Shown piece by piece: positions 1-32,000 of a stretch of 32,000 nucleotides of DNA. A program made the position numbers and the translations under genes. Position 1 is the stretch's first letter; every line of letters begins with the position of its first letter. The DNA is from Ferroglobus placidus DSM 10642 (GTDB lineage: Archaea > Halobacteriota > Archaeoglobi > Archaeoglobales > Archaeoglobaceae). The notes below the pieces were generated by a model. That model was given only the letters and a program-made list of their open reading frames with translations, was not told the origin of the DNA and searched no databases. The stretch covers positions 1,380,001 to 1,412,000 of the forward strand of contig NC_013849.1 of NCBI RefSeq assembly GCF_000025505.1, read 5' to 3'.

Positions 1-297
1 AAAAGCTGGCACCTCATTAACGGGAGAAAACTTCTCGTCTCTGAGTGCGATAAGTGCTGGAAAGTTAAAGCCTACGCTTTTTCTGGATTGGAGCTTGTTG
101 AATCGTTTGAAGTAAAAACGTACACGAGAGCGAATCTCCTCGATTTGCTCAGAGAACTTCTGAGTGAAGCGGAGTTCAATGCAGTCGTGGATAAATTCAA
201 CGGAGGCAATTACAACTATTCGGCTTTGAGCAGGGCTAAAAAGAAACTTGAAAGTTTGGGAGTAGATTTTGAGGAGCTAATCAGTCATTTATTTTAA
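1..297 (+). CDS. hypothetical protein, C-terminal fragment (5' end outside window)
   Basis: Frame 1 is open from base 1 (KSWHLINGRKLLVSECDKCW...) through the tracked 69-aa ORF to TAA 295-297. No motif recognised. Converges on the next gene and overlaps it by 17 nt. Confidence 0.35.
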   Translation, partial: KSWHLINGRKLLVSECDKCWKVKAYAFSGLELVESFEVKTYTRANLLDLLRELLSEAEFNAVVDKFNGGNYNYSALSRAKKKLESLGVDFEELISHLF

Positions 298-1246
298 TTT
301 TCAAGCTGAAAATCAGACCGAACAGCATGTTGGTTAGATAAGTTATTATTCTCCATCCGGCGACTACCGAAGCTAAGGAGCCGCGAACGAATTGAGAGTA
401 TAGGTAGAAGAAGCTACCCTCCGAAATTCCGCTGCTTCCCGGAGTAAGGGGAAGAAGGGAGATCACGACTATTATCGCTTGAGATGTTACCGACAGCAAG
501 AAGTTCGGTTCTTTGCCGAAAGCCATGAGAACAAAGGACGGCACGAGGAATTCGGACAACCAAAGAACGGATGTGAGAGCAAACATTACCGCTATTCTCT
601 TTTTGCTCGTTCTGAGAACGTCAACCAAAGCCTCCCTGAAGTTCCAGACTTCCTTCTCTATTTTCTCGTAAATTCTCTTACTCAACCTCTTCTCGAGGAA
701 GTTCAGAGCTCTTTCTACTCTTGCGGGGTGTTTGAGCAACTCTCTGAGGAGTACGAGAAAGAGTATCAAGAGGATGAAGAAAGCCAACCCTACTCTGAAC
801 CCGAGTTTTAGTGAGAACTCAGTCAGGGAAAGAAGAATAGCTAACGACGTTACGAAGAATATTGAATCGAGAAGCCTTTCTATAAGGATTATTGCAGTAG
901 CCCTTCCAATTCCCATTCCGTTTTTCGAAAGGAGGTAAGCTCTAACGGGCTCTCCTCCAGCGGAAGAAGGAGTTATCGCTGCAAAAAACATGCTCGACAT
1001 AGTTATTTTAAAAGAGTTGGAAAAGCTGACGTTGCCGTTGAAAGTCTCTACCAAAAATTTCAGTCTGAAAGCCCAGAAAATCCAGAATAGTACGTGGAAA
1101 AGCATGGCGGCGGCGATGTAAACAGGATTCGCTTCGAAAAGAGTTGACACGTCCTCTCCAGTAATTTTGAAAATTGCAAATATTGCTGCGAGTGAGAATA
1201 CTGCTGCTATCAATGTTCTCTTTAGCTCCTTTTTGGAGGAACCCAT
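281..1246 (-). CDS. polytopic membrane protein, flippase-like / UPF0104 (LPG-synthase-TM-like) family
   Basis: 321 aa with ATG start and about 8 hydrophobic helices. GGEPVRAYLL motif that I associate with TIGR00374/UPF0104 proteins. Last gene of the glycosyltransferase string, with a 25-nt overlap with the GT2 gene. Confidence 0.55.
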   Translation of the reverse strand: MGSSKKELKRTLIAAVFSLAAIFAIFKITGEDVSTLFEANPVYIAAAMLFHVLFWIFWAFRLKFLVETFNGNVSFSNSFKITMSSMFFAAITPSSAGGEPVRAYLLSKNGMGIGRATAIILIERLLDSIFFVTSLAILLSLTEFSLKLGFRVGLAFFILLILFLVLLRELLKHPARVERALNFLEKRLSKRIYEKIEKEVWNFREALVDVLRTSKKRIAVMFALTSVLWLSEFLVPSFVLMAFGKEPNFLLSVTSQAIIVVISLLPLTPGSSGISEGSFFYLYSQFVRGSLASVVAGWRIITYLTNMLFGLIFSLKIKIND

Positions 1247-2160
1247 TTTACCTTCTCACCTCTCAGGTAGCTGATCACAGCCGACAAGGCTGCTGCTTGG
1301 AGAACCAAGCAGTAGATAATAAAAGCTGCGTAGACTTTAAAGCCTTCGTTTTTTCTGTAAACGAGTAAAGCTGGAAGGGAGAGCAGAATCAGGGGGAGAA
1401 AAACCGCAGGAATGAAGGTTAAAGTTAGAGAAAAAAGCCAAGAGAGTTTGAAGGACAGTTTTCTCGATCGTGCAACAAGCTTAAAGTAATTCCATAGCTG
1501 CAACCCTCCGTAATACCACCTCTTCCTCTGGTTAAAGAAATCTTTTACGGTTACTGGAGACTGCTCGAAAAGCTTTCCTTCGGCGAGTTCAGCTTTTAGT
1601 CCGAGGCAGTGCATTCTCGTGGCAAAATCTGCGTCCTCAGTTATAGCATCTTCATTTAGAAGGTGCTTGTATAAAAACCTCGGGTTGAGAACTCCGATCA
1701 ACCCGTTGAATTGTTTGAAAGCCGAAATTCTCAAAAGAAAGTTTATAAGCCTGTACTCGAGAGATACAGCCTTGGAAATAAAGCTGTAGTCGTTGTAAAT
1801 GTACCTCTTTGTCGATTTTATGTAAACGTCTCCGTTTAAATCTGAACATTTTATCAGAAAATCTTCTTCGGGTCGAGAATCCACGTCGAAAATCGCTACG
1901 AGATCGGGCTTGAATTTTTTCAGAGCTTTTAGACCATCGTTTATCGCTCCAGCTCTTTTCCCCCTATTCGTGTTTCTCGCAAGAACATCTACTTTGAGGT
2001 TTTTAAGCGATTCAACCCTCTCGTCTTTCTCGCTTCCATCGAAGACGTAGAGAATTTTCTTTTCTCCGGGAAACTTCAGATTATTCAGCCACTTGGCAGA
2101 GTCGAGAAGGGTTTTCGCGTCTTCTTGAGGTGAAACCGGAACGATAATGGCGATTCTCAT
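1222..2160 (-). CDS. family 2 glycosyltransferase (GT-A fold) with C-terminal transmembrane region
   Basis: 312 aa. IAIIVPV N-terminus, DxD motif (VAIFDVDSRP), QRKRW (Q-x-x-R-W) motif of processive GT2 enzymes, hydrophobic C-terminal helices. 4-nt overlap with the GT4 gene. Confidence 0.75.
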   Translation of the reverse strand: MRIAIIVPVSPQEDAKTLLDSAKWLNNLKFPGEKKILYVFDGSEKDERVESLKNLKVDVLARNTNRGKRAGAINDGLKALKKFKPDLVAIFDVDSRPEEDFLIKCSDLNGDVYIKSTKRYIYNDYSFISKAVSLEYRLINFLLRISAFKQFNGLIGVLNPRFLYKHLLNEDAITEDADFATRMHCLGLKAELAEGKLFEQSPVTVKDFFNQRKRWYYGGLQLWNYFKLVARSRKLSFKLSWLFSLTLTFIPAVFLPLILLSLPALLVYRKNEGFKVYAAFIIYCLVLQAAALSAVISYLRGEKVKWVPPKRS

Positions 2161-3158
2161 AAACTTTCGTAAATTTTTGAGACTTCTTCAGCAACTCTCT
2201 CCCAGCTGTAACTTTCTGTCACTTTCCTTCCCCTTCTCCCGAGTTTCCTCACGGTCTTTGAATCCAATTTTTTTATTATTTCCCTCAATTCTTCCACGCT
2301 CTCAAAGGTGTATCCCGCTTTTTTCGCGATCTCCCTTACTCCGGGAGTGTTGTAAGCTATAACCGGAGTTCCGGAAGCCATAGCTTCGAGTAAAACTATT
2401 CCAAATGCTTCCAACCTCGTTTTTGATGGCAGAACGAGGCATTTAGCTTTTTTCATAAGCTCTCGCACTTTTTCGTATCCAACTTTTCCGAGAAATTTCG
2501 CCTTTACTTTTTTCTCTCTTGCAAGTTTTTCGAAGTACTCTCTATCCTCACCATCTCCGGCAACCACGAGTTCTTCTTCGGTTTTTTCGAGGGCTTCTAT
2601 GAGGTAATTTAGCCCTTTATACTTCACGAGCCTTCCGACGTACAGCACGAAGTTCTTTTTCTCGGAGCAGAATTCGAAAGTTTCAAAGCTAACACCGTTC
2701 GGTATAAATTCGAGCTTCTCTTCGTAATCTCTAAGAATTTTTGAAGTTCTCGCATAATCTGGAGTTGTTGCGACGATAACTTCTGCTCTGTCGAGAACTT
2801 TTCTCGTAACTTTTTCGTTTATTTCCTCTAATTTTTTTGCAGCGAATCTCGGAATTCTTACGCCAAAAACCTCGTCGGGAATTTCAACATCGTTGTGGTA
2901 AGTAACGACGAATTTGTCCTCGCTGGAGTAGATGTAAGCAAAAAAAGGGCTTGGGACGTGAGCGTGATATATTTCAGCGTTGCACTTCTTTTTTTTCAAG
3001 GGTATTGGGGAATAGGGGATCGGAAGAGAGGGAGTTGTTGAGGAGGATATTATCTCCACCTCGTAAAACTTCGAAAGGGCTTTGGAAAGGTTTTCAACGT
3101 GGATCTCTATTCCTCCGATGTGGGGAAAAGAGTAGGGGGTGATTTGAGCGACTTTCAT
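2157..3158 (-). CDS. family 4 (GT-B fold) glycosyltransferase
   Basis: 333 aa. N-terminus MKVAQITPYSFPHIGGIE and C-terminal EAFGIVLLEAMASGTPVIA region are typical of GT4/GT1-type enzymes. 4-nt overlaps with both neighbours. Confidence 0.75.
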   Translation of the reverse strand: MKVAQITPYSFPHIGGIEIHVENLSKALSKFYEVEIISSSTTPSLPIPYSPIPLKKKKCNAEIYHAHVPSPFFAYIYSSEDKFVVTYHNDVEIPDEVFGVRIPRFAAKKLEEINEKVTRKVLDRAEVIVATTPDYARTSKILRDYEEKLEFIPNGVSFETFEFCSEKKNFVLYVGRLVKYKGLNYLIEALEKTEEELVVAGDGEDREYFEKLAREKKVKAKFLGKVGYEKVRELMKKAKCLVLPSKTRLEAFGIVLLEAMASGTPVIAYNTPGVREIAKKAGYTFESVEELREIIKKLDSKTVRKLGRRGRKVTESYSWERVAEEVSKIYESL

Positions 3159-3757
3159 ATTATCCCTTCGAGCTCCAGAATTTTTTTAGCCCACACGAGT
3201 TTTTTCCCCTTTACTCCTTCGGCTTTAAACTCGAACCCGTGCAGGAGAATTTTTCTCGCTCCGAACTCCTTGGCTATTATTGCTGCTCTGTCTCCGTCCG
3301 TAAATCCTCCGAAGTTGTAAACTCTGTCGAAAGGCTCTGCTTGTGTCGTTGCAACGAAGGAGTTCAGCTCTGGAACTATCTCTTTTATCAGTTCTACGTT
3401 GTCTCCGTGGGCGTGGATTACGAGAACGCATCCTTTCTCCTCCACTTTTTTCAGAATCTCAGCACCTTCTTCGAGGTCAGTAACATGCACGTCTGGAACT
3501 CTCGATGTAATTTTCATCCATTTAATCAGCGACTTTCCGGCGGTGATTATCGTTTGAGACTCTATCGGCTTTTCGACGGCTCCTCCAACAACAACGACCT
3601 CTTTCCCCTCGATTTTTTCCCTCAAGACTTCTTTGTCGAGGAGCTTGCCATTTCCCATCTCTTTCAGAATTATCGCAGCTCTCCTGTCCTCGTCGATTGA
3701 GTAGCCAAAATCTCTTGCGATTTCTATGTATATTTTGAACCACTCTTCAAGCTTCAT
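3155..3757 (-). CDS. mptE: 6-hydroxymethylpterin diphosphokinase MptE-like protein (DUF115 family)
   Basis: 200 aa. Motifs VTDLEEG, IHAHGDN, TTQ and GGFTDGDRA match my memory of the small archaeal MptE/DUF115 family. Fits an organism using methanopterin-type cofactors. Family call is from recall, not a search. Confidence 0.55.
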   Translation of the reverse strand: MKLEEWFKIYIEIARDFGYSIDEDRRAAIILKEMGNGKLLDKEVLREKIEGKEVVVVGGAVEKPIESQTIITAGKSLIKWMKITSRVPDVHVTDLEEGAEILKKVEEKGCVLVIHAHGDNVELIKEIVPELNSFVATTQAEPFDRVYNFGGFTDGDRAAIIAKEFGARKILLHGFEFKAEGVKGKKLVWAKKILELEGII

Positions 3758-6700
3758 TTAGTCTCTTTATCCCTATCTTCGCCTTCTCTCCTTCTATGTC
3801 CCACTCTTTCACGTATCCTTCAGCCTTTCCGAAGATTAGCTCCTTCGCTCTGGTTTCAGTTTTTATGTAGTCTTCGAAACCTCTAACGAGCTCTTCGTCG
3901 AATTCGAGAGTAACGATTATGAACTCCTCGACGTTTAAATCGAGCTCTTTCCTCATTTCCTGAATTCTCCTCACGAGCTCTCTTGCGTAGGCTTCTCTCT
4001 TCAGCTCTTCGTCCATTTCGGTGTAAACGTAAACGACTCCCCTGGAGAATTCCTCGTAGCTGTAATTTTCTGGCACTTTGAACTCGAACTCGAGGTAGTC
4101 TCTGTCTATTCTCTCTCCATCGAATTCGACGTAGCCTCTTTCGTAAATCTGCCTCATTTCCTCCTTACTCAGCGAGTTAAGGTAATTTATGAAGTCCTTC
4201 ATCTTCTCCCTTAGCTTCGCTCCGAGCTTTTTGAAGTTCGGTTTAACAACAACCTCCTTTTCGAACTCTTTCACGAACTCTATCTCCTTCACGTTACTCT
4301 GAGTGAGAATTATCTCTTTTAGCCTCTCTACTTTCACGTCTCCCTCTACTATCAGCTTTCTCAGAGGCCATCTGAGTTTTATTCCGGCTTTTTGTCTTGC
4401 CGCATAGCTCGCCTCAACTATCTCTCTCGCCAGATCCATCTCTTTTTCGAGCTCCTCGTCGATCCACTTTTCATCAGCTTCCGGATACATCTCCATAAAA
4501 ATCGACTCTTCTCCCTCTCTGAACTTCTTCGTGAAGTTCTGATAAACGTATTCCGCTATGAAGGGAGCGAAAGGGGAGATAATTCTCGTGACTTTATCTA
4601 TAACCCGAAACATTGTAGCGTAAGCGGCTATCTTGCTTGGACTATCTTTTTCCTCCCAGACCCTCCTCCTTATGAGCTGTATGTACCACCTGCTGAAATC
4701 TTCCACGACGAAATCGTAGAATCTCTTCACAACTCTATGCAAATTGTAGTTTTCCATAGCCTCGTTAGCAAGCTTGCAAAAGCTTTCGAGTCTCGAAAGA
4801 ATCCATTTGTCCTCTATTCTGAGCTCGCAATCCTCTGGCGAGACTTCTCTGAATTTGTCGAGTTCCATGTACGTGTACGCGAATCTAACAGCGTTCCAGA
4901 AAATGTTCAAAAGTCTCAAGAAGTTCTCCGCCTCTCCCCAGCTGAACTTCAGGTCTTCCCATAATGCTGAGGAGAGAACGTAAAGTCTGAAAGCATCGAC
5001 GCCGATTCTGTCTATAACTTCCTCCGGCTCGACGACGTTTCCTAAGCTTTTGCTCATCTTTCTTCCCTGCTCATCAAGAGTGAAGCCGTGCATGAGAACA
5101 GTCTTGTAAGGGGCTTTTCCGAAAGCGATGATGCTTGCTCCAAGTTGAGAGTAGAACCAGCCCCTTGTCTGATCGTGTCCTTCCGTTATGAAGTCCGCTG
5201 GCCAGAGCTTTTTGAACTCCTCTTCTTTCAGCGGGTATTCGAGAGTTCCCCAGCTTGCAACTCCGCTGTCGAACCAGACGTCGAAAACGTCGCTTATTCT
5301 CTTCATCTTTCCCCCGCAATCACATTCGAATGTTACCTCGTCTATTTTCGGTCGGTGCAGATCTAAGTCGTCCTTCCAGCCTACCTCGTTTATGCTTCCG
5401 ACAACTTTCATTTTTCCGCACTTCTCGCATATCCACACTGGAATCGGAATTCCCCAGTACCTCTGCCTGCTTATGCACCAGTCTTTGGCGTTGCTAACCC
5501 AGTCTTTGAATCGAGAAGCTCCAGCCCACTCGGGAATCCACCTTACCTTGTCTATTTCCCTCAGCATCTCTTCCTTAAGCTCGCTGACCTTCAAAAACCA
5601 CTGCTCTGTAGCTCTGTATATTATCGGAGTTTTGCACCTCCAGCAGTGACCATATCTGTGAACTATAGTTTCTTCAGCGAGCAAGAGCCCTTTGTTTCTC
5701 AAATCTTCTATTATCACTTTGTTAGCTTCTCTCACATTAAGTCCGGCGTACTTCCCAGCCTCTTCGGTGAAAACACCCTTGTCGTCGACCGGATTGAAAA
5801 CCTCGAGACCGTGCTGAACTCCAAGCTCGTAGTCTTCCAATCCGTGTCCCGGGGCTATGTGAACGCAGCCGGTGTTTTCTGCCGTTACGAACTCAGCCAT
5901 GTAAACCTTATGCACGAACTTCTTCTGAATCGGAACCTCCTCAGCTAACGGGTGCTCGTACTCTAAGCCTACGAGATCTTCACCGAGCTTAGTTTCCACA
6001 ATTTCCCAAAGCTGGTAGCCGCCTTTCTTCAGAACGTCTTCAGCAAGCTCCTTAGCGAGGATAAGATACTCAAGCTTATCATTTTTAACGGCTTTTATGA
6101 TCGCGTACTCCAAAGACGGGTGAACAGCAACTGCCATGTTCGCCGGAAGAGTCCAGGGTGTCGTGGTCCATATTACTATGTAAGTCGCTTTCTCTCCTTT
6201 TACGGGGAATTTAACGTATATGGAAGGGTCTTTCCTTTCCGCATATTCTACTTCCGCGTCAGCCAGAGCAGTTTCGCACCTCGGACACCAGTTCACGACC
6301 ATCTTCTTCTTCTCAAGCAAACCTTTCTCGTGAGCTTTCTTGACCGTCCACCAAGCAGAGTTTATGTACTCTGCTTTTATCGTCATGTATGGGTTTTCCC
6401 AGTCCATCCAAACGCCGAGAGCTTTGAATTGCTCCGTCATAGCTTCTTTGTTCTTCAAAGCGTAATCCATGCACATCTTCACGAACTTGTCAATCCCGAA
6501 CTCTTCTATCTCCTTCTTTTCCTTTATTCCGAGCTCTTGCTCCACCTTCACTTCTATCGGAAGCCCGTGCATGTCCCATCCCGGGCGATCGGTTACCTTG
6601 AACCCTTTCATTCTCTTGTAACGCAGGACCGTGTCTTTTATCACCTTATTCCAGGCTGTACCGAGGTGAATTCTTCCAGTAGTATAAGGAGGACCGTCAA

Positions 6701-6818
6701 CAAAGAAAAAGGGCTTATCTCCCCTTTCTTTAACTTTTTCGTAAATCCTATTTTTCTCCCAGAACTCCTTGACGAACTTCTCCACTTCTCTGTGAGAGTA
6801 CACGCCGGTGAATTGCAT
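3747..6818 (-). CDS. ileS: isoleucyl-tRNA synthetase
   Basis: 1023 aa. HIGH-type motif (PPYTTGRIHLGTAWNK), KMSKS motif (KMSKSLGN), large CP1 editing insertion, Cys pairs CPRC and CWRC. Length typical of archaeal IleRS. Confidence 0.95.
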   Translation of the reverse strand: MQFTGVYSHREVEKFVKEFWEKNRIYEKVKERGDKPFFFVDGPPYTTGRIHLGTAWNKVIKDTVLRYKRMKGFKVTDRPGWDMHGLPIEVKVEQELGIKEKKEIEEFGIDKFVKMCMDYALKNKEAMTEQFKALGVWMDWENPYMTIKAEYINSAWWTVKKAHEKGLLEKKKMVVNWCPRCETALADAEVEYAERKDPSIYVKFPVKGEKATYIVIWTTTPWTLPANMAVAVHPSLEYAIIKAVKNDKLEYLILAKELAEDVLKKGGYQLWEIVETKLGEDLVGLEYEHPLAEEVPIQKKFVHKVYMAEFVTAENTGCVHIAPGHGLEDYELGVQHGLEVFNPVDDKGVFTEEAGKYAGLNVREANKVIIEDLRNKGLLLAEETIVHRYGHCWRCKTPIIYRATEQWFLKVSELKEEMLREIDKVRWIPEWAGASRFKDWVSNAKDWCISRQRYWGIPIPVWICEKCGKMKVVGSINEVGWKDDLDLHRPKIDEVTFECDCGGKMKRISDVFDVWFDSGVASWGTLEYPLKEEEFKKLWPADFITEGHDQTRGWFYSQLGASIIAFGKAPYKTVLMHGFTLDEQGRKMSKSLGNVVEPEEVIDRIGVDAFRLYVLSSALWEDLKFSWGEAENFLRLLNIFWNAVRFAYTYMELDKFREVSPEDCELRIEDKWILSRLESFCKLANEAMENYNLHRVVKRFYDFVVEDFSRWYIQLIRRRVWEEKDSPSKIAAYATMFRVIDKVTRIISPFAPFIAEYVYQNFTKKFREGEESIFMEMYPEADEKWIDEELEKEMDLAREIVEASYAARQKAGIKLRWPLRKLIVEGDVKVERLKEIILTQSNVKEIEFVKEFEKEVVVKPNFKKLGAKLREKMKDFINYLNSLSKEEMRQIYERGYVEFDGERIDRDYLEFEFKVPENYSYEEFSRGVVYVYTEMDEELKREAYARELVRRIQEMRKELDLNVEEFIIVTLEFDEELVRGFEDYIKTETRAKELIFGKAEGYVKEWDIEGEKAKIGIKRLNEA

Positions 6819-6840
6819 AGGTTAAAAAGAAATACGTGGG

Positions 6841-7938
6841 TTAAAATAGTTTATTCAAAGTGTATCTACTTTCTCCAAGTCCGAGTTCTTCGGCGTAGCT
6901 TATCAGTCTTTTTGGAGACGTCCATCCCCAGTACTTTTCCTTTAACAAAGCTTTTTCGAAGTTTTTCTCGCTCTCATAAGCGTCGAGGCTCGCTTTATCC
7001 ACAGACACTATGTCTTTGGAAGCGAAAATTCCTACGTCCGGAATCACCGGAACTCCGCTGTAAGGATGGCAGTCGCAGTGGGGAGTGACGTCGAGGACGA
7101 AGTTCAAATATGCGAAGTTTTTCCTTCCGACGGTATCTATAACTGCCTTGGCAGCCTCGACGATCCTCTCTGCTATTTCATCTCCAACGAGCCAGGGAGC
7201 TATTACTACAGCTTTCGCCTCGCAAACCTCTCCGCAGCCGGCACATTTAACGCATTTTTCGAGATTTATCTCGTAGTTTTCTATCGCATCCACTGGACAA
7301 ATTTCGAGGCACTTGTCGCATTTTGTGCACTTCTCTCTATCTATCCTCGGAGGATTTGCCACGTGGATGTCGTATTTGGTCGTTTTAGTAACGCATCCAA
7401 CTCCGATGGTCTTCAAACTCCCTCCAACTCCGGCTCTGAAATGGAGCTTGAAATGTGTTGCGACAACGACAAAATCGGCTTCAGCTATTGCTTTAGCCAC
7501 GAAAACTTCCTTGAGGTGTTTGCCGTTAGCTTTAACCTTTACTCCGTCCAAGCCGATTAGACCGTCGGCTATTATTATCGGAGCTGCCAGGGTTTGCTGG
7601 GTGTAGCCGTTTTCTTCGGCTATCATCAACCTTCCCGTGGCAAAGCTTCTGTCTTTAGTCATTCCCAAGCCGGTAGTTTCGGTTACAAACGGTTTTCCGC
7701 CTCTTTCCTTGACTTTCTCGGCAATCTTTCTAAGAAAAACTGATCTGAGTGTTTTCGTCGTGCCGAAATCTCCGAAGTGGGTTTTTATCGCCACCAAGTC
7801 ACCGGAAGATATTCCGTCGAGGATTCCACTCTCATCTATCAGCTTGCCAAGCTTGTAAACGAGACTCTGCTCCGGCTGATACCACTTTTCCAACTCAGTA
7901 ACCGGCGCTTCTGCGGAAGCGAAGAAAACTTCGCTCAT
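6841..7938 (-). CDS. DUF362-domain iron-sulfur protein with inserted 2x[4Fe-4S] ferredoxin domain
   Basis: 365 aa. Two CxxCxxCxxxCP-type motifs (CTKCDKCLEICP, CVKCAGCGEVCE) embedded in a DUF362-like scaffold (AIKTHFG..., TPHCDCH). First gene of the long minus-strand string. Confidence 0.7.
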   Translation of the reverse strand: MSEVFFASAEAPVTELEKWYQPEQSLVYKLGKLIDESGILDGISSGDLVAIKTHFGDFGTTKTLRSVFLRKIAEKVKERGGKPFVTETTGLGMTKDRSFATGRLMIAEENGYTQQTLAAPIIIADGLIGLDGVKVKANGKHLKEVFVAKAIAEADFVVVATHFKLHFRAGVGGSLKTIGVGCVTKTTKYDIHVANPPRIDREKCTKCDKCLEICPVDAIENYEINLEKCVKCAGCGEVCEAKAVVIAPWLVGDEIAERIVEAAKAVIDTVGRKNFAYLNFVLDVTPHCDCHPYSGVPVIPDVGIFASKDIVSVDKASLDAYESEKNFEKALLKEKYWGWTSPKRLISYAEELGLGESRYTLNKLF

Positions 7939-8013
7939 GAGCTAAGGGTAAATTTTTGAGCCTAAAAATGTTTGTTTTGGGGAACATTTATCTATTTTCG
8001 AGAAGAGTGTAGA

Positions 8014-8181
8014 ATGATGTACATCCTCTGTAGGGTTTGCGGAAACGATACTTTCAGAATTACCGTGGAACTGGTTGCGGAATGCACGAGCTGCGGAGCG
8101 AAGTTTAGCTTGGGGAAGCCGATAGACAAGCTTCCGAAACCTGATGACATCGAACCTTTCAAATTTCTAAAAGGTTTTTAG
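8014..8181 (+). CDS. small zinc-ribbon protein (hypothetical)
   Basis: 55 aa from ATG 8014 (MMYILCRVCGNDTF...CTSCGAKF). Two CxxC pairs form a 4-Cys ribbon. Ends 21 nt before rtcA. The tracked TTG start at 7972 adds an implausible N-terminus. Confidence 0.4.
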   Translation: MMYILCRVCGNDTFRITVELVAECTSCGAKFSLGKPIDKLPKPDDIEPFKFLKGF

Positions 8182-8202
8182 TCGCAAAGATCACTTGCGA
8201 AC

Positions 8203-9210
8203 ATGATCAAAATCGACGGAAGCTACGGCGAAGGAGGAGGGCAGATTTTAAGAACTGCGATAGCTCTTTCATGCTTAACCGGAGAGGCTGTTGAAATTTA
8301 CAACATCCGAGCTAAGAGACCCAAACCCGGGTTGATGGCTCAGCACCTAAAAGGAATAGAGGCGGCAAAGAGAATTAGCGATGCCGAAGTTGAGGGGTTG
8401 AGAATTGGGTCTACGCGAGTTGTTTTCAAACCGAGGAGTTTGAAAGGTGGGAATTTTAGGATCGATATCGGCACGGCTGGAAGCGTTACCTTAATTCTTC
8501 AGACAGTTCTCCTCCCTTCTTTAGCCGCAGACGGAGAAACGACTCTTGAAATTAGGGGAGGAACTGACGTTAACTGGAGTCCTACGGCGGATTACTTCAT
8601 GAACGTCACTCTCCCAGCTCTCAGAGAGCTTGGCGTGGAGGCTGAATTTGAGCTGATAAAGCGAGGATATTATCCGAAGGGTGGAGGGGAAGTGAGGGTA
8701 AAAGTTACTCCCTCTAAGCTCTTCGGGAAAACTTTCGAAAAGAAGGATTGCGATAAAGTTCTCGGAGTCTCTCACGCTTCGAATTTGCCCGAGCACGTGC
8801 CGAAAAGACAGGCTGAAGCTGCAAAAAGAGTTTTGAGAGAAGCCGGTTTCGATGCAGAGATAAAAATCGAAGTTAGAAGAGAGTTCTCAACTGGAAGCGG
8901 AATAACTCTTTGGTGCGGATATAAGGGCGGGTCTTCTCTCGGAGAAAAGGGAAAAAGAGCGGAGATCGTTGGGGAGGAGGCTGCTAAAGAGATTTTAAGC
9001 GAGTTATCGACGGACTTCGCCTTCGATAAGCATTTAGCTGACCAAGTTATGGTTTTCGCTGCTGTGGCGAAGGGAGAAACCTTCTACACCACTTCTCAGA
9101 TAACCATGCATGCCGTTAGCAACAAGTACGTTATAGAGAAGTTTTTTGGAGAATGCATCAAATTTGAAGGGAACTCTGTGAGAATTTTCGGAAACGATAT
9201 CCTCTCTTGA
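8203..9210 (+). CDS. rtcA: RNA 3'-terminal phosphate cyclase
   Basis: 335 aa. N-terminus MIKIDGSYGEGGGQILRTAIALS and overall length are characteristic of RtcA. Confidence 0.9.
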   Translation: MIKIDGSYGEGGGQILRTAIALSCLTGEAVEIYNIRAKRPKPGLMAQHLKGIEAAKRISDAEVEGLRIGSTRVVFKPRSLKGGNFRIDIGTAGSVTLILQTVLLPSLAADGETTLEIRGGTDVNWSPTADYFMNVTLPALRELGVEAEFELIKRGYYPKGGGEVRVKVTPSKLFGKTFEKKDCDKVLGVSHASNLPEHVPKRQAEAAKRVLREAGFDAEIKIEVRREFSTGSGITLWCGYKGGSSLGEKGKRAEIVGEEAAKEILSELSTDFAFDKHLADQVMVFAAVAKGETFYTTSQITMHAVSNKYVIEKFFGECIKFEGNSVRIFGNDILS

Positions 9211-9217
9211 ATTTAAG

Positions 9218-9237
9218 TTTATTATTTTTAATTTTTA
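9218..9237 (+). terminator. oligo-T transcription terminator candidate downstream of rtcA
   Basis: Two T5 runs (9225-9229, 9232-9236) in TTATTATTTTTAATTTTTATT immediately after the rtcA stop. Archaeal RNAP terminates at oligo-T tracts. Confidence 0.35.
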
Positions 9238-9276
9238 TTATACATTTCACCTTTAAATTATATTCTGAAAGTTCGA

Positions 9277-9290
9277 AAAGTTTTAAATTT
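9277..9290 (+). promoter_or_regulatory. BRE/TATA-like promoter candidate for the hydrogenase operon
   Basis: AAAGTTTTAAATTT about 70 nt upstream of GTG 9358. A second TATA-like box CTTTAAATTATATT lies at 9251-9264. SD GGTGAT at 9347-9352. Confidence 0.3.
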
Positions 9291-9357
9291 GTCATTTTTA
9301 ATCAAAAACAACTTAGCGAAGAATTTAGGGGTAAAGTACTTTAGTGGGTGATGTGCC

Positions 9358-10425
9358 GTGAGGCTTGGCAGAAGAGGCTTCGTAAAGGCTCTAACAACGC
9401 TTGGAGCCGCAGCTTTCCTCTCAAAATACAAGAGCTTTATCGTCGAAGCTTTTGAGGAAGCTAAGAGTAACGATGTAAAGCTCGTTTGGCTGCAAGGACA
9501 GAGCGATTCGGCTTGCACAGTCTCGTTACTCCAAGCAGCAGATCCGGATTTGTACGACGCTGTTGAAGAGTTAAAAGTTGGAATTTACTTCCACCCGACG
9601 GTAATGCCGGACTTCGGGGATAAAGCAATAAAGGTTCTTGAGGAGATCGAGCCAGACGTTCTCGTTTTGGAAGGCTCGATACCCACTGGAGACATGGAGT
9701 ACGCGTGCACTTTTGGCGAAAGAAACGGAAAGCCGGTTACTCTCGTCGAGTGGTTGAACGAGTTAATTCCGAAAACGAAAGTTGCCGTGGTGGGATTTGG
9801 TAGCTGCGCAACCTACGGAGGAATTCCTTCAGCTAAGGATTTCGAAGGAAAGAGTCCGACGAATGCAGTCGGACTGTATCAGTTTTTGAAGGATAAAAAG
9901 CCAGCTGTACCGGTAGTTCTTCTTCCCGGATGCCCGGGACATCCCGACTGGCTTCTCGTAACTCTGGCTGCCGTTTTGCTCGGAGTTAAGGTGGATTTAG
10001 ATGACTACTGGAGACCGAAGTGGTTCTTCTCTCAGCTAATCCACGACAACTGTGCGAGAAGAGGCTTTTACGACGAAGGCTGGTTTGCTAAGAGCTTCGA
10101 AGAGAGCGATTTGAAATACGAAACTTGCCTATTTAAGCTCGGATGCAGAGGCCCTATGACTTACGCAGCTTGCAGCGAAACCAAGTGGAACGGGGGAGTA
10201 AACGTTTGCATGAACGCCGGTGCTCCTTGCATAGGCTGCATGCACCCGGGATTTCCGGATGAAACTTCTCCCTTCTTCAAAGAGCAGAGCAGACTCGAAA
10301 TAGATCTGACGAAGACAGTCTTCTCAACGCTGACCGGAGCGGTTTTGGTTGGAGCTGGAGCGTACATTGTAACGCACGCTATTAAAGAAGGAAAGGAGGA
10401 TAAAAAAGGAGGAGAAGAAAAATGA
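9358..10425 (+). CDS. [NiFe] hydrogenase small subunit, Tat-exported, with C-terminal membrane anchor
   Basis: 355 aa with GTG start. Twin-arginine signal (LGRRGFVKALTTLGAAAFL). Fe-S ligand motifs GSCATYGG, PGCPGHPDW, HDNC, CLFKLGCRGP, PCIGC. C-terminal hydrophobic helix (TVFSTLTGAVLVGAGAYIV). Confidence 0.9.
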   Translation: MRLGRRGFVKALTTLGAAAFLSKYKSFIVEAFEEAKSNDVKLVWLQGQSDSACTVSLLQAADPDLYDAVEELKVGIYFHPTVMPDFGDKAIKVLEEIEPDVLVLEGSIPTGDMEYACTFGERNGKPVTLVEWLNELIPKTKVAVVGFGSCATYGGIPSAKDFEGKSPTNAVGLYQFLKDKKPAVPVVLLPGCPGHPDWLLVTLAAVLLGVKVDLDDYWRPKWFFSQLIHDNCARRGFYDEGWFAKSFEESDLKYETCLFKLGCRGPMTYAACSETKWNGGVNVCMNAGAPCIGCMHPGFPDETSPFFKEQSRLEIDLTKTVFSTLTGAVLVGAGAYIVTHAIKEGKEDKKGGEEK

Positions 10426-11078
10426 GGTATCTTATAAGGTTCGACGTTCACCAGAGGTTGCAACACCTATTGCTGCTAACGAGCTTCGTAATTTTGGCTG
10501 TAACGGGAATACCTCTCCTTTACCGCTACACGGAATGGGGTATGGCTTGGATTAACGCTATGGGAGGAGTAGAGGAGGTTAGAGGTTGGCACAGACTGGC
10601 GAGCTTCATTATGATTGCAGCTGGAATTTACCACGTAATCTGGGCGTTGATAAAGAAACCGAAAGGAATGATTCCGACGAAGAAAGATGTGAGCGACTTC
10701 ATAGCTGACTTGAAGTTCGTTTTCGGAAAAAGCAGAGAGCTTCCAAAGTACGGAAAATTCACCTATGTTCAGAAATTCGAGTACTGGGGTGCGTTCTGGG
10801 GAATGGTGGTTATGATATCCACTGGATTGATCCTAAGCTATCCGGACTACTTCTCACCCTCTGGAGAGCTGTATGCGGCTGTTAGGGTTGCTCACTGGGA
10901 GGAGGCTTTTCTTGCTATAGTGTTCATTGCCACGTGGCACATGTACTTCAGCCACCTCAGAAGGAGATTCTTCCCGTTCAACAAGGTTATTTTCACCGGA
11001 AAAATGGAGCTTGAAAAGGCTGAGAAGGAACATCCCCTCTGGGTTGAGGAGGTGGTTAAGCGTGGAAGTGGTAATTGA
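10422..11078 (+). CDS. dihaem b-type cytochrome membrane subunit (FdnI/HyaC-like)
   Basis: 218 aa with 4-5 TM helices. His15, His57, His158 and His173 are spaced like the four haem ligands of FdnI-type cytochrome b. ATGA overlap with the small-subunit stop. Confidence 0.7.
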   Translation: MRYLIRFDVHQRLQHLLLLTSFVILAVTGIPLLYRYTEWGMAWINAMGGVEEVRGWHRLASFIMIAAGIYHVIWALIKKPKGMIPTKKDVSDFIADLKFVFGKSRELPKYGKFTYVQKFEYWGAFWGMVVMISTGLILSYPDYFSPSGELYAAVRVAHWEEAFLAIVFIATWHMYFSHLRRRFFPFNKVIFTGKMELEKAEKEHPLWVEEVVKRGSGN

Positions 11079-12627
11079 TCCCGTTACCAGAATCGAAGGT
11101 CATCACGGGGTTAGGCTGAAGGTAGAGGATGGTGTGGTTAAAGATGCTCATTCTCTTGCGACGATGTTCAGGGGATTTGAAAGGATAGTTATAGGAAGAG
11201 ATCCCAAAGATGCGCCGATATTGCTTCAGAGAATATGTGGTGTCTGCCACAACGATCACAGGCTCGCGAGTCTCTTTGCCATTGAAAACGCTGCTAAGCT
11301 TACCAACGAGTGGGGTGCAGGATTGCCAGAACCTGCGGTTTTGCTGAGAAATGCAATAGCAGCACTGCAGTTCGTCTTCGACCATCCAGTGTGGGCTTAC
11401 GCTTTAACAGGTCCCGACTACTGCGACGCGATACACAAAACAGGGCTTGTCAGGTTCGACCCCATAGTTGGGAGGGGAGTTAAGGAAGCTGTTTTAGCCC
11501 AGAAAAGGCTTCACCAGGCGATGACATATATAGGAGGAAAGGTACCCCACATAATGACCCCGATTCCCGGAGGAGTTAGCCTAGAAATTGACGCAAACAT
11601 CATTTCCAAGCTTATAAGCATAGTTCTCGATGTTAAGAAATGGGCCCTTGGAGTTGGACTCGGAAAAACTGCGCTGGAACACGCAAGAGATGTTGCTGGT
11701 TATGTGATTGACGACGTGAGCAAAAAGCTTGAGAAGGGTGTTGTTGAACCTCCCAACGACCCGGAAGTCGGAAAAGGGCTCTACGACCTCGTCTCTCTGA
11801 TCCTTGTCATGGCAAATCTGGGGCTTAAGGATATGGGAGAAAGAACTCCAACCATGCTGGCTTACGGATTTCTGGCTGATCCAAACGGAGAGCTCTTCTT
11901 CCCCTCTGGCTTTTTCAACGGAAAGGAGCTTGAGAAGTTCGATTACAGGAACATAGGAGAGGACGTGAAGTACTCCTATTATGATGACGAAGCTGGAGGA
12001 AGCTATGTTGGAGAGGAGGATACAAGAAAGCTAATTCCCAAGTACGGCAAGGCTGGAGCCTACACGTGGGCCAAAGCTCCGAGATACAAAGGAATGCCTG
12101 CTGAGGTCGGACCTCTCGCAAGAATGGTGGCAAAAGGATACAGGGACGGATGGGAGGTTGGAGACCCTCTCGATTTGAGGAAGAATCTCGCTGGAGGAAG
12201 AACAGCTTCAAATGCGCTGGCGAGAAACATAGCGAGGATTCAGGAAGAGCTTGTGCTTATCGATTACCTCGAAAACCTTTTGCTCGAGCTGAAAGACTAC
12301 GCTGGAAAGAAAGCTTACGTCAAATACGAGATAAACGACGGAGATGGAGTTGGTTTGAGAGAGGCTCCGAGAGGTGCACTGGGACACTGGGTGAAGATTA
12401 GGGGAGGAAAAATAGAGAACTATCAGGTTATAGCTCCAACTACATGGAACGTCTCTCCGAGAGATTCGAAGGATCAGATGGGTCCGCTCGAAGAAGCGTT
12501 AATAGGAACACCCATAAGCGAAAGCGATCAGTGGAACGTGATAAGAGTTATCCACAGCTTCGACCTCTGTTTAGCTTGCACCGTGCACGTTTACAGCGAG
12601 AAAAGCAGCTGGACGATTAAAATTTAA
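11062..12627 (+). CDS. [NiFe] hydrogenase large subunit
   Basis: N-terminal VIDPVTRIEGH and RICGVCHNDH (RxCGxCxxxH) motifs. C-terminal DLCLACTVH (DPCxxCxxH-type) followed by a 12-aa tail typical of the protease-cleaved extension. Start placed at GTG 11062, 7 nt after GGAGGTG (11048-11054). The tracked 566-aa ORF start (10927) lies inside the cytochrome b gene. Confidence 0.9.
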   Translation: MEVVIDPVTRIEGHHGVRLKVEDGVVKDAHSLATMFRGFERIVIGRDPKDAPILLQRICGVCHNDHRLASLFAIENAAKLTNEWGAGLPEPAVLLRNAIAALQFVFDHPVWAYALTGPDYCDAIHKTGLVRFDPIVGRGVKEAVLAQKRLHQAMTYIGGKVPHIMTPIPGGVSLEIDANIISKLISIVLDVKKWALGVGLGKTALEHARDVAGYVIDDVSKKLEKGVVEPPNDPEVGKGLYDLVSLILVMANLGLKDMGERTPTMLAYGFLADPNGELFFPSGFFNGKELEKFDYRNIGEDVKYSYYDDEAGGSYVGEEDTRKLIPKYGKAGAYTWAKAPRYKGMPAEVGPLARMVAKGYRDGWEVGDPLDLRKNLAGGRTASNALARNIARIQEELVLIDYLENLLLELKDYAGKKAYVKYEINDGDGVGLREAPRGALGHWVKIRGGKIENYQVIAPTTWNVSPRDSKDQMGPLEEALIGTPISESDQWNVIRVIHSFDLCLACTVHVYSEKSSWTIKI

Positions 12628-12631
12628 TTTT

Positions 12632-13180
12632 TTAAACTTTCCCTCTGCTTTCTCCGTGAATTATTGCTGAAGCAACCAAATGGGCTATTCTCAGAGCTTC
12701 TGGAACGTTACCCTTAGCTGTCGTTTCTTTTATAACTTCTTTGGCGAAGTCGAGATTGCACCCCTTGATTTGAACGAAAAGGTTATCCAGCTCGTAAATC
12801 TCCCCCGCTTTTTCGAAGAGCTTCAACCTCATTTCCGGCATGGGAACGTTTTTTATCGCCTCCCTTATTTTTTCCATGTTCGGCTTCTTTCTCATGATCA
12901 CGACTACCGGAACTCCCGTCTTTTCGAAAATTTCCTCGATGTCGACGACGTTAAATCCGCCGAAGGTTATTCCGCTCAGAAATATGCACTTCAGCTGCTC
13001 TCTGAACTTCGACTTCAATATCATTTTTACGATTTTCTCGGTAGCATCGAAGCCGTCCACCAAAATTCTCTCCACCATGAACCCCTCGACGTAACGGGAT
13101 TCAGTAACGCAGCCTACCAAGTAGCAATCGTCACCTTTGAAGCTGTCGTCAAATCCCACAACCCTGACTCTCTTCTTCAT
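12632..13180 (-). CDS. DUF99 / UPF0215 family protein (endonuclease-V-like fold)
   Basis: 182 aa. VVGFDDSF, VDGFDAT, GGFNVVD and PEALRIAHLVA motifs match my memory of the archaeal DUF99 family. Confidence 0.7.
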   Translation of the reverse strand: MKKRVRVVGFDDSFKGDDCYLVGCVTESRYVEGFMVERILVDGFDATEKIVKMILKSKFREQLKCIFLSGITFGGFNVVDIEEIFEKTGVPVVVIMRKKPNMEKIREAIKNVPMPEMRLKLFEKAGEIYELDNLFVQIKGCNLDFAKEVIKETTAKGNVPEALRIAHLVASAIIHGESRGKV

Positions 13181-13217
13181 TAAATCAACTTGCTAAAAGT
13201 CCTATTAAAGTTTAAAG

Positions 13218-14063
13218 TCAGAGGGGATACTCTATCTCGATTACTCCGTCGCAATCTCTCAGAACTCTCACAACAATAACGTCGTCTTTACTGTAGAACT
13301 CCTTGTCCTCCACTTCAAAGCAGTTTTTTGGATTTGTGCGAACTCTCACTTTCACGACTCCTTCGAACTCTTCGTCAACCGGCTGAATAAATATCTCCTG
13401 ACCTTTTTTAAAGGAAGATGATATCGTGTAATTGTTTAGAATTGCAATCAGCGTTACGTACACGCTTTTTCCTTTCGCAAAACATCCAACTCCAGCGTGG
13501 CTAAAATCTTGGAGCATAACCTTTCTGTGCCCTCTGCTTTTCTTCCAGCTTTCGACGCATCTTTCAGCTACGAATTCCTCCTTCACAGTCGATTTCAACC
13601 CGGAGATCCTGTAGATGTTCTCTCCGACAGTCAAAAAGTATATTCCCCTCTCTCTTAGCAAATCGTAAGCGTTTTTTCCGGAGTCGTGTGAGAATTCGTT
13701 CACGAGAAACATGCTTTTTTCTCTCGCTGCCTCAGCAATCTTCTCGCTCCAGTTTAGAGGCTTTAAGTCGTTACTCTCTCTAAATTCGTTGAGTTTGTGG
13801 AAGATTAACTGCTCTATTAACTTCAAATCGAGCTCGCTCGCTTCGAAGAGAAGCTCTTTTTCCGAAAGCTCGACGACGTCGAAAACCTCTTCGAAGCGGT
13901 ACTCGAACTCTCTCCCCTTGTACTCCCCTTTAAATACGAAACCCTTAGATAGCAACTCTTCAGAAACGTCTACGCATCCTTTAACTTGAATAACTCCTTC
14001 TGGCGTTACCAAAAATCCGCTCAAAAGCTTTCCACTCTCCTTTACCCTAAAGCAGATTCTCAC
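13218..14063 (-). CDS. CAP/SCP (PR-1-like, YkwD-like) domain protein with flanking beta-rich domains
   Basis: 281 aa. The central region (HKLNEFRESNDLKPLNWSEKIAEAAREKS ... GENIY ... ESWKKSRGHRKVMLQDFSHAGVG) follows the CAP-domain pattern, including the S-x-G-H-R-x-N/V-hL motif. No N-terminal signal peptide is evident. Confidence 0.6.
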   Translation of the reverse strand: MRICFRVKESGKLLSGFLVTPEGVIQVKGCVDVSEELLSKGFVFKGEYKGREFEYRFEEVFDVVELSEKELLFEASELDLKLIEQLIFHKLNEFRESNDLKPLNWSEKIAEAAREKSMFLVNEFSHDSGKNAYDLLRERGIYFLTVGENIYRISGLKSTVKEEFVAERCVESWKKSRGHRKVMLQDFSHAGVGCFAKGKSVYVTLIAILNNYTISSSFKKGQEIFIQPVDEEFEGVVKVRVRTNPKNCFEVEDKEFYSKDDVIVVRVLRDCDGVIEIEYPL

Positions 14064-14099
14064 AAAAGGTTAATATCGTCGAAGCAATAAAGCTGTTGC

Positions 14100-16061
14100 G
14101 TGTGGTTGATAGTAACGGAGAAGAATCAGACAGCCAAGAGAATAGCTCAAATACTCTTCGGAAGCTTTCAGACTAAAAAGAAGTACGGGGTAAACTACTA
14201 TTTGAACGGCGACGCCTGCGTTGTAGGTTTGAAAGGGCACGTTGTTGAGTACGACTTTCCTCCAGAATACAACGACTGGAAGAGGGTCGAATTAAAATCT
14301 CTTTTAAATGCGAGGATAGTTAGGGTTGTTAAAGAAAAGTCGATAGTAAGATTGCTTGAGGAACTCGCTAAAAAAGCTGACAGAGTAACGATAGCAACAG
14401 ACTACGACAGAGAGGGGGAGCTTATAGGGCTTGAAGCGGTTCAGATAATAAAGAGGGTAAATCCGGACGTTAGAATTGACAGGGTTAAGTTTTCCGCAAT
14501 CACACCGGAGGAAATAAGAAAAGCTTTCTCGTCTCCTGGTAAAATAAATGTAAATCTCGCGAAAGCCGCAGAGACGAGACAGATAATCGATTTGCTCTGG
14601 GGTGCCGTTTTAACGAGGCTAATTTCTCTCTCCTCCGGGAGACTTGGGAGGGATTTCCTTTCGGCGGGAAGGGTTCAATCTCCCACTTTAAGGATAATCG
14701 TCGATAGGGAGAAGGAAATTAGAGAGTTCAAGCCAGAGCCTTACTGGGAAATAACCGCGAAATTCGAGAGGGGAGTGGAAGCGAAGATTCCGAGGAGATT
14801 TAAGGATAAGGAGGAGGCAAAGAGAGTTTACGAAAAAATAGGAGATGGAGTCGTTAAAAGCTTTGAGGAAGTAGAGAGGGTTGAGAAGAAACCAATACCC
14901 TTTAACACCACCGAATTTTTGAAGGAAGCGTCGAAGTTCATGCCTCCGGACAAAGCCATGGCGATAGCGGAAAACCTTTACATTAACGGTTACATTTCTT
15001 ACCCGAGAACCGACAATACCGTTTATCCGCAAAGTCTAAACCTTAAAAAGCTCGTTAAAATGTTTCTCGGTTCCGAGTTCGATAAGGAAGCCAGAATAGC
15101 TCTCGAAGACATGAAGCCGTCGAGAGGTAAGAAGGAAACGAAAGACCATCCCCCCATTCACCCTACCGCTTTGGCTGAGAGAAAAGAGTTGAGTAAGGAC
15201 GAGTGGATTATCTACGAGCTTATAGTAAGGAGGTTTTTGGCAACTTTAGCTCCGGATGCAGTTTGGATGGTGAGGAAGGCTGAGATAATATCCGGGGGGG
15301 AGAAACTCGTAGCCTCTGGGAAAGAGCTAATCAAAAGCGGGTGGAGAGCGATATACATTTACAGCAAAGCCGAAGACGTATTTCTCCCGAAGCTCAGGGT
15401 TGGAGAGAGGTTGAAGCTGTTGTCCAAGAAACTTCACGAGAAGAAGACGAAGCCTCCTTCAAGGTACAGCACGAGTTCTCTTATAAAACTGATGGAAAAG
15501 CTAAACCTCGGAACGAAGTCCACGAGGCATGAGATAATAAGGAAGCTTTACAGCAGGGGTTACGTGAGGGGAAATCCAGTAAAGCCAACCGAAACGGCAT
15601 TTTCCGTTGTGGAAGCTTTGAAAAAGCTCTACGAGCCGATAACTCTGCCGGACATGACTGCAAAGCTTGAAGAAGATATGAACAAGATCGAGGAGGGAAA
15701 AGTCGATCCGAAACTCGTTGTTAAAGAGTCGGTCGAGTTTCTGAGGAGGGTTCTCGAAAGCGCTGATAAAGAAGAGCTGTCTAAAATTTTAAGCGAAGGG
15801 ATAAACAAGGACAAAATCGTGGGAAGCTGTCCGGAATGCGGAGGAAACCTCGTCGTGAAAAAAGCGAAGGGGAGGTTTGTGGCTTGCAGCAACTATCCTG
15901 ATTGCAAGTTCTCGCTGCCTCTCCCGCAGAAAGGCTCTCTGTACGTTACTGCAAAAACTTGCAAGGAGCACGGAATGAAGTTCGTGAGGATCAAGCCTAA
16001 AAAAGGAAAAAGCTGGGAGTTCTGTCCTTATTGCAGCTACCTCTCATGGATCAATCGTTGA
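14100..16061 (+). CDS. topA: DNA topoisomerase, type IA
   Basis: 653 aa with GTG start. TOPRIM N-terminus (WLIVTEKNQTAKRIA ... ATDYDREGE), active-site Tyr motif YISYPRTDN, C-terminal Zn ribbons (CPECGGNLV...CSNYPDC; CKEHG...CPYC). Confidence 0.9.
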   Translation: MWLIVTEKNQTAKRIAQILFGSFQTKKKYGVNYYLNGDACVVGLKGHVVEYDFPPEYNDWKRVELKSLLNARIVRVVKEKSIVRLLEELAKKADRVTIATDYDREGELIGLEAVQIIKRVNPDVRIDRVKFSAITPEEIRKAFSSPGKINVNLAKAAETRQIIDLLWGAVLTRLISLSSGRLGRDFLSAGRVQSPTLRIIVDREKEIREFKPEPYWEITAKFERGVEAKIPRRFKDKEEAKRVYEKIGDGVVKSFEEVERVEKKPIPFNTTEFLKEASKFMPPDKAMAIAENLYINGYISYPRTDNTVYPQSLNLKKLVKMFLGSEFDKEARIALEDMKPSRGKKETKDHPPIHPTALAERKELSKDEWIIYELIVRRFLATLAPDAVWMVRKAEIISGGEKLVASGKELIKSGWRAIYIYSKAEDVFLPKLRVGERLKLLSKKLHEKKTKPPSRYSTSSLIKLMEKLNLGTKSTRHEIIRKLYSRGYVRGNPVKPTETAFSVVEALKKLYEPITLPDMTAKLEEDMNKIEEGKVDPKLVVKESVEFLRRVLESADKEELSKILSEGINKDKIVGSCPECGGNLVVKKAKGRFVACSNYPDCKFSLPLPQKGSLYVTAKTCKEHGMKFVRIKPKKGKSWEFCPYCSYLSWINR

Positions 16062-17208
16062 TGCAGAGGAAGTGTCCGAGTTTTTCCCTCTTCGCTTTCA
16101 AATACCTCAGATTTTCCTCGCTTGGCTCGATTTCTATCGGCTCTCTAACGACTTCAAAACCGTAGCTCTTAAGCTCCTCTATTTTTTCCGGATTGTTCGT
16201 CATCAGCCTGACTTTTTTTACTCCGAGATCGAGTAAAATTTGCGCGGCAATTCCGTAACTTCTCATATCCGGCGGGAATCCGAGTTCGAGGTTCGCTTCG
16301 ACGGTGTCTTTCCCTTCATCCTGAAGTTTGTAAGCCATGAGCTTGTTTATCAACCCTATCCCTCTCCCCTCGTGACCTTTCATGTAGATCAAAACACCTT
16401 TATTTTCCGAATCAATCTTTTTCAAAGCTTTCTCAAGCTGTTCTCCGCAGTCACATCTTAAAGAGTGAAAGACGTCTCCAGTTAGGCATTCTGAGTGTAT
16501 CCTTACAACGCACTCTTCGAGATTTTCTCCTCTTACTAAAGCGACGACCTCTCCTATCGGAGTTTCGTAACCAATCGCTTTAAACTCTCCGTAGAACTTC
16601 GTCGGAAGTCTCGTCTCCACGACTCTCTTAACAGCCTTTTCCTCTCTAAGCCTCTTCGAGATGAGTTCTTCCATCGAAAAAGCTTCGAAGTTGTTCTCTT
16701 CGGCAAACTTCAAAGCGTAGCTCTTGTCGGCAAACTCCCCTTCTTGGTTGAGCAGAAAAGCGTAAACGGATATCGGAGAGTAGCCTTTCATCTTCGCAAC
16801 GTCTATGGCAGCTTCCCCAAACCCCGGTCTTTCGAGGACACCGTTTTCCTTCACCTCTTCGATGAAAATTTTCCCGGGGAACTTCGCATCGTATACGTCG
16901 CCGGAGAGAATTTTTCTTATAGCTCTCAGTCTGCCGGAAGCGGTTAGATCTCCGTTGAAATCGACGGAGATGAGGTTTTTTCCTTCAAATTTAAAGGAAT
17001 TGAGCCCGAGACTTTCTATTATCTTCCAAGGCATCGCTATTCTTATCTCGTCACCGTTTTTCATCAGAACGTTGATCTTCTCTCTATCTATTTCCTCGGC
17101 TGGAAAGCAAATCGCCGCTCTGTCGTCTTTGTAGATGACGTAACCCATATCATTTACTCCCAGGTGAGGTATATAATTTTTGAGATTTTTCTCAAAAATG
17201 TTAATCAA
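16051..17208 (-). CDS. ribA: GTP cyclohydrolase II fused to a degenerate DHBP-synthase-like N-terminal domain (RibBA-like)
   Basis: 385 aa. The C-terminal half carries the RibA Zn motif (RIHSECLTGDVFHSLRCDCGEQL) and HEGRGIGL. The N-terminal ~200 aa aligns to RibB (GVLERPGFGEAAIDVAKMKG...) but lacks its acidic catalytic motif. TTG start 4 nt after GGAGG, overlapping the upstream gene by 8 nt. Confidence 0.85.
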   Translation of the reverse strand: MINIFEKNLKNYIPHLGVNDMGYVIYKDDRAAICFPAEEIDREKINVLMKNGDEIRIAMPWKIIESLGLNSFKFEGKNLISVDFNGDLTASGRLRAIRKILSGDVYDAKFPGKIFIEEVKENGVLERPGFGEAAIDVAKMKGYSPISVYAFLLNQEGEFADKSYALKFAEENNFEAFSMEELISKRLREEKAVKRVVETRLPTKFYGEFKAIGYETPIGEVVALVRGENLEECVVRIHSECLTGDVFHSLRCDCGEQLEKALKKIDSENKGVLIYMKGHEGRGIGLINKLMAYKLQDEGKDTVEANLELGFPPDMRSYGIAAQILLDLGVKKVRLMTNNPEKIEELKSYGFEVVREPIEIEPSEENLRYLKAKREKLGHFLCIND

Positions 17209-17386
17209 TTTTCCTCCTTTTCAATTCTTCTTCTCCTTTAATCATCTCCTCATACTCTCCTTCAGTCATTTCGAGCACGTAGCTTCCCACGTACCCGCAT
17301 CTCTTGCAATAGTACTTCCCGGTGTAACCGCCGGCGTCGTATTCAATTTCCGTGGAGTTACAAACTGGACAGACCAGAATTTTCAT
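17201..17386 (-). CDS. small zinc-ribbon protein (hypothetical)
   Basis: 61 aa with ATG start. CPVC...CKRC 4-Cys ribbon followed by an acidic/basic helical tail. Translationally coupled to ribA by an 8-nt overlap. Confidence 0.5.
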   Translation of the reverse strand: MKILVCPVCNSTEIEYDAGGYTGKYYCKRCGYVGSYVLEMTEGEYEEMIKGEEELKRRKID

Positions 17387-17531
17387 AACCGTAATTTGGT
17401 AGCGAAGCTAATATACTTTGTGACGATGTTATCTCTTGCCAGTTGAATGTTACCAATTAACACCAAAATGATTTCAAATAAATAAAAAGATTTAAATATG
17501 TAACGATTAAATGTTGATGAGGTGATAGAAA

Positions 17532-17594
17532 ATGAGGGTGAAGAAAGTTGAGGGGAGAAAAAGGAGGATCTGCAAGTGTGCATCTACTTGCTGA
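17532..17594 (+). CDS. candidate 20-aa Cys-rich micro-ORF (MRVKKVEGRKRRICKCASTC); possible rSAM substrate peptide
   Basis: ATG 17532 lies 5 nt after GAGGTGAT (17519-17526), which is 8-nt perfect complementarity to the 16S 3' end encoded in this window. First ORF after AT-rich TATA-like boxes (17477-17498). Not in the ORF track because it is under 60 aa. Could be a chance ORF. Confidence 0.2.
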   Translation: MRVKKVEGRKRRICKCASTC

Positions 17595-17766
17595 AAACCC
17601 GGAGATAATTTGTCGCGTGTGTCAGTTTTACAAACCGGGAAAAGAAGTGCTTGAGTGTGGAGCTTTTAAAATTCTGAAATTTTTTGTGGAAAGCGGGAGG
17701 TTGAGCGTTGAGGAAATTGAGGAAGCGGCTAAAGTTGTCGAAAAGACTTCTTCTGAGGAGGTTTGA
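17578..17766 (+). CDS. small CxxC-containing protein, 62 aa (hypothetical; possible wHTH-like C-terminal half)
   Basis: In-frame GTG 17578 lies 10 nt after AGGAGG (17562-17567). Sequence VHLLAENPEIICRVCQFYKPGKEVLECGAFKILKFFVESGRLSVEEIEEAAKVVEKTSSEEV. The tracked TTG 17548 start has no SD. Overlaps the micro-ORF at its 5' end and the rSAM ORF at its 3' end. Confidence 0.4.
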   Translation: MHLLAENPEIICRVCQFYKPGKEVLECGAFKILKFFVESGRLSVEEIEEAAKVVEKTSSEEV

Positions 17767-18811
17767 GAAAGCTTACGCTTACAACGCAAAAACTGACTAT
17801 ATCTACGAACTGGACGAGGAGGCTTTAAGCTTTTTAACATCCTTAGACGGAAGGGAAGTCGAGATAGAGGAAGAACTTTACGAATACTTAAAAGAAGAGG
17901 GCTTCTTCGGAAATTCGTTACCGGATTTTAAAGAGCAAAAGGAGTTTCCGAGCTTGAGATATTTGCTCGTTCACGTCACTTACAACTGCAACCTGAAATG
18001 CGAACACTGCTACGTTGAAAGGAAAAACGTTTTCATGAGCCGAGAAGTTTTCGAAGCTTTAGCCAGAAACTTCTACGAAATGGGAGGATTGAAACTGATC
18101 GTAACGGGGGGAGAACCTCTAACTCATCCTGAAATATTTGATTTCCTTAGAGAGGCTCGAAGGTATCCTTACAGAATTGTTCTCCTGACAAACGGATTGC
18201 TTATCGACGAAAGAATCGCAAGAAAGCTTTCAAAATTTGTTGATGAGGTTCAAATCAGCTTGGACGGGTTGGAAGGGCATAAAATGCTGAGAGGCGTTGA
18301 TTACCGAGTTGTTGTGGAGAAAATAAAACTTTTGAAAGAATTTGTCGACGTTTCCGTCGCTACAATGATAACCAAGTACAATTTAGAAGAATTTGAGAAG
18401 ATGAAAACTCTAATGGAATCTCTCGACGTTAAAAGCTGGAACATCGACTTTCCGAGTTGCAGCGAGGAGGTAGTTCCAGATTTCGATAAAGCTTCTCTAA
18501 TCTCCCTTGGCTTTGGCGAAGCTCACGAGGCTGAGGAAGGATACTCGTGCGGAACTCACCTCGCTTCGGTCACTCCGAAAGGAGAGGTGACGAAGTGCGG
18601 ATTTTTTGAGGATGCTGTTGGAGACGTCTTTAATCTGGAAGAGGCTTGGAGTGAGCTTAGGAAGAAGTACATATGGAGACTTTCCGAGCTGAAGTGTGAG
18701 TGCGACTTCGTGGAGAAATGCAGGGGAGGTTGCAGATACAGAGCTTTACACTACTCCGGCGACATCTTCGGGGAAGATCCGGTGATGTGTGCAATTTTCA
18801 AAGCCCGGTAA
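17708..18811 (+). CDS. radical SAM / SPASM-domain enzyme with RRE-like N-terminal region (peptide-maturase type)
   Basis: 367 aa. CNLKCEHC (CX3CX2C) at residues 94-101. SPASM pattern C-X10-G-X4-C, C-X-C-X5-C-X3-C, plus a final Cys. No ATG near the 5' end. TTG 17708 lies 6 nt after GGAGGT (17696-17701); the alternative is TTG 17735. Confidence 0.85.
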   Translation: MRKLRKRLKLSKRLLLRRFEKAYAYNAKTDYIYELDEEALSFLTSLDGREVEIEEELYEYLKEEGFFGNSLPDFKEQKEFPSLRYLLVHVTYNCNLKCEHCYVERKNVFMSREVFEALARNFYEMGGLKLIVTGGEPLTHPEIFDFLREARRYPYRIVLLTNGLLIDERIARKLSKFVDEVQISLDGLEGHKMLRGVDYRVVVEKIKLLKEFVDVSVATMITKYNLEEFEKMKTLMESLDVKSWNIDFPSCSEEVVPDFDKASLISLGFGEAHEAEEGYSCGTHLASVTPKGEVTKCGFFEDAVGDVFNLEEAWSELRKKYIWRLSELKCECDFVEKCRGGCRYRALHYSGDIFGEDPVMCAIFKAR

Positions 18812-18823
18812 TTCTGTTTTTTG

Positions 18824-19351
18824 CTATGTAGATAATCTCGTCACCTTCCATTTTCCCGCTCTTTTAAGAACATCTTCATCGGTTATGTCTCCTCTAATAA
18901 AAACGAGGTCTTTGTGCTCTACTGGAACGCTTTCGACGTCTGCGACAACTGCAATTTCTACTCCTTCCTTCAGAAGCTCTTTAACAGCTACATATATCAC
19001 GCCGTTCCATCCTAGAGCGATGACGTGGTTTTCCATAAAGACCCTCGGTTTTCTTTTTAAACCTTTTTCGATCATAATTTCAGCCACGGAAGCAAGTAAA
19101 ACTCCAAGGACTCCTATTCCGCTTATCATAACAAAAATTGATAAAATTTTCCCGATTTCAGTTTCTGGCGTTATGTCACCATAACCTACTGTTGTGGTGG
19201 TCGTTATAACCCAGTAGAAGGAGTCGAAAAGGGAAACTCCTTCTACTTTGTGAAACAAGAAAGAGGAAAACGTCCAGAGGGAGAAAATGTAAAAAGCTGA
19301 GTAAGTAAAAACCCTTCTTTCCTTTAGAACTGCTGTTAGCTTTTTAGGATT
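18824..19351 (-). pseudogene. decayed MthK-like K+ channel (TM1-pore-TM2 + truncated RCK/TrkA-N domain)
   Basis: The open frame contains TM1 (VFTYSAFYIFSLWTFSSFLF), the selectivity filter TVGYGD (19175-19192), TM2, and only about 65 aa of an RCK Rossmann domain (HVIALGWNGV...GDITDEDVLKRAG). There is no ATG/GTG/TTG upstream of TM1 in the frame that opens after TAA 19352-19354. The only start (TTG 19258) would delete TM1. Confidence 0.5.
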
Positions 19352-19364
19352 TTAATCAGAACAA

Positions 19365-20456
19365 TCATATCTTTTTCAACTCTTCAACGAACTCGTCTAT
19401 CATTTCCTTCGTTACGTGAGGCATCACGACCATCCTTATAGCTTTCGGCTCTCTTATCGTTGAAATGACCCATCCTCTCTTGTACAGCTCCTCCTTTATT
19501 TTTTCGGCTCTCTCCGTTTTGAAAGCCACGACGTTCATAATCGGCTCAATTACCGGCTCGTAGCCGATTTCTCCCATTTTCTCGACAAGATAATTTGTGT
19601 TTTCCATGCACTTTTTGACTATTCTCTTCATCCCTTCGAAGCCGAGTCCTTTCAGCACAGCGTAGCTCGAAGCAACACCTGTTCCGGGGCGAGTTCCGGT
19701 TAGAGTGAATTGGTATTTCGTCGTTAAGTAGGGAGTTTCCACTTCAAGCAGCTTCAGGAAACTCTCGTCTCTGAAGAGAATTCCCCCAGCCGGAATCGTA
19801 GCCATTCCCATCTTGTGGGGATCTAAAGTTATGGAAGTTACTCCTTCCAGTTCGAAGTCGAAGGGAATCTTTCTTTCAAGGAACGGCAAAACGAGTCCTC
19901 CAAAGGCTGCATCTACGTGGAGAGGGACGTCTTTTTCGATAGCTATCTTCGAAAGCTCGTCTATCGGATCAACCTGTCCAAGCTCCGTCGTTCCTGCAAT
20001 TCCAACTATCGCAACGGTGTTTTCGTCAATAGCTTTTTCAACTTCACCCACGTCGACTCTGTATTCTTCGTCCAATCCGACCCTTCTTATTTCTACAGCA
20101 AGCAGGTCTCCTATCTTTTCGAAGGAGAAGTGAGCCGATTTCGGAATTACTATGTTCGGCTTTTTAGCTCTTTTCAAATTTCTTGCAGCCCTTATTCCCT
20201 GAATGTTCGCTTCAGTGCCTCCGGAGCAAATGTAGCCGGCAGCTTTTTCGTTGTGCAAAAGCTTTCCGAGCATTTTTATTAGCTCTCTCTCGAGCTCCCA
20301 CGTTCCTACAAAAATCCCCGGATCTCCGAGGTTTGTCTCTAAAAACATTATGTGGGCTTTCACAGCCAAAGGATGCGGAACTGTGCACATGGAGCTGAGA
20401 ACCCTCTTGTAAGAGATGTCCTTGAGCCTGAAGTTGAGAAGCTCTTTAAACACCAT
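19365..20456 (-). CDS. mfnA: L-tyrosine/L-aspartate decarboxylase (methanofuran / beta-alanine biosynthesis)
   Basis: 363 aa from ATG 20456 (MVFKELLNFRLKD...). Group II PLP-decarboxylase motifs (SGGTEANI, HVDAAFGG, TLDPHKMG). The tracked 453-aa ORF extends 90 codons further upstream, antisense into mobA, which is not credible. Confidence 0.85.
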   Translation of the reverse strand: MVFKELLNFRLKDISYKRVLSSMCTVPHPLAVKAHIMFLETNLGDPGIFVGTWELERELIKMLGKLLHNEKAAGYICSGGTEANIQGIRAARNLKRAKKPNIVIPKSAHFSFEKIGDLLAVEIRRVGLDEEYRVDVGEVEKAIDENTVAIVGIAGTTELGQVDPIDELSKIAIEKDVPLHVDAAFGGLVLPFLERKIPFDFELEGVTSITLDPHKMGMATIPAGGILFRDESFLKLLEVETPYLTTKYQFTLTGTRPGTGVASSYAVLKGLGFEGMKRIVKKCMENTNYLVEKMGEIGYEPVIEPIMNVVAFKTERAEKIKEELYKRGWVISTIREPKAIRMVVMPHVTKEMIDEFVEELKKI

Positions 20457-20475
20457 GCAGAGGCATTTGGACAAG

Positions 20476-20497
20476 CTTAATATAATTTTTATTAAAG
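20476..20497. promoter_or_regulatory. bidirectional TATA-rich promoter region between mfnA and mobA
   Basis: CTTAATATAATTTTTATTAAAG fills most of the 48-bp divergent spacer (20457-20504). Geometry implies very short or absent leaders on both mRNAs. Confidence 0.4.
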
Positions 20498-20504
20498 GGC
20501 TTTT

Positions 20505-21107
20505 GTGAACGTTGCCATACTCGTCGGTGGAAAAGGCAGAAGAATGGGATACGTGGAAAAAGCTCTTCTCGAAATCTGCGGAGTGAGGATTATCGACAGG
20601 CTTTTGAGGGAATTTAAGGATGACAACGTCGTTATTGTTTGCAGGGACGAAGAGCAGAGAAAGCTGTTCGAAGGTGAGACGATCGTAGACTCTATAAAAA
20701 ACTTTGGAGCTTTGGCTGGAATTCACGCAGCTTTAAAGTATTTTGGCGAGAGAACGCTTGTTTTGGCATGCGACATGCCTTTCGCGAAAAGAAGAGTTGC
20801 CGAAAAGCTATTTGCTGAGGCTGAGAAAATCGATGCGAACGTTTTGATGCCCTACTGGAAGGAAGGTCGGTTCGAACCCCTCTTTTCAATTTATTCCCCG
20901 GAAGTTATTCCGGAGATTGAAAAAAGTTTTTCCTTTGGAGAAAAGAAAATTTTAAAACCTGTTTTCCGCTCTTCTGGAGTTTACCTCTATTCTGTCGAAT
21001 GTTTGAGGAAGCTGGACGAAAAGCTAATATCCTTTTTCAACGTCAACACTCCTCAGGAGCTTAGGAGGGCGGAAGAATTATGCTCATCGACAGATTCGGT
21101 AGAGTGA
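20505..21107 (+). CDS. mobA: molybdenum cofactor guanylyltransferase
   Basis: 200 aa with GTG start. AILVGGKGRRMG nucleotide-binding N-terminus and LVLACDMPF motif typical of MobA. Confidence 0.8.
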   Translation: MNVAILVGGKGRRMGYVEKALLEICGVRIIDRLLREFKDDNVVIVCRDEEQRKLFEGETIVDSIKNFGALAGIHAALKYFGERTLVLACDMPFAKRRVAEKLFAEAEKIDANVLMPYWKEGRFEPLFSIYSPEVIPEIEKSFSFGEKKILKPVFRSSGVYLYSVECLRKLDEKLISFFNVNTPQELRRAEELCSSTDSVE

Positions 21108-21961
21108 TTACTAATTTGAGGATCTCCGTTACGAGCAGATGCAACTTATCGTGCTTTTACTGCCACAGAGAGGGATATTCAGCGGAGAATGAGTTAAGCG
21201 TGGAGGAAATTGGCGAGATCGGGAGAGCTTTTAGAACTCTTGGAGTAAAAAAGGTGAAAATAACAGGAGGAGAGCCTCTTGTTAGGAGCGATATCGCTGA
21301 GATTGTGGGCGTTTTGAATATATTCGACGAAACTTCCATGACTACCAACGGTATAAAGCTCGGAAAGCTTGCTTCCGAGCTGAAAGAAGCTGGGCTTTCC
21401 AGAGTTAACGTCAGCCTGGACACCCTCGATGAAGAAAAGTACAAGCTTTTGACGAGAGGAGGGGAGCTTAAAAAAGCTCTGAACGGAATAAGCGAGGCGG
21501 TGAGTGTTGGTTTAACTCCGGTCAAGCTGAACATGGTGGTTATGAAGGGTATTAACGTTGACGAAATGTGGGAGATGGTAGATTTTGCGAGGGAGTTTAG
21601 AGGAGACGTTATTTTGCAGCTCATCGAACTCATGAAACTTCCTTGGAACGAGAACAACTATTACGACCTTTCCGAAATTGAAAAGGAGCTGAAAAAGATT
21701 GCTTCTAAAGTGAAGGTAAGGAACATGCAGAGGAGACGGCAGTATTTCTTGGACGGAGTCGTTGTTGAAGTGGTAAAGCCTTACGACAATTCAGAATTCT
21801 GTAAAGCCTGCAACAGAATAAGGGTAACGGCTGACGGAAAAATTAAGCCGTGTCTGATGAGAAATGATAACCTTGTTGATATCAGAGGGTTGAAAGGTAA
21901 AGATTTAATATCTGCGATTAAAAAAGCTGTCCAGCTCAGAGAGCCTTACTACAAGGGGTGA
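21080..21961 (+). CDS. moaA: GTP 3',8-cyclase (radical SAM Moco biosynthesis protein A)
   Basis: 293 aa. LRISVTSRCNLSCFYCH radical-SAM cluster motif, KITGGEPL, and C-terminal CxxCNRIRVTADGKIKPCL auxiliary-cluster motif. SD AGGAGGG at 21063-21069. 28-nt overlap with mobA. Confidence 0.9.
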   Translation: MLIDRFGRVITNLRISVTSRCNLSCFYCHREGYSAENELSVEEIGEIGRAFRTLGVKKVKITGGEPLVRSDIAEIVGVLNIFDETSMTTNGIKLGKLASELKEAGLSRVNVSLDTLDEEKYKLLTRGGELKKALNGISEAVSVGLTPVKLNMVVMKGINVDEMWEMVDFAREFRGDVILQLIELMKLPWNENNYYDLSEIEKELKKIASKVKVRNMQRRRQYFLDGVVVEVVKPYDNSEFCKACNRIRVTADGKIKPCLMRNDNLVDIRGLKGKDLISAIKKAVQLREPYYKG

Positions 21962-21974
21962 TAGCTTGATAGAA

Positions 21975-22112
21975 ATGGAAGTGGATGGGAAAAAAGTGCC
22001 CATGAACGATTACGTAAGGAGAGTTTTTGAAAGCGTAATAGAAGCTTTGGTCTCAACTTTAAAAGGAGTTGACGAGGACTGGAAAGAGCTTAAAATAGTG
22101 ATTAAGAGATGA
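21975..22112 (+). CDS. untracked 45-aa ORF (MEVDGKKVPMNDYVRRVFESVIEALVSTLKGVDEDWKELKIVIKR), hypothetical
   Basis: Fills the 147-nt gap between moaA and hisC exactly. GGTGAT (21957-21962) lies upstream. Its TGA (22110-22112) overlaps the hisC ATG (22109-22111) in an ATGA junction. An in-frame TTG at 21966 is an alternative start. Confidence 0.35.
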   Translation: MEVDGKKVPMNDYVRRVFESVIEALVSTLKGVDEDWKELKIVIKR

Positions 22113-23143
22113 TAAGGAAGGAATTGTCGGAAGTTCCGGAGTACGTTCCCGGAAAGAGCGTCGAGGAAATTAAGAGGACCTACGGTTTGGAGAAGGTTGT
22201 AAAGCTTGCGTCCAACGAAAATCCCTACGGAGCGAGCCCTAAGGTTTTCGAGGCTTTAAAAAATTTTAGGGACTTCCACGTTTACCCACCAAAAGATCCA
22301 ATCGAGTTGAGAGAAAGAATTGCAGAATACGTAGGATTTCCCGAGAAGATGATCGTCGTTGGAGCTGGGTTGGACGGGGTTTTAGAGAACGTCTTTAAAA
22401 TGTTCGTAAATAAAGGAGATGTAGTAGCGATACCGATTCCAACCTTTCCTTACTACGAGATACTCGCAAAAATATATGGGGCAAAAATAAAATTTTTGAG
22501 GAGAAAAGAAAATTTTGAGACAGCTGAATTCGATGAAAGGGCCAAGCTAACAATAATTTGCTCCCCCAACAACCCGACGGGGAACGTTGAAAATTTCGAG
22601 TTCGTTAGAGAGGTTGTTGAAAGCGTAAAAGGGATTGTTTTCATAGATGAAGCTTACGCTGAATTTACTGAGAAAAGGCTTACGAAGCTTGCAGAATACG
22701 AAAACGTCATAGTGGGCAGAACTTTTTCGAAGGCTTTCGGATTGGCAAATCTCAGAATTGGATATGCGATTATGAACGAAAACTTTGCCAGGGAGTATAT
22801 GAAGGTTTGTCCTCCCTTTTCGATTTCGACAATCGCAATACTGGCAGCTATTGCAGCTTTGGACGACATCGAATACATGAATAAAGCGGTGAAAAAAATA
22901 GTTGCGGAAAGAAGCAGACTTGAAAAAGCTCTTGGAAAGTACTTCAGAGTTTATCCGAGCGAAGCGAATTTTTTGTACGTGGAAGCTGAAAATTCGGATG
23001 AAGTTTGCTACGAGCTTGAGAGGAGAGGTGTGATTGTGAGAAACTTGAAGAATTTCAGGGGGGTTAAAAACGGTATAAGGATAACGGTGGGCAAGCCGGA
23101 GGAGAACAACTTTCTACTAAAAGCTCTGGAGGAGATCTTTTGA
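22109..23143 (+). CDS. hisC: histidinol-phosphate aminotransferase
   Basis: 344 aa. LASNENPYGASP motif and PLP-lysine motif FSKAFGLANLRIGY. Class-II aminotransferase length. Confidence 0.85.
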   Translation: MIRKELSEVPEYVPGKSVEEIKRTYGLEKVVKLASNENPYGASPKVFEALKNFRDFHVYPPKDPIELRERIAEYVGFPEKMIVVGAGLDGVLENVFKMFVNKGDVVAIPIPTFPYYEILAKIYGAKIKFLRRKENFETAEFDERAKLTIICSPNNPTGNVENFEFVREVVESVKGIVFIDEAYAEFTEKRLTKLAEYENVIVGRTFSKAFGLANLRIGYAIMNENFAREYMKVCPPFSISTIAILAAIAALDDIEYMNKAVKKIVAERSRLEKALGKYFRVYPSEANFLYVEAENSDEVCYELERRGVIVRNLKNFRGVKNGIRITVGKPEENNFLLKALEEIF

Positions 23144-23658
23144 TAGCGATAACCGGAACTCCGGGAACCGGGAAAAGTACAGTTGCCGAGATCTTAAGAA
23201 AGAGGGGGTATGTAGTTCTCAGCGTCAACGAAATTGCTGAAAAATTCGGATGTATTGAAGAGGAAGAAGATGGCGTGAAAATTGTCGATCTGGAGTGCCT
23301 TGAAAAAGTTGAAGTTGACGCGGATTTCGTCGAAGGACACCTTTCGCACCACCTTAACGCTAAAACCGTTATCGTTCTTCGCTGTCGTCCCGATGTCCTT
23401 TACGAAAGGCTCGTTAAAAAGGGTTGGAGCGAGGAAAAGATAAGGGAGAATGTGGAGGCGGAGCTGATAGATTATATTCTCGTTGAGGCTCTTGAGAAGC
23501 ACGATGATGTTCACGAAATAGACACCACGAATCTTACACCAGAGGAAGTTGCAGACAAAATAGAGGAAATTTTAAGGGGTAAAAAGTATCCACCGGGAAA
23601 AATAGATTGGATTTCAGAACTTTCCGACTCTATCGATAAATATATAAGAAAATTATAA
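23140..23658 (+). CDS. Fap7/AK6-type putative adenylate kinase (ribosome small-subunit maturation NTPase)
   Basis: 172 aa. TTG start in a TTGA overlap with the hisC stop, with SD GGAGGAG upstream. P-loop ITGTPGTGKST, HLSHH and VLRCRPDVLYERL motifs typical of archaeal Fap7 homologues. Confidence 0.75.
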   Translation: MIAITGTPGTGKSTVAEILRKRGYVVLSVNEIAEKFGCIEEEEDGVKIVDLECLEKVEVDADFVEGHLSHHLNAKTVIVLRCRPDVLYERLVKKGWSEEKIRENVEAELIDYILVEALEKHDDVHEIDTTNLTPEEVADKIEEILRGKKYPPGKIDWISELSDSIDKYIRKL

Positions 23659-23776
23659 TATATTGTTCATGATAATTGCTGCTCACGAGCAAAACGTTTA
23701 TATTCCAAGAAGATCTTGCCAATTAACACGATGAGGAGCTCGTCAAGAGCTCCGAGATTAAAATGAAGTGTGGCAT

Positions 23777-23788
23777 AAAGCTTATAAA
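23777..23788 (+). promoter_or_regulatory. rRNA operon promoter candidate (BRE + TATA)
   Basis: AAAG-CTTATAAA lies about 30 nt upstream of the point (about 23818) where sequence switches abruptly from AT-rich to GC-rich leader. A second TATA-like box AAACGTTTATATT lies at about 23692-23705. Confidence 0.4.
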
Positions 23789-23921
23789 TCACTAAGTGAT
23801 AATAACAAATTACCAAAGCCGCGGGTCCGGCAAGTACTCCGACGGGGCGTAAGCCCAGGATGGGGAGTGGGGTTCCCACCCGCGGCATAGTAGGGAAGAC
23901 GTGCCGCAAGGCACGTCTGAG

Positions 23922-23956
23922 ATGGGCTTGCCAGCAGGGCAAATCCGGCGGGAGAG
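23922..23956 (+). other. 16S processing stem, 5' strand, containing half of a bulge-helix-bulge motif
   Basis: ATGGGCTTGCCAGCA-GGGC-AAA-TCCGGCGGGAGAG pairs with 25508-25542: 15-bp helix, 4-bp central helix GGGC/GCCC, 3-nt bulge AAA (23941-23943), 13-bp helix. Confidence 0.85.
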
Positions 23957-23987
23957 GGACGTATTCACCGCTTTCTCTCCCCCGCCA

Positions 23988-25498
<1,511 letters not shown>

Positions 25499-25507
25499 AC
25501 TGATGGG

Positions 25508-25542
25508 CTCTCCCGCCGGAGCCCACCTGCTGGCAAGCCCAT
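25508..25542 (+). other. 16S processing stem, 3' strand, containing the second BHB bulge
   Basis: CTCTCCCGCCGGA-GCCC-ACC-TGCTGGCAAGCCCAT is complementary to 23922-23956. 3-nt bulge ACC at 25525-25527. Confidence 0.85.
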
Positions 25543-25616
25543 GGGCTCGTAGCTCAGCCTGGTAGAGCGCCGCCTTTGCGAGGCGGAGGCCTCGGGTTCA
25601 AATCCCGACGAGTCCA
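25543..25616 (+). tRNA. tRNA-Ala (anticodon UGC), no encoded CCA
   Basis: Cloverleaf by eye: acceptor GGGCUCG/CGAGUCC with the G3:U70 Ala identity pair, D arm GCUC/GAGC, anticodon stem CCGCC/GGCGG with loop UUUGCGA, T arm UCGGG-UUCAAAU-CCCGA, discriminator A. Followed by TACT, not CCA. Confidence 0.95.
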
Positions 25617-25691
25617 TACTTGATTGTTTAATTCGTGCACCCGGCGATGGAAAAGTCGCCGGGGAAGGGTTTAGCCCCTCGTGGGTGATGA

Positions 25692-25738
25692 GACCGTGCA
25701 AAGGCGTTCCCAGGTATTTACTGGGACCAGTTAGGCTC
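25692..25738 (+). other. 23S processing stem, 5' strand, with BHB half-site
   Basis: GACCGTGCAAAGGCGTTCCCAG-GTAT-TTA-CTGGGACCAGTTAGGCTC pairs with 28712-28758: 22-bp helix, 4-bp central helix GTAT/GTAC (one G-U), 3-nt bulge TTA (25718-25720), 18-bp helix. Confidence 0.8.
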
Positions 25739-28711
<2,973 letters not shown>

Positions 28712-28758
28712 GAGCCTGACTGGTCCCAGGTACATACTGGGAACGCCTTTGCACGGTC
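28712..28758 (+). other. 23S processing stem, 3' strand, with second BHB bulge
   Basis: GAGCCTGACTGGTCCCAG-GTAC-ATA-CTGGGAACGCCTTTGCACGGTC is complementary to 25692-25738. 3-nt bulge ATA at 28734-28736. Confidence 0.8.
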
Positions 28759-28771
28759 GAAAAAGAAGAAT

Positions 28772-30223
28772 TTAAAACACTATTTTACTCAGTTCATTCC
28801 AAATTTCGTCGATTTTTCTCTTAATTTCGTCGCTCATCTCTATTGCTTCCGGCCACTCCCTCTCGTATCCCTCTTCTTTCCACTTCTTCGTAGCGTCTAT
28901 TCCGAGCTTTCCACCGAGGTTTGGCTTGTAACTTGAGTGGTCGAGGCTGTCGAGCGGAGCGTCTGGGATTATTACAACATCTCTGCTCGGGTCGAATCTG
29001 CTCGTCACAGCCCAGAGAACTTCACGCATGTCGTGGACGTTAACGTCTTCATCGACAACAATGACAATTTTCGTCAAGCTGAGCATTCCCGTTCCCCAAA
29101 TTGAGAACATAACCTTTTTTGCATGTCCCGGATACCTCTTCTTTATCGAAACTATAGCCAAGTTGTGAAAGCCAGCTTCGATAGGTAAGTTTATATCGAC
29201 AATTTCCGGATGAATCATTCTGAGAATCGGCAGGAAAATTCTTTCTGTAGCTTTTCCAAACCAAGCATCCTCCATCGGTGGCTTTCCAACAACCGTCGCA
29301 TGATAAATTGGATCTTCTCTGTGTGTTACGCATTCGACGCGAAAAACCGGATACGGCTCGGGAGGAGTGTAGTAGCCGGTGTGATCTCCAAAAGGACCCT
29401 CCGTTCTAAACTCGTCGAGTTTAACGTAACCTTCAAGAACGATTTCAGCACTGGCCGGCACTTCCAATTCTACCGTTTCGCACTCGACCATCTTCAATCG
29501 CTTTCCTCTTATAAACCCGGCAAACATAAATTCGCTCATACCCTCTGGCAGAGGAGCTGTTGCCGAGTACAGCGTGGCTGGATCTACTCCTATTGCCACA
29601 GCAACTTCGATCTTGTCCATCCCAAGCTCCTTCATCTTTTTGTAGTGTAAAGCTCCGTGCTTGTGTATTTGCCAGTGCATACCAGTTGTCCTTTCATCGA
29701 AAACCTGCATTCTGTACATCCCGGCATTCAGCTCTCCGCTTTCCGGATCTCTCGTTATAACGACCGGCAGAGTTATGAACCTCCCGGCATCTTTCGGCCA
29801 GCACTTCAGTATGGGAAACTTGAACAGATTTGGCTTTTCGTCTATTACTTCCTTACAAGCTCCACTCCTAACTTTCTTCGGCAAAAAGCTCATTAATTCC
29901 TTTAACGTTCCAATGGATTTCAATCCGTCTAAAATAGAGCTCGGTTTCAGATTAGCTAACCTTACGAGCTTTTCTCCTATTTCTTCAAATCTCTCAACTT
30001 CCAAAGCGAGTTTCATTCTCCTCTCTGTTCCGAAAGCGTTCAAAAGCACAGGAATGTCGTAACCCTTTGGATTTTCGAAGAGTAAGGCTTTTCCTCCCCT
30101 TTTTACGACTCTATCTGCTATTTCCGTCATTTCGAGAATCGGGCTGACCTCGTGCTTTATTCTTGCAAGCTCGTTCTCCTCTTCAAGCCTATCGATGAAC
30201 TCCCTGAGGTCTTCGTACGGCAT
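28772..30223 (-). CDS. UbiD-family (prenyl-FMN-dependent) decarboxylase
   Basis: 483 aa. N-terminus MPYEDLREFIDRLEEENELARIKHEVSPILEMTEIADRV and overall length are typical of UbiD/menaquinone-biosynthesis-type decarboxylases. Confidence 0.85.
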   Translation of the reverse strand: MPYEDLREFIDRLEEENELARIKHEVSPILEMTEIADRVVKRGGKALLFENPKGYDIPVLLNAFGTERRMKLALEVERFEEIGEKLVRLANLKPSSILDGLKSIGTLKELMSFLPKKVRSGACKEVIDEKPNLFKFPILKCWPKDAGRFITLPVVITRDPESGELNAGMYRMQVFDERTTGMHWQIHKHGALHYKKMKELGMDKIEVAVAIGVDPATLYSATAPLPEGMSEFMFAGFIRGKRLKMVECETVELEVPASAEIVLEGYVKLDEFRTEGPFGDHTGYYTPPEPYPVFRVECVTHREDPIYHATVVGKPPMEDAWFGKATERIFLPILRMIHPEIVDINLPIEAGFHNLAIVSIKKRYPGHAKKVMFSIWGTGMLSLTKIVIVVDEDVNVHDMREVLWAVTSRFDPSRDVVIIPDAPLDSLDHSSYKPNLGGKLGIDATKKWKEEGYEREWPEAIEMSDEIKRKIDEIWNELSKIVF

Positions 30224-30496
30224 GACAGTTTTTAAAGAAGGAAATGATAAAAAGCTTGTGTTATCGGAGTGGCTGACTTCTTTACGCGCGTCTTAATCTA
30301 TCTGCAGCGAAGATAAATTAAATCTTTGACAGTTTGTCTGCGTTGATAGCTTTTGGACGAATTTACAGATGACCAGCACATTGTAAGTCAAGCATTGTTA
30401 TACAACATGCCTGGAAAACTTTCTCCTACGTCTCCCCCGTATTTAAGCGTTGAAGAACAACGTCCAAATCCCCTTTAAACTTGTCAAACTTCTTCT

Positions 30497-31132
30497 TCAG
30501 AACTCGAAAAGCTTCTTCTGTCCGAACTTCTTTCTGAGGTTCTCTACAGTCTTCCACCTCTTCCTAACTATCTCGGGAATTTTCCCTCTTTTAATCTGCT
30601 CTTCGAGCCACCTTCTTGTCTTCTCATCAGAAGCGTAACCGCTTCCGAAGTCTCCGTACTCTCTTTTTAGTTCCTCGATTATCTCATCTCTCAGACACTT
30701 GGCAATTATGGATGCGGCAGCGACGACAACTTCCCTTTCCCCTTCGTGCATCGCAACAACCTTTTTCCCCGTTAGCCGCTTCAGCTCTTCCTCAAGCCTT
30801 TCCGGCTTTACGTCGAAGCTGTCCACGAAGACAACATCCGGATTTAGCTTGGAAATTATTTCCACGCAAGCTTCCTTTAAAATTTCGTTTATCGTCGTTT
30901 TTTCCATTTTCGAGTTCAGTTCTTCTGGAGAGATTACGATCGTTTCATGTTCAACAATCTCTTTCAGCTTTTCCGCGAGTTCTTTCCTTTTCTCTGGACT
31001 TAGCCTTTTAGAATCTTTCACTCCGAGTTTTTTTAAAGCTTCAACATCCTTCTCCTCGCATGAGACTCCGCAAACGACTAATGGTCCGATGACAGGACCT
31101 TTTCCAGCCTCGTCTATCCCGGCGATTTTCAT
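30497..31132 (-). CDS. rnhB: ribonuclease HII
   Basis: 211 aa. MKIAGIDEAGKGPVIGPLVV (DEAGxG catalytic motif), DSKxL and DSFD motifs. Starts 1 nt after the srp54 stop. Confidence 0.9.
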   Translation of the reverse strand: MKIAGIDEAGKGPVIGPLVVCGVSCEEKDVEALKKLGVKDSKRLSPEKRKELAEKLKEIVEHETIVISPEELNSKMEKTTINEILKEACVEIISKLNPDVVFVDSFDVKPERLEEELKRLTGKKVVAMHEGEREVVVAAASIIAKCLRDEIIEELKREYGDFGSGYASDEKTRRWLEEQIKRGKIPEIVRKRWKTVENLRKKFGQKKLFEF

Positions 31133-31133
31133 C

Positions 31134-32000
31134 TCACAGTCCTAACTTCAGTCCCTTTATCGGCAGCTTACCCTTCTTCAACCTCTTCATCAGATTTTTC
31201 ATCGTGTTGTAGTAATTTAGAAGCTCCTTAACGTCCTGCGGCGTCGTTCCGCTTCCTATCGCTATCCTTCTAATCCTCGAGGAGTCGATTATCTTCGGAT
31301 TTAGCAGCTCTTCTTCCGTCATCGAGTCCATGATAACCTTGAACTTTTTCATCTTCTCCTGAGTCATTTCCAACGCCTCATCGTCAACCTTCAGCGAGAA
31401 GCCGAAGGGCAGCATTTCGAAGATCTTAGAAATGGGTCCCATTTTGTTCATCGCCTCAAGCTGCTTGTAAACGTCTTTCAACGTGAACTTTCCTTTCAAG
31501 AAAGCTTCGGGATCCAATTCCTCCTCTTTAACTATCCTTTCAACCTTCTCGAGGAGAGCTTTAATATCGCCCATTCCTAACAGCCTTGAAACGAAGCCGG
31601 CTGGATCGAACTTTTCGAAATCTTCTATCTTCTCTCCAGTTCCTATGAAGGCTATTGGAATTCCTATGAGCCTCGCAGCTGACAAAGCGCCACCTCCTTT
31701 TGCCGTTCCGTCGAACTTTGTTATGACTATAGCATCTATGCCGACGGCTTCGTTGAAAGCTTCGGCTTGCTTGCTTGCGAGCTGTCCTATGGAAGCGTCT
31801 AAAACTAAGAACTTGTAATCCGGTTTTGAAACTTCCGCAATTCTCTTCATCTCCTCTATTAGCTCTTCCTCCAACGCGTGCCTTCCGGCTGTGTCGATGA
31901 CGATTACGTCGTAGTCCTTAAGTGCTTCCAAACCTTCCTTGACTATCTTAACCGCATCTTTCTCCTCCTTTTTCCCGAAAAATCCTAATCCGGCTTGTTC
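31134..32000 (-). CDS. srp54: signal recognition particle protein SRP54, C-terminal part (5' end outside window)
   Basis: The frame stays open to base 32000 (..EQAGLGFFGKKEEKDAVKIVKEGLEALKDYDVIVIDTAGRH). G-domain motifs DTAGR and TKFDG. Met-rich M domain at the C-terminus (MLPFG..., MTQEKMKKFKVIMDSMT). Confidence 0.9.
   Translation of the reverse strand, partial: EQAGLGFFGKKEEKDAVKIVKEGLEALKDYDVIVIDTAGRHALEEELIEEMKRIAEVSKPDYKFLVLDASIGQLASKQAEAFNEAVGIDAIVITKFDGTAKGGGALSAARLIGIPIAFIGTGEKIEDFEKFDPAGFVSRLLGMGDIKALLEKVERIVKEEELDPEAFLKGKFTLKDVYKQLEAMNKMGPISKIFEMLPFGFSLKVDDEALEMTQEKMKKFKVIMDSMTEEELLNPKIIDSSRIRRIAIGSGTTPQDVKELLNYYNTMKNLMKRLKKGKLPIKGLKLGL

Follow-up and report, generated by a model that had tools for sequence, protein, structure and literature searches.

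A radical SAM/SPASM enzyme with a PqqD-like N-terminus is paired with a small three-cysteine protein in archaea and bacteria

Within the window, by which we mean the whole 32,000-nucleotide stretch of Ferroglobus placidus DNA that was analysed, a radical SAM/SPASM enzyme gene is directly preceded and overlapped by a small gene, Ferp_1621, whose three-cysteine product accompanies the enzyme across archaeal and bacterial phyla. We tentatively propose, at a little under even confidence, that the two genes form a self-contained module in which the small protein is the substrate of the enzyme. New chemistry for cross-linking peptides comes mainly from radical SAM/SPASM enzymes that carry recognition domains; to our knowledge, those studied so far are almost all bacterial and tied to secreted products. 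The present module stands apart: it is compact, made of two genes and intracellular-looking, and its hosts include hyperthermophilic archaea, the methane oxidiser Methanoperedens and many anaerobic bacteria, with a partner protein whose family is without annotation of any kind.

The enzyme and its three domains

17708..18811, + strand: radical SAM/SPASM enzyme gene, from the list of open reading frames; TTG start at 17708, 367 amino acids
17741..17917, + strand: PqqD/RRE-like domain, approximately residues 12-70, from the AlphaFold2 (AF2) secondary structure, the CteB and TigE alignments and PqqD matches
17987..18010, + strand: CX3CX2C motif (C94, C98, C101), predicted ligands of the SAM-binding [4Fe-4S] cluster, inside the Pfam Radical_SAM match at residues 90-233
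18548..18790, + strand: SPASM domain (C281, C297, C330, C332, C338, C342, C361), from the TIGR04085 score, invariance and motif

The F. placidus record holds the same enzyme as a 358-residue 'Radical SAM domain protein' with 100% identity to the window protein. Its cysteines lie at residues 94, 98, 101, 251, 281, 297, 330, 332, 338, 342 and 361. The sequence-only reading of this DNA had placed a radical SAM motif at residues 94-101 and a complete seven-cysteine SPASM domain at the C-terminus, and both assignments are borne out. The CNLKCEHC stretch begins at residue 94, its three cysteines are invariant in 64 homologues, and the Pfam Radical_SAM model PF04055 places the enzyme in the superfamily with 81.9 bits (cutoff 29.5; E 8e-23). 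For SPASM, we looked for the motif C-x9-15-G-x4-C ... C-x2-C-x5-C-x3-C ... C together with a score above the domain cutoff. The enzyme reads C281-x10-G292-x4-C297 ... C330-x-C332-x5-C338-x3-C342 ... C361, so that Ferroglobus has C-x1-C where the motif, like the Methanoperedens orthologues, has C-x2-C. The NCBIfam SPASM model TIGR04085 scored 38.4 bits (cutoff 27) against the C-terminal 133 residues and aligned over positions 1-93 of 93; the Pfam SPASM model PF13186 gave no match to the enzyme at E <= 0.01. Since both PF04055 and TIGR04085 score above their cutoffs, and since the ten cysteines of the two motifs (3 + 7) are invariant in sets of 17 and 64 homologues, the cysteine pattern is not due to chance, and the SPASM domain is expected to hold two auxiliary [4Fe-4S] clusters.

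The N-terminal 85 residues form a PqqD/RRE-like region. The AF2 model of the enzyme (pLDDT 94.5, pTM 0.92) has strands at residues 14-18, 22-26 and 31-35, a helix at 37-44, the D47-G48 pair and a helix at 55-63, the strands and helices with pLDDT above 95, in agreement with the strand-strand-helix-DG-helix description in the earlier reading. The arrangement expected of a winged helix, a three-stranded sheet followed by helices and placed N-terminal to the catalytic domain, is present in the model, but the middle helix becomes an extended segment in Ferroglobus, where the stretch following DG is shorter, by about 9 residues, than that of the Methanoperedens orthologues. In the orthologue alignment, the domain signature is Y25, D30, Y33-E34-x-D36-x-E38-A39 and D47-G48. 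Sequence profiles detect the RRE weakly. Residues 1-90 of the window enzyme gave no PqqD match at E <= 1; Pfam PqqD (PF05402) was matched by three of 28 orthologue N-termini, with a best E of 0.0024, and was the sole family matched more than once. A profile of the domain found a single match in the PDB, the PqqD structure 5SXY, and that a weak one (E 0.8), while the HMM alignments to CteB and TigE extend into the domain from profile position 23. The proposal that the N-terminus is an RRE therefore holds for the fold and for the order of RRE, radical SAM core and SPASM domain; its sequence match is weak among orthologues and missing for window residues 1-90.

Among solved structures, the predicted fold comes closest to peptide maturases that bear an RRE, and not to haem or cofactor enzymes. 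Foldseek searches with the full-length model returned CteB and SuiB as the best matches (E 1e-15 to 3e-16, TMq 0.60-0.70), followed by SkfB. CteB, the top match (E 2.8e-16), aligned along the whole length at 16-17% identity, and SkfB was the best PDB match by sequence (E 5.9e-21). SkfB has an N-terminal RRE and a twitch domain instead of SPASM (PMC8326336). No curated NCBIfam family came near its cutoff among the best 25 of 75 full-protein matches and the 23 C-terminal matches. PqqE (TIGR02109) scored 59.3 bits against a cutoff of 381, MftC (TIGR03962) 62.1 against 265, and the SCIFF maturase (TIGR03974) 20.4 against 425. Membership of the AF0577 family (TIGR04084), which had been suggested for testing, found no support: TIGR04084, a model we presume to be in the library, is absent from the best 25 of the 75 matches, the 25th of which scored 49 bits, and from all 23 C-terminal matches. 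Its sister model TIGR04083 scored 19 bits against 300.

The small partner gene and its pairing with the enzyme

17491..17498, + strand: TTTAAATA, an archaeal TATA-box-like element read from the sequence some 50 nt ahead of the small ORF; putative promoter for the gene pair
17548..17766, + strand: small partner ORF, 72 amino acids, TTG start, identical to Ferp_1621 ('hypothetical protein'), supported by the list of open reading frames, record identity, orthologues and HMM matches
17611..17658, + strand: conserved core of the partner, C22-x2-C25-x-F27-Y-K ... E36-C37, from invariant columns
17695..17700, + strand: GGGAGG, Shine-Dalgarno-like, 7 nt before the TTG of the enzyme and inside the 3' end of the partner ORF

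The partner ORF overlaps the start of the enzyme by 59 nt in the window and, together with the GGGAGG, this overlap suggests translational coupling. Orthologous partner ORFs lie directly upstream of the enzyme at three further archaeal loci, with overlaps of 50 nt (L001), 53 nt (L003) and 14 nt (L005), so the overlap was found at all four archaeal places checked. The sequence-only reading had asked whether orthologues share an adjacent small ORF, and they do. The partner is present at 11 of 11 archaeal places, the window included, and lies within 1.5 kb of the enzyme at 37 of 52 loci; HMM matches adjoin the enzyme in 40 sources (39 loci and the window). The enzyme therefore has what a RiPP maturase is expected to have, a linked and conserved candidate precursor gene beside it. 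At about a quarter of the loci, chiefly from one Nitrospirota group, there is no partner within 6 kb, an observation that weighs against the partner as substrate; no alternative conserved small ORF was found in these partner-less Nitrospirota loci, nor in the loci with fused genes. The pair is spread across Archaeoglobales, Methanoperedens, Hydrothermarchaeales and Asgard among the archaea, and Nitrospirota, Desulfobacterota, Actinomycetota, Dehalococcoidia and Rokubacteria among the bacteria.

Single partners are roughly 50-80 amino acids long and double forms 110-150. Invariant columns among 17 diverse partners are C22, C25, F27, E36 and C37; among 42 closer partners they are I21, C22, C25, F27, K29, L35, E36, C37 and A39. 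The loop between the second and third cysteines varies from 8 to 15 residues across single-domain forms. When the partner HMM was searched against 1.84 billion (1.84e9) representative proteins, it gave 135 matches, all 33-154 amino acids long apart from four spurious ones; these four, considered as possible remote homologues within larger proteins, are ankyrin, coiled-coil or histidine-kinase artefacts. As far as these matches tell, the family occurs only beside, or fused with, this radical SAM family. The partner matched no Pfam or NCBIfam family, NCBIfam peptide models included, and no significant relative in the PDB, where a sub-threshold HiPIP alignment spans the cysteine region (E 0.54). 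A lead towards YedF/selenium-carrier proteins (E 0.002) was present in one of 17 family members and is therefore put down to chance. The aligned partners have no variable core and no recognisable cleavage motif, and they end just after a conserved helix; a leader and core organised for proteolytic release and export was thus not found. The partner behaves like a small folded cysteine domain rather than a leader-core peptide.

The partner takes several forms. In Nitrospirota it is a tandem double domain, and more than 100 protein clusters from Desulfobacterota carry it as an N-terminal fusion with the enzyme. The fused forms carry C-x3-C-x12-C and C-x2-C-x6-C-x13-C (3 + 4 cysteines), invariant in 96 sequences, and an AF2 model of a fused protein (pTM 0.87 overall) places the cysteines at helix ends. 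The arrangement of the partner (single and upstream, double and divergent, or fused) follows the similarity clustering of the enzymes and, as judged from these comparisons, the partner gene and the enzyme gene have co-evolved. The natural fusions show that the two polypeptides are physically and functionally coupled.

18824..19258, - strand: decayed gene, which covers just positions 178-311 of a 403-position K+ channel model

The surroundings of the pair vary between loci. In the window, the pair lies among genes for endonuclease V, a CAP-domain protein, topoisomerase I, RibBA, an MfnA-like decarboxylase, MobA, MoaA and an aminotransferase, with an rRNA operon as a further neighbour, and the gene that abuts the enzyme is, as had been noted, decayed: it is a partial K+ channel. 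No protease, transporter or immunity gene lies beside the enzyme in the window, in keeping with the earlier reading, or at the other loci examined. In an all-against-all clustering of ORFs from 53 loci, the only shared families are the enzyme and the small protein. Other neighbours are restricted to lineages: a cupin downstream in eight Desulfobacterota loci, NifU and a Pyr_redox_2 flavoprotein in four loci each, and, in Nitrospirota, a rubrerythrin-like protein and a 2-oxoacid:ferredoxin oxidoreductase. A Zn-ribbon ORF at 17201-17386 on the - strand was considered as a second candidate peptide; tblastn found no homologue of it in any related locus, and it is therefore placed outside the module. 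Literature searches found nothing on Ferp_1621/1622, nothing specific for Methanoperedens and nothing on SPASM proteins of Archaeoglobus or Desulfobacterota; AF0577/TIGR04084 led only to unrelated papers.

Substrate or accessory domain

The explanation we favour, with confidence that falls just short of even, is that the small protein is recruited by the RRE as a substrate and receives intramolecular cross-links, giving an intracellular product as in the SCIFF/CteB or QhpC/QhpD systems. The small protein would be synthesised alongside the enzyme, translation of the two overlapping genes being coupled, and would be captured by the N-terminal PqqD-like recognition domain. The SAM cluster would then generate a 5'-deoxyadenosyl radical that takes a hydrogen atom from the partner, and the SPASM clusters would deal with the substrate cysteine and the electron. 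The likeliest outcome would be at least one intramolecular cross-link, most plausibly a cysteine-derived thioether, and what results would be a conserved mini-protein that carries the modification and stays inside the cell, not a secreted antibiotic. The three invariant cysteines, the invariant glutamate and the aromatic residue of the partner fit the donors and acceptors of thioether chemistry. Such chemistry has parallels: an auxiliary cluster of CteB has an open iron to which a substrate cysteine binds, and QhpD forms Cys-Asp/Glu thioethers in a protein subunit (PMC8326336). SCIFF is a precedent for a highly conserved, cysteine-rich peptide paired with an RRE-radical SAM-SPASM enzyme; it is spread widely among Clostridia, which a review counts against an antimicrobial role (PMC8326336).

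Several observations sit less easily with a substrate. The partner lacks the usual RiPP anatomy, and its tandem duplication and its fusion with 3 + 4 cysteines are no less typical of a domain that binds metal or an Fe-S cluster. A substrate fused one-to-one to its own enzyme would, moreover, allow a single turnover. The N-terminus of the window enzyme is without a PqqD match, as described above, and the best NCBIfam scores of the radical SAM core come from non-peptide enzymes. Because the partner resembles a folded domain and is both duplicated and fused, we still infer, rather than assert, that the enzyme modifies a ribosomal peptide, as the sequence-only reading had proposed, and we treat an accessory metal or Fe-S role of the partner as a serious rival.

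According to this rival, the main one, which we regard as somewhat unlikely, the partner could be a dedicated donor of electrons, carry clusters or serve as a structural subunit, and the true substrate (a peptide, a protein or a metabolite) is encoded elsewhere. An accessory domain would account for the stable N-terminal fusion and the tandem duplication, for the rigid cysteine spacings of the fused forms with their cysteines at helix termini, for the missing leader and core, for the HiPIP alignment, sub-threshold as it is, and for the loci with no partner nearby; the variable loop between the second and third cysteines would be tolerable for a metal site. On the other side, single-domain partners have just three invariant cysteines and match no known Fe-S or zinc-finger family. 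The conserved RRE would be left without a linked ligand. No other conserved small ORF was found at partner-less or fused loci, and a general reductant need not co-evolve tightly with, or be limited to, one enzyme family.

A further reading, conceivable if unlikely, makes the partner the precursor or the carrier of a novel protein-derived cofactor, or of a modified metal or sulfur centre, matured by its dedicated enzyme. It would then be an intracellular redox or metal-handling mini-protein common to anaerobic archaea and bacteria, and the Desulfobacterota fusion would be a self-modifying polypeptide.

We consider it quite improbable that the enzyme belongs with non-peptide SPASM enzymes of AhbC/AhbD/NirJ or tungsten-cofactor-maturase type, its target being a tetrapyrrole, a metallocofactor or a cluster for which the cysteine protein would act as scaffold or chaperone. 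In NCBIfam, the radical SAM core does score highest with such enzymes (W_rSAM_matur 97.4 bits, AhbD 95.1, NirJ2 86, and NirJ sixth with 79.1), the window has MobA and MoaA 2 kb downstream, and some loci adjoin genes of Fe-S assembly or thiol redox chemistry (NifU, IscS, TusA, DsrE, glutaredoxin or a Pyr_redox_2 flavoprotein). These scores are, however, 4-5 times under the family cutoffs (380 for the W-cofactor maturase TIGR04317, 500 for AhbD TIGR04545 and 515 for NirJ TIGR04051) and cover residues 82-252 only. The first few positions of the profiles align to about residue 85-90, so that nothing in them corresponds to the 85-residue PqqD-like domain. The best full-length structural matches are peptide maturases, and the molybdopterin-gene neighbourhood is not kept at other loci. 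A classical secreted antimicrobial, that is, a sactipeptide or ranthipeptide bacteriocin with its protease and exporter encoded elsewhere, shares its enzyme architecture with sactisynthases and ranthisynthases and would suit a cysteine-containing partner, but it is very improbable given a partner strongly conserved from Archaeoglobales to Desulfobacterota, the fused and duplicated forms, the missing cleavage motif in aligned partners and the lack of a protease, transporter or immunity gene in any locus examined.

Relation to known maturation systems

The minimal, PqqA/MftA-like logic that had been suggested in place of a bacteriocin fits a partner that is conserved across phyla with no linked protease or exporter. 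PqqE/PqqD/PqqA and MftC/MftB/MftA have in common with the present pair a PqqD-type domain and a radical SAM/SPASM enzyme, and also a small, conserved precursor and a product that stays in the cell, the last two being proposed here. They differ in their tailoring genes, since no PqqB/C/F or MftD/E/F is present here, and in their precursors, since our partner is without the E-x3-Y or C-terminal GVY motifs.

SuiB (streptide) and SkfB (sporulation killing factor) have the same order of RRE, TIM-barrel radical SAM core and auxiliary-cluster domain, with TMq 0.66-0.70 for SuiB, whereas their substrates are secreted peptides linked to quorum sensing or sporulation and identity is 15-17%. AhbD, NirJ and the W-cofactor maturase (TIGR04545, TIGR04051/4/5, TIGR04317) have the highest core scores and a SPASM C-terminus, but they are without a counterpart of the PqqD-like N-terminus.

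QhpD, which matures the gamma-subunit (QhpC) of quinohemoprotein amine dehydrogenase, is likened here by its description as a radical SAM enzyme joining Cys to Asp/Glu side chains in a small protein kept in the cell as a functional subunit (PMC8326336). Our partner is likewise a conserved small protein with invariant cysteines beside invariant acidic residues, but no dehydrogenase subunits or subtilisin-like protease are linked to it.

The SCIFF system with CteB (ScfB; PDB 5WGG/5WHY) likewise combines a conserved, cysteine-containing small product with an RRE-radical SAM-SPASM enzyme, with no evidence of an antimicrobial role (PMC8326336). The likeness is one of structure and organisation, the partner itself matching no NCBIfam peptide model. 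SCIFF carries six cysteines in a C-terminal core and belongs to Clostridia, whereas the partner has three cysteines in C-x2-C-x-F...E-C followed by two helices, can be duplicated or fused to its enzyme, and is found in archaea and in Nitrospirota, Desulfobacterota, Actinomycetota and others. Should the partner be a substrate, it would be a new conserved, post-translationally cross-linked mini-protein and possibly a cofactor carrier; should it be an Fe-S domain, SPASM enzymes would gain a new class of dedicated auxiliary domain. For biochemistry, ready-made constructs exist in nature as single-domain, double-domain and fused forms.

The radical SAM/SPASM enzyme and its N-terminal domain

17708..18811, plus strand: radical SAM/SPASM enzyme, 367 aa, TTG start

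The enzyme ORF, with GGGAGG 7 nt 5' of its start codon, has as its top database match a 100% identical protein of 358 aa annotated 'Radical SAM domain protein'. The sequence-only reading had described a CX3CX2C motif followed by a complete seven-cysteine SPASM pattern, and its cysteine positions are exact: cysteines lie at residues 94, 98, 101, 251, 281, 297, 330, 332, 338, 342 and 361, forming CX3CX2C at residues 94-101 and C281-x10-G-x4-C297 ... C330-x-C332-x5-C338-x3-C342 ... C361 in the C-terminal part. Pfam Radical_SAM matches at 81.9 bits (E 8e-23), the C-terminal 133 residues match the NCBIfam SPASM domain TIGR04085 over its full model length (38.4 bits, cutoff 27), and none of the ten motif cysteines varies in alignments of 17 and of 64 homologues. 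The radical SAM/SPASM assignment is real and far beyond chance. Cys251 (nt 18458-18460) is an eighth cysteine, directly after a conserved W-x-[ILVM]-D-x-P motif; it is kept in nearly all fused proteins (see below) and most Methanoperedens proteins, gives way to Thr/Ser in many Archaeoglobales and sits one position off in Ferroglobus (P-S-C). This residue may determine whether auxiliary cluster I keeps an open coordination site.

Among the best 25 of 75 NCBIfam matches of the full protein, no curated family reached its cutoff. The tungsten-cofactor maturase TIGR04317 (97 bits, cutoff 380) and AhbD (95 bits, cutoff 500) scored best, followed by NirJ2, WgkB and GeoRSP, all five covering the radical SAM core only. 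Membership of the AF0577 family (TIGR04084), which the earlier reading had raised, was not borne out by the matches listed: TIGR04084 is absent from those best 25 of 75 and from all 23 matches of the C-terminal part, and TIGR04083 gave 19 bits against a cutoff of 300. The enzyme therefore represents an unnamed family. A genome-collection scan found this family beyond archaea in Nitrospirota, Desulfobacterota, Actinomycetota, Rokubacteria and Dehalococcoidia, as well as in Hydrothermarchaeales and one Asgard MAG, with 28-39% identity across the full enzyme length including the N-terminal domain.

The RRE-like N-terminus proposed from the sequence stood at the level of fold, while sequence models barely detect it. 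Residues 1-90 gave no PqqD match at E <= 1; Pfam PqqD was found in 3 of 28 orthologue N-termini (best E 0.0024), no other family being matched by more than one orthologue; and a profile built from these 28 N-termini drew a single, weak match among PDB sequences, PqqD (5SXY, E 0.8), on the Y-E-L-D-x-x-A-x-x-x-L-x-x-x-D-G-x-x-T signature of the domain. CteB and TigE alignments from PDB-sequence profile searching begin at profile position 23, and thus within the N-terminal domain. An AlphaFold2 model computed from 64 sequences (pLDDT 94.5, pTM 0.92) predicts strands at 14-18, 22-26 and 31-35, a helix at 37-44, D47-G48 and a helix at 55-63. In a Foldseek search of the PDB the top matches are CteB (5WHY/5WGG) and SuiB (5V1Q/S/T), both maturases with an RRE (E 1e-15 to 3e-16, TMq 0.60-0.70, alignment over the whole query), followed by SkfB, anSME, TigE, ChlB and PqqE. 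We accept the RRE assignment as a predicted fold, for which the structural evidence is stronger than that from sequence. As a caveat to this assignment, Ferroglobus and its closest relatives have ~9 fewer residues in the stretch following the DG than Methanoperedens does.

A dedicated small partner in single, double and fused forms

17491-17498: TTTAAATA, putative archaeal TATA box for both module genes
17548..17766, plus strand: partner Ferp_1621, 72 aa, 'hypothetical protein', immediately upstream of the enzyme

The partner and enzyme ORFs share 59 nt in different frames, and TTTAAATA is a plausible TATA box serving both. Gene callers place ORFs of 54-76 aa at the equivalent upstream position in three loci (a Mnemosynella MAG, Geoglobus acetivorans and Methanoperedens), where they run 14-53 nt over the enzyme start and the remaining neighbours all differ. 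A partner-domain HMM matches beside the enzyme in 40 sources (39 loci and the window), and a motif scan places the partner within 1.5 kb of the enzyme in 37 of 52 loci, including all 11 archaeal places (window included). All-vs-all ORF clustering of 53 loci returned no other widely shared neighbour; one antisense cluster was spurious, being located inside the enzyme gene. One Nitrospirota group has neither a partner nor an alternative small ORF within 6 kb of the enzyme. Against 1.84 billion representative proteins the partner profile retrieved only 135 relatives, of 33-154 aa, apart from four long matches that are artefacts. No Pfam, NCBIfam or PDB relative of the partner was found, and a YedF similarity of the window ORF is a one-off rather than a family feature.

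The translations of these upstream ORFs align on C-x2-C-x-F-[YF]-K ... E-C-[GA]-[AG]-[FY]-K-[IV]-L ... G-x-[LI]-[ST]-x-E-E-[IV], with C22, C25, F27, E36 and C37 invariant in 17 diverse members. The typical partner, 54 aa long, stops just past the conserved helix, and conservation is very high (LICxHCEFYKESDKDLECGAFKILKGLLxKGVITPEEI), with no variable core in the aligned sequences; the partner is a small domain rather than a typical precursor peptide. Archaeoglobales partners (window 17548-17600; related loci L001, L003 and L007) carry an extra N-terminal R-x-E-x4-S-A-S stretch, missing from Methanoperedens and bacterial partners. GGAGG at 17563-17567 coincides with this stretch; an in-frame GTG follows after 10 nt, at 17578, and could therefore be the true start.

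The arrangement of the partner tracks the similarity clustering of the enzyme. Nitrospirota have two domains in tandem, in a partner of 112-143 aa whose gene is transcribed divergently (C-x3-C...C in the first half, C-x2-C-x5-C...C in the second), and Desulfobacterota have this double domain joined in frame to the enzyme N-terminus. Searching with one fusion recovered over 100 cluster representatives, ~500 aa long, that align with full coverage and are 38-100% identical; C11, C15, C28, C67, C70, C77 and C91 are invariant in 96 fused sequences, and an AF2 model of one fusion (pLDDT 91.9, pTM 0.87) places the invariant domain cysteines at helix ends. At a Desulfobacterales locus (L061, chromosome CP070769) the first cysteine domain is a separate 57-aa ORF ending in TAA (5620-5790), and the second, from 5794 onward, is fused in frame with the enzyme, which looks either like a halfway stage linking separate genes to complete fusion or like a break introduced by sequencing or assembly. 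Because of their adjacency across domains of life, start overlap, exclusivity, co-varying arrangement and fusion, it is well supported that the two genes form one functional unit.

Candidate roles of the module

Tentatively, we favour a role in which the partner would bind the recognition domain of the enzyme as its ligand and serve as substrate of the radical SAM chemistry, gaining intramolecular cross-links, most plausibly thioethers from the invariant cysteines. We infer this role because the nearest enzymes with solved structures are peptide maturases that form thioethers or cross-links, because in CteB a cysteine of the substrate coordinates the open iron in an auxiliary cluster (PMC8326336), because the partner is the only conserved candidate RRE ligand, and because the conserved, unexported, protease-less design is closer to SCIFF/CteB and QhpC/QhpD than to bacteriocins. 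The main rival, which we consider rather unlikely, is that the partner domains bind metal or Fe-S and act as an electron-transfer or cluster-carrying module for the enzyme; duplication of the partner, its stable fusion, the fixed cysteine spacing and the absence of leader/core anatomy all fit, but the RRE would be left without a ligand. That the enzyme matures a non-peptide cofactor is improbable, since this is suggested solely by sub-threshold similarities of the radical SAM core and leaves the N-terminal domain unaccounted for. At the fused-type loci, too, the surroundings vary, and no protease or transporter is conserved among them. Production of a secreted antibiotic is very unlikely.

The combination of RRE, radical SAM and SPASM domains is of an already known kind. 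As far as we found, neither the enzyme family nor its dedicated partner family nor the single/double/fused series has been described: no curated model was found, every partner-family member is named 'hypothetical' and the literature searches gave no matches.

Genomic surroundings

10927-12627, plus strand: NiFe(Se) hydrogenase large subunit (Pfam NiFeSe_Hases, E 7.5e-90), ~5 kb upstream of the module
18824-19258, minus strand: K+ channel remnant, 144 aa, matching only positions 178-311 of the 403-position model PRK10537
19365-20726, minus strand: MfnA-like decarboxylase ORF, 453 aa from the first start codon
20505-21107, plus strand: MobA gene
23988-28715, plus strand: complete archaeal rRNA operon (16S 23988-25498; spacer tRNA 25543-25616; 23S 25736-28715)

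The neighbours in the window are housekeeping genes, as had been described: endonuclease V, a CAP-domain protein, topoisomerase I and RibBA upstream, and the K+ channel fragment, the MfnA-like decarboxylase, MobA, MoaA, an aminotransferase, a kinase-like protein and the rRNA operon downstream. The decayed gene said to abut the enzyme is the K+ channel remnant, whose stop lies 13 nt from that of the enzyme; it retains the pore helix with its TVGYGD filter, one TM helix and the beginning of the RCK/Rossmann domain. Its N-terminal TM segments and the remainder of RCK are missing. A 61-aa CxxC...CxxC zinc-ribbon ORF (17201-17386, minus strand; TFIIB-type ribbon 28.2 bits, cutoff 29), overlapping the RibBA start by 8 nt, was rejected as a module member, having no counterpart at other loci. 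The MfnA-like ORF runs ~220 nt into the MobA gene, and its real start is probably well downstream of the first start codon, since nothing before residue 144 is covered by the Pfam match. The rRNA operon has ~65% G+C against ~44% in flanking genes, the usual signature of hyperthermophiles.

At several related loci, though not universally, the module lies amid genes for Fe-S assembly and thiol/oxidative stress, which is suggestive. The Mnemosynella MAG (L001) has FTR1 iron permease, TusA, DsrE, IscS and NifU upstream (2495-5609) and glutaredoxin, ferredoxin-thioredoxin reductase, desulfoferrodoxin and rubrerythrin downstream (7146-8637); L003 has a Pyr_redox_2 flavoprotein (7122-8528) and L089 glutaredoxin and rubredoxin (1-900). 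The sole recurring lineage-specific extra neighbour is a cupin of ~115-125 aa, directly downstream of the enzyme in eight loci (L013, L017, L030, L037, L040, L042, L050 and L053), of which seven belong to Desulfobacterota or other (delta)proteobacterial MAGs and L050 to Nitrospiraceae, and also in L088 (6497-6847).
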